A DNA stretch of 64,000 nucleotides from NCBI GenBank assembly GCA_964483475.1, contig CAZAAH010000003.1:142-64141 (forward strand), given 5' to 3'. Shown here one piece after another: positions 1 through 64,000 of this stretch; positions within the stretch are counted from its first letter, which is position 1; every line of letters begins with the position of its first letter. The notes below the pieces were generated by a model. It ran no database searches and was not told where the DNA came from. It was given only the letters and a program-made list of their open reading frames with translations. Both the position numbers and the translations under genes were made by a program. Source of the stretch: an uncultured Candidatus Saccharibacteria bacterium. Lineage in GTDB: Bacteria; Patescibacteriota; Minisyncoccia; Minisyncoccales; Staskawiczbacteraceae.

Positions 1-311
1 GTTGATTCATATTTTCGAAAAATATGAATTTCATATCCATGATAAATTTTATGGATATGTACTACATGTAAATAATACTTAGCAAAACATCCAAAATCCT
101 TAAACTTCGGATTTTGGTCTTATATTCGATGTGCTTTCTTCATTACCTTACCCGAAACGTCGATATACAATAATTCTCTAAAAACAATAAACAAATCACC
201 CTTTATTCTTTTTCATAAATTCGCTACGGAATGCCAAAAAATTAACCAAAAGGACGATTCTTCCTCATAAATCGTCTTTTTAGAACACGAGTTAAGCACT
301 TTGTATACTGC

Positions 312-473
312 CTATTTACGTCCTTCTTTATGCAAGGTGTGTTTTTTGCAGGAGTTGCAAAACTTCATTATTTCCAGCTTCTTTTCCGCCATCGCCTTGG
401 TTTTTTTGGTAAAATAATTTACGTGCTTACACACGGAACACTGCATTTTTAAAAACGGTTTTTTTGCTGCCAT
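312..473 (-). CDS. rpmG: 50S ribosomal protein L33
   Basis: Own translation of an ORF under 60 aa not in the track: MAAKKPFLKMQCSVCKHVNYFTKKTKAMAEKKLEIMKFCNSCKKHTLHKEGRK. Has the CxxC...CxxC zinc-ribbon pattern and the length and composition of L33. Confidence 0.7.
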   Translation of the reverse strand: MAAKKPFLKMQCSVCKHVNYFTKKTKAMAEKKLEIMKFCNSCKKHTLHKEGRK

Positions 474-589
474 TCTACGTTAAGAATTTAGCATACAGGA
501 TTTAGTATTTAGGTTTTACGATACGTTCCCTAAATTCTCTATTCTGAATTCTATATCCTAATTAATTGAGCCGATGGAGAGAATTGGCC

Positions 590-619
590 AGCTAAGCTGG
601 CCTACCCCGCTTAGCGGGG
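590..619. repeat. two adjacent GC hairpins centred on GCTNAGC (GCCAGCTAAGCTGGC and CCCCGCTTAGCGGGG)
   Basis: Perfect inverted repeats read directly. Members of a local family also at 803-821, 995-1009, 1055-1069, 1191-1205 and 1211-1225. Confidence 0.6.
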
Positions 620-636
620 TGAACTCCCGTGCTCTG

Positions 637-708
637 AGCCAGTGGGGAGAATCGAACTCCCGATCTACTCCTTACCATGGAGTTGCTTTACCACTAAGCC
701 ACACTGGC
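637..708 (-). tRNA. tRNA-Thr (anticodon GGT)
   Basis: Manual cloverleaf: acceptor GCCAGTG/CACTGGC, D-stem GCTT/AAGC, anticodon stem ACTCC/GGAGT with loop ATGGTAA, T-arm GGGAG-TTCGATT-CTCCC, 72 nt. Confidence 0.8.
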
Positions 709-1069
709 ACAATTATAAATTTTTATATTGTAATTTGCTTAATGTTTCTTTTAATTGTATTTTTATTTCTGCATGACCCTTTCCTCCCTTCAAGAATTTT
801 TCTCGACGCTTAGCGTCGAGACGATCTAAATAGCATTCGTAATATATAAGCAATAAAGGCCTCCGAAATCTTGTTGCCCTAACCAACCCTTTATCGTGGT
901 AACAATTCGATTTTTAAGATTAGGGGTGTATCCAGTGTATAACTGTTTATCCTTCTCGCTGAAAAGAATATAAATGTAAAACATATCAGGTGTGCCCGCT
1001 TAGCGGGCCACTTCACTCATCTGATCTGTGGCGGGAACGCTCGGCGTTCCCTGGCCCAGCTCAGCTGGG

Positions 1070-1152
1070 TGGGCGCGGCAGGACTTGCACCTGCGAAGGT
1101 CAGGGACCGCTAGATTTACAGTCTAGTGCCTTTGCTGCTCAGCCACACGCCC
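1070..1152 (-). tRNA. tRNA-Tyr (anticodon GTA), long variable arm
   Basis: Manual fold: acceptor GGGCGTG/CGCGCCC, anticodon stem CTAGA with loop CTGTAAA, long variable arm as in bacterial tRNA-Tyr, T-stem GCAGG/CCTGC, 83 nt. Confidence 0.7.
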
Positions 1153-1220
1153 ATACGTTATTTTTTATCACAAATTCAGCGGCTATTCAACCCAGCTAAG
1201 CTGGGTTAAGGCTAGCTCAG

Positions 1221-1916
1221 CTAGCCAATGACCTTACCATGCGCTTTTTTCCAAGCCTCTATTTTTTTGTGGTCACCCGAAAGCAATACCTTTGGAACTC
1301 GCCAACTTTTGACTTTTGACTTTTGACTTTTAACTTCAAAGATTTCCGGCCTCGTATACTGCGCGTATTCAATGAATCCCCCGCCCTTGGTTATCCTCTC
1401 TTTTAAAAGTTTTTCTTTGCCCAAGACCCCGGGCACCAACCTTGCAATCGTTTCAATGGCTACCATGGCCGGTAATTCGCCCCCCATTAAGTCATAATCC
1501 CCAATTGATAATTCTAAATCTGCAATATTTTTCGCCACCCTTTCGTCAACTCCCTCATAACGGCCGCAGATGAAAATAACCTGGTCTAACTTTGAAAGTT
1601 GATAGGCTATTTTTTGATTAAACTTCCGACCGCGCGGAGTAAATAATACCACCTTGGATTTAGGATTTAGGATTTTGGATTTAGGATTTTTTTTTAAAAA
1701 ATTGACTGCTTTATAAATTGGTTCAATCTTTAATACCATTCCCAACCCCCCGCCAAACGGCCGATCATCAACCGTTTTATGGCTATCGTTGGTCCAGCGG
1801 CGTAAGTTATGGACATTAATGTTAATCAACTTCTTTTTTTGGGCGCGCGCAATCAGACTCTCGTTGATATAAGAGTCAAAAATATTTGGAAAAATGGTTA
1901 CAATATCAAATCGCAT
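1221..1916 (-). CDS. trmD: tRNA (guanine37-N1)-methyltransferase TrmD
   Basis: N-terminus MRFDIVTIFPNIF... and overall TrmD (SPOUT) layout. Contains in-frame insertions encoded by DNA microsatellites (NPKSKILNPKSKVV and SQKSKVKS). Confidence 0.9.
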   Translation of the reverse strand: MRFDIVTIFPNIFDSYINESLIARAQKKKLININVHNLRRWTNDSHKTVDDRPFGGGLGMVLKIEPIYKAVNFLKKNPKSKILNPKSKVVLFTPRGRKFNQKIAYQLSKLDQVIFICGRYEGVDERVAKNIADLELSIGDYDLMGGELPAMVAIETIARLVPGVLGKEKLLKERITKGGGFIEYAQYTRPEIFEVKSQKSKVKSWRVPKVLLSGDHKKIEAWKKAHGKVIG

Positions 1917-1976
1917 GACCTGGATTGTAACATAAAAAGCAAAAAACCGCCAGCGGCGGTTTTTTGCTTTTTAAAA

Positions 1977-2303
1977 TTACAAAGAAATATTTTCAATATC
2001 CTCTGACATTTCTTTTTTCTCCGGTCTCGGAGCTCTGCCACCCTCGGGCTCTTCAATTTTCAAGTTTACCCTGGCGTGGTTTTTCAATCCGATAATTCGG
2101 ACCAAGTTTCTTATTGCTTTGGCTGTTGATCCTTCCCTTCCAATGATTTGGCCCATATCAGCTGGGTTTACCGTCAATGAAAGCAAGACTCCCATTTCGT
2201 CAACTTTTCTCTCAACTTTGACGTCTTTTGGGTTGTCAACTAACTCCTTAACAACGTATTCAAGAAACTCTTTGTCATTATCTTTTGCCATTGTTCTACT
2301 CAA
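1977..2303 (-). CDS. khpA: KH-domain RNA-binding protein (YlqC/KhpA-like)
   Basis: KH motif IGREGSTAKAIRNLV. Conserved position between rpsP and trmD. Confidence 0.75.
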   Translation of the reverse strand: MSRTMAKDNDKEFLEYVVKELVDNPKDVKVERKVDEMGVLLSLTVNPADMGQIIGREGSTAKAIRNLVRIIGLKNHARVNLKIEEPEGGRAPRPEKKEMSEDIENISL

Positions 2304-2436
2304 GAACTTAAGAACATATGAACTGAAGAACTATCTGGTCCTTTCGTTCTTTCGTTTTTTGGTTCTTTCGTTAAACTAATTCTGCAGCTCGACCGTTCTG
2401 CAACTAAATTATAGTATACTTTTTTAAAACATTTTG

Positions 2437-2661
2437 TCAACTGTCAAAAAAAATTGGGGCGGCCAGATTTGCATCCAGCCACGCCCCTTGCCCCAAATCT
2501 GCTCTCGGTTTCCGTTTTTGGCTACCGGGTACCTCTCGCCCGGTACCGAGCGTACAAGACGGTCTCGAGTACCGCCTTTTCCCTCCCTTGAAGGAATTCG
2601 CCCGTTGGGTCCCTACGCAGACCCTAACCGCCAACACCCTCCGACGGAAACGACGTGCCAT
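2437..2661 (-). CDS. hypothetical very basic 74-aa protein (Arg/Lys-rich) in GC-rich island
   Basis: ATG preceded by a perfect SD (AAAAAGGAGAAAGC-ATG). Arg-richness may be partly a GC artefact, hence low confidence. Confidence 0.3.
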   Translation of the reverse strand: MARRFRRRVLAVRVCVGTQRANSFKGGKRRYSRPSCTLGTGREVPGSQKRKPRADLGQGAWLDANLAAPIFFDS

Positions 2662-2712
2662 GCTTTCTCCTTTTTGTTGCGAGAATTGGTGGTCATGGCG
2701 AACCGCCAATCT

Positions 2713-2835
2713 CTAACCTGAAGGCGCGCTCCGCGCGCACCCTTTATCCCTCAGAAACCACTGGACGAACATCAGCGCTACCGCCGCGGCGACGGTCAAT
2801 AGCGCACAAGCAATGGGTCTCCAAAGCCTTTGCAT
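2713..2835 (-). CDS. hypothetical 40-aa hydrophobic/TM peptide
   Basis: Own translation: MQRLWRPIACALLTVAAAVALMFVQWFLRDKGCARSAPSG. SD AAAGGAG 6 nt upstream. Not in the ORF track because it is under 60 aa. Confidence 0.45.
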   Translation of the reverse strand: MQRLWRPIACALLTVAAAVALMFVQWFLRDKGCARSAPSG

Positions 2836-2881
2836 CTTACTCCTTTCAATCCTGGCTTGGGTCAAGGAATTCACATCGAAT

Positions 2882-2997
2882 CCCTTCTTTCAAATCATTA
2901 TACTATGAATTTATATTTTTCAATATTGAGTTTCAGTAAAATTCTGTGAATTAATTCTGAAATCGGTAAAATCTCACGTAATGATCTGAAAGAAAGG
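2882..2997. repeat. island inverted repeat D (116 bp, ends CCCTTCTTTCA...TGAAAGAAAGG)
   Basis: Read directly. Long imperfect hairpin with the conserved terminal 11-mers shared with the repeats at 3853, 4651 and 5263. Confidence 0.6.
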
Positions 2998-3104
2998 CCT
3001 ATGTTCTTTTGACGAATCCTGATTTCGTCCTTTTGGGCCCATCGGTTCCGACACACATCGGAATATCAGAAGGTGTTTAGGCAAGAACACCGAACCAGAA
3101 AACG

Positions 3105-3365
3105 CTAACGGTTGAAGAGAACACAAAATGCAATCTGGGGAAGATCCCACTCTTCCACCATTGCCCGGACCTTGACGACATCTGGTGCCTTGAGAAAACT
3201 CAAGGCAATTTCGGCTCCCAACTCGCTGGGGACGCGCTCCGCCCCTTCCTCGAGCATGAAGTTCCTCGCGAGAAAGGGATCATCAGAATACTTGTGGAGC
3301 ACTCGACCCAGGTCCAGCAAATACTCCGCCGGAGAAACGCTTTCTACTGTAAAAAGTAAAAGCAT
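3105..3365 (-). CDS. hypothetical protein (86 aa) in island
   Basis: Start MLLLFTVESVSP... preceded by a G-rich SD (TGGGGGGACC-ATG). No recognisable domain. Confidence 0.35.
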   Translation of the reverse strand: MLLLFTVESVSPAEYLLDLGRVLHKYSDDPFLARNFMLEEGAERVPSELGAEIALSFLKAPDVVKVRAMVEEWDLPQIAFCVLFNR

Positions 3366-3535
3366 GGTCCCCCCAGTAAAAAAAGTGCTACCCCTAACTT
3401 CAGCCCACAACCTACAAGGTTATGAACTAGAGAAAAGGGAGGAACTTGAGCGTTGCTCAGGGTATCCTCCGTGTACTCTTTGAGAGAAATTTGAAATAGG
3501 TATTCTCCCTTAACCTATTAATCTCAAAAAAGAGG

Positions 3536-3808
3536 TTATTGACTTTGTTGCCTCTTCTTGATCTCTTCTAACCTTTGTCTTATTTTGATCTCTTCCAAGC
3601 CATTCAGACAATCCTCCTCGATGGTTTTCAGTAATTTTTCTCTTCTTTTATCCATATCGTCCCTACCAACCAATAGTAGCATTTCGAGAAAATTATATTT
3701 TTCGTTGTAACCCCGGTAATAACCAAGGTTCAGGCCGACGATGAATGCCACTAATGCAACCACTACCAGCAACAATCCAGTGTAGAAAGTGCTCACGGAA
3801 ATCTCCAT
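3536..3808 (-). CDS. hypothetical small membrane protein (N-terminal TM helix plus charged coiled-coil tail)
   Basis: Hydrophobic stretch LLLVVVALVAFIVGL followed by an EEIKIRQRLEEIKKRQ coiled coil. Confidence 0.45.
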   Translation of the reverse strand: MEISVSTFYTGLLLVVVALVAFIVGLNLGYYRGYNEKYNFLEMLLLVGRDDMDKRREKLLKTIEEDCLNGLEEIKIRQRLEEIKKRQQSQ

Positions 3809-3822
3809 TTGAGATCGAAAGT

Positions 3823-3899
3823 TCTGCGCCCAACCTGGCGGAAGCCAGATTTAAGACGCATACCCTTCTTTCAAACCATGAATTTAATTCATGAACTGA
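3823..3899. repeat. conserved 30-nt block plus island inverted repeat B (47 bp)
   Basis: TCTGCGCCCAACCTGGCGGAAGCCAGATTTAAGACGCATA abutting CCCTTCTTTCA...TGAAAGTAAGGGG. The 40-mer is near-identical to 5223-5262. Confidence 0.6.
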
Positions 3900-3980
3900 A
3901 AGTAAGGGGTGAAAGATTTCACATCCTGTGAAATCTTTCACCCATGTTTTGCTGCGTCATCGTGACGCAACCTCATTTTA

Positions 3981-4541
3981 TTACGGTAGCTCTGTGAGCC
4001 GAAGCTCTTTCTTGAGCTCCTCAGCAGTAGTATCATACCACTGCTGATTCCGCATAACCGCCCAACTGGTACCGTCCGTGGCACATTCAGTCGGTACGGT
4101 CGCGCAGCCGTATCCTAGTGCCTCATCCCGACTGCACGGAAAGTACAATTTGAACTTCCTTTCCCCATACGACTTTTGGGTCGCCTGGGAATAGGTGGGT
4201 ACCGGACGCCCATACCACCTAATCTCATGGTGGTACTCCACTCGCAGAGCCGTCCGTGGCCGGTTTAGATACTCGGCCAACGACCCACCGAACTTAATCG
4301 GCGGCTGGACTTCCAGAATCAGACGCTGAAGTTTTCTCAACGCCGTCCGGAGACCCTTCGGCCCCCGACAGGTCATGGACCCGCACATTGTGGGAAGACG
4401 GAGCGAAAAAACTTTTTTTCCATTCTCCTCCCCCACGAGGATCTCCGCTGGACGTTGCCAGCCCAGATCCGGCCGCTCCAACTGGGCGACCAGCCGTGCC
4501 TCGATCCGGTTACCACTTTCCGTCGTAAAAAAAGTACTCAT
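3981..4541 (-). CDS. hypothetical protein (186 aa), GC-rich, no recognised family
   Basis: Strong SD (GCAAAGGAGAAAC-ATG). Codon usage and GC differ from the flanking core genes. Confidence 0.55.
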   Translation of the reverse strand: MSTFFTTESGNRIEARLVAQLERPDLGWQRPAEILVGEENGKKVFSLRLPTMCGSMTCRGPKGLRTALRKLQRLILEVQPPIKFGGSLAEYLNRPRTALRVEYHHEIRWYGRPVPTYSQATQKSYGERKFKLYFPCSRDEALGYGCATVPTECATDGTSWAVMRNQQWYDTTAEELKKELRLTELP

Positions 4542-4650
4542 GGTTTCTCCTTTGCGAGAATGCGATCTACACCCTTATGTGCCATGACGCACATAAGCGG
4601 TTTTGGAAATGTTCAACCTCGTGCACAAGTAGATATTACGCTTGAGGCTT

Positions 4651-4742
4651 CCCTTCTTTCAAACCACCATCGTTCAGTTTTAACCTATCCCTTATTCGAG
4701 CGAATTAGAGATGTGTTTTCCTTGATGATTTGAAAGAAAGGG
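4651..4742. repeat. island inverted repeat C (92 bp)
   Basis: CCCTTCTTTCAAACC...TGATTTGAAAGAAAGG. Followed by the conserved junction GAGGAATTGGAACATCGCTGTTCC...TCCTCCGTGACTCTTCGG, which is also seen degenerate at 3425-3480. Confidence 0.6.
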
Positions 4743-4907
4743 AGGAATTGGAACATCGCTGTTCCGGTCTCCTCCGTGACTCTTCGGCTCGCTCAGGGCG
4801 AGCCCTTGACTTGCCGTTCCTGGCAAGCCCTACGAAATCCCGTCCTTTGGTAAGGCAGTCCGGGCATCTGCCCACACCTGTACTGACTGGCCCAGGGCGA
4901 GGCTTTT

Positions 4908-5192
4908 TCAACCGACCACAAACCCTCCTTCGCGAGGGGGGTTCGCGTGTGGCGCCGCCACACGATAAGCGCCTCCGCCCCGCCTTCCGAACGACCCAGA
5001 GTAAATCTCTGGGATAATACCTGCATCGACGAGTGCCTCGTCTGCTGTTTCGAATGTTTTTTCACCTTTGAAGCGAAACCGGAACGGACCGGGCTCTGAT
5101 GGGAAATGCCTCTTCCCGTCAGAATCGAGCCACTGATAACCGGCATGCTTCCCAGCGAGAAAAACGACGGACCCCGTCAGCAATGTAAACAT
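4908..5192 (-). CDS. hypothetical small secreted protein (94 aa, N-terminal signal-like MFTLLTGSVVFLAGKHAG)
   Basis: Start chosen at the internal ATG with SD GAAAGGGGAATAAG-ATG. The track ORF 4908..5234 begins upstream inside the repeat. Confidence 0.5.
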   Translation of the reverse strand: MFTLLTGSVVFLAGKHAGYQWLDSDGKRHFPSEPGPFRFRFKGEKTFETADEALVDAGIIPEIYSGSFGRRGGGAYRVAAPHANPPREGGFVVG

Positions 5193-5222
5193 CTTATTCC
5201 CCTTTCGAGAGAATAGTGAAGT

Positions 5223-5337
5223 CTCTGCGCCCAACCTGGCGAAAGCCAGATTTAAGACGCATACCCTTCTTTCAGCTAGCCAACCGTGGCAAGTAGCCAG
5301 GCTCCCAGATAGGACTTACTGACGAGCTGAAAGAAAG
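5223..5337. repeat. conserved 40-nt block plus island inverted repeat A (75 bp)
   Basis: TCTGCGCCCAACCTGGCGAAAGCCAGATTTAAGACGCATA followed by CCCTTCTTTCAGCTAGCC...GAGCTGAAAGAAAGG. Confidence 0.6.
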
Positions 5338-5456
5338 GTAGGAAACCAAGATTCAATCATCCTTTTGGTCGTGTTTCCTTAGGTTTTTCAATGTTCATTT
5401 TACGCCTTAATTATAGCACTATCAAGCAAGTGTGTCAAGTGTTTAGGTAATCAATC

Positions 5457-5483
5457 AAAAAACGCCGATAATCGGCGTTTTTT
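5457..5483 (-). terminator. rho-independent terminator downstream of rpsP
   Basis: AAAAAACGCCGATAATCGGCGTTTTTT hairpin plus T-tract immediately 3' of the rpsP stop. Confidence 0.65.
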
Positions 5484-5495
5484 GGTACATTGTTT

Positions 5496-5927
5496 CTATT
5501 TTTTGGGTTCCTCTTTTGGCTCTTCTTTGGGCTCTTCGTTTTTTGGAGTTTCTGGCGAAGGCGCTGGAGTTTCCGTTACAGTTTCGGACTTAGTTTCAGG
5601 AACTGGTGGGGCCGAGGTAGGAACCGGAGCGGCCGCAGCCGCGGCTGCGGCCGCTTTTTTACTCTTTTTTGCAACCGGGATTTTCTTGCCCTCAATAATT
5701 TTTTCTGAAATCAACAAATTGTGAACTGTGGCTGACGGTTGGGCTCCTTTAGACATCCAATGCAAAATCCTTTCCTTTTTTAAAGATTTCCTCTTGGTGA
5801 GTGGATCAAGGTATCCCAAAATTTCAACCGCCCTTCCCCCTTTGGAAGACCTCCGCTTATCAATGACCACCACCCTAAAAAATGGCTGGTTCTTTTTCCC
5901 TTGTCTTGTTAAACGAATCGTTAGCAT
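5496..5927 (-). CDS. rpsP: 30S ribosomal protein S16 with Ala/Pro/Glu/Lys-rich C-terminal extension
   Basis: MLTIRLTRQGKKNQPFFRVVVIDKR. The C-terminus has an Ala9 run and PKEE repeats. Confidence 0.9.
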   Translation of the reverse strand: MLTIRLTRQGKKNQPFFRVVVIDKRRSSKGGRAVEILGYLDPLTKRKSLKKERILHWMSKGAQPSATVHNLLISEKIIEGKKIPVAKKSKKAAAAAAAAAPVPTSAPPVPETKSETVTETPAPSPETPKNEEPKEEPKEEPKK

Positions 5928-5946
5928 AGTTTAAAAATTATTCTAA

Positions 5947-6639
5947 TTAATTCCATGATTTCTTAATAAGACCTTCTTTGGCTGCTTCCTCCTCTGCCTC
6001 CTGTTTTGAATAGCCTTCGCCCTCGGCCACCAAGTCCTGCCCTAAAAATACTCCCACTTTGAACTTCTTTTGATGGTCAGGCCCCCACTCTTCAACAACC
6101 TTGTACATGGGAGTCACCCCCACCTTTTCCTGGGCCTGCTCTTGAAAGTAAGACTTTGCGTCTTTGTATAATTTGTTTTCTATGATGTCGGGCAGTTTTT
6201 TCAACAGGTATTTGGCGATGAGGGCGTCAACGGTTTCATACCCTTGGTCGAGGTACAGTGCCCCGATGAAAGCTTCAAAGGTGTTGGCCAAAATGTACTG
6301 GCGCGCCTTGCCCAACTCTTTCATTTCGCCCCGTGATAGGAGCAAAAAATCATTAAAGCCCATTTCCTCGGCCATGGAGGTAAGCATTTTGGCATTGACC
6401 AGGGCTGCCCTCCAGTTGGTCAGCTCTCCCTCGGCTTTGTCTGGATATGTTTTGTAAAGGTATTCGGTGATGGACAATTCCAAAACTGCATCTCCCAAAA
6501 ATTCCAATCGTTCATTATGCTCCATGCCGGATTTTGGGTTTTCATTGAGGTATGATCGATGGACAAATGCCTGAGTTAAAAGCTCTTTACTTTTAAATTT
6601 CAATCCCAACTTTTTTTCTAATAAGGAAAAATCCTTCAT
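5947..6639 (-). CDS. rnc: ribonuclease III
   Basis: RNase III signature ERLEFLGDAVL plus a C-terminal dsRBD. Confidence 0.9.
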   Translation of the reverse strand: MKDFSLLEKKLGLKFKSKELLTQAFVHRSYLNENPKSGMEHNERLEFLGDAVLELSITEYLYKTYPDKAEGELTNWRAALVNAKMLTSMAEEMGFNDFLLLSRGEMKELGKARQYILANTFEAFIGALYLDQGYETVDALIAKYLLKKLPDIIENKLYKDAKSYFQEQAQEKVGVTPMYKVVEEWGPDHQKKFKVGVFLGQDLVAEGEGYSKQEAEEEAAKEGLIKKSWN

Positions 6640-6704
6640 TCTGTTACGAAAGAACAGAAAAACTTAAGAACGAAAGAACCATGTCATGGTAGTTCTTTAG
6701 TCCT

Positions 6705-7142
6705 TTAGTTCTTTGGTTCTTCAGTTTTTGGTTCTAATTGCTTATACACTGTCCCCAAAACGCCATTTACAAATTTACCAGAACTCTGGCCAGAAAATGA
6801 CTTTGCCAGTTCAATGGCCTCGTTGATGGCAACCTTTGGCGGAACTTCTTCTTTATTGCTGTACAAAAGTTCAAAAAGCCCTATTCGTAAAACATTTCTG
6901 TCAACCAGCGGGATTTGGGCAAGCGGCCACTCGGGAGCTGCCTTTTCAATAATGTTGTCAATTTCTTTTTGGTGTTTTGCCACCCCGTCAGCCAGCTCTT
7001 TTACAAATGTTAAATCTTCCAAGCCAGGGCCGAAATCCTTGATATTCCTATCAATAATTTGGTCTAAATTTTTTTGACCATAAAAATCCCATTCATACAA
7101 ACTTTGCATTACTATAGATCGTGATAGGTGCCGACTAGCCAT
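6705..7142 (-). CDS. nusB: transcription antitermination factor NusB
   Basis: NusB-like helical protein; recognised by overall sequence resemblance, no single diagnostic motif. Confidence 0.8.
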
Positions 7143-7178
7143 GTTAATGAATTATGAATTAAGAATTACGAATTATGA

Positions 7179-7463
7179 TTATTTTTTTGAAAGTTCTTCC
7201 ATACTCATTGGCTTTTCTGTTTTTTGCCCTTTTTCTTGCTTTGCCATTTCTTTTTCTCTCAACTTTTTCTCTTTTTTAGTGAGCTTGCCCAAAACATTAA
7301 TAACCTCTCTCCCCTTATAATATCCGCAGTGCTGGCACACGGTATGAGGCCTAACCGGCTTTTTGCATTTTTGGCAGGTCGTCAAAGCAGCGGGCCTGAT
7401 GTAAATATGCATCCTCCGTTGCCCTACGCTTGACCTGGTGTGTTTATGTCTTGGAACAGCCAT
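7179..7463 (-). CDS. rpmF: 50S ribosomal protein L32 with Lys/Glu-rich C-terminal extension
   Basis: MAVPRHKHTRSSVGQRRMH...C..C...HTVCQHCGYYKGREV. Confidence 0.8.
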   Translation of the reverse strand: MAVPRHKHTRSSVGQRRMHIYIRPAALTTCQKCKKPVRPHTVCQHCGYYKGREVINVLGKLTKKEKKLREKEMAKQEKGQKTEKPMSMEELSKK

Positions 7464-7516
7464 GCTTTTGGAATTATGATTTAAGAATTATGAATTAAGA
7501 TTATGAAGATATCCTA

Positions 7517-8173
7517 TCAAATAAATTCAGTTTTGGCAAGAGCTTTGACCGGGAAAAAAGACTTGCGGTGAATCTTGCAGGGGCCAAATGCATTGAGGTT
7601 TTTTAGGTGCAGTTTTGTGCCGTAGCCCTTGTGAAAATTAAAGCCGTACTCTGGATATTTTTTGTGAAGCTTTTGCATTACTCTGTCTCTTGTGACTTTG
7701 GCAATAATTCCGGCGGCTGTGCAAGAAAAAACCTTTTCATCAGCTGCAATAATCGGTTTTTGTGGAATTTTGGCCTTAATTTTAAAATTTCCGTCTAAAA
7801 TTAGAAATTCTGGCACAGAATTTAAATTTTTAACGGCTTTTTTCATCGCCAACTTCGTGGCTTCTAAAATATTTATTGTGTCTATAATTTTTTCTGAAAC
7901 CATTCCAATACCCCAATCAATTTGTGGATGATTTGTTAGTTTATTATAAAAAAAATCCCTTTGCTTTTGAGATAATTTTTTACTGTCTTTTATCCCAAAA
8001 AACATTTTAATATTAGCGCTAATATTAAAATGTTTTTTGGTTTCGGTTTTAATCATAACAGCTGCGGCCACCACTGGGCCGGCCAGTGGCCCCCTTCCAG
8101 CCTCATCTAGCCCAACAACAAAATTAAATCCTTGCTTCCACAATTTTTTTTCTTCATTGAGATTTGGGTACAT
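7517..8173 (-). CDS. rnhB: ribonuclease HII
   Basis: GLDEAGRGPLAGPVVAAAV motif. Confidence 0.9.
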   Translation of the reverse strand: MYPNLNEEKKLWKQGFNFVVGLDEAGRGPLAGPVVAAAVMIKTETKKHFNISANIKMFFGIKDSKKLSQKQRDFFYNKLTNHPQIDWGIGMVSEKIIDTINILEATKLAMKKAVKNLNSVPEFLILDGNFKIKAKIPQKPIIAADEKVFSCTAAGIIAKVTRDRVMQKLHKKYPEYGFNFHKGYGTKLHLKNLNAFGPCKIHRKSFFPVKALAKTEFI

Positions 8174-8224
8174 TAAAGGAATTTTATCATATAAAAAAAG
8201 CTTCGCAAAACTGCAAAGCCTAAC

Positions 8225-8527
8225 TTAAGGTGACCTTTGTGACTCCAGATCATCAACTTCTGACTGAGTTTCCAGTAATTTATACGTTAACAACATACAT
8301 GTAGCAAGCACTCCTGGATCATGGCCCTTATTTTCATAGAAGTCACAAAGATTCTTAATAAAAGCCGCTACACATAGATTTTTTTTAAATAAATGTGTTA
8401 ACATTCTTTGCAAAAAATCACCTTCAGGATTTTCCAATTCATGTTGAATAGAAAAAAGAATCTCTTCGTTGACTATTGGCAAAGGCATTTGAGACTCCTT
8501 GAATGACAAAGTCCTACACATCGCCAT
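8225..8527 (-). CDS. hypothetical protein
   Basis: ORF only, no recognisable motif. Confidence 0.35.
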   Translation of the reverse strand: MAMCRTLSFKESQMPLPIVNEEILFSIQHELENPEGDFLQRMLTHLFKKNLCVAAFIKNLCDFYENKGHDPGVLATCMLLTYKLLETQSEVDDLESQRSP

Positions 8528-8575
8528 TTAATCATATAAATATTTCAATGTAAATACTTTATATATTTTCTAAAA

Positions 8576-8638
8576 CCAGAGCACTAATATATTAGTGCTC
8601 GGCCGAGCACTCAACTTGTTGAGTGCTCTGGTTTTCAT
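8576..8638. terminator. tandem double hairpin (CCAGAGCAC-loop-GTGCTCGG / CCGAGCAC-loop-GTGCTCTGG) flanked by A/T runs
   Basis: Read directly. Likely terminator for the upstream minus-strand gene. Confidence 0.45.
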
Positions 8639-9120
8639 AATTTTTCCAAGATCTTTAGTTCCAATACATCGTGTTCGGTATCATAAATTGCGAATGTTGG
8701 TTTGAATCTTTGGCCGGCAATCTCGCCCGGATTTATCATTCGACAATTTCCTACTTTATCTTCCCATGGCCGATGAGTATGTCCGTAAAAAACCAAGTCG
8801 TATTTGCCGGATTCCGCCATTTCTCTGGCAACATCTGGATAATGGTTAAAAAAAATCTTTCTTGCCCTGAGCCCGGTCGAAGGGTTGCCTCCCAACTCTA
8901 ACTCCATGGTTTCTGGAACGTTTTCCAAATCATAATCCCCATTTCCTCTTACAAATTTAACCTCACCTTTAAAATTTTTTGTGATTTCATCCGTCGTTTC
9001 TTGACTGCAAATATCTCCGCAATGCAAAAGAAACCCAATTTTTTCTTTATTGAGCCAATCTATAGCTTTGTTTGCGTTTTTTATATTGTCGTGAGTGTCA
9101 GAAATAATCGCAAATTTCAT
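8635..9120 (-). CDS. YfcE/MJ0936-family metallophosphoesterase
   Basis: Motifs DTHDN, GDICSQ, GNGDYD, GHTHRP. Confidence 0.75.
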   Translation of the reverse strand: MKFAIISDTHDNIKNANKAIDWLNKEKIGFLLHCGDICSQETTDEITKNFKGEVKFVRGNGDYDLENVPETMELELGGNPSTGLRARKIFFNHYPDVAREMAESGKYDLVFYGHTHRPWEDKVGNCRMINPGEIAGQRFKPTFAIYDTEHDVLELKILEKL

Positions 9121-9125
9121 TTTAA

Positions 9126-9701
9126 CTAATGAGAGTAAGTGCCCATCAACTGGCCACTGCCGATAATATGACCTTCCATTGCGCTATCAACTTCTTTTCT
9201 GTTTGGGGTTTTATCAAATTGCAAGGTATGATCCAGCGCAAAAACTTTAAAATAGTATCGATGGGTTCCCGAGGGAGGACAAGGGCCACTATATTCCAAT
9301 TTTCCAAAGTCGTTTTCTCCCAATAAAGCGCTTCTTTGCTCAAATATTAAGGTTCCTTTTGGAATGTTGTCTTCCCCAATTTCTCTGGTATCTGGAGCAA
9401 TATTAAAAAGGATCCAATGGGTAAAAGTTCCAGAAGGGGCATCTGGGTCGTCAACAATCAAAGCCAAACTTTTAGCCTTTTTAGGAACTCCATCAATCAA
9501 AATGGATGGGTTGATATTTTGGCCGTCGCAAGTATATTTTTCGGGAATGTTTTGGCCTTCTAAAAAATTTAAACTGCTTACTTTTACTTTTATCATATTT
9601 TTATTATTGTAAAGAGGCTGTTTTAAATGTAAAAGGTAAAAAGTTAAAAATACAGCTAAAACTACAAAAATTATTAAAAATATTAACGATTTCTTCATCA
9701 T
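9126..9701 (-). CDS. PEBP/YbhB-YbcL family protein, secreted or membrane-anchored
   Basis: DPDAPSGTFTHW...GPCPPSGTHRYYFKVFALD. N-terminal hydrophobic anchor. Confidence 0.75.
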   Translation of the reverse strand: MMKKSLIFLIIFVVLAVFLTFYLLHLKQPLYNNKNMIKVKVSSLNFLEGQNIPEKYTCDGQNINPSILIDGVPKKAKSLALIVDDPDAPSGTFTHWILFNIAPDTREIGEDNIPKGTLIFEQRSALLGENDFGKLEYSGPCPPSGTHRYYFKVFALDHTLQFDKTPNRKEVDSAMEGHIIGSGQLMGTYSH

Positions 9702-9712
9702 CTATAGACCCA

Positions 9713-10000
9713 TTATGACTCGTCAAGGATTATTTTATCCTTAAATTTCCCTCGCTCTTTGGTTTTTTGATTTTTAATAATCTCTATTTCTTCCCGTTTG
9801 AATTTTTTATAATCAATAACGGCGTCAATTACCTCTAAGATATCTGCCATTTCCCCAATGCTCTCTGATTCCAAAAATTCTTTGATCTCCTCTTGGAGTT
9901 TTTCTTTTAATTTTTCCCAATATTCTTTTTCATCCGCAATATGAAAAACAGGATTCTCTCCTTTAGACTTTATGTATTCAGGAATTTTATCTCTTACCAA
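9713..10000 (-). CDS. MazG-like nucleotide pyrophosphohydrolase (small all-alpha NTP-PPase)
   Basis: MVRDKIPEYI...EEIKEFLES...EMADILEVIDAV pattern. Confidence 0.55.
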   Translation of the reverse strand: MVRDKIPEYIKSKGENPVFHIADEKEYWEKLKEKLQEEIKEFLESESIGEMADILEVIDAVIDYKKFKREEIEIIKNQKTKERGKFKDKIILDES

Positions 10001-10018
10001 TTAGTTATATTTTGTCAT

Positions 10019-10894
10019 TTAGCCCGCGACGCACTGGTTAAAAATATTAACCTGGTTATTATATTGCAAAATAAGATTTTTAGTTTCCTGGTTTAATGAA
10101 TTATATTGAGCAACCAAATTATTATATTCGTCCACAAGCTCGTTGTATTCAGCTGACCTTGGGTTTGTATTATTAATTTCTTGCCTTTTCGCGTCTATTT
10201 GAGCCGATAATTGATCTAGTTGATTTTTATTGGCTTCAATTTGGTTTTTTAAGCTAATACTTGGTTGTCTGCACGAGGAAAGCGGCAAGCCAAATTCTTG
10301 CACTCCAATCCAAACTGTCTCACCCTTGTAAGTTCCCTTTATAATTGCCACCCCAATATCAACAAATCTTTTATTCAAAATATTTGCTCTGTGGCCCGGA
10401 CTATTCATCCAATCTTGAACCACTTCCTTTTCGCTTGAGAAGTTTCCAAGTATCAAATTTTCGCCGCTAACCACATAATCATAGCCATAACTTTTGACCA
10501 ACATTCCAGGATCAATGCCTGATGGCGAAACGTGCTCAAAATATTGTTTATTAAACATATCTTGGGCCTTTGCCTTGGCAGCAGCATCCAATTTTGTATT
10601 TTCAATTAAGGGAGGGAGCTGGCCATTGTCATAGCGCTGAATATTTGTCTCAGCTATTATTTTTGTCTTGGTTAAAACAACATTATTCTCCCTACCACCG
10701 ATATTCAACGGTGTTGGAGCAAAAATTTCTTTTTTAACCTCTTCTATAATGTTTCCCAAATCCGTTTTTTGAAAAGCCACCAAATTTTTCGCAGCATTAT
10801 TAAAAACCTTCAAGATATTATCTTTAAATAAAAAACCTGCGCCACCCAAAATAATAATTATCAATAACCAAACTAAAATTCTATTTTTCGTCAT
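10019..10894 (-). CDS. CAP/SCP-domain (YkwD-like) secreted protein with C-terminal coiled coil
   Basis: N-terminal TM, WMNSPGHRANIL CAP signature, Q/N-rich coiled-coil tail. Confidence 0.7.
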   Translation of the reverse strand: MTKNRILVWLLIIIILGGAGFLFKDNILKVFNNAAKNLVAFQKTDLGNIIEEVKKEIFAPTPLNIGGRENNVVLTKTKIIAETNIQRYDNGQLPPLIENTKLDAAAKAKAQDMFNKQYFEHVSPSGIDPGMLVKSYGYDYVVSGENLILGNFSSEKEVVQDWMNSPGHRANILNKRFVDIGVAIIKGTYKGETVWIGVQEFGLPLSSCRQPSISLKNQIEANKNQLDQLSAQIDAKRQEINNTNPRSAEYNELVDEYNNLVAQYNSLNQETKNLILQYNNQVNIFNQCVAG

Positions 10895-11480
10895 AATTTT
10901 TTATCACTTTAAAATCTTCGAACATTTGTTTTCTCAAGCTGTCTTGGTACAAGGCGACAGCCGGGTGGTATAACGTGATAATTTTTATATCTCCGTACGA
11001 CGCTTTTGCTGGAAAAACTTTTCCGTGAATTTTGCTGATTGTTTGCAATTCGCCCGAAAGACCAAATTTATTCATTATATAAGCCATTGAGTATCTGCCC
11101 AGGGTCGCAATGACTTTTGGTTGGATTATTTCAATTTGCCTGTCCAAAAAAGAAGAGTATAATTTTATTTCTTCTGGCAGGGGATCTCTGTTTTCTGGCG
11201 GCCGGTCTTTGACGATGTTGGTAATATAAACATCTTCCCTTTTCAAACCGATTGACTCTATGAGCTGGGTCAGTATATTGCCGGCCGCGCCACAAAATGG
11301 CCTTCCTGTGGCCGCCTCATTTTTACCAGGCGCCTCGCCAACAAACATAATTTTGGCATCATGATTTCCCTCTCCGACAACCGGAAAAACTTTATTGCCC
11401 ACTCTTATTTTATACAGCGGAGATTCTTTAAAATCTATTAATTCTTCCTTAATCTTTTTTAAAGATTCGTATTTTGTCAT
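10881..11480 (-). CDS. uracil-DNA glycosylase, family 4
   Basis: GEAPGKNEAATGRPFCGAAG motif. Confidence 0.85.
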   Translation of the reverse strand: MTKYESLKKIKEELIDFKESPLYKIRVGNKVFPVVGEGNHDAKIMFVGEAPGKNEAATGRPFCGAAGNILTQLIESIGLKREDVYITNIVKDRPPENRDPLPEEIKLYSSFLDRQIEIIQPKVIATLGRYSMAYIMNKFGLSGELQTISKIHGKVFPAKASYGDIKIITLYHPAVALYQDSLRKQMFEDFKVIKNYDEK

Positions 11481-12757
11481 TCAAAATTCAATTTGATTTT
11501 AATCCTGCTACCGTCGCTTGGGGCTTTTTTAACCCAGAACGGCCAAAAATTTACTTTTACTTTTGAAATTTTTTCTCCGTACATTTGACTGATAATATCT
11601 TCAATATTTCCATCTGATTTTCTTTTTGCCAAATCAATTACATTATCGTTGTCTACTTTGTAGTAGGTATTAACTGAAGACTGTAGATTTATGGTTTCTT
11701 TTCCGCCCTGAACATCAACTAAATCTGGATTATAATTTAATTTCAATGTTTTCTCCAAAAAACTTTGGGAGTCCGATAATTTAGACGAAATGTCATCTTT
11801 GACTAATTCTTCCAAGTCCTGTTTCTTAAAAACTAATGCCGAAAATGTCACTTTCATTGACTCGTTGAATTTATCAGCTATGGAATCTGGTTTTGCATCA
11901 CAATTAAAGTCAGCTACATTATTTGAAATAGCCTCGTCAAATAAAACTTCGTCTGAAGCAATTTTTTTCTTGAGCAAATCCTCGGCTTGCCCGGAAAGTT
12001 TTTTTGTCAAAAGGTCTTTGGCCTCCAAAATGTCGTCTTTAGTCACTTTTTTTAATTTTCCGGTATAGCCTCCAGACATAGAGCCACTAGACTCGCCCCA
12101 AATGCTGTAATAAAAAGCTGTTCCGGATAATTTTGGCACAGACCACTTGGCGGCCCCTATGTTATAATCCATTCCAGCTTCTTGGGCCTGGACTTTCACA
12201 TTAACTGAACCAGCTTTACCTTTTTGGGCCGAGGGAATCACAACTTTTTCAACAGAGACAAAATATTTTCCCGAGTCAGACACAAAGTGAGTTCCAGCCT
12301 TTAATGTAAAGGGCTCTGACGGACTGATTTTATTATAAACTTTTATGACGCCAGAGGCCTTGCTGTCATTTGATGTCAATCCGGTTGAAGGAAACTCCTG
12401 CTGCCCTTCTTGATCTTGTTCTATATACCTAGCCGGAATAACCTTACTAGCTAAATCAATTTCACTAAATGATTTATCGGCTGTTACTTTTTCTTGAATA
12501 TTAAAACTATCAACTTTTGGCCAAATTTGGATCTCGGCCTTGGGCAACTTAGAAATAACATAGATAGCCAGCAAAATAATTATTACCGATCCCCCAACCA
12601 AAATCTCTCTTAATGGAAAGCGCTTTTTTTCTTTTTTGTGACTTCTGGTTTTGTGTTTTTTCTTGGCGCCGCCATCCTCATTAAGAAAAGCCTTAACTTC
12701 TTTTTCAAACTTATGAGCTACTTTTGGGGGCAGAATGTCGTAAATTTTCTTTGGCAT
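11477..12757 (-). CDS. hypothetical membrane-anchored protein (426 aa)
   Basis: Basic N-terminus, one TM (VGGSVIIILLAIYVI), large extracytoplasmic domain. No motif recognised. Confidence 0.5.
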   Translation of the reverse strand: MPKKIYDILPPKVAHKFEKEVKAFLNEDGGAKKKHKTRSHKKEKKRFPLREILVGGSVIIILLAIYVISKLPKAEIQIWPKVDSFNIQEKVTADKSFSEIDLASKVIPARYIEQDQEGQQEFPSTGLTSNDSKASGVIKVYNKISPSEPFTLKAGTHFVSDSGKYFVSVEKVVIPSAQKGKAGSVNVKVQAQEAGMDYNIGAAKWSVPKLSGTAFYYSIWGESSGSMSGGYTGKLKKVTKDDILEAKDLLTKKLSGQAEDLLKKKIASDEVLFDEAISNNVADFNCDAKPDSIADKFNESMKVTFSALVFKKQDLEELVKDDISSKLSDSQSFLEKTLKLNYNPDLVDVQGGKETINLQSSVNTYYKVDNDNVIDLAKRKSDGNIEDIISQMYGEKISKVKVNFWPFWVKKAPSDGSRIKIKLNFE

Positions 12758-12787
12758 TTTCAGATTTTAAGTTTTAGGTTTCACGTT

Positions 12788-14524
12788 TTAGGTTTCAAGT
12801 TTGGCTTTTATTCGACGAACTCCAGAGCCAACAGCTTCTTCTTTGATAATTTTAAACTTTCCTAGCTCGGACGTGTTTTTAACGTGGGGGCCTCCGCAAA
12901 ATTCCTTGCTGAAAATATTGCCCTTTTTATCTTCAATAAAGTAAACAGATACTACATCTCCGTATTTTACACCAAACTCCATTTCTGCGCCAATTTTTTG
13001 AGCTTCTTCTTTTGGCATTTCCTTTTTAACCACGTTCAATCCTTCTTTTATTTTTTGGTTGACCATGGTCTCAATCTTGCTTTTTTCCTCATCGGTAATT
13101 TTCCGGTCAAAAGAAAAATCAATCCTCAATCTTTCTGAATTAATATTACTCCCCCTTTGTTTTATTTGCTTGCCAAACAGTTGCTGCAAAGCCGCCAAGA
13201 GCAAATGATGGGCCGTGTGTAGCTTTATGGTTTCTGGCTTATCATCGGCCAAACCCCCCTTGAACATCCCAGCAGATGCCGATCTACTCAAATCTTTATG
13301 TTCTTTCATCTTCCTCTCAAAATCCTGCATATCTCTTTTTCGATTATTTTCTTTATCTAATTCAAGTGTTAGTTCAATAGGAAAACCATATGTAGTAAAA
13401 AGAATGAATGGATCTTCATTTTCTTCATATTTCTTTTTGCCAGCTTGTAATGTTTTTCCAAAGAACATCACTTCTTTTTCAATAGTCTGTTTTATTTGAT
13501 CTTTTTTATTACCAAAATCATAGACCCCCCTATACTTTTCCATTACCATTTCGGCTAAGTCCGACAGAGTAATATCTTTTAATCCAATAGAATTTGAATA
13601 ATAGATAGCCCTTCGTAAAATGCGTCGTAACACATAACCACGATCAGTATTTGATGGCTCTATACCATCCGTAATTAAAAACACTGAAGCACGAATATGA
13701 TCAGTAATAATTCTTTTCCCTTTGACGTCATCTGAATTGCTATTCCTGCTAATTTCTAACAAAAGAGGTTCTAATACATCAGTTTTATATACGTTTTCAT
13801 ATCCATTTAAGACAGCAAGGGTTCTTTCAAATCCCATACCCGTATCTACATTTTTTTGTTCAGCTAAAATATATTTACCATTACTATCCTTAACATACTC
13901 CATGAAAACATTATTCCAAATTTCAACCCAATTTTTATTCGTAGGTTCAAATTTTTCTGGAGCAGGAATGGTATTGGATTTCCAGTAGAAAATTTCTGTA
14001 TCGGGACCGCACGGGCCAATCTTTCCTACCGGACCCCACCAGTTATCTTCTTTTGGCAAAAAGGCGATTCTTTCTTTTGTAACCCCGTGAGATTTCCATA
14101 TTTCCGCCGATTCTTCATCTTTTGGCGCGTCTTTATCTCCTATAAAACAAGATACTGCTAATCTTTCTATGGGAATCTGCAATTCTTTCGTTAGAAATTC
14201 AAAACTCCACTGGATTGATTCCTTTTTCCAGTAATCGCCCAGCGACCAATTTCCCAACATTTCAAAAAAAGTTAAATGTGTATCATCTCCTACCTCATCA
14301 ATATCAACAGTCCGAAAACATTTTTGAGCATTAACTAATCTTTTACCTTCTGGATGAGATTGACCCAATAAAAAAGGTATTAAGGGTTGCATACCCGCAG
14401 TAATAAATAATGTTTTTTGTTGTGCACCCGTTTCTGCTGGAACTAAAGAAGCGCTAGGAATGATTTTATGCCCGTTTTTCTCAAAAAAATCCAAGAATTT
14501 TTTCCTTAATTCAGATGAATTCAT
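12788..14524 (-). CDS. alaS: alanine--tRNA ligase (short form, 578 aa)
   Basis: AlaRS N-terminal catalytic core (FLDFFEKNGH, TAGMQP...) plus the editing HxxxH (HTAHHLL). Confidence 0.85.
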   Translation of the reverse strand: MNSSELRKKFLDFFEKNGHKIIPSASLVPAETGAQQKTLFITAGMQPLIPFLLGQSHPEGKRLVNAQKCFRTVDIDEVGDDTHLTFFEMLGNWSLGDYWKKESIQWSFEFLTKELQIPIERLAVSCFIGDKDAPKDEESAEIWKSHGVTKERIAFLPKEDNWWGPVGKIGPCGPDTEIFYWKSNTIPAPEKFEPTNKNWVEIWNNVFMEYVKDSNGKYILAEQKNVDTGMGFERTLAVLNGYENVYKTDVLEPLLLEISRNSNSDDVKGKRIITDHIRASVFLITDGIEPSNTDRGYVLRRILRRAIYYSNSIGLKDITLSDLAEMVMEKYRGVYDFGNKKDQIKQTIEKEVMFFGKTLQAGKKKYEENEDPFILFTTYGFPIELTLELDKENNRKRDMQDFERKMKEHKDLSRSASAGMFKGGLADDKPETIKLHTAHHLLLAALQQLFGKQIKQRGSNINSERLRIDFSFDRKITDEEKSKIETMVNQKIKEGLNVVKKEMPKEEAQKIGAEMEFGVKYGDVVSVYFIEDKKGNIFSKEFCGGPHVKNTSELGKFKIIKEEAVGSGVRRIKAKLET

Positions 14525-14554
14525 TACCGTATTATAACAAAAAAGTTTTAGAAC

Positions 14555-14583
14555 GCAAAACGCCCCGTCACGGGGCGTTTTGC
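14555..14583 (-). terminator. rho-independent terminator
   Basis: GCAAAACGCCCCGTCACGGGGCGTTTTGC. Confidence 0.6.
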
Positions 14584-14598
14584 CTATATTTAAAAATG

Positions 14599-14847
14599 TT
14601 ATTTGAACGCCAATAAATCTTTAAGCTCCTTTACTTCCGCTTCCAATCTTTCAATCCTCACCTTGTGGTCAGCTAATATTAATTTTTCTATCTTATCAAA
14701 ACGCTTATCCACCAAATCAAAACGTTTATTCATTTCTGACTTGGTGGCCATTCTTTCGGTCACATCATTAAATCCGTTCTGGACCATAACCGCCAAGTCA
14801 TCAATGGTAACATCTTTTTTGCTCATAGGTTCATTATACTGTTTCAA
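14599..14847 (-). CDS. small coiled-coil protein (paralog of 33461..33700)
   Basis: Shared pattern I(T)IDxLAxMVQxGF...K..R...E.KL..I with the 79-aa ORF at 33461..33700. Confidence 0.5.
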   Translation of the reverse strand: MKQYNEPMSKKDVTIDDLAVMVQNGFNDVTERMATKSEMNKRFDLVDKRFDKIEKLILADHKVRIERLEAEVKELKDLLAFK

Positions 14848-14861
14848 CCAACCGTGTCAAT

Positions 14862-15410
14862 TTAGGTATACCGATCAGCCACCACTGAAGCCGCAAAGGA
14901 CATGGGCTTTATCCTCGGCTCAAAACCATTGGCTCTGATCAACCCCGTCACCTCTTTTATCATTTCCTTGGTTTTGCCCTGCTCCCCGACGTCAGCATGA
15001 ATATACTGAAACTGGTAATTAAAATCCGGCCTTGAGCCCCCAAAATCTTTTTCCAACGTTTCCCTCAAGGACAGTGCCAATTCGCACGACAAATACACTT
15101 CTTGCAAAATTCTCTGCTTCCAATTAATGTGCATAAATTTTTTCAAGTAAGCATCGGGATAGTGCATTTTTTTCAAAAAAAACCGGCCGCCGGCGCCCGA
15201 TCTCAAAACAACAATGGCAATTGGGAAAAAGGGCTTATCTGACGAAGGCGAGTCGCATCCCACCACAATATCATAAAAAAAGGCAGGGGCGGAAGCAATG
15301 TAACGGTAAATTTCTTGGATAACTTCCTTAAACTCCAGCTCTCCGCGGCTTGGATTAAAAAATGATCCGTTTTGTATTTCGTGATTCATATTGCCTGATA
15401 ATACTACCAA
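14862..15410 (-). CDS. hypothetical protein, possibly DUF458/YkuK-like RNase H-fold
   Basis: DIVVGCDSP...PIAIVVL resembles the YkuK core. Weak. Confidence 0.35.
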   Translation of the reverse strand: MVVLSGNMNHEIQNGSFFNPSRGELEFKEVIQEIYRYIASAPAFFYDIVVGCDSPSSDKPFFPIAIVVLRSGAGGRFFLKKMHYPDAYLKKFMHINWKQRILQEVYLSCELALSLRETLEKDFGGSRPDFNYQFQYIHADVGEQGKTKEMIKEVTGLIRANGFEPRIKPMSFAASVVADRYT

Positions 15411-15491
15411 AAAATCTGCTTGTCAAAGTATAATAAAAAAAGCACGGTCGATTATTCAACAGTGCTTCAACAGCTAAACTCACTAAAAGAA

Positions 15492-16213
15492 CTATCTTTG
15501 GCCGGTCAGTTCGGCCCAGTGGTGCTTTGGCTTGAGCCGCTGCGACCCAGCCTTGCAAAGCGGACAATCCTCTGGCTTCCACTTTTGAATATCGCAGTGG
15601 ACCAGGTACACAATCTTCTGGCCTTCAATTTCGTAAACGTCAGAACGGTGGACCAAAACTACTGGCGTCGCAAAGTTAATTGGATAATCAGGATGGGCAT
15701 CCCGAATCCCCTTGCGCACCGCTAAGAGTGTTGACGCGGTTGTCATCAGCTCTTCTGCCTGCAAGACAACTTCGTCTGGCCCAATGGTGAATCTTTTCCA
15801 CAGCTGAGACTTTCGGGGCCCTTTTCCGTGAAGTCATGCTGAGCACCCATGGCAATGGCAACGCTGTGGGAAAAATCGGCTCCGGCGTGATCTGAACCAA
15901 CCACCCAGTCAACTCTTTTGTTTTGTTCACGCCACTCACAAAGCTCTTCGTATTTATAAGAGGCCAACTCTCCAAAAATCTGGCAGAGGTTTGAGTACCG
16001 CAAAGCCCTCAACGTATCGACAAACCCGTTGCTGCAGTCTCCAGCCGTGAGCTCGGCATGGGGATCTTTGGGATCGCCAGAGTGCAGCCACAGGGCGTCG
16101 CATAGTTTAAGGACGTGGGTTATCTCTTTCTCGCCAAATTTAATGAAAGCGGTGTCCCGGGCTTTTAACCTTCTCAACTCATCCACGCTTTTCATTTCCA
16201 GAATTTTGGTCAT
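15492..16213 (-). pseudogene. pyrE: orotate phosphoribosyltransferase (pyrE), interrupted by a frameshift near 15760-15800
   Basis: The 155-aa ORF (GIP-like GSDHAGADFSHSVAIAMG) and the overlapping 90-aa ORF carry the PRTase motif in a different frame (DEVVLQAEELMTTASTLLA, type-I PRPP loop). GC-rich. Confidence 0.5.
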
Positions 16214-16214
16214 G

Positions 16215-16916
16215 TCAGGCTCCCTTCCGGTATTGGTTCATGAGGTTGTGAAGTTGCAACGCTTTCTCCCGCGGGTCATCAGCAAAGATGACGTCCCGGG
16301 AAGAGTTGATGATCAACCCCTTGCCTCGGCTGTCCATTCCAGCTTTCATCGTAGCCTCAAGGTCTCCGCCTTGGGCTCCGATGCCCGGCGCCAAAATCGG
16401 CAAATTGCCAATGATTTGGCGGATCCTGCTCAATTCAGTTGGATGGGTTGCCCCAGCCACAACCGCGCAGTTTCCGTATCGGTTCCATTCCTTGGCGACC
16501 CTTGTGGCAACATATTGGTAGAGACTCAACGAAATGCTTTCGTCAATGACAATGTCCTGAAGCTCGCCGGCTCCCGGGTTGGAGGTTCTAACAAGCACAA
16601 AAATTCCCTTGTCCTTGCGTTCAAGGAACGGCTTGAGCGCCTCGCCACCCAGATAAGGACTTACTGTGATGGCGTCGGCCTTCAGCCAATCAAAGGCCAT
16701 TTCGGCCGTGCCATTGTTGGTGTTCCCGATGTCTCCGGCTTTCCTATCAAGAATCACCGGAACATCTGGCGCAGCTTCGTGAATGTAACGCATAGTGTGT
16801 CGGAGGGCCGCTAATCCTTCGTCTCCATACTCCTCGTAGAAGGCAAAGTTTGGCTTGTAGGCGCAAACTAAATCCTTGGTTGCCTCAACAATCGTACAAT
16901 TAAAATTGTACATCAT
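16215..16916 (-). CDS. pyrF: orotidine-5'-phosphate decarboxylase (type 2), apparently N-terminally short
   Basis: ILDRKAGDIGNT (DxKxGDIG), SPYLGGEALKP, FVLVRTSNPG. The upstream in-frame stop leaves no room for the usual N-terminal 25-30 aa. GC-rich. Confidence 0.7.
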   Translation of the reverse strand: MMYNFNCTIVEATKDLVCAYKPNFAFYEEYGDEGLAALRHTMRYIHEAAPDVPVILDRKAGDIGNTNNGTAEMAFDWLKADAITVSPYLGGEALKPFLERKDKGIFVLVRTSNPGAGELQDIVIDESISLSLYQYVATRVAKEWNRYGNCAVVAGATHPTELSRIRQIIGNLPILAPGIGAQGGDLEATMKAGMDSRGKGLIINSSRDVIFADDPREKALQLHNLMNQYRKGA

Positions 16917-17136
16917 GTACTCTGCGGACGTGCCAGTACCGATGAATCTTTTTGGAATTTTTGCTCAATCGCTATCCAGCCCAACACATAAAAACTTTCC
17001 TTCATCCCACTTTTTCCCAATCATTTCCATGAAATTTCGCTCAGCCATTACACACGCTCCCTTCTGGTAAAACTCTGTTCAATTGACAAGGATCTCTCCA
17101 CAACAACGATTACTCAACTTACCAAAAAAACTCTTA

Positions 17137-17186
17137 GAAATCAACTTTCTTATTGTAAAAAGAAATCAACTTTCTTATTGTAAAAA
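17137..17186. repeat. tandem 25-bp direct repeat x2 (AGAAATCAACTTTCTTATTGTAAAA)
   Basis: Read directly, in the pyrF upstream region. Confidence 0.6.
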
Positions 17187-17230
17187 ATAGTTAATCATAC
17201 TCATCCCACTCTATTGCTACCTTATTACAC

Positions 17231-17262
17231 CCACTGGACAATTCGGACGAATTGTCCAGTGG
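17231..17262. promoter_or_regulatory. palindromic operator-like site CCACTGGACAATTCG-GAC-GAATTGTCCAGTGG
   Basis: Perfect 14-bp inverted repeat. Near-identical second copy at 17600-17627, on the other side of the ArsR-family gene. Confidence 0.55.
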
Positions 17263-17276
17263 TTTCGCAAAAAAAT

Positions 17277-17543
17277 TTAGATGAAAATTTTTAGTACTTT
17301 TTTAAAATCTTCCGGAATATCTTTGCTCAAACTATAATGCACAAAACCGTCTTTCCCTTCAGATTCTAAAATATCCAAGTTTTGCATTATAATTAAATGT
17401 CTTGATGTGGCCTTCAAAGAAATCTTCAGTTCTTCTGAAATTTTAGTAACCGTCATACTTTTACCGTTAAATAATATTCTTATTATTTTAATCCGGTTAA
17501 TATTTCCTAAAGTTTTAAAAATAGTAATCCAACGTTTATCCAT
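17277..17543 (-). CDS. ArsR/SmtB-family HTH transcriptional regulator
   Basis: Winged HTH MTVTKISEELKISLKATSRHLIIMQNLDIL. 88 aa. Confidence 0.7.
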   Translation of the reverse strand: MDKRWITIFKTLGNINRIKIIRILFNGKSMTVTKISEELKISLKATSRHLIIMQNLDILESEGKDGFVHYSLSKDIPEDFKKVLKIFI

Positions 17544-17599
17544 AATTTTATAAAATTTTTAAAAATAATTTACTAAACAATCCCCCCCCTCTCCCCACC

Positions 17600-17627
17600 A
17601 CTGGACAATTCGCGCGAATTGTCCGGT
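17600..17627. promoter_or_regulatory. second palindromic operator-like site ACTGGACAATTCGCGCGAATTGTCCGGT, preceded by a poly-C tract
   Basis: Read directly, upstream of the ArsR-family gene. Confidence 0.55.
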
Positions 17628-17684
17628 AGGTTAAAATGAAAACAAGTAAAATATTTTTGTTTTCTATTTTAACTTTTTACAATT

Positions 17685-18461
17685 TTAAATTAACTTTATT
17701 TCTTCGACTATCTTTATGAATTCGTCGGAGTCTAGAGAGGCTCCGCCCACGAGCAACCCATTGATGCTTTCCTCTCGCAAATACGAGCTGGCATTTTTTG
17801 AGTTAACGCTGCCCCCGTAAAGAATTTTTACCTTTTTGGCCGCGTCTTGGTTGTAGAGCTTGGACACTATGCTCCTAATGAGCACCACCGACCTCAAGGC
17901 CTCGTCTACTGAACAGTTTTTGCCATTTCCAATGGCCCAGACAGGCTCGTAAGCGATGATTAAATTTGAAATTTTTGAAACTCCCTTTAATCCTTCTTCA
18001 ATTTGCTTTGTTAAAATTAAATTTTTATCTTCTCCTTCCTTTTCACCAACACAAAAAATCGGCTTGAAGCCTGCATCCAAAGTAGCTTTGACTTTTTTGT
18101 TTATCATGTCATCGGTCTCGCCAAGCTCGCGCCGTTCAGAATGGCCAACTATTGCATATTTTACATTGAGGTCTTTTAGCATGAGCGGTGAAATTTCCCC
18201 GGTATAAGCTCCTTTCTCTTTATAAAAAACATTTTGTCCTCCTACGCCAAGGCTTCGGACGGACAGGCGCGCCAAGATTGGAATATATACGAATGGAGGG
18301 CAAATTATAACTTCTGCATTTTTTATTTTTGAAACCGATTTTTTAACAGATTCAAAAAGCCTCTTTGCCCCTTCTTGTGTATTTGGATTAAGTTTCCAAT
18401 TAGCTACTATTAATTTTTTCACCCCCACACCAAACGAGTTTATTATTTCAAGATTTTTCAA
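17685..18461 (-). CDS. tpiA: triosephosphate isomerase
   Basis: ANWKLN, GHSERR, GGASL motifs. Confidence 0.9.
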   Translation of the reverse strand: MKNLEIINSFGVGVKKLIVANWKLNPNTQEGAKRLFESVKKSVSKIKNAEVIICPPFVYIPILARLSVRSLGVGGQNVFYKEKGAYTGEISPLMLKDLNVKYAIVGHSERRELGETDDMINKKVKATLDAGFKPIFCVGEKEGEDKNLILTKQIEEGLKGVSKISNLIIAYEPVWAIGNGKNCSVDEALRSVVLIRSIVSKLYNQDAAKKVKILYGGSVNSKNASSYLREESINGLLVGGASLDSDEFIKIVEEIKLI

Positions 18462-18559
18462 TCTTGAATATATTTGGCTCGTTCGTGTTTATGTTATTAC
18501 ATTCTTTCATTACCCTCACACGCCCTATGGGAAAAATTCAAAACTCGTTATGGTGTGGG
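18424..18559. repeat. 21-bp inverted repeat (CCCCCACACCAAACGAGTTT / AAACTCGTTATGGTGTGGGGG) bracketing the tpiA start and 5' region
   Basis: Read directly. 19 of 21 bases complementary. Confidence 0.45.
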
Positions 18560-18654
18560 GGTTCATATTCAATCATTTTACCAAAAATTTGTACAAAAAA
18601 AAGTCCCGAAGCATCTAGTGCTTGGGAACCGAGTTTCGTGACCTATCGATTCTG

Positions 18655-19026
18655 TTAAGAACCGATTTTCCCGATTACGGGTTGTTGAATCTTCTGCTCG
18701 CCTTTTGACTTTAATATGTTGAAATAAACTCTCCATCTTTCTGCGCGGAAAACCATAAAAATATTCCCTGCTTGAATGTCGTGAGGCGAACACGCTGCGT
18801 AGCCCAATTGATTAGGAAGAAGTATTAATATCGGTCGTCCAAAGTGGTATGCCTGGACCATTGCATATCTTTGGTGACCCAAAGAAGTAACACTAAGAAC
18901 ATAATAATCTTCTTTTTTACGAAGTCTCTTCCAAGAAATTGGCCGGCCATTGTTGATCAGACGATCGGTAACTACAACGAGTACCATAAAGCAAAAGGCT
19001 ACTATCAACCAAATGTACCATTCCAT
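18655..19026 (-). CDS. SanA/YdcF (DUF218) family remnant: N-terminal TM plus C-terminal segment, central domain missing
   Basis: DRLINNGRPISW resembles SanA DRWISW. The C-terminus YVLSVTSLGHQRYAMVQAYHFG...NIFMVFRAERWRVYFNILKSKGE aligns with the SanA C-terminus. GC-rich. Confidence 0.4.
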   Translation of the reverse strand: MEWYIWLIVAFCFMVLVVVTDRLINNGRPISWKRLRKKEDYYVLSVTSLGHQRYAMVQAYHFGRPILILLPNQLGYAACSPHDIQAGNIFMVFRAERWRVYFNILKSKGEQKIQQPVIGKIGS

Positions 19027-19110
19027 TGAAAACTCCTTCCTACACTGGGCAGTAGGCGCCATCTCGAGAGAACTGTTGTTAAAGGCCTGTAATGAAACTC
19101 TATACCAAGA

Positions 19111-19857
19111 CTAGGTACTTGTCAACACTTTTGCGCCGTCTTCGGTGATTGCAATTGTGTATTCAAAGTGAGCGGTAAGGCTGCCGTCCTTGGTGGCAAA
19201 GCCGTAACCATCGGCTGCCTTTTTCAAATGGTAGTCCCCCATCGTCACCATCGGCTCAATGCAAATGACCATCCCCTCTTTTAATTCAACCCCTTTGTGG
19301 CGCTGGCCGTAGTTTGGAATTTTGGGATCTTCATGGACTTCTTTGCCAATTCCATGGCCGCACAAATCCCTGACCACCTGGTAGCCCTGGCTTTCCACAT
19401 ATCGTTGGATGGTGTTGCCAATGTCGCCCGTCGTATTCCCCGGCCTGGCTTTTTTTATGCCGATTTTCAAAGATTTTTCGGTAACTTTCAGCAGCCTCTT
19501 TGCCTCAAAAGAAATGTTTCCAACCCCGACGGTCACGGCCATGTCAGTGTTGTAGCCCTGGTAAAAAACTCCCAAGTCCAAGCCCACCACATCCCCCTCT
19601 TTGAGCTTATAATCTGACGGGAAGCCATGGACGATCACCTCATTGACCGAAGCGCACAGGGAGTAAGGAAAATTTTCGTAGCCCTTGAAGGCCGGCTTTG
19701 CCCCATGTTTTAAAATAAGGGCCTCGGCGGCCCTGTCCAATTCCAAAGTGGTGATGCCGGGCTTTACCATTTTTTCTATCTGTCCCAAAACTTTTGCCAG
19801 GATTTTCCCGCCTTCAGCCATTATGCTTATTTCCTCCTTTGTTTTTATGCTTATCAT
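19111..19857 (-). CDS. map: methionine aminopeptidase type I
   Basis: MAP fold with metal ligands in DVVGLDLG, HGIG and EPM context. Confidence 0.9.
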   Translation of the reverse strand: MISIKTKEEISIMAEGGKILAKVLGQIEKMVKPGITTLELDRAAEALILKHGAKPAFKGYENFPYSLCASVNEVIVHGFPSDYKLKEGDVVGLDLGVFYQGYNTDMAVTVGVGNISFEAKRLLKVTEKSLKIGIKKARPGNTTGDIGNTIQRYVESQGYQVVRDLCGHGIGKEVHEDPKIPNYGQRHKGVELKEGMVICIEPMVTMGDYHLKKAADGYGFATKDGSLTAHFEYTIAITEDGAKVLTST

Positions 19858-20546
19858 TAAAGCGAATTCAAAATTTCTTCGTGAACCTCGGCTACCGATT
19901 TTTCCCCATTTATTTTTTTGATATGGAATCCATTGTTTGAAAAATACTCAAAGAGAGGTTGTGTCCTATTTTTATACTCATCAAGCCTAACTTTTATTGT
20001 TTCTGGGTCGTCTAAATTTTTTCTCTTAACCAGTTTTGATCCGTCCAGCGGGCAGAGTTTTAACTTCTCGGTTTCTTTATTAAATAAAATTGAGTGGCGC
20101 ATCAGTTCGCAAATTTTCCGGTGGGTGTTCCTGAAAACGGTAATCTCAGCCGAAATTTCAATCATCCCTATTTTTATATTCTCCTTTCCATAAAGCTTAG
20201 CTAAAACGGGCATTTCTTTTTGTGCTTCGTAAATGGTTCGAGGAGAACCAGATAAAATAAAGCTTTCGCCATCGCTTGATAGAGTTTCAAATTCTTTCAT
20301 CATGAGATGGGTAATAAATGGCGGACTCGTTAATATGCCCGTTTTCCAATGTTCTATTTCTTCTCCCACCCTATACTCTTTCCCCTCAATCGTAAAAATT
20401 TTATTTGGGTCTTCATTTTTAAAGCAACGCTCAAGCACCTTGCTTGACTCAAGGTGATAGTAACCCAATTTTTCAGAAAGAAGTTCTGACTGGGTTCCCT
20501 TGCCGGCCCCCGGCGGTCCAAATAAAATAATGACTTGTTTGTTCAT
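19857..20546 (-). CDS. adk: adenylate kinase
   Basis: P-loop GPPGAGKGTQ plus LID region. Confidence 0.9.
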   Translation of the reverse strand: MNKQVIILFGPPGAGKGTQSELLSEKLGYYHLESSKVLERCFKNEDPNKIFTIEGKEYRVGEEIEHWKTGILTSPPFITHLMMKEFETLSSDGESFILSGSPRTIYEAQKEMPVLAKLYGKENIKIGMIEISAEITVFRNTHRKICELMRHSILFNKETEKLKLCPLDGSKLVKRKNLDDPETIKVRLDEYKNRTQPLFEYFSNNGFHIKKINGEKSVAEVHEEILNSL

Positions 20547-20643
20547 AATAATTATATGATTGTATCAGACTTGACGATTACTTTCAAATAAAAATGTGAT
20601 ATTATCAAGAAGGGTTGTTCATTTTTCAACGGAGATACGGGCT

Positions 20644-20910
20644 ATGGGAAAAGAACCGAGCTACCAAGAGTTGTATGGTTTGTACCTTGCCTGGCGGGAA
20701 GATTTTTTAAAGGCAGACCCAACCATTCCAAGATATTTTCCTCCTTTATTGGAAGGTTTTGAGTTGATCATGAAGCACATGAAGCAATTGGATGAAAATC
20801 CAGAGGAAACGAGAAGGCCGATGGGTCACTTTAAATCGGATTATCCAGCATTGGAAATGATGATGATAGGATTGTTTAGAATTCACCTCCAGGCCCCTAC
20901 TCCACGGTAA
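20644..20910 (+). CDS. hypothetical protein (88 aa), plus strand
   Basis: Start MGKEPSYQELY with GGAG upstream. No motif. Confidence 0.4.
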   Translation: MGKEPSYQELYGLYLAWREDFLKADPTIPRYFPPLLEGFELIMKHMKQLDENPEETRRPMGHFKSDYPALEMMMIGLFRIHLQAPTPR

Positions 20911-20956
20911 AAGCTGCAAGATGGTTTCAGTCGAGCGGCTTTTTTTTACCCAAAAA

Positions 20957-20994
20957 AAACACTTTAACATTTAGCTAAATGTTAAAGTGTTTTT
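20957..20994. terminator. perfect 15-bp palindrome AACACTTTAACATTT-AGC-TAAATGTTAAAGTGTT, bidirectional terminator between convergent genes
   Basis: Read directly. A/T runs on both sides. Confidence 0.6.
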
Positions 20995-21018
20995 GGATGC
21001 GGGTTTCAAGTTTTAAAA

Positions 21019-22296
21019 TTAAAATGTATCGTACTCCCTCATTTCAAGCTGTGAGTTGACTTGGCGCATGGTTTCCAAAACCACGCTGACAATAATCAAA
21101 AGAGAAGTGCCTCCGATTAAAAAGGTAAATCCAGTAACCCCCGTCAGCCCCCCGACAACCGAAGGTAAAACGGCAATCAGTCCCAAAAATATGGCACCCG
21201 TAAACAAGACTCTGTTTAAAATGTGTTTTAAAAATTCGGCGGTTGAGTTTCCGGGCCTGACTCCTGGGATAAATCCCCCCATTTTCTGCAAATTTTCGGC
21301 GATGGTTTTTGGGTCAAAGGTGACCGCGGTATAAAAATAAGTAAAAAGAATTACTAAAATAAAATATAATGCTCCATTAACCCAAACATCGCTAAAAAAA
21401 CCGTTAACATTATTTGCTATGTTTCCAACGATTCCTGCGAATCCCGTAAAAAATCTGGCCACCATGCCCGGCAGTAAAAGTATTGAAAGGGCAAAAATGA
21501 TTGGAATAACTCCGGCTGGATTGATATTGAGCGGCAGGTAGGTTGAAACTCCCCCGTACATTTTGTTCCCCCTGACTCTCTTTGAATAGGAAACCGGAAT
21601 ATTTCTGCGGGCCTCGGTTATTAAAACAACAGCTCCAATGATTGCCACTGAAAGGACGAAGAACACTAGGTATGATGGGATTTTTGAAGGGTCCCAGCTC
21701 ACAAAGGTTTGAAAAATATTGACGGGCAAGCGGGCAACAATTCCGGCAAAAATCAAAAGGGAAATGCCGTTGCCCATCCCCTGCTCGGTAATAATTTCGC
21801 CCAGCCACATCAAAAACATTGCTCCCGTCACGATGGTCACAATGGAGGCCAACATGGTCGTCCACGACAAAGGGCCAATCACTCCCTGCCGCTGAAAGAG
21901 GGTCAGCATCCCATAGCCCTCAAAGGCTGCCAGGGGGATGGTCAAAAGCCGGCCGTACTGGTTGAACTTTTGCCTACCCGCTTCTCCTTCCTCTTTGTAC
22001 ATTTTTTCCAACTGGGGGAAAATCATGGTCAGCAGCTGCAGGATAATGGTGGCGGTAATATAAGGGCCGAGGCCGAGCAAAACAATGGAAAAATTGCTCA
22101 GGGCTCCGCCAGAAAATATGTTTAAAAATCCAAAAACCTGGTTTTGGGCAAAGAATTTCCTTAAATTTTCAGAGCCGATGCCAGGAATAGGAATGTTAGC
22201 GGCCAACCTAAAAACCACAAACAAAATGATAACAAAAATAATTTTGTTTCTTAACTCTTTGTCTTTAAATAAAAATATAATTCTGTCGTACCACAC
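21019..22296 (-). CDS. secY: preprotein translocase SecY
   Basis: 10-TM profile with GIGNGISLLIFAGIV motif. Confidence 0.9.
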   Translation of the reverse strand: MWYDRIIFLFKDKELRNKIIFVIILFVVFRLAANIPIPGIGSENLRKFFAQNQVFGFLNIFSGGALSNFSIVLLGLGPYITATIILQLLTMIFPQLEKMYKEEGEAGRQKFNQYGRLLTIPLAAFEGYGMLTLFQRQGVIGPLSWTTMLASIVTIVTGAMFLMWLGEIITEQGMGNGISLLIFAGIVARLPVNIFQTFVSWDPSKIPSYLVFFVLSVAIIGAVVLITEARRNIPVSYSKRVRGNKMYGGVSTYLPLNINPAGVIPIIFALSILLLPGMVARFFTGFAGIVGNIANNVNGFFSDVWVNGALYFILVILFTYFYTAVTFDPKTIAENLQKMGGFIPGVRPGNSTAEFLKHILNRVLFTGAIFLGLIAVLPSVVGGLTGVTGFTFLIGGTSLLIIVSVVLETMRQVNSQLEMREYDTF

Positions 22297-22363
22297 GTTG
22301 GTTTTGGGTGTTGGGTTTTAGACATTAGCCACTTTGCGACTAGCACCTATTATCTAACACCTA

Positions 22364-22795
22364 TTATTTAACTTCGCCGCCGGCTTTTTCAATTGCTTCT
22401 TTAGCCGTTTTTGAAACTTTGCAATTTTCAACAGTTATTTTTTTGCCAATGGTGCCAGTCCCCAGGATTTTAATTTCAGGAATCTTGCCATTGATCATCC
22501 TCACCACTCCCTTTTTAAGCAGTATTTCTGGATTAACAACCTCGCCGTCTCCCATAACCTTATCTAACCTGTCTATATTAACGACGCTTACCATATCTTG
22601 CAAAACAAAACTCCTGTACCCTTTTAATTTGGGATATCTTTTTATTAACTCCCTGATAATCGGCACCATTTTTCTGCCTGCCCTTGCTGTTTGTCCCTTG
22701 CCACCCTTTCCAGAATAAGTTCCCTTTTTTCCTCCTCTTCCAACCCTTTTTCTATTTTTCGATTTGTGAATTGGTTGTAATTGATGAATTTGCAT
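22364..22795 (-). CDS. rplO: 50S ribosomal protein L15
   Basis: KRVGRGGKKGTYSGKGGKGQ. Confidence 0.9.
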   Translation of the reverse strand: MQIHQLQPIHKSKNRKRVGRGGKKGTYSGKGGKGQTARAGRKMVPIIRELIKRYPKLKGYRSFVLQDMVSVVNIDRLDKVMGDGEVVNPEILLKKGVVRMINGKIPEIKILGTGTIGKKITVENCKVSKTAKEAIEKAGGEVK

Positions 22796-22823
22796 AAATA
22801 TTTATCATAAAAGAAATTAAAAA

Positions 22824-23342
22824 TTAGCGAATTTTTAATTTCTTTAGAGCCTCCATAGTTGCCCTTGCGTTATTTAATTTATTTTTGGATCCTGAAAGAA
22901 TTTTTGAAGAAACGTTTTTAATTCCAGCTAAATCACAAATGGTCCTAACAACTCCACCCGCCACCAAACCCCTGCCTCTTTTTTGAGGCTTCAATAAAAT
23001 CACCGACGGTCCAACCTTTGCTTGGACCTGGTGAGGAATGGTTCCCTCCAAAACCACAACGTTAATCATATTTTTCTTAGCCTTGTTGGTAGCTTTTTCT
23101 ATAGCTTGGGAAACGTCCTTGCCCTTATCAACCCCAATTCCAATTTTAGATTTTTTATCACCGGTGATAACAACGGCCCTAAACCGAAGTCTCTTGCCTC
23201 CGCCGGTTACCCTAGTCACTCTGGCCAAATCCAAAAGCTTTGTTTCGTATTCGTCTTTTGGAGGCCTTGAATCAGAAAACCTCCTAACAGGTCTAAAACC
23301 ATCGTCAGTCTTTGCATTTTGTGTTTTTTTAATTTCTTCCAT
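22824..23342 (-). CDS. rpsE: 30S ribosomal protein S5
   Basis: RVTRVTGGGKRLRFRAVVITGD. No L30 gene between S5 and L15. Confidence 0.9.
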   Translation of the reverse strand: MEEIKKTQNAKTDDGFRPVRRFSDSRPPKDEYETKLLDLARVTRVTGGGKRLRFRAVVITGDKKSKIGIGVDKGKDVSQAIEKATNKAKKNMINVVVLEGTIPHQVQAKVGPSVILLKPQKRGRGLVAGGVVRTICDLAGIKNVSSKILSGSKNKLNNARATMEALKKLKIR

Positions 23343-23366
23343 AATTCATAATTCTTAATTCTTAAT

Positions 23367-23720
23367 TCAAAATTTTAAACCGCCTTCCCTTGCTCCGTCG
23401 GCCACCGATTTTACTCTGCCGTGAAAAACAAACCCAGCTCTGTCAAAAATAACTTTTTCAATCTTTTGTTTTTGGGCTTCTTTGGCAATTATTTTTCCTA
23501 CTTCAACAGCCTTATTTACTTTGCCTTTTGCCGACTTTATTTTCATATCTGAAACAGAAACCAAAACCTTTCCCTTGCTATCATCAACTAATTGGGCATA
23601 AACATGCTTAGACGATCTAAAAACGCAAAGCCTTGGGCGATCTTTTGTCCCAAAAATTTTCATCCTTATTTTCCTGTGGGATTGCTGCCTTTTGGCTTTT
23701 TTACTCAATATATGTTTCAT
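23367..23720 (-). CDS. rplR: 50S ribosomal protein L18
   Basis: RPRLCVFRSSKHVYAQLVDD. Confidence 0.9.
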   Translation of the reverse strand: MKHILSKKAKRQQSHRKIRMKIFGTKDRPRLCVFRSSKHVYAQLVDDSKGKVLVSVSDMKIKSAKGKVNKAVEVGKIIAKEAQKQKIEKVIFDRAGFVFHGRVKSVADGAREGGLKF

Positions 23721-23730
23721 ATTTCAAATT

Positions 23731-24276
23731 TTATTTGGCTGACACCACTTTCTTTCCCTCTTTTCTCCTTATTCTTTCCCCCTGATATTTAATTCCTTTC
23801 CCTTTATATGGCTCGGCTTTTTTAACTTTTCTTATAATAGCAGATATTTGGCCGACTTTTTCCTTATCAATTCCAGAAACAAGAATGACATTTTTTTCAA
23901 CAGCAAAATTAATTCCCTCTGGCTTTTTTATTTTTACAGGATGGACAAACCCGACGTTCAAAACCAATTCATCGCCTTGCACGACCGCCTTGTATCCAAT
24001 TCCCTCAATTTCCAGTTTTTTTTCAAAACCTTTTTCAACCCCATGAACCATATTAAAAATCAATGCCCGATACAATCCCCAAAGCCCTCTTTCTCTTTTT
24101 GACAAGTCTTTTTTAGGAGCAACCAAAACTTTTCCGTCCTTAAATTCGGCTTTAATATCCCCGTGAATGTCCATTTTCAATTCCCCCTTTGGACCGGAAA
24201 CCTTAATGTTTTGACCATCAAATTCAACTTTAACCGTTGAGGGAACTTCAATTGATTTTTTACCAATTCTCGACAT
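23731..24276 (-). CDS. rplF: 50S ribosomal protein L6
   Basis: MSRIGKKSIEVP... tandem L6 domains. Confidence 0.9.
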   Translation of the reverse strand: MSRIGKKSIEVPSTVKVEFDGQNIKVSGPKGELKMDIHGDIKAEFKDGKVLVAPKKDLSKRERGLWGLYRALIFNMVHGVEKGFEKKLEIEGIGYKAVVQGDELVLNVGFVHPVKIKKPEGINFAVEKNVILVSGIDKEKVGQISAIIRKVKKAEPYKGKGIKYQGERIRRKEGKKVVSAK

Positions 24277-24388
24277 GAATTATAATGATGAATTACGAAT
24301 TATGATTTATGGCTTGACTTTTTTAACTTTTTAAATATACTATATTTACTGCTCTTAGTCAATTCACTTCCCCAAGGAAGAGATTACC

Positions 24389-24571
24389 ATGAAAGATGCA
24401 ATCGGTATTTTTTTGGCTTTGACTGGATTACTTTTAGAATTTTGTTTGGTTTTAATTATTGTGTCTTTACCAATAGTTAAAAGAAAATTTTATTTAAGCA
24501 ATTGGCCATTCTGGGCATTATTTTTTATATCTCTTGCTCTTGTATTTACCGGAGCAAAAATTTTATGGTAG
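24389..24571 (+). CDS. hypothetical small membrane protein (60 aa, two TM) encoded opposite to the ribosomal operon
   Basis: SD AAGGAAG 8 nt upstream of the ATG. Sits in the 400-nt gap between rplF and rpsH. Confidence 0.45.
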   Translation: MKDAIGIFLALTGLLLEFCLVLIIVSLPIVKRKFYLSNWPFWALFFISLALVFTGAKILW

Positions 24572-24682
24572 ATCCTCCAAGATTATGGTGCCGAAAATTG
24601 ATTTATCAGTTCAGGCGCTTTTTTTTATTTGAAATTTTTTGAATTGTTTAGAAATTAAAAATTAGAAATTCTGGAAATTTGG

Positions 24683-25072
24683 TTACCAAATTTCCAATAA
24701 AACCTCTCCTCCCAACTTTGCTTTCCTCGCCTCTTTATTCGTCATCAATCCTTTTGGCGTTGAAATTATTGAAATACCAAAACCTCCCTGTACTTTTTTT
24801 ATCTCGTGCACACCCGCGTAAATCCTTTGTCCGGGCTTTGAAACTCTTTTTAATCCCTCAACTGCCGGAACCTGGTTATCGTATTTCAAATTAATCTTAA
24901 GTATTTTGTTCTTTCCTTTTACAACTTTTTTTATTTCTCCTAAAAATCCTTCTCTCGCCAAAATCAGGGCAATTTCATTTTTCAATTTTGAAAAAGGCAA
25001 CAAAACCTCTGTTTTTCCAACAGCTTTTGCGTTTCGTATTTGATTTAACATATCGGTGATTGGATCAGTCAT
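24683..25072 (-). CDS. rpsH: 30S ribosomal protein S8
   Basis: MTDPITDMLNQIRNA. Confidence 0.9.
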   Translation of the reverse strand: MTDPITDMLNQIRNAKAVGKTEVLLPFSKLKNEIALILAREGFLGEIKKVVKGKNKILKINLKYDNQVPAVEGLKRVSKPGQRIYAGVHEIKKVQGGFGISIISTPKGLMTNKEARKAKLGGEVLLEIW

Positions 25073-25161
25073 TGATTTAGAATCTAGAATTTAGAAAATA
25101 GAAAGTAGAATTTTTACGTTTCGTATTCTAGATTCTATTTACTATTTTCTATTTTCTCGCT

Positions 25162-25347
25162 TTACCAACTCGACTTTTTAATTCCTGGTATCTCTCCTTT
25201 GTTTGCCAACTCTCTAAAGCAAATCCTACACAATCCAAAATCTCTCATATACCCCCTTCTTCTGCCGCACTTAAAACACCTTCTCACCGTTCTCGTGGAG
25301 AATTTTGGTTTTCTTTTTGCTTTTGCTATCTGTGATGTCTTAGCCAT
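25162..25347 (-). CDS. rpsN: 30S ribosomal protein S14 type Z (zinc-binding)
   Basis: [23 protein letters not shown]. Confidence 0.9.
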
Positions 25348-25348
25348 G

Positions 25349-25912
25349 TTATTTATTTTCCTTTATTGGGAATCCCATTAATTTAAATAATTCTAATCCT
25401 CTTTCTTGATTTTTAGCATTGGTTGAAACAGTCACTTGTAGTCCAAAGATTGTTTTTTCCTTTTCAGAAAAAATTTCTGGGAAGTTAATGTGTTCTTTAA
25501 AGCCAATATTAAGGTTGCCTCCCTTGTCCACTGATTTTGGTTCCAGACCCTTAAAGTCTCTCGACCTTGGCAATGACAAATAAATTAATCTCTCCAAAAA
25601 ATCCCACATCCTATCTCTCCTCAAAGTTGACATTGCAGCTATCTCAATTCCCTCTCTTAATTTAAAACCGGCAATGGATTTTTTTGATTTTACTAATGTT
25701 GGTTTTTGACCGGCAATCAAAGCCAAATCCTCCACAATGACTTTTTGGATTTTTTCCCTTTCTCCGCCGGTTTTGCTTGCAGCTTCCTTGCCAAAAGAAG
25801 AGTTGACGGTAACCTTGGTAATTTTGGGAACAGCCATTGGATTTTTATAACCAAATTTTCCCATCATTTGAGGCACTACTATTTTATTGTATTTATCTTT
25901 TAACTTTTCCAT
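25349..25912 (-). CDS. rplE: 50S ribosomal protein L5
   Basis: Start set at [17 protein letters not shown]. The track ORF extends upstream into rplX. Confidence 0.85.
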
Positions 25913-25913
25913 A

Positions 25914-26219
25914 TTAAATCTCTGATTTACATTTTTTGCAAACCCTGAATTTTTTATCGTTACGTATGATATAACCAAACCTTGCAGCTTTTCCGCACTT
26001 TGGACAAATAATTTTTGCATTAGAGACTTCCAGTGGAGCCAAAACTTTAACAACTTGCCCCTGCTCGCCCTCTCTTTTAGGCTTCATGCTTTTCTTTTTA
26101 AAATTAACTCCTTCAACTAAAATACTATTGTCTTTTGGAAAAGATTTTAATACCTTGCCTGTCTTGCCCTTGTCCTTTCCCGCAATCACCAATACATTGT
26201 CGCCTTTTTTGATTTTCAT
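25914..26219 (-). CDS. rplX: 50S ribosomal protein L24 with C-terminal zinc-ribbon extension
   Basis: Start set at MKIKKGDNVLVIAGKDKGKTG. C-terminus CPKCG...CKKC. Confidence 0.85.
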   Translation of the reverse strand: MKIKKGDNVLVIAGKDKGKTGKVLKSFPKDNSILVEGVNFKKKSMKPKREGEQGQVVKVLAPLEVSNAKIICPKCGKAARFGYIIRNDKKFRVCKKCKSEI

Positions 26220-26256
26220 TTTATTCTCTATTTCTATATTTCTATTTTCTATTTTT

Positions 26257-26625
26257 CTAAAGAAGTTCGCTTGCCATTTGGGCAATACTGTCAAATCCTT
26301 TATCTTTTATTTCTTTTGCCACTGGACCAAACACCCTTCCTCCCTTCGGTAGTTTTCCTTCACCCAAAATAACTACTGCATTATCATCAAATCGTATATA
26401 AGAACCGTCAGACCTTTTGAATTCCTTTCTTTGCCTTACAATAACGGCTTTGACAACCTCATGCTTTTTAACCAGCTTTCTTGGTTCGGCTTTCTTTACG
26501 GCGCCAACAATAATATCGCCCAGCTGAGCATAACGCTTTCTAGTTCCTCCTGGAACATTAACACACTGGACTATTTTTGCGCCACTATTGTCAGCAACTT
26601 TTAACATTGACCTTGGTTGAATCAT
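26257..26625 (-). CDS. rplN: 50S ribosomal protein L14
   Basis: MIQPRSMLKVADNSGAK. Confidence 0.9.
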   Translation of the reverse strand: MIQPRSMLKVADNSGAKIVQCVNVPGGTRKRYAQLGDIIVGAVKKAEPRKLVKKHEVVKAVIVRQRKEFKRSDGSYIRFDDNAVVILGEGKLPKGGRVFGPVAKEIKDKGFDSIAQMASELL

Positions 26626-26629
26626 ATTT

Positions 26630-26863
26630 TTAAATTTTTTCAATTACTTTAAAATACTTGTCCTTACTCATCGGGCTTGTTTCTTCAATCACAACTTTAT
26701 CACCCACATGAAACTCTTTATTTTCGTCGTGAGCCTTGTACTTTTTGTAGACCTTGTATCTCTTTTTATATTTTGGATGGGATTTTATCCTTTCAACCTC
26801 AACCACAACTGTTTTTTGCATTTTGTCAGATACCACAATCCCCGTTAATTTCTTTTTACTCAT
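26630..26863 (-). CDS. rpsQ: 30S ribosomal protein S17
   Basis: [18 protein letters not shown]. Confidence 0.9.
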
Positions 26864-26933
26864 AATTTTAGAATCTAGAATTTTAAAATATAGAAAATAG
26901 AATTTGGTGTTTTATATTCTATATTTCTATTTT

Positions 26934-27122
26934 CTACTTTCTATTTTCTTGTAGAATCGTTAATATTCTGGCAATTTCTTTTTTAGTATTGCTCACCTCT
27001 TTAACATTCTTCAATCTATTTGAGGCAAACCTAAACCTAAAATCACTCAGTTTTTTCTTTAAATCCTTCACTAAATTTTCCAATTCCTTTTTATCTTTTT
27101 TACGCAATTCTGTTGTTTTCAT
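26934..27122 (-). CDS. rpmC: 50S ribosomal protein L29
   Basis: Size, position and coiled-coil composition. Confidence 0.8.
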   Translation of the reverse strand: MKTTELRKKDKKELENLVKDLKKKLSDFRFRFASNRLKNVKEVSNTKKEIARILTILQENRK

Positions 27123-27131
27123 ATTTTTAAA

Positions 27132-27548
27132 TTACATTTCTCGTTTAACAAATTTTGTCCTAATCGGCAGTTTCCTGGCGGCTCCTTCGAGGGCTTCTTT
27201 GGCAACATCTTCTTTTAAGCCATCAATTTCAAAAATAATCCTGCCAGGCCTTACGGCAAAAACATAATGGTCAACCGATCCCTTGCCTCCCCCCAATGGC
27301 ACTTCCTCTCCCTTTGAGGTTACCGGTTTGTCAGGAAAAATCCGTACCCACACCTTTCCGCCCTTTTTCATATACCTGATTATAAAACGCCTGGCCGCTT
27401 CAATTTGCCGAGCTGTTATCCATTTTGTTCCCATTGATTTTAACCCAAAGCTGCCGAAATTCAATTCCGTTGCCCTTGTTTCAATTCCTTTCGATCGTCC
27501 CTTGAACCACTTCCGGTGCTTTACTTTTTTTGGCATTAATAAACTCAT
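27132..27548 (-). CDS. rplP: 50S ribosomal protein L16
   Basis: LMPKKVKHRKWFKGR. Confidence 0.9.
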   Translation of the reverse strand: MSLLMPKKVKHRKWFKGRSKGIETRATELNFGSFGLKSMGTKWITARQIEAARRFIIRYMKKGGKVWVRIFPDKPVTSKGEEVPLGGGKGSVDHYVFAVRPGRIIFEIDGLKEDVAKEALEGAARKLPIRTKFVKREM

Positions 27549-27553
27549 ATATA

Positions 27554-28210
27554 TTATTCAAATTTTTCTCCTTTATATATCCAAACCTTTACGCCGATAA
27601 CTCCGTAGGTACAGTAGGCCTCTGTTTTGGCGTAGTCAATATCCGACCTCATGGTTTGCAGTGGCATCCTGCCTTGTTTTAACCATTCTTTCCTGGCAAT
27701 TTCAATACCATTCAATCTTCCGGCAACCTCCATTTTAACTCCCTTAATTTCTTTATTTTGCATGACCCTCTCCATTGACCTTTTTAAAATTTGCCTAAAC
27801 GGAACCCTTTTTTCAATCTGTTTTGCGGCCGATTGGGCAACCAGCATAGCCGAAGTCCAGGGATTTTTCACTTCTTTTACATCTATTTTTATTTCTCTTG
27901 CTGAAATAGACTTTTTGGTATTTTTTCTTATATTTTTTTCTATCATTTTTTTCAAAGCTTCTACGCCTTGCCCGCCTCTTCCTATAATTAATCCTGGCCT
28001 GGCCGTTTCAATAATAATATTTAACTTATTATCAGAATGTTCTATTTGAATATTAGCAATTGAAGCTTCAGAAAATTTATCTTCCAAAAAATCTTTAACC
28101 AAAAAATCTTCCTCTAAATATTGGGGCATTTTTTTTCCATAAAAACCACGGATGTTGAAATCCTCCATTCTCCTTATTCTAAATGCTTTTGGGTGAACTT
28201 TGTGGGTCAT
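27554..28210 (-). CDS. rpsC: 30S ribosomal protein S3
   Basis: KH domain plus S3-C. MTHKVHPKAFRIRRMEDF. Confidence 0.9.
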   Translation of the reverse strand: MTHKVHPKAFRIRRMEDFNIRGFYGKKMPQYLEEDFLVKDFLEDKFSEASIANIQIEHSDNKLNIIIETARPGLIIGRGGQGVEALKKMIEKNIRKNTKKSISAREIKIDVKEVKNPWTSAMLVAQSAAKQIEKRVPFRQILKRSMERVMQNKEIKGVKMEVAGRLNGIEIARKEWLKQGRMPLQTMRSDIDYAKTEAYCTYGVIGVKVWIYKGEKFE

Positions 28211-28232
28211 ACGATAATTTAAGTTTTAAGAT

Positions 28233-28676
28233 TTATGATTTAAGATTTTTTTTTGATTTTGGTTTTTTGGGTTTCATCGGTGGCTGTGGTTTTTCCTGAT
28301 CAGCTTCAAGTACGGGTTTTTTGGTTTTTGGTTTTGCGCCTGCTGTCTCATCACTCAATACTAGGGTAATATGCGACGTCCTTTTCATAATCGGATAGGC
28401 CCTACCCCGGGACATCATGTGGATTCTTTTTAACTTAGGGCCTTCGTCAACCGTAATTTTAGAAATATACAAATCAGATTCTTTCAATTTTAAATCATTC
28501 AATGCCGAAGCCACGGCGCTATTTAAAAGTTTTAAAACCGATTCAGAGGCTCTTTTAACCGTAAACTCAAGAGCAGCCCGAGCTTGGGGAATATTCTTCC
28601 CTCTTACCAAATCAACAACTTCTCTTGACTTCCTTGGCGCGATTCTTAAATTGTTTAATTCAACTTTAACTTCCAT
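28233..28676 (-). CDS. rplV: 50S ribosomal protein L22 with Lys/Pro-rich C-terminal extension
   Basis: NLRIAPRKSREVVDLVRGK. Confidence 0.9.
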   Translation of the reverse strand: MEVKVELNNLRIAPRKSREVVDLVRGKNIPQARAALEFTVKRASESVLKLLNSAVASALNDLKLKESDLYISKITVDEGPKLKRIHMMSRGRAYPIMKRTSHITLVLSDETAGAKPKTKKPVLEADQEKPQPPMKPKKPKSKKNLKS

Positions 28677-28692
28677 AATTTAGTAGCCTTAA

Positions 28693-29028
28693 TCATTTTT
28701 TATCTGTTTTTGCCGATTCCTCTATTTTGGTGGTTTCCCTTTGCTGAGCTCCTGCCTCAATCTCCCTTTGCATCTTTCCACCGTGTCTTACAAACTTAGT
28801 TGTAGGAGCGAATTCTCCCAACTTGTGGCCAACCATATCTTCTGCAACGTAAACAGGAATAAAATCCTTTCCATTGTGAACTCCAAAAGTAAATCCTACC
28901 ATTTCTGGCGAAATACTCGAAGCCCTTGCCCATGTTTTAATGACAATTTTTTCTTCCTTTCTTAATTTCAAAATCTTTTCTAGTAACCTTTGGTCCACAT
29001 AAGGGCCCTTTTTTAAACTTCTGCTCAT
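28693..29028 (-). CDS. rpsS: 30S ribosomal protein S19
   Basis: [12 protein letters not shown]...[10 protein letters not shown]. Confidence 0.9.
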
Positions 29029-29056
29029 GTTATTATTCTATTTTCTATTTACTATT

Positions 29057-29887
29057 TTATTTTTTCTTTCTCCTGCTAATAATAAACTTATTTGTCCATT
29101 TTTTTCTGTTTCTTGTTTTGACTCCCAAAGCCGGCCTTCCCCAAGGAGTTTTGGGATGTTTCAAACCAATCGGCTGCCTGCCTTCGCCTCCCCCATGGGG
29201 ATGGTCAACTGGATTCATTGCTGATCCCCTCACGTGCGGCCGCCTGCCTTTGTGCCTGGACTTTCCAGCTTTTCCAACCGTATAAAATCTATTTTCAGGA
29301 TTTGAAACAATTCCAATTGAAGCAAAGCATTCACCATTAACCTTTCTTATTTCGGTTGAGGGCATTTTCAAATTAACAAATCCATTTTCCTGGGCCAAAA
29401 CCTGAGCTGAAGAACCAGCAGACCTGACCAATTTTCCTCCCTTGCCTGGCTGTAATTCAACATTATAAATATTGGTTCCAACTGGAATATTTTTTAGCAT
29501 CATTCTGTTGCCAGTTTGCAAAGGAGCTTTCTCTGAAAAAACAATACTATCACCTACTTTCAAGCCCCCTGGGGCAATAATATATTGCTTTGACTTGTCC
29601 AAATATTCAATCAAAGCAATAAATGCTGTCCTGTTTGGATCGTATTCCAAAGCAATAACTTTTGCTGGCGCTTCAATTCTTGTTTGAGCAAATTCTATAA
29701 TCCTATACAGTTTTCTTGTGCCTCCGCCTTTGTGCCTAACCGTAATTCTGCCAGATTGCGGAGACCTACCAACATTTCTCTTAATGCTTTTCACAAGCCT
29801 TTTTTCTGGCCTTTTTTTGGTAAGTAAAGAAAAATCAATTCCTGTCATTCCTCTTCTGGCTGGCGTTGTTGGTTTGTAAACTTTCAT
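29057..29887 (-). CDS. rplB: 50S ribosomal protein L2
   Basis: HKGGGTRKLYR...GGGEGR. Confidence 0.9.
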   Translation of the reverse strand: MKVYKPTTPARRGMTGIDFSLLTKKRPEKRLVKSIKRNVGRSPQSGRITVRHKGGGTRKLYRIIEFAQTRIEAPAKVIALEYDPNRTAFIALIEYLDKSKQYIIAPGGLKVGDSIVFSEKAPLQTGNRMMLKNIPVGTNIYNVELQPGKGGKLVRSAGSSAQVLAQENGFVNLKMPSTEIRKVNGECFASIGIVSNPENRFYTVGKAGKSRHKGRRPHVRGSAMNPVDHPHGGGEGRQPIGLKHPKTPWGRPALGVKTRNRKKWTNKFIISRRKKK

Positions 29888-29890
29888 AAA

Positions 29891-30304
29891 TTAGTATAAT
29901 TCAATCTTCTGTCCTTCCTTAATGGTTACGATTGCTTTGTTATAACCTTTTTTAAAGCCTTGCGACCTTCCAATGATCCTTTTCTTTTTTGGAATTTTTA
30001 TCACATTTACCGATAAAACATCAACCCCATAAATTCCCTCAACTGATTTTTTAATTTCTGGCTTATTTGAATTACTATAAATTTTAAAAACATATTTGTT
30101 TTGTTGGGATAAATTTGTTGATTTTTCGGAAACATGCGGCTCTTTTATAATTTCATAAGAAAATGAACCTACCTTTTTTTGGCTAACTGGTTTTGGCGCA
30201 GCTAAAGGCTTTTCCGTTTTCTTTTCGGTTTTTTTAACTTCCTGCTTTTTTTCCTTTGCCTTCTCAACTTCTTTTTTTCTTTTTAAAAAATCAAATAAAG
30301 CCAT
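29891..30304 (-). CDS. rplW: 50S ribosomal protein L23 with Lys-rich N-terminal extension
   Basis: C-terminal L23 core (KYVFKIYSN...IKKSVEGIYGVDV). Confidence 0.8.
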   Translation of the reverse strand: MALFDFLKRKKEVEKAKEKKQEVKKTEKKTEKPLAAPKPVSQKKVGSFSYEIIKEPHVSEKSTNLSQQNKYVFKIYSNSNKPEIKKSVEGIYGVDVLSVNVIKIPKKKRIIGRSQGFKKGYNKAIVTIKEGQKIELY

Positions 30305-30315
30305 ATTTTTAGAAT

Positions 30316-30969
30316 TTAGGATTTAGGATTTTGTTTTTCGGACTTTCCGCCAAAGGTGGACTCTATTTCTTTTATGCCGTCCTTTGTCGTTAACAAATAT
30401 TTATAATTTAATAAATCAGTTAAATTTAAATTCCTTGTCTCTGATACTCCTGTCTTAGCAATATTTCTGGCAGCTAAAAAGATATTTTTACCGTTGCTAT
30501 TTAATATCAACCTGCTTCCATCTTTAACTGGAAGTTTTTTAATAATTTCATGCATCGATTTTGTCTTTGGTTTTTCCATTTCTAGCTTATCCAAAACAAC
30601 AATCAAGTTTCCCTTTGCCTTTTGAGAAAGAACCATAAACAAAGCTTTTTTCCTCATTTTTTTGGGAATTTCTTTCTCAAAAATCTTTTCATTTCTCGGC
30701 CCAAAGGTAATTCCTCCGCCCCGCCACAATGGCGACCTTATCGATCCGTGCCTTGCCCTGCCCGTCCCTTTTTGCCTCCATGGCTTCCTACCTCCGCCTC
30801 TCACCTCCCCTCTGTTTTTTGTGTGGGCCGAGGGTTGCCTTTTGTTTGCGGTCTGTGAAATCAAAACTTGATGCACCAAATCAGCGTTTAATGAAACTTC
30901 AAAAATATCTTTGGGAAGCGTTACCGTCCCCGTTTCCTTGCCCTCTTGATTATAGACTGCAACTTTCAT
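30316..30969 (-). CDS. rplD: 50S ribosomal protein L4
   Basis: GGGRKPWRQKGTGRARHGS. Confidence 0.9.
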   Translation of the reverse strand: MKVAVYNQEGKETGTVTLPKDIFEVSLNADLVHQVLISQTANKRQPSAHTKNRGEVRGGGRKPWRQKGTGRARHGSIRSPLWRGGGITFGPRNEKIFEKEIPKKMRKKALFMVLSQKAKGNLIVVLDKLEMEKPKTKSMHEIIKKLPVKDGSRLILNSNGKNIFLAARNIAKTGVSETRNLNLTDLLNYKYLLTTKDGIKEIESTFGGKSEKQNPKS

Positions 30970-30972
30970 AAT

Positions 30973-31563
30973 TTATCCTTTAATTTCAAGAAGTGTTCCT
31001 CTGTGACCAGGGATGGCTCCTTGAACTGCCAAAATATTATTTTCTTTATCAATTTTCACTATTTTCAAATTTTTTACCGTAATCCTATCGTACCCCATTC
31101 GGCCTGGCATTTTTCTTCCTTTTATAACGTGCTGGGGGAATCTTTGGCCAACCGATCCGATTGTCCTTGCCTCGTGTTTCATTCCGTGGCTAGCATTTCT
31201 CCCAGAAAATCCGTGCTTTTTGACTCCACCCTGAAATCCTTTTCCCTTAGAAATTCCAATGACATTTACCTTTTCTCCTTCTTTAAAAATTGAAACATTT
31301 ATTTCCTGGCCAACATCGCCTTCTTTTAAATCACGCGCTTCTTTAATATATTTAAACTCTTTTCCTTTCATGGATTTTTTTATCTTGTTCTTTTTTTCAA
31401 TTTTCAAAAATCCTATTTGAAAAGCATCATATCCTTCTTTTTCTTTGGTTTTTTTCTGCAATACAACGCAAGGGCCTGCTTCAATTAAGGTAACAGGGAC
31501 AACATCTCCTTTTTCATCAAAAACTTGGGACATTTCAATTTTTTTTCCAAGCAAGAATTTCAT
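30973..31563 (-). CDS. rplC: 50S ribosomal protein L3
   Basis: Start set at MKFLLGKKIEMSQVFDEKG. Confidence 0.9.
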   Translation of the reverse strand: MKFLLGKKIEMSQVFDEKGDVVPVTLIEAGPCVVLQKKTKEKEGYDAFQIGFLKIEKKNKIKKSMKGKEFKYIKEARDLKEGDVGQEINVSIFKEGEKVNVIGISKGKGFQGGVKKHGFSGRNASHGMKHEARTIGSVGQRFPQHVIKGRKMPGRMGYDRITVKNLKIVKIDKENNILAVQGAIPGHRGTLLEIKG

Positions 31564-31687
31564 TGTGTATTTTTTAACAAAAAATTGGGCAGTTGCCCAA
31601 TTTTTTGGTGGCAACGTTGTTATCCTACGAAACTTTAATTAATTAATTCCATAGAAAAGTTAACCGTTGTTTATTTTTTATATTCTA

Positions 31688-32086
31688 TTAAATTTTAATG
31701 GATATGTCAACCCCTGATGGCAAATTTAAATCCCTTAAGGCTTCAATAATTTCCTGATTAGGATTTAAAACGTCAATCATTCTTTTATGAACCCTCATCT
31801 CAAACTGTTCCCTTGCATTCTTATGGACAAAACTAGATCTGTTAACCGTATATTTTATGGTTTCTGTTGGCAAGGGCACCGGCCCAATAACTTCTACTCC
31901 GTAACGATTGGCAATATCAATAATCTGCCTAACCGAGTTATCAATTATTTTATGATCGTAGGCTTTCAATTTTATCCTCAGCTTCAACAATCCGCTTGAT
32001 ACAGATTCCTCCTTTGGAGCAACAGTTTTTTTCTTTCTAATTTTTGGTTCTGATTTCTTAATCATTTTTTCAGCAAAAATCATCAA
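31688..32086 (-). CDS. rpsJ: 30S ribosomal protein S10 with N-terminal extension
   Basis: [21 protein letters not shown]. About 30 extra basic residues at the N-terminus. Confidence 0.85.
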
Positions 32087-32090
32087 GATT

Positions 32091-33284
32091 TTACTTGATG
32101 ATTTTTGTTACGACTCCCGCTCCAACCGTTTTTCCTCCTTCTCTAATGGCAAACTTTTGCTTTTCTTCCAAGGCAACCGGAACAATTAATTTAACTTTAA
32201 AATTGACCGTATCTCCGGGCATTACCATTTCAGTTCCTTCCATTAACGTTACTTCTCCCGTAACATCTGAAGTCCTGATGTAAAGCTGGGGTTTGTAGCC
32301 AGTGAAAAATGGGGTGTGCCTTCCGCCTTCCTCCTTGCTCAAAATATAGACTTCGGCTTCAAACTCGGTGTGGGGAGTAATTGATCCTGGCTTTGCCAAC
32401 ACTTGACCCCTCTCCACATCTTCTTTTTTTAATCCCCTCAGCAAAATTCCAACATTGTCTCCGGCCCTTCCTTCGTCCAACGATTTTTGGAACATTTCCA
32501 CCGAGACCGCTACCGTTTTTTGGGTTGGCCTCAATCCAACAATTTCAACTTCGTCGTTTGAGTGGACAATACCCCGTTCAATTCTTCCGGTTGCAACGGT
32601 TCCTCTGCCTTCAATTGAAAAGACGTCTTCGACTGCCATAATAAAAGGTTTGTCCAGCTCTCTGGTTGGCTCTGGAATATAATTGTCGCAGGCGTCCAGC
32701 AATTCTACAATTGGCTTGGCCGCTGGATCATCTATAGAAGCCGCATTTAAAGCCTTTAAGGCCGATCCTCGGATAATGGGAGTTTCGTCTCCAGGAAAAC
32801 CGTATTTTTTCAAAAGTTCCCTTACCTCTGACTCAACCAAATCCAAAATTTCCGGGTCGTCAACCATATCAACTTTATTCATAAAGACCACCAGCGAAGG
32901 CAATCCAACCTGCCTGGCCAAAAGAATGTGCTCTTTGGTTTGAGGCATTGGGCCGTCGGGAGCAGAAACCAATAAAATTCCGCCATCCATTTGGGCGGCT
33001 CCGGTAATCATGTTTTTAATGTAGTCAGCGTGTCCCGGGCAGTCAATCAAAGCATAATGCCTTTTTCCTGTTTCGGTTTCCAAGTGAGTAATAGAAATCG
33101 TTACCCCTCTGGCTTTTTCCTCCGGGCTTGCATCAATTTTATCAACATCGGCTTCGGTATGCTTAAAACCCCGCAGTCCTGAAATTTTCATGATTGCGGC
33201 CGACAAGGTGGTTTTTCCATGGTCAACGTGGCCAATGGTACCAATGTTTACGTGAGGTTTTGACCTCTCAAATTTTTCTGCCAT
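32091..33284 (-). CDS. tuf: elongation factor Tu
   Basis: [22 protein letters not shown]. Confidence 0.95.
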
Positions 33285-33460
33285 TTTTTCTACTTATGAA
33301 CGAAAAAACTTATGAACGAAAAAACATTTTTGTTTTTAGGTTCTTTAGTTTTTTGGTTCTTTGGTTATCTTAAATTAACAACTTTAATGTTATTATATTC
33401 TCTACAAAAAGTCAATGATTTTCAAACAAAAAACGCACTGTACAGCGTTTTGCAAAAAAA

Positions 33461-33700
33461 TTATTCAATCTCCAACGCTTCTTCAAGTTTTTTTACTCGC
33501 GGCCTAAGATCTCCAATATTTTCCAATTTTTCTTCAACATTCTTTAACCTTTCATCAATCGCTTGGACCTGAACTTTAGTTGCTAATTTCTCTATGTCAG
33601 CTTTAGTAGCAGTTTTTTCAAACCCTTTTTGTACCATTGCAGCTAATTGATCAATGGTAATTTTTTTATCTTCCTTATGAGCTTTCATCTTTTTTATCAA
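33461..33700 (-). CDS. small coiled-coil protein (paralog of 14599..14847)
   Basis: Shared ITIDQLAAMVQKGF...KL pattern with 14599..14847. Confidence 0.5.
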   Translation of the reverse strand: MIKKMKAHKEDKKITIDQLAAMVQKGFEKTATKADIEKLATKVQVQAIDERLKNVEEKLENIGDLRPRVKKLEEALEIE

Positions 33701-33820
33701 GCATGTTTTTATTTTATCATCTAGATAATGTGTGTCAAATTTGACAAATATAATTTATAAGAGCAATATTATTTACAAGTCGCTGAAAACTTACCTTACT
33801 TTCGTTGTTAGGAGAAACGC

Positions 33821-34028
33821 CGTGTTGACATCGACACAGAAAAAAGTGATAAGGAAAAACTTATCCAGAATCGAGGGATTGCTAAAGAAACTCAGAAAAG
33901 ATCTTGCGAAAGACATTGTAGATTTGGATTATCTCCTCGATTTATATTGTGCGATGGAACTCCGATCTGTATCCCTGATGGTAATCTACCTTCTCCCGCT
34001 CCAAAAAAGCAAAGGAAAGAAGGTTTAA
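33821..34028 (+). CDS. possible small protein (about 69 aa, GTG start)
   Basis: AGGAGAAACGCC-GTG. No motif. Could be spurious. Confidence 0.25.
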
Positions 34029-34099
34029 GTTCAGCTTCTCTGGCCTTTTTGTGGATTTATTTCTGCATCAGGGCTTTTTTCTTACAGTTTTCCTAAACC

Positions 34100-36175
34100 C
34101 TATTTGCGTTTTCCCTCTACAATTTCCATTTCAACGTTCTTGGGAACTGGTTCGTAGCGGTTAAATTCCATCGTAAACGAGGCCCTACCCTCAGTGAGCG
34201 AGCGCAACCCCGTGGCATAGCCAAACATTTCTGATAATGGAACAGAGGCGTCTATCACTTTCATTCCAACCCTCTCTTTTGTTTCTTCAATTTTGCCACG
34301 ACGAGAGCTCAAATCAGAAATAACCTGGCCAAAAAAGTCCGGTGGAACAATCACCTCCGTTTTCATAATCGGTTCCAAAATCGCCACTTTGGCTCTCTTG
34401 GCGGCATCCTGCAAAGCCATTGATCCGGCAATCTTAAAAGCAAATTCAGAAGAGTCAACTTCGTGGAAACTGCCGTCATACAATGTAACTTCAACGTCAA
34501 CCAGCGGATATCCGGCCAAAATTCCCTTGTCCATGGCTTCGACAATTCCTTTTTCGGTGGGCTTGATGAATTCTTTAGGGATGACTCCGCCCTTGATTTC
34601 GTCAATAAATTCAAAGCCAGATCCCCTTTCCTTGGGTTTCACCCGAATCAAAACGTGCCCATACTGTCCTCGGCCGCCCGACTGCCTGATATACTTTCCT
34701 TCGGCCTCGGCCTCGCCCATAATGGTTTCTTTATAAGCAACCTGAGGCCGGCCGAAATTAGCATCAACCTTAAACTCCCGCTTTAATCGGTCAGCAATAA
34801 TTTCCAAATGCAATTCCCCCATGCCAGAAATAATCGTCTCGCCCGTTTCCAAATCTTCTTTGATTTTAAAAGTTGGGTCTTCCTCGGTCAGCTTCCTGAT
34901 GGACATAATCAGTTTTTCCTGGTCAGCCTTGGTTTTTGGCTCAACCCGCATGGAAATGACCGGTTCAGGGAAAGTAATTTTTTCCAAAATAATGGGCTTG
35001 TCTTTATCACACAGGGTGTGGCCGGTGCTCGTGGCTTTCAATCCAACAGTTCCACCAATTTCGCCAGCGTGCAATACATCCATTTCCTGCCGTGAGTCAG
35101 CATGCATCCTCAAAATCCTGGCAATTCTTTCCTGCTCTCCCGTGTTGGCATTCAAAACATAACTTCCCTTGTTCAAAACGCCAGAGTAAATCCTAAAGTA
35201 GGTCAGGGTGCCCACGTAGGGGTCGGCGGCAATTTTAAACACCAGGGCCGAAAACGGCTCCTCATCCGACGCCTTCCTCTCAACTTCTGATCCCGTTTTT
35301 GGGTCGGTTCCCTTGACTGGCGGCAAATCAACGGGCGAAGGCAGGTAATCAACCACCGCATCCAAAATAATCTGGGTGCCTTTGTTTTTTAGGGCCGATC
35401 CGCAAAAGACCGGCACCAATTTAAAAGCCAAAACGGCCTTTCTTAAAGTCGCCATCAGTTCTTCCTTTGAAATTTCCTTACCTTCCAAATGTTTTTCCAG
35501 CAAGACTTCATCCTCGGCCGCAATTTTATCAACCATGATTTTGTTCCACTCTTCGGCTTTTGCCTTAAACTCATCGGGGATTTCTTTTTCAACAACGGTC
35601 TCCCCTTTGTCTCCCTCAAAGTAAATTGCCTTCATTTTCATCAGGTCAATAATGGCCGAAAGATGCTCTTCTTCTCCAATGGGGATGTTCATTGCCACGG
35701 CGTTTGGGGTTAATTTATCCAAAATTGATTGAAAACTTTTTTCAAAGGAAGCGCCCATTCTGTCTAACTTATTGATAAAGCAAACTCTTGGAGTGCCGTA
35801 TTTATCGGCCTGCCTCCAGACGGTTTCCGATTGGGGCTCAACGCCGGCAACCCCGTCAAAAACCACCACCGCCCCGTCCAAAACCCTCAAGGATCGCTGG
35901 ACTTCGGCCGTAAAATCAATGTGGCCTGGGGTATCAATGAGGTTCATCTGGCAGCCTTTCCAATACATGGTCGTGGCGGCCGCCGTAATGGTAATTCCTC
36001 TTTCTCTTTCCTGCACCATCCAATCCATGACCGTATCCCCCTCGTGCACTTCACCGATTTTATGGGAAACTCCCGTGTAAAATAAAAGCCGCTCGGAGAC
36101 CGTTGTCTTCCCAGCATCAATATGAGCAATAATTCCGATGTTTCTAATTTTATCTAAAGGATATTGTCTTGGCAT
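34100..36175 (-). CDS. fusA: elongation factor G
   Basis: [17 protein letters not shown], five-domain length. Confidence 0.95.
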
Positions 36176-36271
36176 TTTGTATCTGGAAGCTAGTAGCTGG
36201 AAGCTGGAATCGAATTTTTGAATTCAGAATTCTATATTCTATTCAAACTTCAAGATACAGGATACGAGATT

Positions 36272-36742
36272 CTATCTTTGGCGAGCAAAGTGCGCGAATG
36301 CCTTATTTGCCTCTGCCATTCTGTGGGTGTCGTTTTTCTTTTTGATTGCCGATCCCTCGTTATTTGAGGCGACCAATAATTCTTCGCTTAACTTTTCAGC
36401 CATCGCCTTTCCCTTTTTTGATCTAGCCGCAGACAAAATCCATCTGACCGCCAAAGCAAATTTCCTTTCCTGCCTGACTTCTATGGGAACCTGGTAAGTG
36501 GCTCCCCCGATTCTCTTTGGTTTTACTTCCAAAAGTGGAGAAACATTTTCAATGGCCTTTTTAAAAACTTCCAAGGGTTCCTTTTGGGTTTTATTTTTTA
36601 TCAGATCAAAAGACGAATAAACAATTTTTTGGGCGATTGTCTTTTTTCCTCTTTCCATCACTTTGTTTATCAATTGGGCTACTTGCACATCTTGATAAAC
36701 TCCATCTGGTGAAATTTTATGTTTTTTGTATGCTCGCCTCAT
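36272..36742 (-). CDS. rpsG: 30S ribosomal protein S7
   Basis: Position upstream of fusA and S7-like sequence. Confidence 0.9.
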
Positions 36743-36749
36743 GGCTTCG

Positions 36750-36835
36750 CTTAGCTACGAAATACGAATTTTGCACGAATTTACGAAAACGTTTTCGTAT
36801 ATTCGTATATTTTCGTATTTAGTAGCCTAATGAAA
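36750..36835. repeat. about 80-bp palindromic intergenic element (GCTACGAAATACGAATTTT...TTTTCGTATTTAGTAGC)
   Basis: Read directly. Family members at 53458-53503, 56160-56233, 58722-58800 and 59030-59112, with a diverged copy at 57757-57845. Confidence 0.65.
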
Positions 36836-36841
36836 TCTAAA

Positions 36842-37261
36842 TTATGAATTGCTCTTGGGGCGCTTGGTTCCGTATCTCGACCTCCCCTGTTTTCTGTTTT
36901 CAACACCGGTCGTATCCAAAATTCCCCTAACAATGTGATACCTTACTCCTGGCAAATCCTTAACCCTGCCACCCCTGATCAAAACCACCGAGTGCTCCTG
37001 TAAATTATGTCCTTCGCCCGGAATATATGCCGTAACTTCCATGCCATTTGAAAGTTTCACTCTGGCTACTTTTCTCAAAGCCGAATTTGGTTTTCTTGGA
37101 GTTTGGGTAAAAACTTTAATGCAAACCCCTCTTTTAAATGGAGAATGATAATAAGAGGGCCGATTTCTCAAGGCGTTAAAACCAAAAGCCAAGGCAACTG
37201 TTTTCTTGCGCTTTTTCGCCGTTTTCCTGTTTCTTTTAATTAATTGGTGAATGGTAGGCAA
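36842..37261 (-). CDS. rpsL: 30S ribosomal protein S12
   Basis: [13 protein letters not shown]...[11 protein letters not shown]. Confidence 0.9.
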
Positions 37262-37403
37262 CGAAGTTGAAAGTTTATAAAGTTTGTAAAGTTATAAAGT
37301 TCGTCGGCTTGATGAACTTTATGAACTTGATAACTTTTAACTCAATGAAATAAGCGCCTTTGCGCTCACTGATAAATGTAACAAATATTCTAAGGTGTGT
37401 CAA

Positions 37404-38045
37404 CTACAACCCCGTTATCAGATGGTAAAAAATTTCCATAATTGAACTAATTCCCTGCAAAAATCCAAAGAAAATCAAGAAAATCAAAATGAAAATTCCG
37501 TACTGCTGCAAAAATGTTTTAATCTGTAAAAATCCGTCTGGCACGAAATTAAATAATATCCACGAACCATCCAGCGGAGGCACAGGGATTAAGTTAAACA
37601 GAGCAAGCATTATGTTGGTTTTTATTATGATTTCAAAATAAATTTTTGCTATTGGATAGGCGGTAAAAAAATGATAAGGAATAAATCTCGCAATTATCCC
37701 AAAAAATAAAGCAAGGGCAATATTTGAAAGGGGCCCGGCGGCCGCAACCTTCAAAGATCCCCACTTTTGGTCCCTCAAGTTGTAAGAGTTAACGGGGACC
37801 GGCTTTGCCCAACCAACGATAGGACCAGAAATTCCAGATCTTAAGTAAGAAAAAACCAATATCAAGGGCAACAAAATAGAACCAAAAATATCTAAATGCT
37901 TTAATGGGTTCAAAGTTAACCTGCCAGCATATTTTGCCGTGGGGTCTCCCAGTGAATTAGCAACACTTCCATGAGCCAACTCGTGAATAATAACCGAAAA
38001 AAGCAAAACAACTAAATAAAAAATTGTAATAGTTATGTCAACCAT
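37404..38045 (-). CDS. site-2 protease family (M50) zinc metalloprotease
   Basis: HELAHG motif, multiple TM segments. Confidence 0.75.
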   Translation of the reverse strand: MVDITITIFYLVVLLFSVIIHELAHGSVANSLGDPTAKYAGRLTLNPLKHLDIFGSILLPLILVFSYLRSGISGPIVGWAKPVPVNSYNLRDQKWGSLKVAAAGPLSNIALALFFGIIARFIPYHFFTAYPIAKIYFEIIIKTNIMLALFNLIPVPPLDGSWILFNFVPDGFLQIKTFLQQYGIFILIFLIFFGFLQGISSIMEIFYHLITGL

Positions 38046-38166
38046 TAACTATTTATAACAGGTATTGTAAAATAATGGAAGAACTGATATAAGTGTAGTT
38101 ATAAAGTTTAAAGTTATAAAGTTTATAAAGTCTAAAGAAATTTTTAATTTTAAGGTTTCAATTTTT

Positions 38167-38352
38167 ATGGAAAAAGTTTGTTCTATTTGCGGCAAAAAAT
38201 CAGAGATGGGAGGATATTTGGTAAAACTCCGAGGAAAATTCAACCCAACGAAAAAGAAAAGGAGATACCCAAATCTTCAATGGACTAGGCTTGCTTCTGG
38301 CAAGAGGGTTTTAGCTTGTACAAAGTGTATAAAATCTTTTTCTAAAATATAA
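38167..38352 (+). CDS. rpmB: 50S ribosomal protein L28
   Basis: MEKVCSICGKKSEMGGYL...RYPNLQW. Plus strand. Confidence 0.7.
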   Translation: MEKVCSICGKKSEMGGYLVKLRGKFNPTKKKRRYPNLQWTRLASGKRVLACTKCIKSFSKI

Positions 38353-38355
38353 ATT

Positions 38356-38429
38356 CGGGCTGGAGTATGCCGGTAGTACGCGCCCATGGGGTGGGTGTAG
38401 ACTGGGTTCGATTCCCAGCAGCCCGACCA
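38356..38429 (+). tRNA. tRNA-Pro (anticodon GGG) with encoded CCA
   Basis: Manual fold: acceptor CGGGCTG/CAGCCCG, D-stem GTAT/GTAC, anticodon stem CGCCC/GGGTG with loop ATGGGGT, T-arm CTGGG-TTCGATT-CCCAG, ending ACCA. 74 nt. Confidence 0.7.
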
Positions 38430-38434
38430 AAAAC

Positions 38435-38465
38435 AAAAAAGCGCCAATTGGCGCTTTTTTGTTTT
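38435..38465 (+). terminator. rho-independent terminator after tRNA-Pro
   Basis: AAAAAAGCGCCAATTGGCGCTTTTTT. Confidence 0.65.
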
Positions 38466-38478
38466 TGAAAATTTAAAA

Positions 38479-38865
38479 TTACCCCAAAACGTTTTTAATT
38501 TTTTCAATCACTTGGTCTATATCAAACTGGGATTTTATTAAAAAGTCCTTTGCCCCTAGTTTTAAAGCTCTTTCAATGTCTTCCTGCTGACCCAAATTCG
38601 ACAAAATAATAATTGGAATTGAAGAAACTTTGCTGTCAGCCTTTACTTGCGTCAAAACTTCAAATCCGTCAACATTGGGCAATAATAGGTCAAGCAAAAC
38701 CAAATCTGGATTTTTTTCTTTTACTAATTTAATTCCTTTTTCGCCATCAACCGCTTCCAAAACAGTAAAATCTTCAGATGAAATTTTTTTTCGCAGTAAT
38801 TCCCTAAAAAAATCGTCGTCCTCTATTATTAAAATATTTTTCTTTGCCATAGATTGATTATACAA
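38479..38865 (-). CDS. single-domain response regulator (CheY-like receiver)
   Basis: ILIIEDD...LVLLDLLLP...receiver-domain K (K110 of KDFLIK). Confidence 0.8.
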   Translation of the reverse strand: MYNQSMAKKNILIIEDDDFFRELLRKKISSEDFTVLEAVDGEKGIKLVKEKNPDLVLLDLLLPNVDGFEVLTQVKADSKVSSIPIIILSNLGQQEDIERALKLGAKDFLIKSQFDIDQVIEKIKNVLG

Positions 38866-38889
38866 CTTAAAATTAACTTTGCAATACTC

Positions 38890-39594
38890 TTAATGTCTAA
38901 TTGGTATCTTTATAAAAAATTTACTTCCCTGGTTTTCTTTTGATTCAAACCAAATTTTCCCTTTATGATCCTCCACAATACTTTTGGCGATAAAAAGGCC
39001 TAATCCAGAACCTACTGTTTGCGTTTTTACGGCGTTATCTCCCCTAAAGAACTGGCTAAATAAATTTTTCTTTTGATTTTCTGGAATTCCTATGCCCGAA
39101 TCCTCAACCTTAACCTCCAGATTTTTTTTATCAACCCTAAGAGAAACATTTACCCTTCCACCGTCTGGGGTGTATTTAATGGCGTTGTCTATAATATTCT
39201 GAATTGCTAAATAAATTTTTTCCTTATCCAGCATCACTTTTGGTATTTCCTGGTTGGATTTTACAAAATCAATTTGAATTTTTTTATTTATAATGTCTCC
39301 TTTTTCAAAGTTTATAATGGATTCTATTAAACCTTCAACATCAACCAGTGTTAAATTAATATCTTTTTGGTTTTTTTGATTTTGGGCCATGTGAAGCAAA
39401 TCATCAACCAAACAAATTAATGCCTCGTCTCTTTGCAATATTTTTTCAATAATGTCTTTTTGCTCTTTTGAAATTTGGCCAAAATCCCCTTCCAAAAGCA
39501 TTTGCAATGATAACTTCATGGTGGAAAGCGGTTTTTTTAGCTGGTGAGCCGCCAACGAAAAAAAACTGATTTTTTCTTCCTTGTTTAATTTCAT
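38890..39594 (-). CDS. sensor histidine kinase (cytoplasmic HisKA plus HATPase_c)
   Basis: H-box AAHQLKKPLSTM, then N, G1 and G2 boxes (DSGIGI, GSGLGL). Confidence 0.8.
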   Translation of the reverse strand: MKLNKEEKISFFSLAAHQLKKPLSTMKLSLQMLLEGDFGQISKEQKDIIEKILQRDEALICLVDDLLHMAQNQKNQKDINLTLVDVEGLIESIINFEKGDIINKKIQIDFVKSNQEIPKVMLDKEKIYLAIQNIIDNAIKYTPDGGRVNVSLRVDKKNLEVKVEDSGIGIPENQKKNLFSQFFRGDNAVKTQTVGSGLGLFIAKSIVEDHKGKIWFESKENQGSKFFIKIPIRH

Positions 39595-41219
39595 ATTTCA
39601 AATTTTTTCTTAATGATACCGTTTTTCTGGGCATCGATAATTGAAGACGTGTGAATCAACGAATAAGACCCGTCACTGTTTTTCTTTTCTATTTTAACAT
39701 AATACTTTCCTCTTGGGACCAAGCAATAATATCTTCCGTATTTGTCGGCAATCTTATGGCTGATTTCCACATGAGAAGTTGCTCCAACAATTCTTATAAC
39801 AGCGAAGGAAAGCGGAACACCGGTTGCTTTATCAAATACATAACCAGCCGGCCTTGGTTTCAGCCCCAAAGTCCTCAACAATAATAATACTAAGTATACT
39901 ATAACGATAATGGTATTGTAAGGATGGGGAGCCAAAAAGAAAGCTATTAGAGAAACAAGAAAACCAACAATGAAAGAAGCATCGTAAATCTTTCCCAACA
40001 AAAGATCCCAGCGGGAGTAAAACTTCATAAAAGTTTTATTTTTTTTGGCAAATTCATTCCAATCAAAATGAATAGGATCAAGGGGAATATTTTTAGCTAT
40101 AGTCTCTCCCCTTTCTTTAATTTCTATTTGTTCTCCAAAATAAAGGCTACCATAAAAACCGTCTTCTATTTTACCGCTAATTTTTTTTGAAGGGAATTCA
40201 TAATTTGTTTTTTTGGCTGAAATAAGGTAGGACCCGGGCGCCACCAAAAATCCATATCGGCCATCAATGTCCGTGATCGCCGAAGCAACCTCCTTGCCTC
40301 CCAAACTGCTCAACGTGACATACGCCGGATCCAAGGGTTGTTTGGTAACAGAGTCATACACGATTCCCCATGGCAAGTTTCTTTTTCTGATACCAAGAGC
40401 AGTCAATATACTGCCGAGCAATCTCGTTAAGCTTAGGGTTATGTCATAGAAAGAGGGTAGATAAGTAGCAACGCTTGAAGATGTTGCAATTACAGTAACC
40501 GTCGCTCCCACCGTTGATACTGTCTTAGTTGCTATTGCCCCTTGAGGAGTGTTAATTACTTTTTTTGTTTCTTCAATTGCTATACCAGCCAATTGAACCG
40601 AATTCGCCACGACTTCTGAAACACCGTTGCTCAAAATTTCAACAGCCTTGGTAACTATTTGATATGCATTGCCTCCGATTTCCCTAGTAATTCCTAAAAT
40701 ACCTTCATATCCTTGACTTACTATTTGAGAAAAATTACTGAACACCGTGGTTATTGGATTTGATGGTGGAGCTGGGGGCGGTGGTGGTGTCTCGGGTGGC
40801 GGAGGAGGTGGTATTGGCGGAGGAGGCGGTGGAATTTGAATAGCAGAAACTACAAATGGCAAGGAGCTTGATGTCCCCCCTCCAGGAGAAGGATTGGTTA
40901 CGCCAATAGAATATGTCCCTTCATTCTTAAAATCAAAAGAAGTAAGTGAAGCCGAAATCTGGGTTTTTGAAATAAAAGTTGTCCCTCTTGGCGAACCATT
41001 GAAATTTACCACAGAATCTGAAATAAAGTTGTCTCCCTTGACCGTCAACGACAATCCCTGATCTCCAACCGTGCCGCTTGACGGGGTTATCGCCGTGATG
41101 ACCGGCAAGGGATTGTAGACCGTGAAGGTAAAGCTGTTTGAGTCGCTCGACTGGGCCGAGGCTACTGTGGAAAAAAGACAGAAAAATAATGTGAGGAAAA
41201 TAAAAAATATTTTTTTCAT
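39591..41219 (-). CDS. surface protein: signal peptide, IPT/TIG-like domain, poly-Pro linker, C-terminal multi-TM region with carboxypeptidase-regulatory-like repeats
   Basis: Start set at MKKIFFIFLTLFFCLFSTVASA. IPPPPPPIPPPPPPETPPPPPAPP. Repeats GRYGFLVAPGSYLISAKK and GRYYCLVPRGKYYVKIEKK. Confidence 0.55.
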   Translation of the reverse strand: MKKIFFIFLTLFFCLFSTVASAQSSDSNSFTFTVYNPLPVITAITPSSGTVGDQGLSLTVKGDNFISDSVVNFNGSPRGTTFISKTQISASLTSFDFKNEGTYSIGVTNPSPGGGTSSSLPFVVSAIQIPPPPPPIPPPPPPETPPPPPAPPSNPITTVFSNFSQIVSQGYEGILGITREIGGNAYQIVTKAVEILSNGVSEVVANSVQLAGIAIEETKKVINTPQGAIATKTVSTVGATVTVIATSSSVATYLPSFYDITLSLTRLLGSILTALGIRKRNLPWGIVYDSVTKQPLDPAYVTLSSLGGKEVASAITDIDGRYGFLVAPGSYLISAKKTNYEFPSKKISGKIEDGFYGSLYFGEQIEIKERGETIAKNIPLDPIHFDWNEFAKKNKTFMKFYSRWDLLLGKIYDASFIVGFLVSLIAFFLAPHPYNTIIVIVYLVLLLLRTLGLKPRPAGYVFDKATGVPLSFAVIRIVGATSHVEISHKIADKYGRYYCLVPRGKYYVKIEKKNSDGSYSLIHTSSIIDAQKNGIIKKKFEI

Positions 41220-41247
41220 AGTTTCAGGCTTTGCTCTTTTTACCATA

Positions 41248-44200
41248 TCAGTTACCGCTGACTTTGACATCAAACAAGCCAGCCTTTTTCAAGTCGGCGG
41301 CCAAAATCAAAGTCGTTAATTGGGTTGAGGAAACGTAATTTGTTTTGTAGAGCAGATTATTGAAGTAAATGACCGACCGGCTGGTAAAGTTGGAGCCATT
41401 AACCGTCAAAAGCGTATCAGGGCTGCCAATGGGAACTTGTGGTGGAGATATATTTGATATTATAGGCGGAGGCAGCTTAACGTTTTTCATAGCACAATAT
41501 GAAATTCTGTCCGCACTAACAACAATTGAAGAGCATCCGCTGATTGTATTTTGCCAACCCAAAGGGACGATTTCACTCACTGAATAAGTTCCAGGAATGA
41601 CGTTTTGAGTATTGGTACCTGAACCGTTTTGGGTAGTTATAGAAAAATCGTTGTAGCCAGTTCCGGTGGCCTTGAAGTTAAAAGTGTAATCTCCACCAAC
41701 AGCTATTTTATTAACTACAATTGTACCAGTTTTAACGGTCGTCACAGAACAATTTGAAGTTTTGTTTGAAGAAACAGTAACCGATGAGCATGTGTCGCTC
41801 GTCTTTTGCCAGCCAGAAGGGACAATTTCACTTGCCGAATATGTTCCAGGAAGGACACTTTGCGTATTTGAGCCCGATCCATTTTTAGTAGTAATAGAAA
41901 AATCGTTGTAGCCAGTTCCGGTGGCTTTGAAGTTAAAAGTGTAGTCTCCGCCGACGGATATTTGGGTAACAGTGATGTTGCCAGTTTTTTGTGACTGTGG
42001 TGGCGGTGGTGGCGGACTTGATCCTCCTCCCCCTCCGCCCCCTCCTCCTCCACCACCGCCGCAGTTAGACGGCGACCTAAATAACCAACCGCTATTGCCA
42101 GATACATTTGAAGAGTTGCACCCCGCATACCATGCGGCCCCTCCCGAAGCCGCCGAATCTTTCAGGGAAAGAAAATCAGATGAAACGGTTCCCGAAGATT
42201 TTGATAGCGTGGCGGCCGTACTGCTGGAAGAAGAATTAATAGTGATAATATTGCCCGATGTCCCGATGGCCGTGAAAGCCCCGGTAAAGGTTTGGGTGCT
42301 AGAGCTGGTAAAGGTCACGGTTTTGGGATTGTTGATGGTAAAGTTGCTAAAGGTGTTGCTCCCCTGGATGATGATGGCCCCAGACCCCCCGCCAGTAATT
42401 GATAGGTCATTATATGTTTTACCGCCCCCGCTAAATGTTTTGCTCGATGAAGACGTGTCGGTGATTTGAATGGTTGAAGTACCGGCGTTAAAAGTTCCCG
42501 AATTGGAAAAAATGGTGCCGGTACCAGAAAGCGTGAGGGTCCTGGAGTTAGCATCTAGGGTTCCAGCGGTGATGGTTAGATTGCTATTGACGGTGGTGTT
42601 GGCTGATAAGGTATAGGTTTCGCTGGCGTTGTTGAGGGTCAGGTTATTGTAGGTAACATTGGCAATGGTGGTGTTTCCCGATCCGTTGTCGCCCGTGTAA
42701 GAGACAGTACCCGTTGAGGCGGTAAGGGTTCCTTTTGAATTAATAACAAGAGGGGTGCCAGTAGTTCCCGATAAGGTTATTGTATAGCTTGATCCGCTGA
42801 ACGTCTGGGTGTTAACGCCCGATGAGGGTCCTACGGTTAATACATTGGTTACTGTCGTATTACCTCCAAGGGTATAGGTTCTGCCACCGGTTTGAGTGGT
42901 GGCGTTTCCAGCCTGTAAGTTATAATAGGTAGTCCCTAACATAGTAACCGTAGCACCGTCACCCGTGTAATTTACCGTTGAAGTGGATGAAGTAAATGTT
43001 CCATTGTTTATGAAAGGGGTGCCTACACCCGATAACGTGAGTGTTTGTGAACCCGCCGAGAAGTTACCATTGGTAATAGTGAGACTCGTGCCAATGGTAG
43101 TTGCATCCTGCAATGTCCAGCCTCCCCCGACACCATTGAAAGTCAGGTTATTGAATGAGCTACCTCCTGTGGTGATAGTTTTTCCTGTGGTTGTGGCGTT
43201 GAAAGTAACGGTGTTTCCCCCCGCGGTAAAGGTTCCCGAGTTAGACCAGTTTGACGAGGCAGTAATATTATAATTAGAACTGGAAACATCCAGTGTGGTG
43301 CCAGTTCCGATGGTTACGTTTCCCGTTATTGCAATGTTTGTGCCCAGGGTCATAACCGCTGTTCCGCTTAGCGTCAGATTGCCGCCGATGGTTGTCAAAA
43401 CATTTCCCGAAGTTGAAGCAGAGCTGGACATGGTAAAGTCGTTGGTGGTGGTGATACTGGTCATGGTCTTGGCTCCGCTCCCGCTCAAAGTCAAATTAGA
43501 ATAGGTATGAAGAGTGCCGCCGTTTGGATCTTTTACGGTCAGCGCTCCGTTGGCCGTGTAGTTGACGGTGTTGGTGGCCGTGGAAGCTGAAAAAGTTCCG
43601 GCTCCCGAGAAAGGAGTGGTTGAACCAAGGCTCAATGTTGAACCGTTGCCTTGGGCCCAGTTACCAGTAAGAGTCAGAGTGCCGGTCACGGTGACCGTGC
43701 CACCAGTATAGTTGTTGGTGGTGGTTCCGCTGGAAATTGCCAGGGCTCCCCCAAAGGTGATGCCGCCAGTCCCAGCCCCAGCTAAATTTCCAACAAGGGT
43801 GTTTGAGCCGTTGTTTCCGAGGTTGGCAAGATTGGAACTTGATTGGGTAAGACCAGTGCCTATGGAAACCGCGGGATTTTGGCCCGACATATCAAAGGTG
43901 CCGCCGGAGTTTACGGTTACCGCTCCGGTAAATGTTTTGGTTCCTGTTGCCGAAGTAGCCGTGTTAATAGTCCCTGAAATAGAGGTAGTGCCCGTCGTCG
44001 TGAAAGCAAATCCCGCCATGCTTAAGGTGCCGGCCGTAATTACAAGATTATTACTCACCGTTGTGGCGTCTTGAGGGGTATAAGTTCCGCTGCTTCCGTT
44101 AATAGTTAGATTATAAAAAGATGAACCGCCCGAGGTTATTTTAGCGCTAGCAGAAGTTGAGGCAAGGGTGACCGTGGTGGTTGCTGCGGTAAATGTTCCT

Positions 44201-45513
44201 GCGTTTTTGTAGTTTCCGCCAACGCTAATAGCTGAAGATCCTCCGGGAGCATAGGTTTGGCTGGCGGCAATATACAGATTTTTTCCCGATGCCAGCGTTG
44301 TCGTGGTGCTGTTGCTGGCAGAATAAATAGAGGTGATGCCGCTGTCGGCGTTGTTGTCTGACGTATCCATGTTTGCTCCCGTAAATGATCCCCCGTTGTC
44401 GCTCCTGACCACCAAATCATTCTGGTAAATATCAACACTAGTCATATTGGATCCCGTGCCCGTGGTTACCGTAGCCCCAACCTCCGTGTTGCCCTGAAGG
44501 TAAATGGTTAAGACATCTCCGGCGTTAATGGTTAAACCGCTGATGCTGTAGGTTCCACCAGCGCCGGTTGTAGTGCTTCCGACAGCCGCTGCCCCGTTAA
44601 TAGAAACCTTTACGGTTTTTCCAGAACCCATGGTGGTGACGCCCTCGTCAGTGTAAGCAGTTCCAGAAACAGAAACGGTTGTTGATGAAGCTTTAAACGT
44701 TGCTATGGCTCCCTCCCAACTGTTAGTGGGACCACCACTGTCAGTAACGGTAGCGCCCGTTGAATACGTGCCCGTGGCAGAAACGATTCTGTCGAGAAAG
44801 GCCGCAAAAATAGATGTAGAATAACTGTTTTCAATGGTAAAGCTATTAGTGGGAGAGCTAAACGTATCGGTGGTAGTTCCCAATCCTCCAATAAGCAATT
44901 CATTGGCCTGGGTGGTGGCGGCGGTAGTTCCTGTTGAAGGAGAGGTGCTATCACCAGAATTGGTTGCCGTCTTATCAAGGGAAGAAGAGGTAGCAACGCC
45001 GCTGTACTCGGCAACGATGACACTGAGGCCGGCATCGGCATCGGTTGTAAAGTTTCCGGTGCTTGATTGGGAAGCGGCGTTCTCCTTATAAAAAATTGAA
45101 AGTCTCCTGATGCTCATAACTCCGGTGCCGCCACCATTGATAGTAGTGGCTTGAGTCCAACCGGTAGGCGCCGTAATATTGTCGGTGCCAGCTCCCGAAG
45201 CATCGTCCTCGGCACTAGCTACCGCTATAAGAATGTTTCCTGCAGTGGTAGATGACGTCCATGTTACCGAAACAGTCGCATTTGCCACTGATGACTGGTT
45301 CTTTGCTGTTTGAACCAGCGAAATCGCGCCATGGGCAACACGAGGAGGAGGGACAAACAAAAACAAGCTGGCAAAAACAGCTATGATAAGGAAAAAAGAA
45401 AGCAGCGCCCTCAAAGAAGAATACTTTCTGAAGGAACTTTTCCTGTTTTGAACCTTTACCGAGCAACTTTCCGATTCTATAAATCTAATTTTTATGACTT
45501 GTTTTTTTCGCAT
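41248..45513 (-). CDS. giant (1421 aa) Thr/Ser/Gly-rich surface protein, beta-helix-like repeats, Gly13-Pro7 linker, two tandem about-85-aa domains and a C-terminal IPT/TIG-like domain
   Basis: N-terminal anchor, long T/S/G/N-rich repeats (TLSGTGT.. pattern), GGGGGGGGGGGGGSSPPPPPPQ. C-terminal domain similar to the N-terminal domain of the neighbouring 560-aa protein. Confidence 0.65.
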   Translation of the reverse strand: MRKKQVIKIRFIESESCSVKVQNRKSSFRKYSSLRALLSFFLIIAVFASLFLFVPPPRVAHGAISLVQTAKNQSSVANATVSVTWTSSTTAGNILIAVASAEDDASGAGTDNITAPTGWTQATTINGGGTGVMSIRRLSIFYKENAASQSSTGNFTTDADAGLSVIVAEYSGVATSSSLDKTATNSGDSTSPSTGTTAATTQANELLIGGLGTTTDTFSSPTNSFTIENSYSTSIFAAFLDRIVSATGTYSTGATVTDSGGPTNSWEGAIATFKASSTTVSVSGTAYTDEGVTTMGSGKTVKVSINGAAAVGSTTTGAGGTYSISGLTINAGDVLTIYLQGNTEVGATVTTGTGSNMTSVDIYQNDLVVRSDNGGSFTGANMDTSDNNADSGITSIYSASNSTTTTLASGKNLYIAASQTYAPGGSSAISVGGNYKNAGTFTAATTTVTLASTSASAKITSGGSSFYNLTINGSSGTYTPQDATTVSNNLVITAGTLSMAGFAFTTTGTTSISGTINTATSATGTKTFTGAVTVNSGGTFDMSGQNPAVSIGTGLTQSSSNLANLGNNGSNTLVGNLAGAGTGGITFGGALAISSGTTTNNYTGGTVTVTGTLTLTGNWAQGNGSTLSLGSTTPFSGAGTFSASTATNTVNYTANGALTVKDPNGGTLHTYSNLTLSGSGAKTMTSITTTNDFTMSSSASTSGNVLTTIGGNLTLSGTAVMTLGTNIAITGNVTIGTGTTLDVSSSNYNITASSNWSNSGTFTAGGNTVTFNATTTGKTITTGGSSFNNLTFNGVGGGWTLQDATTIGTSLTITNGNFSAGSQTLTLSGVGTPFINNGTFTSSTSTVNYTGDGATVTMLGTTYYNLQAGNATTQTGGRTYTLGGNTTVTNVLTVGPSSGVNTQTFSGSSYTITLSGTTGTPLVINSKGTLTASTGTVSYTGDNGSGNTTIANVTYNNLTLNNASETYTLSANTTVNSNLTITAGTLDANSRTLTLSGTGTIFSNSGTFNAGTSTIQITDTSSSSKTFSGGGKTYNDLSITGGGSGAIIIQGSNTFSNFTINNPKTVTFTSSSTQTFTGAFTAIGTSGNIITINSSSSSTAATLSKSSGTVSSDFLSLKDSAASGGAAWYAGCNSSNVSGNSGWLFRSPSNCGGGGGGGGGGGGGSSPPPPPPQSQKTGNITVTQISVGGDYTFNFKATGTGYNDFSITTKNGSGSNTQSVLPGTYSASEIVPSGWQKTSDTCSSVTVSSNKTSNCSVTTVKTGTIVVNKIAVGGDYTFNFKATGTGYNDFSITTQNGSGTNTQNVIPGTYSVSEIVPLGWQNTISGCSSIVVSADRISYCAMKNVKLPPPIISNISPPQVPIGSPDTLLTVNGSNFTSRSVIYFNNLLYKTNYVSSTQLTTLILAADLKKAGLFDVKVSGN
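41540..42000. repeat. tandem duplication of about 230 bp inside the giant gene (two copies near-identical at the DNA level)
   Basis: GTAGCCAGTTCCGGTGGC[C/T]TTGAAGTTAAAAGTGTA[A/G]TCTCC... appears twice, about 240 bp apart. Confidence 0.6.
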
Positions 45514-45618
45514 TATGCAAAGAAAATGAGAAGTTATATTCCCTTTAAATTTCTTTTATATTTCTTAATTTTAACAACTTAAAAAATTATCAACAAGTGG
45601 ATAACTGAATATTTTTAT

Positions 45619-45656
45619 AGCTCAAAAAAACACCTGTACGGGTGTTTTTTTGAGCT
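45619..45656. terminator. bidirectional terminator palindrome AGCTCAAAAAAACACC-TGTACG-GGTGTTTTTTTGAGCT
   Basis: Read directly. Confidence 0.6.
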
Positions 45657-45816
45657 CTGGTATGCAGATTTCTATTAAAATCTACGTGGGTGTCCTCAAG
45701 TTCCGACCACGGCCGGAATAAATATTGGACTCCCTTAAAAAAAGCTAATATAGAATCTTATTTTCCCAGAGCTGACTTTATTTTAATCCTTTAAAAAATC
45801 TTGTCAAATCGTGGGC

Positions 45817-46890
45817 TTATATCTTCAAAACTTTTACCAACTGCTTTATCAAGGAGACAACGACCGGAGGCGGCATCAAGCTGTTGGAAGTAACTCCCTG
45901 GTCATCCTTAAACTCCCACGGTTTCTCCTGCACCTGAACCTTTTTGCTCTCTTGGTCATATGAGTAAGTATATTCGGGCGTAATTTCATAATCGTCAAAA
46001 TTATCTTTTACCTTTTCAACCGGTATTGAATTTCTTAACAATATTTTAGAAATACCGTGCATTTCGTAAACTTTTTCCATCAAATTTCCTTCTTTTTCTA
46101 ATCGTTCGCGAATCGACTCAATGCCCATTTCGTCTCCTTCCTTCATTACCATTTTGGCTTCTGTACAACTTGGATTATCACAAAGCAAGTAAAATTTATT
46201 TTCAGCTACATTATATTCAACTTTTTGAGTTGCCAAAAGTTTTGTGTTTCTTGAGTTATTACATATAGGACAAATGACTCTATATTTTATTCTTTCATCT
46301 ATGACACTCATAGGGACATCAATGAGAACAAAAATATCAGGGTCATTCCTATAATCAATAAGATTTTTGAAGAATAATGAGTACGAGACTTGATCAAAAT
46401 CTCGTGGGAAGCCATCAATGAATATAGCTTTTTTGCCAAGCTTGGAAATTTCTCTCTCGGTTAGGACTAGTATCAGCTCTGTGGGCAAAAGCACCTTAGT
46501 TGACCTGCCCTCCATTGATTTTATGATATCACCAATTGAAACTGGCCCTCTGTAATTTTTGTGTAAAAAATCTATCAATTCTTTTTTCTTGCTTTCATCT
46601 TTTAATACTTCATCAAAAGACCTTATCATGTCTCCAATGGAAAAGTGTTCTATTCTTTCCGGCGCTATAATTTCTTTGAACATTTTTGAATATACTCCCT
46701 TCCCTGAATTTTTTTTACCCAAAAGATACACTATAAAGGTATTTTTTTTAAAGTACTCCTGTAATTTTTTTATTTCTTCCCCAGCTTTGTATTCAAAATA
46801 CTCCTGCCTTTGCTTGGCATCCGTTAAATCAAATTTTTTATCTTTTCCTTCAATTTTCGTTTTGAAAATTGGAAAATCTATATTTTTCAT
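45817..46890 (-). CDS. adenylate-kinase-family nucleoside monophosphate kinase paralog (357 aa) with Zn-lid and long C-terminal extension
   Basis: P-loop LLGKKNSGKG, IDGFPRDFDQ, lid RVICPICNN...C..C. Distinct from adk at 19857. Confidence 0.55.
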   Translation of the reverse strand: MKNIDFPIFKTKIEGKDKKFDLTDAKQRQEYFEYKAGEEIKKLQEYFKKNTFIVYLLGKKNSGKGVYSKMFKEIIAPERIEHFSIGDMIRSFDEVLKDESKKKELIDFLHKNYRGPVSIGDIIKSMEGRSTKVLLPTELILVLTEREISKLGKKAIFIDGFPRDFDQVSYSLFFKNLIDYRNDPDIFVLIDVPMSVIDERIKYRVICPICNNSRNTKLLATQKVEYNVAENKFYLLCDNPSCTEAKMVMKEGDEMGIESIRERLEKEGNLMEKVYEMHGISKILLRNSIPVEKVKDNFDDYEITPEYTYSYDQESKKVQVQEKPWEFKDDQGVTSNSLMPPPVVVSLIKQLVKVLKI

Positions 46891-46908
46891 GTTTTAAAAA
46901 CTAAGCAA

Positions 46909-46932
46909 AAATGCGATGGTCATCGCATTTTC
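46909..46932 (-). terminator. rho-independent terminator downstream of the SWIB gene
   Basis: AAATGCGATGGTCATCGCATTTT. Confidence 0.55.
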
Positions 46933-46951
46933 GCTCAACCCCAAATGAGTT

Positions 46952-47209
46952 TTACGATAGATGTTTTGAAACTAATTTGGTCATTTCAAACATATTGACC
47001 GTTTTCTTTCCATTAAACACTTCTTTGAGCTTATCATCTGCATTGATGTTCCTTCTGTTTTTGCTATCTTGAAGTCCGTTTTTCTTTATATAAGCCCACA
47101 GTTTTTTTACCACTTGAGACCTTGGCATTGGGCCCTTTCCCACCACAGCTTCCAAATCAGCTGTAAGTTTTAACGGCTTCATGAAAGCTGAATTTGCTTT
47201 TCTTGCCAT
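46952..47209 (-). CDS. SWIB/MDM2-domain protein
   Basis: LEAVVGKGPMPRSQVVKKLWAYIKKNGLQD...NMFEMTKLVSKHL. Confidence 0.8.
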   Translation of the reverse strand: MARKANSAFMKPLKLTADLEAVVGKGPMPRSQVVKKLWAYIKKNGLQDSKNRRNINADDKLKEVFNGKKTVNMFEMTKLVSKHLS

Positions 47210-47290
47210 AATTTGAGAACCTAGAATTTAGAAAATAGAATCTAGAATACGAAATTCTATTTTCTACTTTCTATTTTCTACTTTCTAATT

Positions 47291-47452
47291 TTATTTTTTC
47301 ATTCCCATGATCCTGAACATTTTGGTGCCGCACTTTTGGCACGTGCCGGTCATGGCCATCCTCATTTTGCCGCCCTTGCCCTTCATGCTCACCTCTTTTG
47401 GATCATTCATTTCCCTTTTTGCTTTGCACTTTACGCAATAAGCTTCTGCCAT
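47291..47452 (-). CDS. small zinc-ribbon protein (53 aa)
   Basis: Own translation: MAEAYCVKCKAKREMNDPKEVSMKGKGGKMRMAMTGTCQKCGTKMFRIMGMKK. Two CxxC pairs. Under 60 aa, so not in the track. Confidence 0.4.
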   Translation of the reverse strand: MAEAYCVKCKAKREMNDPKEVSMKGKGGKMRMAMTGTCQKCGTKMFRIMGMKK

Positions 47453-47609
47453 AAATGGATGTTAGAAGTTGGATGTTAGAAGTTAGAAAATTCCAACTTC
47501 CAATTTCTAATATCTAAATTCTAATTTTCGACCTTGTTTTTTATGATTTTTAATCTTTAAGCTATATTATCTTATAAGATAGTCGTAGTCAATCACAATG
47601 TCAATACTA

Positions 47610-47846
47610 TTATTGATTTTTAGGAGTTTTGGGCTTGGCAAAGTGAAAAATGTAAATAATCTCCAATATGCCGAAGGTATTTACGATTAAAAAGAATATA
47701 AACCAATTCTTTTGGCTATTTTGGGCTGATTTCCATAGAGCAACTCCCTTCCAAACCAGCGACCAAGCCAACAAAACCAAAAATAGCAATGAAAAAGAAG
47801 GGTTACTTAATAATTCAAAAAACTTTAAAGTTTGCTGATCTAACAT
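47610..47846 (-). CDS. hypothetical small membrane protein (2 TM)
   Basis: Hydrophobic profile only. Confidence 0.4.
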   Translation of the reverse strand: MLDQQTLKFFELLSNPSFSLLFLVLLAWSLVWKGVALWKSAQNSQKNWFIFFLIVNTFGILEIIYIFHFAKPKTPKNQ

Positions 47847-47849
47847 ATT

Positions 47850-48308
47850 TTACCTAAACTTATTTATTTCATAGCCAGCAACACCGAAGGCTACTGAAAC
47901 ATTCAATGACTCTTTTTTTCCTTTCATTGGCAAATAAATGATTTTATCGGCTCTTTTTAAGATACTCTTTGAAATACCCCTAACTTCGTTTCCGACTATT
48001 AAGGCCAGGGGAAATTTTGGTTTACATTTTGTGTAAGCAATTGCCTTTTTATACTGTTCTAATGCTACAACAAATATTTTATCCTTTTTTAATCTTTCTA
48101 TCAACTTCCAGGTTTGTTTATGGTATTCAAATGGAATTGTTTTTTCAGCGCCAAGAGCGGCCTTCGAGATTTTGTGGTTTGGTGGAGTTCCAGAGATCCC
48201 ACATAAAAATATTTTATTTATCCCTAAAGCATCCGAAGTCCTAAAAATTGAGCCGATATTTTCCAAACTATGAATATTGTCGCAAATCACATAAAAATCA
48301 AAATTCAT
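47850..48308 (-). CDS. SpoU/TrmH-family RNA 2'-O-methyltransferase (TrmL-like)
   Basis: NIGSIFRTSDALGI, LIVGNEVRGIS, SLNVSVA. Confidence 0.8.
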   Translation of the reverse strand: MNFDFYVICDNIHSLENIGSIFRTSDALGINKIFLCGISGTPPNHKISKAALGAEKTIPFEYHKQTWKLIERLKKDKIFVVALEQYKKAIAYTKCKPKFPLALIVGNEVRGISKSILKRADKIIYLPMKGKKESLNVSVAFGVAGYEINKFR

Positions 48309-48355
48309 TTAGACAATTGTAACAAAAAATCCTCCTTTAAACAAGGAGGATGGTG

Positions 48356-48970
48356 CTACTTTTCAAATCTATTTTGGACTTCTTCCCAATTGACAATATT
48401 CCACCAGGCTTTCAAATAATCCGGTCTGGCGTTTTTATATTTTAAATAATAAGCGTGCTCCCAAACGTCGTTTCCCATAATTGGCAAAAGCCCTTCTGAA
48501 ATTGGGTTGTCCTGGTTTGCCGTTGAAATAACATCCAACTTTCCATCTTTATCTTTTACCAGCCAAACCCAGCCCGAGCCAAATCTTTTTACACCAACAT
48601 CATTAAATTTATTTTGAAAATCCTCAAAGCTCCCAAAATGTTTTTTAATTTCCTCGTCTAATTCGCCCGATGGCTTGCCTCCGCCATTGGGCTTCATAAT
48701 CTGCCAAAACATAGAATGGTTCAAATGTCCTCCACCGTTATTTTTTACTGCAGTTCTTATGTCTTCTGGAACTTCATTTATATTTTTAATCAAATCTTCA
48801 AGGCTTTTATCAAAAATTTCCTCATGTTTTGACAAAGCGTCGTTAAGATTTTTTACATAGGCCGCATGATGCTTATCATGATGAAGTTTCATCGTTTCAG
48901 AATCAATGTATAGCTCCAGAGCATCGTATTCATATGGTAAGTCGGGTAATGTGTGAAGTTTTTGGTTCAT
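48356..48970 (-). CDS. sodA: Fe/Mn superoxide dismutase
   Basis: [26 protein letters not shown]. Confidence 0.9.
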
Positions 48971-49002
48971 AAAATTATTATTTTAAATTTTAATTTTATA
49001 AT

Positions 49003-49299
49003 TTATTTTGCTTCCTCTTTTTGGATAAATCTTATTAAATATACGGTAACTACCACCACTAAAACGGTAACCAAAATTGCATAAATAAATTTTATAAAAA
49101 CATCGTTTTCTGGATGAGGAAAAAACTGGTCGATCAGCGATTTTATGGCTTCATTCCAAGCAAGACCCGCAACCAACCCTAAAGCCGCAACGATATATCC
49201 TATTGTCCTTTCTTTAACTTCTCTCCTCAAATTAGCCTGCTCCTCTCTTAATCTTTGAAATCTCTGTTTTATTGTTTCAATCATACATTCATTATACAA
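49003..49299 (-). CDS. hypothetical membrane protein (2 TM)
   Basis: Hydrophobic profile (GLVAGLAWNEAIK and a C-terminal TM). Confidence 0.4.
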   Translation of the reverse strand: MYNECMIETIKQRFQRLREEQANLRREVKERTIGYIVAALGLVAGLAWNEAIKSLIDQFFPHPENDVFIKFIYAILVTVLVVVVTVYLIRFIQKEEAK

Positions 49300-49319
49300 A
49301 AAAAGTTCTAAAAAATAAA

Positions 49320-50450
49320 TTACAAATCCCCTTTTTTAATTTTATCCCGAATTTCCTCAACATACTTGTTAAAATAATAAAGGTTGTGGAAGGTAATCAG
49401 CTCCAAGGCCGTCAATTCCCCCGCTCTCAATAAATGGCAAATATAATTTTTTTTGTAATTCAAGCAAACTTGGCAAACACAATTTTTATCCAAGGGCTCT
49501 TGTTTTTTTAAAAATTTTTGCTGTTTTAAATTTAATTGCCCCTCGCTGGTAAACACGATCCCTCTTCTGGCATAGTGAGTGGGAACCGTGCAATCAAACA
49601 GGTCAACGCCCGACTTTATTATTTTTTCAATGTCCTCCAAATATCCAATCCCTAACAAGTGCCTTGGTTTTTTTTCTGGCAATTCTTTGATAACCCAGCC
49701 TAACATTTTTGGCATTAATTTTTTATTACTTCCAAATTCCCCGCCAATTCCAAACCCGTCAAAGTCCAAAGATCCAATAAATTTGGCGCTTTCCTGCCTT
49801 AAGTCTTTATACCTGCCTCCCTGGACAATTCCAAATAATGCCTGTTTTGCTTGCTTGGTTTTTAAACAAATTTCGGCCCACGCATGGGTTCTTTGTAAAG
49901 ATTTTTTTGTATATTCGTAATCGGCAAACGGCGAAGTGCATTCATCAAAAGCAAAAATAATATCGGCTCCCAACTGTTCCTGAATTTCAATTGATTCTTT
50001 TGGCCCCAAAAATAATTTTGAACCGTCAACGGGTGAGCTGAAATAAACGCCATCCTGCATAATCCTAATTTCTCTGGGTTGGTGAGATTCTTTAATCAAT
50101 ACATCATTTTCTTTGCCAATCTTTCCAGAGTTGAAATCTTTTCCAAAGCCTAGGGAGAAAACCTGAAAACCGCCTGAGTCGGTCATCAATGGTTTTTTCC
50201 AGTTCATAAACTGGTGAAGCCCTCCTGATTTTTCTATAACTTTTTCGCCGGGTTTTAAATGCAGGTGGAAGGTGTTACAAATTAAAATTTGGGATTCAGT
50301 TTTTACAACTTCTTCGCTTTTGAGGGTTTTGACAACAGCCTGGGTAGCAACAGGGACTAAAGACGGGGTTTCAATGACCCCGTTTGCTGTTTCAATAAAT
50401 CCCAATCTTGCCTTGCTCCTATTTGATTTTTTAGAAATGTGGAACCTCAT
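49320..50450 (-). CDS. tgt: queuine tRNA-ribosyltransferase
   Basis: TDSGGFQV, C-terminal zinc site CxCxxC...H. Confidence 0.9.
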   Translation of the reverse strand: MRFHISKKSNRSKARLGFIETANGVIETPSLVPVATQAVVKTLKSEEVVKTESQILICNTFHLHLKPGEKVIEKSGGLHQFMNWKKPLMTDSGGFQVFSLGFGKDFNSGKIGKENDVLIKESHQPREIRIMQDGVYFSSPVDGSKLFLGPKESIEIQEQLGADIIFAFDECTSPFADYEYTKKSLQRTHAWAEICLKTKQAKQALFGIVQGGRYKDLRQESAKFIGSLDFDGFGIGGEFGSNKKLMPKMLGWVIKELPEKKPRHLLGIGYLEDIEKIIKSGVDLFDCTVPTHYARRGIVFTSEGQLNLKQQKFLKKQEPLDKNCVCQVCLNYKKNYICHLLRAGELTALELITFHNLYYFNKYVEEIRDKIKKGDL

Positions 50451-50905
50451 TTAAATTTAACTGGTACTACGAATGTTTTAGCTCTCGTTGGGTCACCACT
50501 TGGATTTTCGTTATGGAAATAGAGATATCCAGAAGTGGCACCTTTAGGATTAAAATTGTCGAGGATAGCTTCAAATGTAGTAGGTAGTTTTGTCCAATCG
50601 GAAGTTGTCCTCAGGACCGTACTTGGACCTGCGGCATTGCCGTTAACGTCGAACACCAATTCAACGGTCCCCACTTGTCCTTCAAATCCAGACCAGCCGT
50701 CGCCGCTGACATACCCGGTTATTTTCAAGGGCGAAGAAATTACTTCATTCTCTTTTGGAGAAATTATCGTAATGCCTTCCTTGTTTTCATTTATAATAAT
50801 GTTATTTTGATTAACTGGCTTGTTTGGCAATATTTTAAAGAATAAAAATACGAGGCAAACTGCAATGAATATTATTATTGACGAAATTAAAAATATATTT
50901 TTCAT
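50447..50905 (-). CDS. secreted Ig-like (Gmad2-like) domain protein
   Basis: Signal/TM anchor, ITGYVSGDGWSGFEGQVGTVELVFD pattern. Confidence 0.45.
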   Translation of the reverse strand: MKNIFLISSIIIFIAVCLVFLFFKILPNKPVNQNNIIINENKEGITIISPKENEVISSPLKITGYVSGDGWSGFEGQVGTVELVFDVNGNAAGPSTVLRTTSDWTKLPTTFEAILDNFNPKGATSGYLYFHNENPSGDPTRAKTFVVPVKFK

Positions 50906-50950
50906 ATATTACATTTTAGACCTCAAAATATAAAAAATCAATATGAAGAG

Positions 50951-50979
50951 TTGACATTGTTTGAATTAGGAGCTATACT
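50951..50979 (+). promoter_or_regulatory. consensus sigma70-like promoter TTGACA-17-TATACT
   Basis: Read directly. About 140 nt upstream of the plus-strand small gene at 51119. Confidence 0.5.
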
Positions 50980-51118
50980 TACCGTAGACGATAAGTCGTA
51001 AGCTAATAAGTAAAGCGACTTGAGTCAAAAGGTCGTTTTACAATTTTCATCGCCAATCTCATAGTAAATCGCAAATAAAAATATTCGCAATAAATTAGTG
51101 GAGGTTGACGATACATAA

Positions 51119-51295
51119 ATGTTTAACCAAAATAGAAACTTTGGTCCAAGGGAAATGGTAAAAGGAAACTGGAAATGCTCTGATTGTGGAGCAGAAATAA
51201 CAGAACTTCCTTTCAGCCCAGCTCCAGACAGACCAATCTATTGCAAAGAGTGCTGGAGGAAAAACAATCCAAAAAGGTTTGACCGAGCAGCCTAA
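51119..51295 (+). CDS. small zinc-ribbon protein (58 aa)
   Basis: Own translation: MFNQNRNFGPREMVKGNWKCSDCGAEITELPFSPAPDRPIYCKECWRKNNPKRFDRAA. CxxC-x18-CxxC. GGAGG upstream, palindromic terminator downstream. Under 60 aa, so not in the track. Confidence 0.55.
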   Translation: MFNQNRNFGPREMVKGNWKCSDCGAEITELPFSPAPDRPIYCKECWRKNNPKRFDRAA

Positions 51296-51337
51296 TTGCA
51301 ACAAAAAATCGCCCTCAAGGGCGATTTTTTGTTGCAA
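51296..51337. terminator. perfect 19-bp palindrome TTGCAACAAAAAATCGCCC-TCAA-GGGCGATTTTTTGTTGCAA (bidirectional; overlaps the last codons of gdh)
   Basis: Read directly. Confidence 0.65.
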
Positions 51338-52481
51338 CTGCAATTCGACGCTTTGCCAACTCCAGAGCGACTTTCCTTGGATTTATTTTTTTCTTTAAAG
51401 ATTCTTTTAAAACAAGGATCGTTGTCTTTACAATTTTATCTTTGACGGTTTTAAACATCCGCTTTGGGTTGTACCCCCGGTATTCAGCATAAGAAGATAT
51501 CACGCCCCCGGCGTTAGCAACAAAATCGGGCAGCAGGACAACCCCTTGTTTGAAAAATTCGTCCTCAATGCTCTCTTGCATGGGAATATTGCCCGCCTCA
51601 ATAATAACCTTTGCCTTAATATCTTTTTTGTTTTTCTCGTTGATGACGTCGGTAACCGATGCCGGTATCAAAATATCAACCGGTTGCTTCCAAAAATCTT
51701 CAGGTTTTATTTTTCGCGATCCATTCTTATATTCAACAATGGATTTTTTTTCCTTGATGATTTTTTTCATGATTTCTGATTCAAAACCATTCTCTGCATA
51801 CACGGCGCCGTCTTTGTCAGCAATTAAAACAACCTTAAATCCCATGTGGGTCAGGTAGGTGAAGGCAAACGTGCCCACATTCCCAAAGCCGTGGATGGCC
51901 ACCGTGGTTTTTTTAATCTCCATTCCTAAAATTTCTGCCGTGGTTTTGGTTGCCTGGGCCACTCCCCAGCCGGTACTGCCAAACTCATGAGGAATGCCGC
52001 ATTTTTCCTTTTTCTTGCCAAAGGCCTGCATGCAAAGGTTGGCTGGTTTTCCCGTGGCCGATCTCCAATTTCCCGTTGCTCCCACAAACCAGGCCATTTC
52101 CCTTTCTCCGGTACCCACGTCCGGGCCGGCAATATACTTTTTGGGAGTTAAAAGTTTTATTTCTTTAGCAAAATGCTGGATAAGTTCTCTTTTTTTATTA
52201 TCATCACCGCCTTTCCAGACAATTCCGGCTTTGGCTCCGCCAAAAGGAATTCCAGCCAAAGCGTTTTTAAAGGTCATCGTTTTGGCCAGCCTGGCAACTT
52301 CCTCTTCGGTAACATTTGGAGTCATTCGTATTCCTCCCTTTCCTGGTCCGAGATTGGTATTATCAATCACCAAAAAACCTTCTAGCCCAATGCTCTTGTT
52401 ATAGACTTTTACCACCAGCTCGGGTCCAAATTCGTCTTTGATCATTTTTTCCATGTTAGGCGATGGTTCTGCCCCCATCAA
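51315..52481 (-). CDS. Glu/Leu/Phe/Val dehydrogenase family (glutamate dehydrogenase-like)
   Basis: GPGKGGIRM catalytic motif, NAD(P) Rossmann GFGNVG. Confidence 0.85.
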   Translation of the reverse strand: MMGAEPSPNMEKMIKDEFGPELVVKVYNKSIGLEGFLVIDNTNLGPGKGGIRMTPNVTEEEVARLAKTMTFKNALAGIPFGGAKAGIVWKGGDDNKKRELIQHFAKEIKLLTPKKYIAGPDVGTGEREMAWFVGATGNWRSATGKPANLCMQAFGKKKEKCGIPHEFGSTGWGVAQATKTTAEILGMEIKKTTVAIHGFGNVGTFAFTYLTHMGFKVVLIADKDGAVYAENGFESEIMKKIIKEKKSIVEYKNGSRKIKPEDFWKQPVDILIPASVTDVINEKNKKDIKAKVIIEAGNIPMQESIEDEFFKQGVVLLPDFVANAGGVISSYAEYRGYNPKRMFKTVKDKIVKTTILVLKESLKKKINPRKVALELAKRRIAVATKNRP

Positions 52482-53166
52482 TGGTTAAGATGTGTCCGGT
52501 TACAAAATCAGCCTCAAGGAGATATTGCACGCCCTTGGAAATTTCTTCTGCCCCGCCCCAACGTTTGAGCAAAGTGCCCGCCATTACTTCTTGATTGTCT
52601 TGGTCGCTCAAATCAGGGGGCCTTAAGATGGGACCCGGGGCTATGGCATTGACTAAAATATCCGGCGCCAGCTCTTTGGCAAATGATTTTGTCAACGCAA
52701 TGACCGCTGACTTTGCCGTGTTATAAATGAGGTAATCTTTGTAAGGGCGCGTGAGCACCGACCAATCAGCAAAGAAAATGATTTTGCCTTTGGGATCGCC
52801 TTCATTCTTCTGCATCTGATCTGCAGCAATCTTGCCAAACCAAAATGAGCTCTTGGCAATAATGTTCATCTGCCGGTCCCAGGATTTTTCATCAAGATGA
52901 GATAACTCGCTCTTTTCATAAATGGCGGCCATGTGGACCACGCCATCCACGCCGCCAAACTGCTGTGTTGCGGCCTCCACTACCCGCTCTACATCCTCTC
53001 GTTTTGACACGTCGGCTTTAACGCCAAATCCCAAATCTCCCGCCTCGCTGGCATCTTGAAAATAGGTGATCACTAAGTTAGCTCCCTTATTCTTTAAATC
53101 AAGGGCAACTACTTGGCCAATCCGAGCAGCCCCGGTGATAATAATCGTTTTTCCTTTAAGCTCCAT
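52456..53166 (-). CDS. SDR-family oxidoreductase
   Basis: TGAARIGQ glycine motif, YxxxK (YNTAKSA). Confidence 0.75.
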   Translation of the reverse strand: MELKGKTIIITGAARIGQVVALDLKNKGANLVITYFQDASEAGDLGFGVKADVSKREDVERVVEAATQQFGGVDGVVHMAAIYEKSELSHLDEKSWDRQMNIIAKSSFWFGKIAADQMQKNEGDPKGKIIFFADWSVLTRPYKDYLIYNTAKSAVIALTKSFAKELAPDILVNAIAPGPILRPPDLSDQDNQEVMAGTLLKRWGGAEEISKGVQYLLEADFVTGHILTIDGGRTIA

Positions 53167-53216
53167 GATACGAAAACGTACAAAAACATTCTAAGGCCTT
53201 GCACCTTAGGATTGTA

Positions 53217-53456
53217 TTAATCAACAATGCATCGTACTTGGTTTCCCTCTTTGACTTCCAAAAACCCGTTCTTTACTTCAAAAAAGTTTTCTTTATTACC
53301 ATCGTCAACCACTTTCATCACCCCAGGAGTCAAAACTCCAATCAGTGGTTCGTGGTTATCCAAAACGGTTATTTCTCCCATTGCCGTTTTGCAATTAAGA
53401 AGCCTTGCCTTTCCCTGAAACAAAATTTTTTTGAGTGAATAAACCGATAGTTTCAT
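53217..53456 (-). CDS. atpC: ATP synthase epsilon subunit, short form (beta-sandwich only, 79 aa)
   Basis: Position after atpD. N-terminal domain similarity. Lacks the C-terminal helical hairpin. Confidence 0.7.
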   Translation of the reverse strand: MKLSVYSLKKILFQGKARLLNCKTAMGEITVLDNHEPLIGVLTPGVMKVVDDGNKENFFEVKNGFLEVKEGNQVRCIVD

Positions 53457-53503
53457 AAAAAATAATTTTCGTATATTCGTAAAATTTCGTATTTCGCAGC
53501 CAA

Positions 53504-54883
<1,380 letters not shown>

Positions 54884-55165
54884 TTACTCTATTCCGAACT
54901 TTTTTCTTGCATTAGCATTTTCTTTTTCTATTTCTTCTTCTGACATTTTTATTCCATGTTCATTCCTAAACCTCTCCCTTCCTTTTTTAAACTTTTCATA
55001 TTGTTGCATCCTAATTTTTTTCATGGTATCTTCATACATTTTCTTTCTTTCTTCTTCCTGATCTTTAATTTTTTGTTCTGGTGTTTTTTGTTCTTTCTCA
55101 ACCTCTTGTTTCTTAATTTCTTGTTCTGGCTCTGGTTCTAATGGGTAAGATTCTTGTTTTGCCAT
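54884..55165 (-). CDS. hypothetical highly charged (K/E-rich) protein inserted between atpG and atpD
   Basis: ORF only. Low complexity. Confidence 0.35.
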   Translation of the reverse strand: MAKQESYPLEPEPEQEIKKQEVEKEQKTPEQKIKDQEEERKKMYEDTMKKIRMQQYEKFKKGRERFRNEHGIKMSEEEIEKENANARKKFGIE

Positions 55166-55198
55166 ATTATTTTTGTTTTAAGTTTTATGTTTCAAGTT

Positions 55199-56152
55199 TT
55201 ATGATAACGCCTCCGCTCCCGCTGAAATTTCAATAATCTGGTTGGTAATGCCGGCCTGGCGTGACTTGTTATACTCTAAATTCAATGTTTCTGAAAGATC
55301 CTCAGCGTTGTCGGATGCCGTTTTCATGGCTATGCGGCGGGCGGAATGCTCTGAAGCGTTGGCCTCCAAAATCAAGTGGTACACCTGCATAAAAAACAGG
55401 TGCTCGGCCAATTTTTCCAAAACTATTTTTGGCGAAGGCTCAATGAGGTAATCCTTGGTATTCTTTTCTGCGGCAAAACTGATACGGTGCTCTTTGATGA
55501 GCTCTGCGAACCGGCCCGTTTGGGGAATCATTTCGTCAACGGTTTCCTTGATGCTGTTGAAGTCAATGGGCAGCGCCTTTCTTATGTGCGGTTCCTGGAT
55601 TAATGCCGAGCGAAAATGCATGGAGACAATGACCACCCGGTCCCAGGTTTTTTCCAAGTATCCTTGAACGATAAAGCGGGTGATGGGCTCAACCTGGCCT
55701 GGGGCGGTATTATCCCCCACTTGCACAAACTTTTTCACCAAGGGCAAGCGCTTTTTTGACAAATACTGAAAGGCTTTTTCTCCGATGGCCAAGTAAAGAT
55801 GCTCTTCGTTTTGGTATTTTTCCCGGTCTCTTTCAAGGTGTTTTTCAAATTTTCTAAAAACCGCGCTGTTAAATGACCCCGCCAGCCCTTTGTCCGAAGC
55901 CACCAAAACAAAAAGCACTTTTTTTATCTTTCTTTGTAAAAGGAGTTCGGGAAGAGGCACATGCTTTGACCGTTCTATGAGCGACAGGTTGGCAAGCAAA
56001 TCTAAGGCAACAAAGGCATAGGGCCTTGAAGCCAGGGCAACCTCCTGGGCCTTTCTCATTTTAGTGGCCGCCACCAGCTCCATGGCTTTGGTAATTTTGC
56101 CAATGTTGGCAACTGATTTTAGTCTTTTCTTTAGGTTTTGCGTAGACTCCAT
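55199..56152 (-). CDS. atpG: ATP synthase gamma subunit
   Basis: C-terminal IAMKTASDNAEDL...ITNQIIEI. Confidence 0.9.
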   Translation of the reverse strand: MESTQNLKKRLKSVANIGKITKAMELVAATKMRKAQEVALASRPYAFVALDLLANLSLIERSKHVPLPELLLQRKIKKVLFVLVASDKGLAGSFNSAVFRKFEKHLERDREKYQNEEHLYLAIGEKAFQYLSKKRLPLVKKFVQVGDNTAPGQVEPITRFIVQGYLEKTWDRVVIVSMHFRSALIQEPHIRKALPIDFNSIKETVDEMIPQTGRFAELIKEHRISFAAEKNTKDYLIEPSPKIVLEKLAEHLFFMQVYHLILEANASEHSARRIAMKTASDNAEDLSETLNLEYNKSRQAGITNQIIEISAGAEALS

Positions 56153-56233
56153 TAATTGTGCTACGAAATACGAATTTTATACGAATATACCAAACCGTTT
56201 TTCGTATATTCGTATGTTTTTCGTATTTCGTAG

Positions 56234-57754
56234 CTAAATCTCAATAAATTTTTGTATTGCTTTTTTCATTTTTCCTTCAATCTCTTCGGCGATGTCTCGT
56301 TTTTCTTTCAAGTCTTCCAATAATTCTCCGTGCAAGTCTTTAACATACTCTAAAAGGTCGGCTTCTACTTTTTGGATTTGTTCCGGTTGGAATTTGTCAA
56401 AGTATCCGTTCAAAGCGGCGTACAAAACCAAAACCTGCTCCTCAAAAGGCATGGGGACCAGGTCGGTTTGCTTTAAGACTTCCGAAATAATCCTGCCCTT
56501 GTGGATTTTTTCCCTGGTTTCCTGGTCAACGTCGGAAGCAAACTGGACAAAGGTTTGCAATTCCCTGAACTGGGCCAGCTGAAGCCTCAACTTGCCGGCC
56601 ACCTTTTTCATGGCTTTGGTTTGGGCCGAAGACCCCACTCGTGAAACTGACAAACCAATGTTCAAAGCCGGCCTCACCCCCTGGTAAAATAAATCAGACT
56701 CAAGGTAAATCTGGCCGTCGGTAATGGAAATGACATTGGTGGGGATGTAGGCCGTCACGTCGCCAAGCTGAGTTTCAATGATGGGGATGGCGGTCAACGA
56801 GCCTCCGCCGTTTTCTTTTGAAAGCTTTGCCGCACGCTCAAGTAGCCTAGAATGCAAATAAAAAACATCGCCCGGATAGGCTTCCCGGCCCGGCGGCCTC
56901 CTCAAAAGCAGTGAAATCTGACGGTAGGCCCAGGCGTGCTTTGATAAGTCGTCATAAATAATCAAGGCGTCTTGCCCTTTGTCCCTAAAATATTCTCCAA
57001 TGGCGCATCCAGCAAACGGGGCCAAGTACCAAAAGGCGGCCGGGCTTGATGCTGAGGCCGAAACCACGATGGTATAGTCAAGCGCGCCGTTATTTTTTAA
57101 CGTTTCAACTATTTTAGCCACCTTTGATTCCTTTTGGCCGATAGCAACATAAATACAAACTGTTTTTTTGCCTGATTCCCTTCCCTGGTTGATAATCATG
57201 TCCAAAACGATGGCTGTTTTTCCCGTCTGGCGATCCCCAATAATCAATTCCCTCTGTCCCCTGCCAATAGGGATCATGGCATCAATGGCTTTGATACCCG
57301 TGTGCAAGGGCTGGTTGACCGATTCCCGAGCCAAAACATCGGGCGCGTTGTTTTCCAAAAAGTTAAATTTCTTTTTATCTTTTTCAGAAAAAATCGGCCC
57401 CTTGCCATCCAGAATATTGCCCAGGGAATCAACCACCCTTCCTAATAACGGCTCTCCCACTCGAATCGAAAGAATTTGTTTGGTCCTTTTTACCGTCTGC
57501 CCAGATTTAATATGCTGGCTATCCCCCAAAACCAAGGCTCCCACCACATCTTCTTCCAAGTTCAACACCACCGCCCGAATTTTTTCTTTGTCAGTCTCAA
57601 CAACCAAAACTTCTTGGCTCTGGCAATGTGAAAGCCCCGATATTTTCAAGATTCCATCTCCCACTTCCAACACCTTCCCAATTTCCTCCCATTCGGGACT
57701 CTCTTTATAGCCTTCAATCTGTTGTTTTAATTTTTCAATTATTTCTTGGCTCAT
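56234..57754 (-). CDS. atpA: ATP synthase alpha subunit
   Basis: GDRQTGKT P-loop. Confidence 0.95.
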
Positions 57755-57847
57755 TTATTCGCGGTATCGATTCTAATATACAAATCCTACTAATGATACG
57801 AATTTCGTTATTGGTATTATTGGTACATTAGTATATTGGCATCGATA

Positions 57848-58219
57848 TTATGAAAATATATTATTCAGTTTTTTCATAAGTGAAAAATCCAATTGCTTTT
57901 CGTTGTTAACTACTATCTTCACCCCCGCAATTAAATCTGGGTTGATTTTTTCTTCAACAACATCATGTTTCTTCAAAAAACCTTTAAAAGATTCTTTTTT
58001 TGTTTCTCTTGCCATTTCAAAAATAATTTTCCTACCACCAGTTTTTTTTAAAAATAACATTTCCGCTAATGAAATAATTTCTTTTGATTTTTTCAGATCT
58101 CCATTTTTTTTCAGAAGTTTTAAAAAATTATCAACAAGTTTTTTTTGTTGACTTTCGGACTTTTTTTCTGAAACTAAATCCACCAGCGCTTTAGCATAAT
58201 CTTTTGGTTTATGTTTCAT
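57848..58219 (-). CDS. atpH: ATP synthase delta (OSCP) subunit, short
   Basis: Position and size. Weak similarity. Confidence 0.65.
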   Translation of the reverse strand: MKHKPKDYAKALVDLVSEKKSESQQKKLVDNFLKLLKKNGDLKKSKEIISLAEMLFLKKTGGRKIIFEMARETKKESFKGFLKKHDVVEEKINPDLIAGVKIVVNNEKQLDFSLMKKLNNIFS

Positions 58220-58712
58220 TTTCTATGGTCTTCACCGCTTTGCTTATAAGCGCTTCATCAATATCTTTTGGCTTTAATTCAACCGTTTTTATGATAAATT
58301 TCTTTACTAACTCAACCGCCTGGCTCGAAACCAGTTTTTTGGCTTCTTCTTTTTGCCTTTCATAACTTAACTGAACTTGCTTCATTAGTTCTACCTGCTT
58401 TTCCTCCGCTTTTTTCTGCAGCGATTGCCCCAATGCTTTTGCTTTTTCTTCGGTCTGCTTAATGAGAATCATTGATTCTTGTTCTGCCTCCCGCAACTTT
58501 CCCCTGGCAATACCATCAACTTCCTTGAGCCGAATATCCGCCTCTTTTGCCTTTTCCAGGCCCTCGGTTATCCTTTTATTGCGCTCTTTGATGATGGCCA
58601 GTAGGGGTTTGTATACAAAAGTCCTCAAGATAAGCAGGAGAATAAAAAAATTCACCGCCTGGCTCAAAAAAAGCTTCCAGTCTATGCCAAGTTGTCCCAG
58701 TAAACCCTCCAT
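58209..58712 (-). CDS. atpF: ATP synthase Fo subunit b
   Basis: N-terminal TM plus long charged helix. Confidence 0.8.
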   Translation of the reverse strand: MEGLLGQLGIDWKLFLSQAVNFFILLLILRTFVYKPLLAIIKERNKRITEGLEKAKEADIRLKEVDGIARGKLREAEQESMILIKQTEEKAKALGQSLQKKAEEKQVELMKQVQLSYERQKEEAKKLVSSQAVELVKKFIIKTVELKPKDIDEALISKAVKTIENET

Positions 58713-58794
58713 TAACTAAATGGCTACGAAATACGAATTTTTTACTAATATACGAATTTTCGTATATTAGTATCCTTTCGTATTTCGTAGCAAA

Positions 58795-59043
<249 letters not shown>

Positions 59044-59125
59044 CTAAATTTTACGAATATACCAAATCTTTTTTTCGTAAATTCGTATGTCTTTCGTATT
59101 TCGTAGCCTAAAATATTAATATTAA

Positions 59126-59857
59126 TTAATGCTCACCAATTGTGGTGTGCAATGAAATGGAAACTAATGTCAGCATAGCAAATAAAAAAGCTTGAATCAA
59201 GCCGACGAAAATTTCCAAAAACAAAAATGGCAATGGAATAAAGTAGGGAGCTAAGAAAAAAATGATAGTCAGCAAAACTTCACCGGCAAAAACATTCCCA
59301 AACAATCTAAATGACAAAGAAATTATTTTCGCAACTTCTGAAACAAGTTCCAGTATTCCTATAAAAAATGCAATGGGATTTTTGAAGTTAAAAAATTTGC
59401 TGGCGTGAGGCAAAATTCCAACGACCGCCATCCCCAAAAGATTAGTTACTATTACAGAAATTAGGGCAAAAGATAAGGTAAAATTTAAATCAGCCGCCGG
59501 AGAACGAAAAACCGGCACTTTATTTGCGCCGTTGTTAATAAAAAAAGATCCAACTCCGGGCAAAATTCCCAATAAGTTTGAAGTTAGTATGAAAATAAAA
59601 ATGGTGGCAATGAGAGGAAAATACTTTTCGGCCCTTTCGGCGGACCCCAAGGTTTCTGACATTAAATTCAAAAACCATTCCATTCCCATTTCAATGGCCC
59701 CTTGCAATTTACCTGGAACAATATTCACCTTTTTGTAAGTCAAAAAAGCTAGTGAAACTAACAAGAGAGAAACGATAAACGTTAAAAATAGGCTGTTGGT
59801 TACAGCAAAGTTTCCCAATTTAAATAATTCTTCAGCCTTTAAAGAAATTTCGAACAA
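59126..59857 (-). CDS. atpB: ATP synthase Fo subunit a (TTG start)
   Basis: Conserved Arg in LSFRLFGNVFAGEV. Confidence 0.9.
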   Translation of the reverse strand: MFEISLKAEELFKLGNFAVTNSLFLTFIVSLLLVSLAFLTYKKVNIVPGKLQGAIEMGMEWFLNLMSETLGSAERAEKYFPLIATIFIFILTSNLLGILPGVGSFFINNGANKVPVFRSPAADLNFTLSFALISVIVTNLLGMAVVGILPHASKFFNFKNPIAFFIGILELVSEVAKIISLSFRLFGNVFAGEVLLTIIFFLAPYFIPLPFLFLEIFVGLIQAFLFAMLTLVSISLHTTIGEH

Positions 59858-59879
59858 TTTTTATGTTGCTGCGGGACTA

Positions 59880-59922
59880 GGACTCTCCGCCAGAGGCGGA
59901 TGCGCCTTTGGCGCAGAACCAG
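59880..59922. repeat. 43-bp direct repeat copy 1 (GGACTCTCCGCCAGAGGCGGATGCGCCTTTGGCGCAGAACCAG); second copy at 60280-60322
   Basis: Read directly. Two internal hairpins (GCGCCTTTGGCGC and CCGCCAGAGGCGG). 38 of 43 identical between copies. Confidence 0.65.
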
Positions 59923-59945
59923 TTAAATATTTTTGATCAATAAGC

Positions 59946-60015
59946 TGCGGGACTTGGATTCGAACCAAGATAAGCAGATCCAGAATCTGCTGTCCTACCA
60001 TTAGACGATCCCGCA
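59946..60015 (-). tRNA. tRNA-Gln (anticodon CTG)
   Basis: Manual fold: acceptor TGCGGGA/TCCCGCA, D-arm GTCT-AATGGTA-GGAC, anticodon stem GCAGA/TCTGC with loop TTCTGGA, T-arm CTTGG-TTCGAAT-CCAAG. Confidence 0.75.
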
Positions 60016-60017
60016 GC

Positions 60018-60263
60018 TTATTGATCAAGTATTCTATCCAAAAGGTGACGACCCTGCCCTGATTTTAAAAATAACTCTCTTTTTCTAGCTTCTCCAAGTG
60101 TTTGATATTCTTCTTTATATACTAACTCCCACGGGGCTCTGCCTTTTGTATAACGACATTTCCCAATATTATGTTCAATTAATCTTTTATTTACATCTTT
60201 GGTAACGCCGACATATCTTGTTTTATAATTCAAACTTTTTAAAACATATACGAAACTATTCAT
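60018..60263 (-). CDS. GIY-YIG nuclease family protein (YhbQ/UPF0213-like, about 81 aa)
   Basis: Start set at MNSFVYVLKSLNYKTRYVGVTKDVNKRLIEHN...GRAPWELVYKEEY. The track ORF N-terminus reads through the direct repeat. Confidence 0.7.
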   Translation of the reverse strand: MNSFVYVLKSLNYKTRYVGVTKDVNKRLIEHNIGKCRYTKGRAPWELVYKEEYQTLGEARKRELFLKSGQGRHLLDRILDQ

Positions 60264-60279
60264 TTTATTTTTAAAAATT

Positions 60280-60322
60280 GGATTCTCCGCCGAAGGACGG
60301 ATGCGCCTTTGGCGCAGAACCA
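60280..60322. repeat. 43-bp direct repeat copy 2 (GGATTCTCCGCCGAAGGACGGATGCGCCTTTGGCGCAGAACCAA)
   Basis: Read directly. Confidence 0.65.
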
Positions 60323-60370
60323 AGATAAATAGATCCAGAATCTATTGTCCTACCATTAGACGACCCGGCA
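60317..60370 (-). pseudogene. truncated tRNA-Gln (CTG) copy: 5' portion through the T-stem, fused to the direct repeat, no acceptor 3' strand
   Basis: TGCCGGG-TC-GTCT-AATGGTA-GGAC-A-ATAGA-TTCTGGA-TCTAT-TTAT-CTTGGTTC then the repeat. Compensatory differences from the intact copy in acceptor and anticodon stems. Confidence 0.5.
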
Positions 60371-60501
60371 GCTTTGGCAACGAACTAAATTTATTTTAAA
60401 TACTAAATTATAACAGGAATTACAATCTAAGTCAAAGAAATTTTATTTAAAAAAAGAACCCATCTTGCTATTGCTTGAAGGGCTTTAATTTGCTGATAAT
60501 T

Positions 60502-60909
60502 TTACTTTAGCAAATTTTTTCGGCATCGAGGACATATATACGCTTCTTCTGGCGACCCAAGAACAATCAAATCACTAAACATTTTACAATCCTCGCAAAA
60601 TAGCCGACTTGCTGGCAATGACTCTCGTCCGCATTCGGGACACTTATTGTCTCCTTCCTCAACTTTCTCAAAGAACTTCTCTCCATGGACCGGACAAATA
60701 ACGCGGCTTACTTTTAAACAACTAATGCTACCATCCTCTTCTTTCTTAATCGAAAAAAAATAATCGACATCTTTTCCTTTTGGAACTAGAACGCCTCCCT
60801 CCATTTGAGTTACCGTTTGCATAACCGGGTTATTTCCCGATTTGCTACAACCCAGTAAAACAAACAAGGCAGTGAGAATTGTGAAATGTCTCACGGGTAC
60901 ATCCTCCAA
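60502..60909 (-). CDS. putative lipoprotein with two CxxC zinc-ribbon pairs
   Basis: Lipobox LLGCSK. CPVHG...CPECG...CEDC...CPRC. Confidence 0.5.
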   Translation of the reverse strand: MEDVPVRHFTILTALFVLLGCSKSGNNPVMQTVTQMEGGVLVPKGKDVDYFFSIKKEEDGSISCLKVSRVICPVHGEKFFEKVEEGDNKCPECGRESLPASRLFCEDCKMFSDLIVLGSPEEAYICPRCRKNLLK

Positions 60910-61034
60910 ATTGTAAAAGAGTCAGCAAAACACCGGTTTTAATTTTACAACCTTTAAAAGGTGTTGTCAATATCTCATGTAAAAATGCCTGGGTGCCCAG
61001 GCATTTTTACGCACGATATCATCAAAAAAATGAA

Positions 61035-62531
61035 CTATTCACTGGACGAAGGCGTGGGTTCAGTGGGGGTGGGCGATACAGGACCTATGTCACACATGTC
61101 TTTCTGTCCCGCCGGTGGGACCATACAATGATTTCCTCCTCCTCCTGGTTGCGGTGAGCATTTTTTATTTTTACAATCTAAGTGTGTCTTGCTATTACAT
61201 TCTAAATTATTATTACATTCAGGTTTTCCTGGCCCTGGCACTGGCTGACATACATATCCTCCTGATATTATAGATACACAATCTGCGTGAGTGGTATTAG
61301 TGCAATTACTATTTTGGCCAACGTTACACTTTGGACTACCGCTACCCGAAACACATTGATTACCATCGCAATGACCCTGTTCAAAACAATTTTTTTGACA
61401 TGCCGCGAGGGTAACGCCACTAGCAGATATAATACATTCAGGTTTTCCATCTTTATTAACACATGAGTAGTATTTTTTGGGTTGTGGAGGTGGTGGAGGT
61501 GGAAGTGGAAGTTTTGATTTTTGAAATAAAGCACCGAAGGGCGTAAACATTGACTTAAAGGGTTCTAAAAATAACTGTTTAAGTGTTGGTGATGACAAAG
61601 GGGGTGACGACGGAGGAGATGCCAACACGAGTGGTTTTAAATTATTTTTTTGTTGCAAAGAAGATGGAGTTGATGGGCGACGAGAGGAAGCCGACACAAT
61701 TGACGCGGTGTTTATAACGCATTCGTTAGTACCTCTCTTAATAGTTAAGTTTGTTAAGGTGCTTCCGTTGTCGCAGGTTGAATATTTTACAACCACGGGC
61801 AAAGAAGTTGTTATGCCGACACTGTAGACGCCAGGATTAATATTGTTAATAGTAGTCGACGATGATCCGGTTACAAGATTTCTCTGAAGAGGAGCTGACT
61901 TTAAGGCATCATTTGAATAATTGTATGTTTCATTATAATAAACCATTCCTCCACTTGTTTGGCCTGATGTTGAAGTGGTAGTAGTGGTGGTAGTGGAAGA
62001 TTGTGTGGTTGATGTTTGTGAAGATTGTAATTGAATCCCTGATGTTTCGCTTAAAGGGGTGGGAGGTGGTGGGGACGGCGGAGGTGATGACAGTACAACA
62101 ATCGTAAGAGAGCCGGTTGAAGTATCACCGCCTCCAGTAGATTCAGCGGGGTTTCCTCCATTACCTGTGAAGTTATAGCAACAAACTGGCGAGCTAGGAT
62201 CTGGGCAAGTTCCACTTCCAACCTTTCCTCCAGATGAAGTGCATGCTTCGTTTGAAGATACGCATGATTGGCCTAAGGAGGAGTTATTACAGTTGTTAGG
62301 AATAATATCAGGGGCGCAACAAATATAGTTCGTAGAAATGCCATCAGGACTGCAATTGCCAACCGAATGATATCCCGAGGAACAAACAAAGCCGCTACAA
62401 ATCTGTCCTGGACCATCGCATGGAATCACTCCATCTTGGGCGGCAACTGGAGTTGCAAAGTGAATTTGCAGCGTTAAAGCAAAAACTAAAATTGCAATGA
62501 GTAAAACAATCTTTGAAAAATATTTTTTCAT
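61035..62531 (-). CDS. secreted cysteine-rich protein with T/S/P-rich linker (498 aa)
   Basis: Signal peptide, many Cys in the N- and C-terminal modules, STTTTTTTSTS and PPPSPPPP linkers. Confidence 0.55.
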   Translation of the reverse strand: MKKYFSKIVLLIAILVFALTLQIHFATPVAAQDGVIPCDGPGQICSGFVCSSGYHSVGNCSPDGISTNYICCAPDIIPNNCNNSSLGQSCVSSNEACTSSGGKVGSGTCPDPSSPVCCYNFTGNGGNPAESTGGGDTSTGSLTIVVLSSPPPSPPPPTPLSETSGIQLQSSQTSTTQSSTTTTTTTSTSGQTSGGMVYYNETYNYSNDALKSAPLQRNLVTGSSSTTINNINPGVYSVGITTSLPVVVKYSTCDNGSTLTNLTIKRGTNECVINTASIVSASSRRPSTPSSLQQKNNLKPLVLASPPSSPPLSSPTLKQLFLEPFKSMFTPFGALFQKSKLPLPPPPPPQPKKYYSCVNKDGKPECIISASGVTLAACQKNCFEQGHCDGNQCVSGSGSPKCNVGQNSNCTNTTHADCVSIISGGYVCQPVPGPGKPECNNNLECNSKTHLDCKNKKCSPQPGGGGNHCMVPPAGQKDMCDIGPVSPTPTEPTPSSSE

Positions 62532-62707
62532 AATTTTGAAATTTAAAATTATTACTTTATTTTATCAAAAAAAACAACCCACAGGTAGTTGAACCTGTGG
62601 ATAACTTCGATAAATTTAAAATTTCCAATTTTTAATTTTTAAAGAATGTTTAAATTTTTAAAAATTAGAAAAATATTTATAAAATTACAAAATTAAAAAT
62701 TATAAAA

Positions 62708-63622
62708 TTACTCATTAAGATATTTTCGCACTGCCAAAAAGCTGGAAATAACTCCAAATCCAACCCCCGAGGCCAGCTGGATTAAAATAATATACCAAAT
62801 ATTGGAAAGAAAACGGTCAAAAATATTAAATCCTGGAATAATAGAAGCCAATCCCGGCGACAAAAAATAAACCAATAGTATGGTTGTCAAAAAACAAATA
62901 ACAAAAGAAATAAAACCAAAAATGGCTCCCTCAAAAAGAAATGGGGCCCTTACAAACCAATTTGGAGCTCCAACCGCCCTCATAATTGCTATTTCTTCTT
63001 TTGATATGTAAATGACCAATCTCATCGTGTTGAATATAACGGTTACTGCAATCAAAAGAAAAATGGCGCCCAAAATAAGCCCAAATGTATTAATGTTTGA
63101 AGTGATAGAATATACTTTTTCGATGGTGTCTTTCTTTTGGGAAAAATCAACTTTTTCAACGATGTTGCTATACCTGTCGCTTTCTAAAATATTGGAAACT
63201 TGCTCGTACAGTGATGGCTTGCCCGTTGTAATAATATTTAAAGAAGGCAAAAATGGGTTGCCACCAACTTCGCCCAAAGCTTTTGAAAAAACATCATTTC
63301 CTTTGTTTTTTTCCGTAAATTCATTAAGTGCTTGTTCTTTTGAAACATAGGTGACTTGTTTTATTTCAGGAGATATTTTTAAAATTTCGTCTTTGACGTT
63401 TAAAATATCTTGCTCTGGAGTATCTTGCTTAAAGTAAGCGGTAATATCAATTTTATTTTGGACGCTCAAAATTAAAAAATGGCTTGCATCTTGAACCAGA
63501 AAAAGGCCGGTAATAATTAATGTTGTGACCGTTAAAACAAAAATTGCCGCCAAAGAAATCCCCTTGTTGCGATAAAAATCAGCTAAAGCGAAACTAAAAA
63601 CCCTTTTTAAATTTGTGAGCAT
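62708..63622 (-). CDS. ftsX: cell division permease FtsX
   Basis: N-terminal TM, periplasmic domain, three C-terminal TM segments. Adjacent to ftsE. Confidence 0.85.
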   Translation of the reverse strand: MLTNLKRVFSFALADFYRNKGISLAAIFVLTVTTLIITGLFLVQDASHFLILSVQNKIDITAYFKQDTPEQDILNVKDEILKISPEIKQVTYVSKEQALNEFTEKNKGNDVFSKALGEVGGNPFLPSLNIITTGKPSLYEQVSNILESDRYSNIVEKVDFSQKKDTIEKVYSITSNINTFGLILGAIFLLIAVTVIFNTMRLVIYISKEEIAIMRAVGAPNWFVRAPFLFEGAIFGFISFVICFLTTILLVYFLSPGLASIIPGFNIFDRFLSNIWYIILIQLASGVGFGVISSFLAVRKYLNE

Positions 63623-63755
63623 GCGACTGAAAGGAGCACCCCGCCCTCTAAGCTAATTTTTAGATGGTTAGGTGCTTTTTAATTTAATTGTTAATATTTA
63701 TAAATAAATTCTTCAATAACTGCATAGAGGGCTGGGTTTTCGTCGCTACGCTCCT

Positions 63756-64000
63756 CAAATTATGAACGCTCCTTTTGCCTCGTCCCTAATTATTTTACCA
63801 TTTTCTATGGTAATTACCCTCCTGCCCAGTTTATTGATAATTTCCCGGTCGTGGGTCAGCAATATTACCGTTGTCCCAACTTTGTTGATTTTTTCTAAAA
63901 TTGAAACAACTTCGTAGGCATTGTAGGGATCAAGATTCCCGGTTGGCTCGTCTGCAATAATAACATCGGGGTGGCTGACCAGGGCCCTGGCAAACGCCAG
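63756..64000 (-). CDS. ftsE: cell division ATP-binding protein FtsE (C-terminal part; runs off the window)
   Basis: FARALVSHPDVIIADEPTGNLDP (Walker B / D-loop), ABC C-terminus. Confidence 0.8.

Follow-up and report, generated by a model that had tools for sequence, protein, structure and literature searches.

Operators of the 12-2-12 type are typical of the ArsR/SmtB family of winged-helix regulators. Its autorepressors, among them CzrA, SmtB, HlyU, NolR, PagR and SdpR, share an alpha1-alpha2-alpha3-alphaR-beta hairpin-alpha5 fold and carry an inverted repeat of this kind near their own promoter. Short palindromes are also familiar from other settings, as RAYT genes are typically flanked by REPINs (PMC3337134) and the palindromic elements of Rickettsia insert in frame (PMC10969869). 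The locus described here lies in a 64-kb stretch of DNA (the window) and comprises the following features, together with their surroundings.

17685..18461, minus strand: tpiA, lying upstream of the cassette in a synteny common to the related loci L002, L003 and L004
17597..17631 (core 17600-17627), no strand: upstream palindrome relative to the minus-strand regulator gene, centred 70 nt ahead of its ATG; proposed autoregulatory operator
17544..17599, minus strand: leader/promoter region from the upstream palindrome to the ATG, with a G-rich run and an AT-rich stretch
17277..17543, minus strand: ArsR/SmtB-fold winged-helix gene, 88 aa (Pfam HTH_5/ArsR, E = 8.9e-9)
17229..17263 (core 17231-17262), no strand: downstream palindrome, perfect 15-2-15, centred 30 nt past the stop codon; proposed second conserved cassette boundary and putative binding site
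17136..17185 (equivalent register 17137-17186), no strand: 2 x 25-bp tandem repeat with 100% identical units
17120..17135, minus strand: direct repeat copy A, 16/17 nt (AAGAGTTTTTTTGGTA), on the edge of the pyrFE island nearer the ArsR-like gene
15492..17048, minus strand: pyrF/pyrE-like island, GC ~50-54% vs ~33-40% around it; context, outside the cassette
16215-17048, minus strand: pyrF, with an in-frame TGA at 16965-16967
15492-16213, minus strand: pyrE-like gene, split by a frameshift near 15750-15830
15398..15426, minus strand: native promoter of an RNaseH-like (PF04308) gene, with TTGACA (15426-15421), 17 nt, TATTAT (15403-15398) and ATG at 15389

Like the ArsR/SmtB autorepressors, the regulator encoded at this locus has the family fold (TM ~0.8) and a 12-2-12-type inverted repeat near its own promoter, which overlaps the -35 element in relatives. 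It differs from them in lacking alpha3N/alpha5 sensing residues and cysteines, in scoring below the NCBI family cut-off and in keeping a second cognate site past the stop codon; the cassette palindromes are also perfect and longer than needed, and solo copies are dispersed, including inside open reading frames. With REP/REPIN-RAYT systems the locus shares a dispersed short palindrome, an associated single-copy gene flanked by copies, and a repeat class and protein that appear to co-evolve (PMC3337134). In contrast to those systems, the partner here is a winged-helix binder and not an HUH/Y1 (IS200-like) transposase, the copy number is far lower, the perfect palindromes lack a GTAG/CGTC tag, and copies occur inside coding sequences as well. 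As with Rickettsia palindromic elements and intragenic MITEs, palindromic DNA sits in frame in unrelated housekeeping genes, here in related genomes only, and adds a conserved peptide; those elements measure ~100-150 bp as opposed to 28-46 bp here, where no TIR/TSD signature was seen, the palindrome has one particular regulator-like gene as its companion and the window contains no in-frame copy. Finally, as with integron attC sites and with Xer-exploiting elements that have dif-like sites on their flanks, a palindromic site brackets genes (the ArsR-like gene always, other accessory genes sometimes) and a duplication at one related locus includes the site, a comparison that is suggestive only; unlike these elements, no integrase lies nearby, the sites are far shorter than attC and perfectly symmetric, and there are many per genome rather than a single dif.

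The downstream palindrome reads CCACTGGACAATTCG-GA-CGAATTGTCCAGTGG across 17231-17262, with arms that were 100% complementary both in the sequence and by repeat finder. The upstream palindrome (17600-17627) reads ACTGGACAATTCGC/GCGAATTGTCCGGT, also written ACTGGACAATTCG-CG-CGAATTGTCCGGT, and has 14-nt arms with one mismatch that are perfect over 10-12 nt. An earlier note on this DNA had described twin, near-identical perfect palindromes on either side of an 88-aa ArsR/SmtB-type gene, the 17600 copy upstream of it and the 17231 copy downstream toward pyrF. The flanking arrangement and the strand logic hold, as does the near-identity (89% across 35 nt, 17229-17263 vs 17597-17631), while perfection applies to the 17231 copy and not to the mismatched 17600 copy; the spacer of the 17231 copy, given there as 3 nt (GAC), is 2 nt. 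A search of the 64-kb window restricted the half-site ACTGGACAATTCG to these four arms, and a relaxed search of the same window for TTCGNNCGAA-centred palindromes returned no further copy with arms >5 nt.

Outside the window, almost all of the homologues inspected across Patescibacteria, at identities of 38 to 100%, had the palindrome-gene-palindrome layout. Both palindromes were present in 4/4 homologues retrieved by protein alone and in 23/25 genome loci with sufficient flank. A protein-led metagenome sample comprised 70 distinct genes and 80 loci in all; strict scoring of the 70 genes gave an upstream palindrome in 40/65, a downstream one in 38/64 and at least one in 46/59, and lenient scoring of all 80 loci gave 51/75 and 65/74. 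The background density of palindromes was 0.036 sites per kb, and occurrence beside the gene was ~100-fold over background. Neighbours of the cassette in relatives included tpiA, rpsB, tsf, membrane proteins and a helicase; these are housekeeping genes, and neither conserved mobile-element genes nor a recurrent transposase was found near the cassettes. A phage origin was considered and rejected, as a scan of viral contigs gave two short-arm matches without an ArsR-like gene, attributable to chance. No published description of the palindrome or the cassette was found in the literature. Compared across these loci, the window is seen to contain one copy of a conserved, Patescibacteria-wide cassette of palindrome, small ArsR/SmtB-fold gene and palindrome.

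The sequence of the palindrome followed that of the protein. Inner TTCG-CG-CGAA was retained in homologues of 38-45% identity, the outer arms varied in step on the two sides of any one gene (those of L002 read TTCCTCCCCACTGG...CCAGTGGGGAGGAA), and a further locus, L108, had the same altered core, CCATTCG..CGAATGG, at both its sites. The outer half-site co-varied with the regulator's recognition helix and wing: GTAC arms accompanied Gly45, TAAG/TTAG arms accompanied an EQRSL wing, and Ser45 occurred exclusively with G at half-site position 8 (22:0, vs 14:22 for Ala/Gly45; Fisher 7.5e-7, uncorrected for phylogeny and confounded by shared ancestry). Residue 45 may set a half-site preference, with Ala favouring ACAATTCG and Ser favouring CCAATTCG. 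The palindromes are very probably the regulator's own binding sites, and the twofold symmetry of the palindrome is consistent with a dimeric protein. The proposal that an ArsR-like regulator binds both palindromes is supported by a layout kept down to 38% identity and by half-sites that co-vary with the protein.

The regulator itself belongs to a divergent ArsR/SmtB subfamily, whose profile was matched by 123 clusters at 50% identity (E <= 1e-10). Its score against NCBIfam NF033788 (HTH_metalloreg) was 50.3 bits, below the cut-off of 55, and profile matches in the PDB were to CzrA, SmtB and HlyU. AlphaFold2 modeling of the monomer from a 5-sequence alignment (pLDDT 82.6) produced an H-H-H-H-E-E-H topology, with elements H3-11, H15-24, H32-39, H43-55, E59-64, E67-72 and H78-87, and Foldseek aligned this model with CzrA, HlyU, NolR, PagR and CadC at TM 0.75-0.84. 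Pfam, AlphaFold2 and Foldseek all point to the alpha1-alpha2-alpha3-alphaR-beta1-beta2-alpha5 winged-helix fold that defines ArsR/SmtB proteins. The recognition helix is SLKATSRHL. The protein contains no Cys, its His residues are limited to H49, within the recognition helix, and H69, and the alpha5 segment DIPEDFKKVLKIFI has no His ligands and forms no alpha5 metal site. Searched for an inducer-sensing site (an alpha3N Cys motif, alpha5 Asp/His/Glu or a reactive Cys pair), the sequence had none, and without metal- or redox-sensing residues the regulator is not a classical metal sensor. Assignment as a defence-system or phage protein was also rejected, since the only matches were to Csa3/CasR domains, through HTH similarity of a generic kind, and to a single PHROG 'transcriptional regulator'.

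Evidence for autoregulation came from the relatives. In at least 11 of ~24, about half, the upstream palindrome gives the -35 hexamer of a strong TATAAT promoter, with TTGNNN 16-18 nt from TATAAT and often an extended TGn, against a background of 1.7% for such a -10. A -35 supplied by the palindrome fits autorepression. In the window, an AT-rich stretch with TATAAA lies directly ahead of the regulator ATG, and a promoter scan between the upstream palindrome and the ATG found none. The leader also contains a G-rich run (C-rich on the plus strand, 17580-17599) that looks like the remnant of a longer outer arm (CTCCCCAC...). This spacer would have shifted the upstream copy to -70 from the ATG, which makes promoter overlap less clear here than in relatives. 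Overlap of the upstream palindrome with the regulator's promoter, as claimed earlier, is seen in about half of the relatives and is not evident in the window.

Taken together, the conserved layout, the ~100-fold enrichment, the co-variation and the -35 overlap in relatives speak for cognate binding and for probable autorepression. We propose, with moderate confidence in the explanation as a whole, that the locus is a conserved cassette in which a dimeric regulator acts on the palindromes, with an upstream operator, a downstream closing site and no specific relation to pyrFE. The regulator would most likely bind the 13-15-2-13-15 palindrome as a dimer, a length that fits the 12-2-12 operators of the family. 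The upstream copy would serve as an autoregulatory operator, its right arm doubling in many relatives as the gene's -35 hexamer. The downstream copy would close the cassette as a further cognate site, probably by forming a protein-bound barrier to read-through or by serving as a second, cooperative operator. A check for DNA looping through the helical phase between the two sites gave R = 0.26 (p ~0.02) at a 10.5-bp period, with a phase that was unstable between 10.3 and 10.7 and loci that are not independent. The arms are often longer than a dimer operator needs, which counts against this explanation and points to hairpin/cruciform biology or to extension by template switching.

Solo copies of the palindrome were found elsewhere in related genomes. 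Strict matches numbered 1-6 per species-representative genome, and solo palindromes of the same class lay on other contigs of the same genomes (five each in CAYJVF01 and CAZAED01, several each in CAZACP01, CAIXXY01 and others); in CAZJVT01, the solo sites differed in class from the resident cassette. Another 8 extra sites occurred in 223 kb near cassettes. Intergenic solo sites lay in convergent gaps in 9 cases and in divergent gaps in 5, often 12-56 nt past a stop codon or between convergent genes. Ten copies sat in frame inside genuine genes, essential ones among them (LepA, LigA, ArgRS, UvrC, TsaD, RsmI-like, MsrA, TrxB-like, ComEC and an MBL-fold protein; lepA, ligA, argS and uvrC being among the host genes), where they coincided with insertions relative to solved (PDB) homologues and added the peptide (L/F)TNSxELVS or QFARI. 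A filled/empty pair of LepA at 90% identity differed by 96 extra nt ending in the palindrome, and one gene family had independent insertion positions; decayed copies were also present. Recurrence at unrelated loci, which the earlier note took as the mark of a generic repeat and as refuting its proposal, thus occurs in related genomes and not in the window, and it makes the element more than a private operator pair, giving the protein-site pair a genome-wide dimension beyond self-regulation. Copies in convergent gaps and inside open reading frames, where an operator role makes little sense, count against the proposed explanation, as do the rarity of solo copies at -35 positions and the difference in class between solo sites and cassette in CAZJVT01. 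The idea that solo palindromes generally provide the -35 of other promoters was discarded, since only ~5% of non-cassette palindrome sides had a good -10, vs 1.7% in the background.

These copies lend weight to an alternative that we regard as rather unlikely overall, namely that the palindrome is a selfish or mobile REP- or MITE-like repeat and the winged-helix gene its dedicated partner in mobilisation, maintenance or silencing. The window would then be a 'master' locus, which is compatible with autoregulation. Besides the solo, in-frame and filled/empty copies, the independent insertion positions and the excess of convergent over divergent sites, this reading draws on the precedents of REPIN-flanked RAYTs (PMC3337134) and in-frame Rickettsia elements (PMC10969869). 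It also draws on the association of the palindrome with accessory DNA: the same palindrome brackets other accessory genes in related genomes, accessory DNA often abuts the cassette (pyrFE in the window, an rve transposase at L003, and at other loci genes for DUF2726 and SDH-protease), and at L010 a 42-nt direct duplication including the palindrome surrounds an inserted small gene. The region bracketed at L010 was checked as a possible decayed ArsR gene and rejected, as it is a distinct 71-aa gene without similarity. Against mobility, domain and structure searches found no nuclease or recombinase motif in the 88-aa regulator, which could not cut and join DNA alone, and the protein had no transposase match. 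No transposase was consistently nearby, target-site duplications and terminal inverted repeats were not seen at the inspected sites (the elements are single palindromes of 28-46 bp), copy number per genome is low, and the window contains only the two cassette copies. A further reading is put forward tentatively: a two-part Patescibacteria system in which a palindrome that proliferates or recombines, entering essential genes in frame, gaps between convergent genes and the borders of accessory cassettes, is paired with a dedicated 88-aa winged-helix protein of co-evolving specificity whose gene it always brackets, resembling REP/RAYT with a non-catalytic binder.

A role as protein-independent hairpins that end tpiA and the regulator gene, either by terminating transcription or by stabilising the mRNA, and that resemble each other through duplication, appears improbable. 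Both window palindromes do sit just past the stop codons of co-directional genes (solo copies, too, often follow a stop codon or lie between convergent genes), and they fold stably on either strand (-26.1 kcal/mol for the downstream and -21.5 kcal/mol for the other copy in sense orientation, z-scores -6.8 and -4.8). Moreover, arms are perfectly complementary well past the conserved core, often to 16-23 nt and in non-conserved sequence. However, in contrast to intrinsic (Rho-independent) terminators, neither window hairpin is followed by a U tract, and a terminator scan of 16800-18700 returned 0 sites, which led us to reject termination as the main role of the palindromes. An Rfam scan of the window matched tRNAs alone. 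A hairpin role also does not account for the fact that homologues of 38-100% identity retain the sequence itself, which follows the protein subfamily, and an exclusive tie to one protein family is unexplained by hairpins alone. In many relatives the upstream copy lies in the -35 region, outside any transcript that starts at the promoter of the gene itself.

The earlier note had further suggested that the regulator couples its own expression to pyrFE genes acquired from elsewhere, and that the tandem repeat belongs to the control region. Its positional observations were correct: the repeat finder recovered the 2 x 25-bp repeat, which occurs nowhere else in the window (matches expected by chance, 0), and the downstream palindrome and the repeat lie between the regulator and pyrF on the same strand, with the palindrome centre ~200 nt and the repeat 88-137 nt ahead of the pyrF ATG. 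Several observations nevertheless make such co-regulation very improbable. Relatives without pyrFE have the downstream palindrome as part of the cassette; in L004, it is followed directly by the promoter of the RNaseH-like gene. Copy A of the direct repeat shares homology with the spacer of the L004 promoter and with copy B (15405-15421), which lies within the spacer of the native RNaseH-like promoter in the window. With its flanking 16/17-nt repeat of the neighbour's promoter spacer, pyrFE is recognisable as a GC-rich island that arrived later and now separates the cassette from the next native gene's promoter, and with both genes disrupted (an in-frame stop in pyrF, a frameshift in the pyrE-like gene), it is to all appearances decaying. 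No good promoter was found for pyrF relative to which the palindrome would occupy a repressing position. Neither similarity to the palindrome nor a copy elsewhere was detected for the tandem repeat; its unit, on the minus strand TTTTACAATAAGAAAGTTGATTTCT, carries a -35-like TTGATT, and the repeat is probably a duplication within a displaced copy of the neighbouring gene's promoter and shows no link to the regulator. From this arrangement, the cassette can be taken to have no specific relation to pyrFE.

Small DNA-binding proteins with few sites per genome, including beside their own gene, are known from RTP/Ter (Bacillus) and ParB/parS. By analogy, the protein-palindrome pair might be a chromosome-level system of replication-fork barriers or organisation sites, and its few sites per genome, a core kept across phylum-level lineages, sites tolerated within genes and a gene adjoining its own sites would agree with this, but a perfect palindrome has none of the polarity of Ter sites, and new copies as coding-region insertions are left unexplained, making this reading a very doubtful one.

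Returning to the conserved cassette with its presumably dimeric regulator, annotation of the window would treat the two palindromes and the regulator as one unit and pyrFE as a decaying insertion, not a regulatory target. Much of bacterial diversity belongs to the Patescibacteria, which have tiny genomes with few known regulators, and almost none have been cultured. The cassette is easily recognised and conserved, and the DNA site of its protein can be read from the genome, so that dozens of natural orthogonal protein-operator pairs offer a model for the evolution of specificity and a possible handle for genetic tools in these bacteria. If the dispersed copies are truly mobile or recombinogenic, they would represent a new kind of repeat-protein partnership, which could help explain the many short protein insertions in these bacteria and the entry of foreign genes such as pyrFE into their reduced genomes. 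Should the two-part system be real, it would imply an as yet undescribed mobilisation route (hairpin/template-switch or host recombinase) or palindromes that act as hot spots for the insertion of foreign DNA such as pyrFE.

Every large ORF of the window lies on the minus strand, including the ribosomal-protein, secY, adk and map cluster, and the window SecY shares 80-88% identity with its counterparts in MAGs of Candidatus Staskawiczbacteria and other Patescibacteria. The local order around the ArsR-like gene, read along the minus strand, is as follows:

17685-18461, minus strand: tpiA, before the upstream palindrome
17600-17627: upstream palindrome, ACTGGACAATTCGC/GCGAATTGTCCGGT, 14-nt arms with one mismatch
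17277-17543, minus strand: ArsR-like gene, 88 aa, Pfam HTH_5/ArsR match
17231-17262: downstream palindrome, CCACTGGACAATTCG-GA-CGAATTGTCCAGTGG, 15-2-15, perfect arms
17136-17185: tandem repeat, 2 x 25 nt, perfect, unique within the window
16215-17048, minus strand: pyrF
15492-16213, minus strand: pyrE-like gene
15426-15421 (TTGACA), 17 nt, 15403-15398 (TATTAT): promoter of the RNaseH-like gene, homologous to that of the related locus L004
14862-15389, minus strand: RNaseH-like PF04308 gene, ATG at 15389

The ArsR-type gene between palindromes and the tandem 25-bp repeat of the earlier note were both confirmed. Its two near-identical perfect palindromes are likewise present and 89% alike across 35 nt, but the 17600-17627 copy carries one mismatch, and the spacer of the 17231-17262 palindrome, read there as GAC, is 2 nt per the sequence. 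Within the 64-kb window the 13-nt half-site is confined to these four arms, and a relaxed search for TTCG-NN-CGAA-centred palindromes gave no further copy with arms longer than 5 nt. In a second sample, a contig (L001, Logan assembly SRR8931233) is 100% identical to window 17239-18340 and terminates within the downstream palindrome, as expected if a hairpin, or variation past it, breaks assemblies. Elsewhere in the window, an alanyl-tRNA synthetase ORF (12788-14524) of 578 aa is much below the usual bacterial enzyme length and may lack its C-terminal part or be split. A tRNA-Pro (GGG) was called by ARAGORN on the plus strand (38356-38429), the remaining window genes all being on the minus strand; Rfam reported no tRNA there at the gathering threshold.

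The 88-aa product is a bona fide ArsR/SmtB-fold protein. Profile searches of PDB sequences matched it to CzrA, SmtB, HlyU, CadC and PagR, and its AlphaFold2 model (pLDDT 82.6) follows the canonical helix-helix-helix-helix-hairpin-helix order and superposes on CzrA, HlyU, NolR and PagR with a TM of ~0.8; its score against the NCBI ArsR/SmtB model (50.3) is slightly under the threshold of 55. As the protein has zero cysteines and zero alpha5 metal ligands, it does not qualify as a classical sensor of metals or redox state. Its profile is matched at E <= 1e-10 by 123 clusters (50% clustering).

All four homologues picked by protein similarity alone (60-70% identity) have the palindrome-gene-palindrome layout. 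Scanning species-representative genomes for the pattern yielded 108 stretches, ~70 of them from Patescibacteria MAGs, with arms of 11-23 nt and a CG centre in 56/81 sites, while the 40 sites of other taxa had arms of 7-10 nt, random centres and a number close to chance expectation. The match adjoins an ArsR-like gene at 22 Patescibacteria loci, and sites occur on both sides in 23/25 loci with enough flank (scan loci, the window and four protein-led loci). A protein-led scan of metagenome contigs, free of palindrome bias, gave 80 loci with 70 distinct genes. Strict scoring of the distinct genes (perfect arms) placed a TTCG..CGAA-centred palindrome no more than 150 nt from the gene in 40/65 cases on the upstream side and 38/64 on the downstream side, and 46/59 had at least one. 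With lenient scoring of the 80 loci, 51/75 had an upstream site, 65/74 a downstream site and 40/69 both. Sites away from the gene number 0.036 per kb (background), hence an enrichment of ~100-fold beside it. The inner TTCGCGCGAA is kept in homologues of just 38-45% identity, where outer arms differ (e.g., TTACTCTTTCGCGCGAAAGAGTAA, TCTCTAATTCGCGCGAATTAGAGA) and both gene flanks share one variant. The cassette is a conserved and apparently undescribed Patescibacteria feature; literature searches found no description of the palindrome or cassette, and nothing specific matched in viral contig scans and defence libraries. In one related cassette (L003), the downstream palindrome is followed after 30 nt by an opposite-strand transposase gene of the rve family (892-1707).

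The strongest reading of the cassette is that the protein and the palindromes are probably a cognate protein-operator pair with autorepression, and comparison across loci strongly supports this idea of the earlier note. The right arm of the upstream palindrome gives a -35 hexamer (TTGTCC, TTGGTA or TTGTAC) in at least 11 of ~24 loci, 16-18 nt from TATAAT and frequently with a TGn extension; such a -10 occurs at just 1.7% of random positions. Three additional loci have TATAAT 8-12 nt from a palindrome arm. This geometry is the one classically associated with autorepression. In the window, the upstream palindrome is centred at -70 and is separated from the AT-rich stretch that precedes the ATG by a G-rich run (17580-17599, plus-strand coordinates) that resembles the outer arm of longer element versions (cf. 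locus L002); no clear promoter was found between palindrome and ATG. Half-site class follows protein subfamily. Where CGAATTG is kept constant, the next outward base is G, never T, in 22/22 proteins with Ser at helix position 45, compared with 14 G and 22 T for Ala/Gly (Fisher 7.5e-7, uncorrected for phylogeny). GTAC arms accompany Gly45 in most cases, TAAG/TTAG arms accompany a different wing sequence (EQRSL), and one locus (L108) has a changed core, CCATTCG..CGAATGG, identical at both its sites. Such covariation is the prediction for a dimeric reader co-evolving with a symmetric site, from which we infer that the protein recognises the palindrome.

A private operator leaves dispersed, intragenic and bracketing copies unexplained, and these point to a spreading or recombining repeat. 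Recurrence at unrelated loci, raised in the earlier note, is absent from the 64-kb window but is seen in related genomes, where the same palindrome occurs away from ArsR-like genes. Copies within one genome belong to one class and in many cases have the same central dinucleotide; CAYJVF01, for example, has five CACTTACCAATTCG copies, and CAZAED01, CAZACP01 and CAIXXY01 have several each. Of the solo intergenic copies, nine sit in convergent gaps and five in divergent ones. Ten further solo copies lie inside long ORFs, reading in frame as (L/F)TNSxELVS or QFARI, in lepA, ligA, argS, uvrC, tsaD, an rsmI-like methylase, comEC, msrA, a trxB-like reductase and an MBL-fold protein, and alignments to solved homologues place 6-7-residue insertions precisely at the palindrome. 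The insert is absent from most LepA orthologues (603 aa); a small subclade carries it at one common loop, partly decayed (SANSYELAD), and in another orthologue residue 93 is the site of an independent insertion. This last orthologue and an insert-free LepA of 90% protein identity (L196 400-720 vs L197 1648-1880) differ by 96 in-frame nt ending in GCCACTGGACAATTC-ATCC-GAATTGTCCAGTGGC, the palindrome being the last 34 nt alone. The other ~60 nt (..CAGCCTTCGGGAGTCCCTGCGGGTCC..) lie outside it, and the same LepA loops hold unrelated insertions in other orthologues. Perfect arms often run past the 13-15 conserved nt, to as many as 23 nt, taking in unrelated flanking sequence, and in one LepA (L009) the outer arm is formed by the native codons for Pro-Pro-Pro plus the reverse complement of these, which suggests template switching or hairpin-related palindrome extension.

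Palindromes also bracket accessory genes in related loci:

L084 2147-2722: TfoX_N protein, 100 aa (competence regulator-like), between two solo palindromes
L076: SDH-type protease
L093 and L034: proteins of no assigned function
L010 5300-5780 (Saccharibacteria MAG CAYZEI010000001.1): 71-aa Cys/His-containing gene between two palindromes

An ArsR-like gene that is more distant (helix RIKSTSKHL) is also present in L084, 800 bp away. The 71-aa gene has its own promoter, RBS and canonical terminator, its two palindromes have a 42-nt direct repeat in common (palindrome + GTCGCCAAAATACGTAA), and the arrangement looks like DNA integrated, or duplicated, at a palindrome. For the dispersed, intragenic and bracketing copies, a spreading or recombining repeat partnered by the winged-helix protein is a tentative explanation, less probable than the operator reading, and it is compatible with autoregulation. 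The layout is like that of REP/RAYT (PMC3337134) and Rickettsia palindromic elements (PMC10969869), but the partner protein here is non-catalytic. A purely hairpin or terminator role is unlikely, as no U tract follows either window hairpin and the sequence itself is conserved beyond pairing.

The coupling of the regulator to acquired pyrFE genes, as the earlier note proposed, is not supported; nothing connects them. At L004, TTGACA-16-TATATT lies within ~10 nt of the downstream palindrome and is followed by the RNaseH-like gene; the window counterpart of this promoter is 1.8 kb from the downstream palindrome, on the far side of pyrFE. The intervening pyrFE DNA has a GC content of ~50-54% vs 33-40% in its surroundings, and this island is flanked by a 16/17-nt direct repeat, AAG(C)AGnTTTTTTGGTA, at 17120-17135 (copy A) and 15405-15421 (copy B), which matches the spacer of the RNaseH-like promoter, copy B being that spacer. 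We infer that pyrFE was inserted into the neighbour's promoter and that this left a short duplication behind. The role in control of the pyrF region that the earlier note proposed for the tandem repeat is likewise unsupported; its 25-bp unit directly adjoins copy A, whose -35-like TTGATT it carries, and is best read as a local duplication within the displaced promoter copy. Both pyr genes appear disrupted, or alternatively misassembled. pyrF has an in-frame TGA at 16965-16967 (codon 28, ..VGLDSD*AKIPK..); because the remaining window genes read through normally with code 11, this indicates a pseudogene or assembly error, not recoding. The pyrE-like phosphoribosyltransferase gene appears frameshifted, with two overlapping frames of 155 aa and 90 aa (junction near 15750-15830), the second containing ..EELMTTAST..; Pfam gave no match for either piece. 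Beyond the cognate protein-operator reading, it is the dispersed-repeat side of this Patescibacteria cassette that deserves follow-up.

Follow-up and report, generated by a model that had tools for sequence, protein, structure and literature searches.

A tRNA-Gln islet with a minimal GIY-YIG nuclease and paired hairpins: a candidate copy of a homing-type selfish-element family in bacterial tRNA genes

Introduction

SegB, a free-standing GIY-YIG homing endonuclease encoded next to tRNA genes in T4/T6-type phages, recognises the sequence GGTTCRANTCC (PMC2330249). This recognition site was found by experiment, and SegB also drives the tandem amplification of units made of a tRNA gene and segB (PMC2330249, PMC13096335). 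Bacterial tRNA genes, those of Patescibacteria among them, carry group I introns with homing endonuclease genes; the Patescibacteria introns, at position 35/36, are self-splicing, and their description mentions neither GIY-YIG genes nor hairpins (PMC13011429). Within the GIY-YIG proteins, the UPF0213/Slx1-like branch is recognised by the lack of the C-terminal Asn of the UvrC/I-TevI lineage (PMC1564403).

We analysed an islet in which a small GIY-YIG gene stands among intact and broken tRNA-Gln copies, located in a stretch of 64,000 nucleotides (64 kb) referred to below as the window, whose contig is also present in run SRR8931233. As at the SegB loci, the nuclease gene abuts tRNA genes; GGTTCRANTCC is the exact motif split by a hairpin module here, and the tandem amplification of SegB resembles the arrays at our loci L052, L071 and L025. 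However, SegB is an I-TevI-like two-domain phage enzyme with a DNA-binding NUMOD3 part, whereas the islet product belongs to the Slx1/UPF0213 branch, has only a catalytic domain of 81 aa and is encoded by a chromosomal element, and SegB loci have neither a hairpin module nor a split tRNA copy. To our knowledge, experimental evidence for homing-type nucleases that target tRNA genes comes only from phage SegB, and every characterised GIY-YIG homing endonuclease has a DNA-binding domain, which the 81-aa catalytic domain here does not.

Several other described systems resemble the islet in part. UPF0213/YhbQ proteins (1ZG2, E = 3e-12; 1YWL, E = 1.5e-11) have the same size and the same minimal domain, and we found no described tie to tRNA genes or hairpins in the literature on the UPF0213 family. 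Integrative elements that target tRNA genes likewise enter at tRNA loops, duplicate tRNA fragments and keep one intact tRNA, but the islet has no recombinase, its insert is only about 0.45 kb, both 5' and 3' tRNA parts are duplicated, and D-loops are used too. The group I introns are selfish insertions in tRNA loops of the same phylum; here, by contrast, there is no ribozyme, and an intact gene copy is kept in place of splicing. REP/RAYT and IS200/IS605 systems combine short GC-rich hairpins with a matching adjacent nuclease family and may offer a parallel for possible solo, non-autonomous copies, but their nucleases are HUH rather than GIY-YIG enzymes, and the modules here are dyad pairs, confined to tRNA loops and undispersed. 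In the archaeal split tRNAs of Nanoarchaeum and Caldivirga, pieces of a tRNA also lie apart in the genome, but those halves are essential and joined as RNA, whereas the pieces here are redundant, truncated and derived from different alleles.

Results

Layout of the islet

The islet is flanked by a zinc-ribbon protein gene and atpB. Its features, all on the minus strand, are listed below in the direction of reading.

60407..60435 (-): predicted sigma-70-type promoter, TTGACT-17-TATAAT with a TG extension (consensus matching only, 11/12 positions)
60317..60370 (-): fragment A, tRNA-Gln(CUG) positions 1-56 (Rfam 23.1 bits, 90% identity)
60286..60316 (-): upstream hairpin module, 31 nt, between T-loop C56 and G57 (covariation across loci)
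60316-60302 (-): hairpin 1 of the upstream module, tgcgcc-aaa-ggcgca
60301-60286 (-): hairpin 2 of the upstream module, tccgtc-cttc-ggcgga
60278..60285 (-): rest of fragment A, 'gaatccaa', positions 57-64 (T-loop 57-60 and T-stem 3' strand)
60018..60263 (-): GIY-YIG nuclease gene, 81 aa, stand-alone, UPF0213/Slx1-type (PF01541, 47.3 bits)
60016..60028 (-): 5' arm of the acceptor-helix extension, ttgatcaataagc, 13 bp, overlapping the last codons and stop of the nuclease gene
59945..60015 (-): intact tRNA-Gln(CUG), copy C (ARAGORN; Rfam 62 bits)
59933..59945 (-): 3' arm of the acceptor-helix extension, gcttattgatcaa, whose first base is the discriminator G73
59916..59922 (-): short remnant of T-stem 5' strand and TTC, 'ctggttc', before the downstream module
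59886..59915 (-): downstream hairpin module, second copy
59915-59901 (-): hairpin 1 of the downstream module, tgcgcc-aaa-ggcgca
59900-59886 (-): hairpin 2 of the downstream module, tccgcc-tct-ggcgga
59868..59885 (-): fragment D, 'gagtcctagtcccgcagc', tRNA-Gln positions 57-74 (89% identical to the 3' end of the intact tRNA)
59126..59857 (-): atpB, ATP synthase subunit a (PF00119), a neighbour outside the element

The sigma-70-type match, about 36 nt 5' of fragment A, likely drives the whole islet. Fragment A comprises the acceptor 5' strand, the D-arm, the anticodon arm, the T-stem 5' strand and the T-loop TTC; its remainder beyond the module is followed by a T-run and the nuclease leader, and the 3' acceptor strand is absent. 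Fragment D supplies the 3' part of the T-loop and the 3' strands of the T-stem and acceptor, and atpB starts 10 nt past it.

A first-pass annotation had reported, on the minus strand, a complete tRNA-Gln(CTG), a GIY-YIG ORF and a pair of direct repeats, and all three were confirmed: the tRNA at 60015-59945 with concurring Rfam and ARAGORN calls, the ORF at 60263-60018 and the repeats at 60322-60280 and 59922-59880. The partial tRNA-Gln that it placed at 60370-60317 is also present, with 90% identity to copy C over 58 nt and an Rfam score under the gathering score of 29; its coordinates stand, but the copy does not stop at the T-stem, as had been stated, and continues past the insert to position 64 (60285-60278). 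The repeats share a 25-nt exact core and differ by three substitutions and one indel in the second hairpin. Each consists of TGGTTC, two 6-bp hairpins and GARTCC (T-loop positions 57-62), and TGGTTC, earlier read as mimicking the start of a T-arm, is the real T-arm sequence of positions 51-56. The "43-bp repeat" is thus a T-arm that bears a hairpin module, that is, a T-loop with an insert of about 30 nt; copy 1 continues into 'tagtcccgcagc' (59879-59868), the 3' acceptor end of tRNA-Gln. A 19-nt core of the repeat occurs twice in the 64 kb, against 0.04 copies expected by chance, and both copies are in the islet. For the 64-kb window, a dispersed REP-like or MITE-like repeat was rejected on this count.

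The tRNA-Gln copies are different alleles

The anticodon stems of copy C and fragment A differ by two compensated pairs (gcaga/tctgc versus ataga/tctat), and the two copies also differ at acceptor positions 4 and 7; C4, G7, A27 and U28 are specific to fragment A. These compensatory changes bear out the earlier proposal that the partial copy stems from a different functional tRNA-Gln allele. The T-stem of fragment D matches the L004 type, which makes this fragment a third allele. With three different alleles in A, D and C, the locus would therefore record at least two homing-type events. Between A and D, 6/7 acceptor positions pair (RNAfold), with a C-C at 4:69 and a G-U at 7:66; the T-arm is then present twice, with T-stems from different alleles, and the intact copy lies beside them. 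At other loci, the outer fragments likewise differ from the inner tRNA: compensatory changes were found in L026 and L028 as in the window, and a distinct allele in L030.

Around the intact tRNA-Gln, the acceptor stem and 13 flanking pairs form a perfect inverted repeat of 20 nt (100% complementary, z = -7.5). Extended acceptor helices of differing sequence recur in 19 loci and admit G-U pairs, a hint of an RNA-level role outside the homing model discussed below.

A minimal nuclease of the UPF0213/Slx1-like group

Residues 3-68 of the 81-aa protein match the PF01541 profile (47.3 bits versus a cutoff of 22.6). Four residues (Y6, Y17, H31, E63) do not vary in 52 homologues, and R27 hardly does; the window protein has all five, which by analogy are the putative catalytic residues. 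The nearest solved relatives are 1ZG2 (E = 2.8e-12) and 1YWL (1.5e-11), then SLX1 (1e-4) and I-TevI (6.5e-3), in agreement with the first description of the protein as YhbQ/UPF0213-like. It is a minimal single domain with no Asn after E63, scores 17.7 bits against TIGR01453 (cutoff 56) and does not have the Seg-type two-domain build of an I-TevI-like part and a C-terminal DNA-binding domain. Sequence comparison thus assigns it to the UPF0213/prokaryotic Slx1-like stand-alone GIY-YIG group. The ORF is under purifying selection.

The hairpin module covaries and differs between the two nuclease variants of the window

The module is a dyad-symmetric pair of GC-rich hairpins, each of 6 bp, and sits at the tip of a tRNA arm in the broken copy. 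When T-loop inserts were chosen by their flanks alone, 28/28 unique 30-nt inserts formed both hairpins, versus 0/560 shuffles. Across the stems, 98.8% of cells are paired, versus about 35% when the partner is slid, and compensatory changes occur in 6/12 pairs; the invariant positions follow the dyad symmetry. The single long hairpin of the RNAfold minimum-energy structure was rejected, having no covariation support.

A second nuclease copy, frameshifted and accompanied by a different hairpin family, lies at window positions 586-1230, and within the 64-kb window this second family is confined to 586-1226. The genome holds two elements with distinct hairpin families, one per nuclease variant. 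An Rfam search of the islet (E-values up to 10) and of the whole window (gathering score) returned tRNAs only, and a group I intron was rejected with no intron family match in 59300-60900.

The architecture recurs in many bacterial phyla

We compared 80 loci of GIY-YIG relatives, picked by similarity to the window protein, from Patescibacteria, Omnitrophota, Margulisiibacteriota, Ignavibacteria, Acidobacteriota, Bacteroidota and others. A same-strand tRNA abuts the nuclease gene in 66/80 loci (starting at most a few nt from the stop codon in 55, ending just before the start codon in 10 and at both ends in 1), and an opposite-strand tRNA near the gene was found in none of the 80. GC-rich hairpins adjoin the gene in 76/80 loci, 5' of the ORF in type A loci and 3' of it in type B loci. 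Extra fragments of the abutting tRNA, present in 66/80 loci, stop in the T-, anticodon- or D-loop, where they are fused to the hairpin module. In 38/54 cases the identity between fragment and intact tRNA breaks 0-2 nt from tRNA position +1, and at the 3' end it mostly does so as well. A short remnant of T-stem and TTC, like that in the window, also precedes the module in the 3' fragments of other loci. Tandem arrays were seen at L052, with four units, and at L071, L025 and L059; degraded copies occur at window positions 752-984 (frameshifted) and at L020, L030, L034 and L058. The nuclease clades track the tRNA and the loop occupied, as judged from a poorly resolved neighbour-joining tree of an 80-aa protein.

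An arrangement of the same kind is thus found in relatives, but the idea that their second tRNA might be intact fails, as that copy is interrupted. This includes L012, a candidate exception that was rejected because its upstream ARAGORN call extends into the module. L030 was likewise rejected as a case in which the only tRNA-Tyr is interrupted: an intact gene is present, split by an assembly N-run. The suspicion that the repeat is a common element unrelated to tRNA proved wrong: it is common across genomes, yet always embedded in a tRNA loop, and is therefore not unrelated to tRNAs.

The first-pass annotation had also suggested looking for an empty site upstream of atpB. Among 88 atpB loci of relatives (8 from exact-protein look-ups and 80 from a metagenome scan), none has a tRNA-Gln or GIY-YIG gene there, which shows only that the position of the islet is lineage-specific. 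In relatives, the neighbourhoods of the islet are unrelated and uninformative on movement. Phage carriage was rejected, as only a single locus was found among 2.9 million viral contigs.

Discussion

The data show the parts of the element (a gene for a GIY-YIG protein of about 80 aa and UPF0213/Slx1 type, its cognate hairpin module and an intact tRNA copy next to the gene), the recurrence of this layout, the covariation of the hairpins and the match between nuclease clade and occupied tRNA loop. They support the first-pass proposal that the islet bears the mark of insertion into, or targeting of, a tRNA gene, and of the three explanations offered then a homing-type GIY-YIG cassette fits best. 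We judge it somewhat better than an even prospect that the islet belongs to a widespread family of selfish elements, each residing inside a tRNA gene and spreading by a homing-type mechanism. Under this model, the nuclease would be transcribed off the tRNA promoter and would cut the loop-coding DNA of tRNA genes that lack the element, probably acting as a dimer or by a structure-specific route; for the clade of the window nuclease, the cut motif may be GGTTC|GAATCC, the motif recognised by phage SegB. The break would be repaired by copying the element-bearing allele, with the tRNA halves as homology arms. The hairpin module would split the target motif in the broken tRNA copy, which would then no longer be a target, and the intact tRNA travelling with the nuclease would keep the cell alive. 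Loss of the element by recombination between modules would be lethal, because only a module-interrupted tRNA would remain. Signs of such a selfish cycle are the tandem arrays, the degraded copies, the two elements with distinct hairpin families in one genome and the many loci at contig ends; the arrays, the degraded copies and the match between nuclease clade and target lend the homing step indirect support. The outer alleles that differ from the inner tRNA, the SegB precedent and the kinship with the structure-specific SLX1 also favour the model. Against homing, the 81-aa catalytic domain lacks the DNA-binding domain of every characterised GIY-YIG homing endonuclease, no pair of filled and empty alleles turned up among the 88 atpB loci, and the intact copy still has the presumed target GGTTCGAATCC, so that self-cleavage would have to be tolerated or prevented. 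The model gives no account of how an intact copy is gained for each new tRNA type, of the origin of the module or of the role of the extended acceptor helix.

It is possible, though we regard it as tentative and somewhat unlikely, that the islet represents a new class of mobile element, in which a minimal, structure-specific Slx1-type nuclease of about 80 aa and its dyad-symmetric 30-nt module insert at the apex of a tRNA stem-loop by recognition of folded or palindromic tRNA-arm DNA. If so, an essential tRNA would be held hostage, its sole intact copy travelling with the element, and solo hairpin modules of 15-30 nt would be smaller than any non-autonomous mobile DNA now known. A more speculative form of this reading, in which a transcript of tRNA fragment and hairpin module serves the nuclease as guide plus scaffold, appears extremely improbable.

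A hairpin-directed single-strand transposon, which we consider unlikely, would use the module as an element end and a nuclease that recognises folded single-stranded DNA, as in IS200/IS605 or REP/RAYT. Either the whole element or a solo module would be pasted into the single-stranded loops of a tRNA-gene cloverleaf folded during transcription or replication, and the tRNA duplications would be by-products of repair. The stems covary as a folded single strand would, insertion is always at a stem-loop apex in three different loops, extra solo hairpins or pairs occupy the D- and anticodon loops of broken fragments at L015, L013, L008, L024, L002 and L017, each window nuclease variant has its own hairpin family, and the protein is kin to the structure-specific nuclease SLX1. 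However, GIY-YIG enzymes are hydrolytic, with no strand transfer known; the clades follow loop sequence classes common to tRNAs, suggesting recognition of sequence over pure structure; a dyad module suits duplex or cruciform recognition equally well; and the modules are undispersed, with both of the window's copies in the islet.

We also think it improbable that the locus is domesticated and immobile, the nuclease being a host factor co-transcribed with tRNAs (for instance in maintenance or repair of the tRNA locus), the hairpins REP-like transcript stabilisers or processing signals, and the fragments ordinary debris of tandem duplication. The constant strand and tight spacing of the gene behind a tRNA promoter, the hairpins on either side of the ORF (5' in type A, 3' in type B), the G-U pairs of the extended helix, the purifying selection and the invariant putative catalytic residues are all in line with such a role. 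It is countered by the patchy distribution across tRNA species and genomes, by the tandem arrays and by pseudogenised copies, one of them in the window. Moreover, the fragments always break exactly at the module position, ordinary duplication does not explain why outer and inner alleles differ, and a dyad among the conserved loop bases of the module is unexpected in an RNA stabiliser.

Very unlikely, in our view, is an RNA-level system in which the module is an intron-like insert in a pre-tRNA, removed by the GIY-YIG protein or a host enzyme that joins A to D, so that the outer tRNA is a functional split gene like the archaeal ones. RNAfold does pair the acceptor strands of A (5') and D (3') at 6/7 positions, the islet is probably a single transcript, fusion of a tRNA methyltransferase to a prokaryotic Slx1-like domain is on record (PMC1564403), and tRNA introns are tolerated in Patescibacteria (PMC13011429). 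But the 5' fragments end 6-10 nt past the module and many loci are without a 3' fragment (e.g., L010 and L035), every locus also keeps the tRNA in question as an intact gene (that of L030 being broken only by an assembly gap), the alleles of A and D differ and set C against C at 4:69, neither a ribozyme nor another known RNA family was matched, and GIY-YIG enzymes are DNA nucleases.

A phage or ICE remnant with a tRNA-Gln att site, one of the first-pass alternatives and here taken to have the 43-bp repeats as attL and attR, is barely credible: integrases do use T-loop and anticodon-loop sublocations, and direct repeats with a tRNA 3' part do flank a small cargo beside a tRNA, but no integrase or recombinase is present in the segment, which carries only the GIY-YIG gene and tRNA, or in its flanks, the same architecture of about 0.5 kb recurs in 80 loci and three tRNA loops with the GIY-YIG gene alone, the tRNA 5' part is duplicated as well, and the core of the repeat consists of two covarying hairpins that normal tRNAs lack. 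The 43-bp repeat is a conserved cis module of the element family, and its reading as a target-site duplication or as an att site with a mere likeness to a T-arm is not supported.

We found no description of this architecture, a tRNA-splitting GIY-YIG gene with hairpins, in the open-access literature, and the element family is apparently undescribed. If the homing-type reading is correct, the islet would provide the first biological context for a subfamily of the large, function-unknown group of UPF0213/Slx1-like stand-alone GIY-YIG proteins, and a strategy of homing into tRNA genes would be widespread in bacterial chromosomes, notably in Patescibacteria, whose reduced genomes hold their essential tRNA genes in single copy. 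An element that joins a nuclease and a replacement tRNA to two covarying hairpins would be a compact and unusual selfish design; a module that disrupts the target, together with a hostage gene, would be of interest to mobile-element biology, and an 80-aa nuclease with loop-specific targeting may interest enzymologists. For annotation, such loci yield tRNA pseudogene fragments, false or missed tRNA calls and broken metagenome assemblies, and many loci of the set lie at contig ends.

A tRNA-Gln islet upstream of atpB

The first-pass annotation had proposed a tRNA-Gln islet in which 43-bp direct repeats surround a GIY-YIG gene. On the minus strand between 60440 and 59860, all of its coordinates proved correct and the following features were resolved.

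Features of the islet, in minus-strand order
60435-60407, minus strand: strong promoter-like site, TTGACT-17-TATAAT with a TG extension (consensus match)
60370-60317, minus strand: fragment A, positions 1-56 of a tRNA-Gln(CUG)
60316-60286, minus strand: 31-nt insert with two hairpins, tgcgcc-aaa-ggcgca and tccgtc-cttc-ggcgga
60285-60278, minus strand: gaatccaa, T-loop positions 57-60 and the 3' strand of the T-stem, followed by no 3' acceptor strand
60263-60018, minus strand: GIY-YIG ORF of 81 aa (PF01541, 47.3 bits)
60015-59945, minus strand: copy C, an intact tRNA-Gln(CUG) two bases after the ORF (ARAGORN; Rfam 62 bits)
Next, minus strand: spacer between copy C and the downstream T-arm with insert
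59922-59868, minus strand: ctggttc, two hairpins as upstream and gagtcctagtcccgcagc, a T-arm with insert and then tRNA positions 57-74 (fragment D)
Next, minus strand: atpB, starting ten bases beyond fragment D

The repeat is a T-arm carrying a pair of GC-rich hairpins, hereafter the module, whose 19-nt core is present twice in the window, with 0.04 copies expected. The earlier description had overlooked the GARTCC end of the repeat, which is the other half of the T-loop, and the continuation of its first copy into a tRNA 3' end. The complete tRNA-Gln was correctly recognized; missed was the perfect 20-nt inverted repeat enclosing it, which comprises the 7-bp acceptor stem and 13 flank pairs (60028-60016 with 59945-59933), holds the nuclease stop codon in its 5' arm and folds with z = -7.5. 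Fragment A has the acceptor sequence tgccggg, copy C has tgcggga with a cttgg/ccaag T-stem, and the T-stem 3' strand of fragment D reads cctag, as in a Staskawiczbacteria locus (L004). Judged by these sequences, A, C and D appear to be three tRNA-Gln alleles, so that A and D would not be the halves of a single gene and the locus would record two or more events.

The host is close to Candidatus Staskawiczbacteria. No tRNA-Gln or GIY-YIG gene was found upstream of atpB in 8 loci with atpB at 77-81% identity, nor in 80 loci at 49-78% identity from a metagenome scan, and the tRNA-Gln/GIY-YIG islets of relatives adjoin ftsX/hsdM or response regulators. There is therefore no empty-site comparator, and only the islet itself is conserved. 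Upstream of the islet, the minus strand encodes a 498-aa Cys/Ser/Thr/Pro-rich protein with no Pfam match (61035-62531) and a 135-aa protein with CxxC pairs and only sub-threshold zinc-ribbon matches (60502-60909). In close relatives, response-regulator genes precede atpB; this difference in the preceding genes places a rearrangement breakpoint at the islet.

The arrangement recurs across bacterial phyla

Relatives of the nuclease at 50-70% identity are many, chiefly in Patescibacteria. Scanning one genome per species yielded 414 confirmed loci, and the best 80 (handles L002-L081) came from Patescibacteria, Omnitrophota, Margulisiibacteriota, Ignavibacteria, Acidobacteriota, Bacteroidota and others. 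Among these 80, a same-strand tRNA starts a few bases from the stop codon, sometimes overlapping it, in 55 (type A); a tRNA ends directly before the start codon in 10 (type B); one locus has both. Of the remaining 14, six run into a contig end, L030 has an assembly gap and the others are tandem copies. A tRNA on the opposite strand was found near the nuclease gene in none of the 80, additional pieces of the same tRNA accompany it in 66, and GC-rich hairpins adjoin it in 76. The tRNAs used in this set are Gln (CUG, UUG), Tyr, Ser, Lys, Asn, Arg, Val, Ile, Phe, Ala, Leu, Cys, Thr and Trp.

Nucleotide-level maps followed one rule: a tRNA copy is interrupted at the apex of a single arm, with the hairpin pair exactly at the break. 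The break lies in the T-loop between 56 and 57, in the anticodon loop near 34-37 or in the D-loop near 17-25; both stem strands of the broken arm are kept, and the nuclease-facing side is usually trimmed 6-10 nt past the hairpins. Type A loci run from 5' fragment through hairpins and nuclease gene to intact tRNA, often followed, as in the window, by hairpins and a 3' fragment; type B loci run from intact tRNA through nuclease gene and hairpins to 3' fragment. In Ser(GGA) arrays, the copy with the module is complete at its 3' end and is followed immediately by the nuclease ATG, so the ancestral unit looks like a tRNA plus nuclease gene without spacers. We have high confidence that this architecture is real.

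Many of these loci lie at a contig end or within about 100 nt of one, and the intact tRNA-Tyr of L030 is interrupted by a run of N; these elements evidently break or confuse metagenome assemblies. Spurious tRNA calls also occur, such as one in L012 (1399-1474) that runs into the module.

The hairpin module is under structural selection

To avoid circularity, T-loop inserts were chosen by their flanks alone (GGTTC, 26-36 nt, RAATCC). Of the 54 obtained, 39 were exactly 30 nt long (28 unique), and all 28 unique sequences folded both hairpins with at least 5/6 Watson-Crick pairs each, against 0/560 shuffles. In the alignment of 30-nt inserts, 98.8% of cells were paired, compared with about 35% when the partner was slid; 6 of the 12 pairs showed two-sided changes (40 cells), and the inner GCC/GGC pairs were invariant. 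RNAfold prefers a single long imperfect hairpin. This fold was rejected, having one compensatory pair and a covariation score under all shuffles, and the two-hairpin fold is thus the selected one.

The invariant columns of the module (G4 C5 C6, A9, G10 G11 C12 and G19 C20 C21, T22, G25 G26) superpose under a dyad, loop bases A9 and T22 included, which makes hairpin 2 an inverted copy of the motif GCC-NNA-GGC. Such symmetry would be expected of a DNA site for a dimer, or of a cruciform, rather than of an RNA signal. Beside the nuclease gene, the acceptor stem of the intact tRNA is lengthened by 4-15 bp into both flanks (the window, L017, L018, L026, L054, L072, L075, L037, L051 and others); the extended helix recurs in 19 loci, with sequences unrelated between loci and 13 G-U against 10 other mismatches. 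The G-U tolerance and unrelated sequences suggest an RNA-level role for this extended helix, possibly as an RNase III-type processing stem or in mRNA 3'-end protection.

Additional GC-rich hairpins, single or paired, lie in the D-loop or anticodon loop of already broken 5' fragments in six related loci (L015 1389-1413, L013 1350-1381, L008 1348-1379, L024 1369-1387 and 1409-1430, L002 1416-1434, L017 1243-1305). The fragment pieces around them are 100% identical to the intact tRNA; the extra hairpins could be solo, non-autonomous modules from different lineages of element.

A second element in the window

A second element of the same class occupies 586-1230 on the minus strand.

Features of the second element
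1153-1066, minus strand: tRNA-Tyr, followed by hairpins
984 (ATG) to about 712, minus strand: GIY-YIG gene carrying a single frameshift close to an A-run
708-636, minus strand: tRNA-Thr(GGU)
620-586, minus strand: cgggagttc, two hairpins and aattctctccatcggctca, a 3' fragment of tRNA-Thr split at the T-loop

Here the hairpins are of another family (core GC-TNA-GC): eight copies fall within 586-1226 and the rest of the 64 kb has none, indicating that hairpin family and nuclease variant go together. Directly upstream of the tRNA-Tyr region, a tandem repeat (aaagtca, about four times; aaaagtcaaaagtcaaaagtcaaaagt) lies at ~1300-1335 on the minus strand. Elsewhere, the ARAGORN call of tRNA-Pro(GGG) at 38356-38429 fell under the gathering score of the Rfam tRNA model in the whole-window scan and may be a weak or false tRNA.

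Signs of selfish mobility, and target matching

Copy number varies and copies decay. L052 (435-1826) holds four identical units of Ser[1-21], hairpins and nuclease gene ahead of an intact tRNA-Ser; similar arrays of tRNA 5' piece, hairpin pair and GIY-YIG gene occur in L071 (1434-2096), L025 (951-1829) and L059 (323-956); and nuclease genes are truncated or frameshifted in L020, L030, L034 and L058. The nucleases match their targets: a neighbour-joining tree, of low resolution for so short a protein, grouped them into clades for Arg(ACG), Ser(GGA) and the Gln(UUG) anticodon loop, a D-loop group (Val/Ala/Phe/Ile/Asn) with a common D-arm sequence, and a large T-loop clade (Gln(CUG), Tyr, Ser, Asn, Lys) that includes the islet nuclease. 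An outer fragment can represent another functional allele than the inner tRNA: the two differ by compensatory changes in the window, in L026 and in L028 (five compensated pairs), L044 alone shows stem-breaking changes, and L030 carries a distinct outer tRNA-Tyr allele. In 38 of 54 cases the identity of a fragment with the intact tRNA breaks off within 0-2 nt of tRNA position +1, and in most it does so at the 3' end; only the tRNA is thus shared, with unrelated flanking sequence.

Comparison with known systems and a possible mechanism

The islet nuclease is closest to 1ZG2 and 1YWL, both uncharacterised UPF0213 proteins, then to SLX1, and weakly to I-TevI; no NCBIfam model scored above cutoff. 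In a 2006 superfamily survey, prokaryotic Slx1-like proteins figure as the minimal domain standing alone and have no known function (PMC1564403). Among characterised systems, phage SegB comes nearest: it is a free-standing GIY-YIG homing endonuclease of the T4 tRNA cluster, with a 27-bp recognition site built on the T-loop motif GGTTCRANTCC (PMC2330249), exactly the motif split by the module in the window. T6 SegB cuts within tRNA genes, leading to recombination-dependent tandem amplification of tRNA-Tyr and segB (PMC13096335), which the L052, L071, L025 and L059 arrays resemble. However, SegB differs in being an I-TevI-like phage protein with two domains, and neither hairpin module nor split tRNA occurs at its loci. 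Recent work on Patescibacteria tRNA introns describes self-splicing group I introns at position 35/36; no description of a split tRNA, hairpin module and GIY-YIG architecture was found in the openly accessible literature, and 2.9 million viral contigs contained one related locus.

The first-pass observation holds up and its interpretation was right in part; the most fitting description is a selfish GIY-YIG element that targets tRNA genes. What sets it apart from known elements of this kind is its minimal Slx1-type nuclease, its covarying dyad-symmetric module and its split-plus-intact tRNA layout, and the family is widespread in bacterial chromosomes. We favour a homing mechanism with moderate confidence. 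The less likely alternatives are a single-strand transposon directed by the hairpins, a domesticated host factor whose hairpins are REP-like, a split or intron-like system acting at the RNA level, and the remnant of an integrative element. The nuclease, carried along on the tRNA promoter, would cut loop-coding DNA in tRNA genes free of the element; break repair would then copy the element, with the tRNA halves as homology arms. The module would abolish the target in the broken copy, and the intact tRNA would keep the cell viable. Were the two modules to recombine, the one tRNA left would be interrupted by a module, making the element hard to lose.
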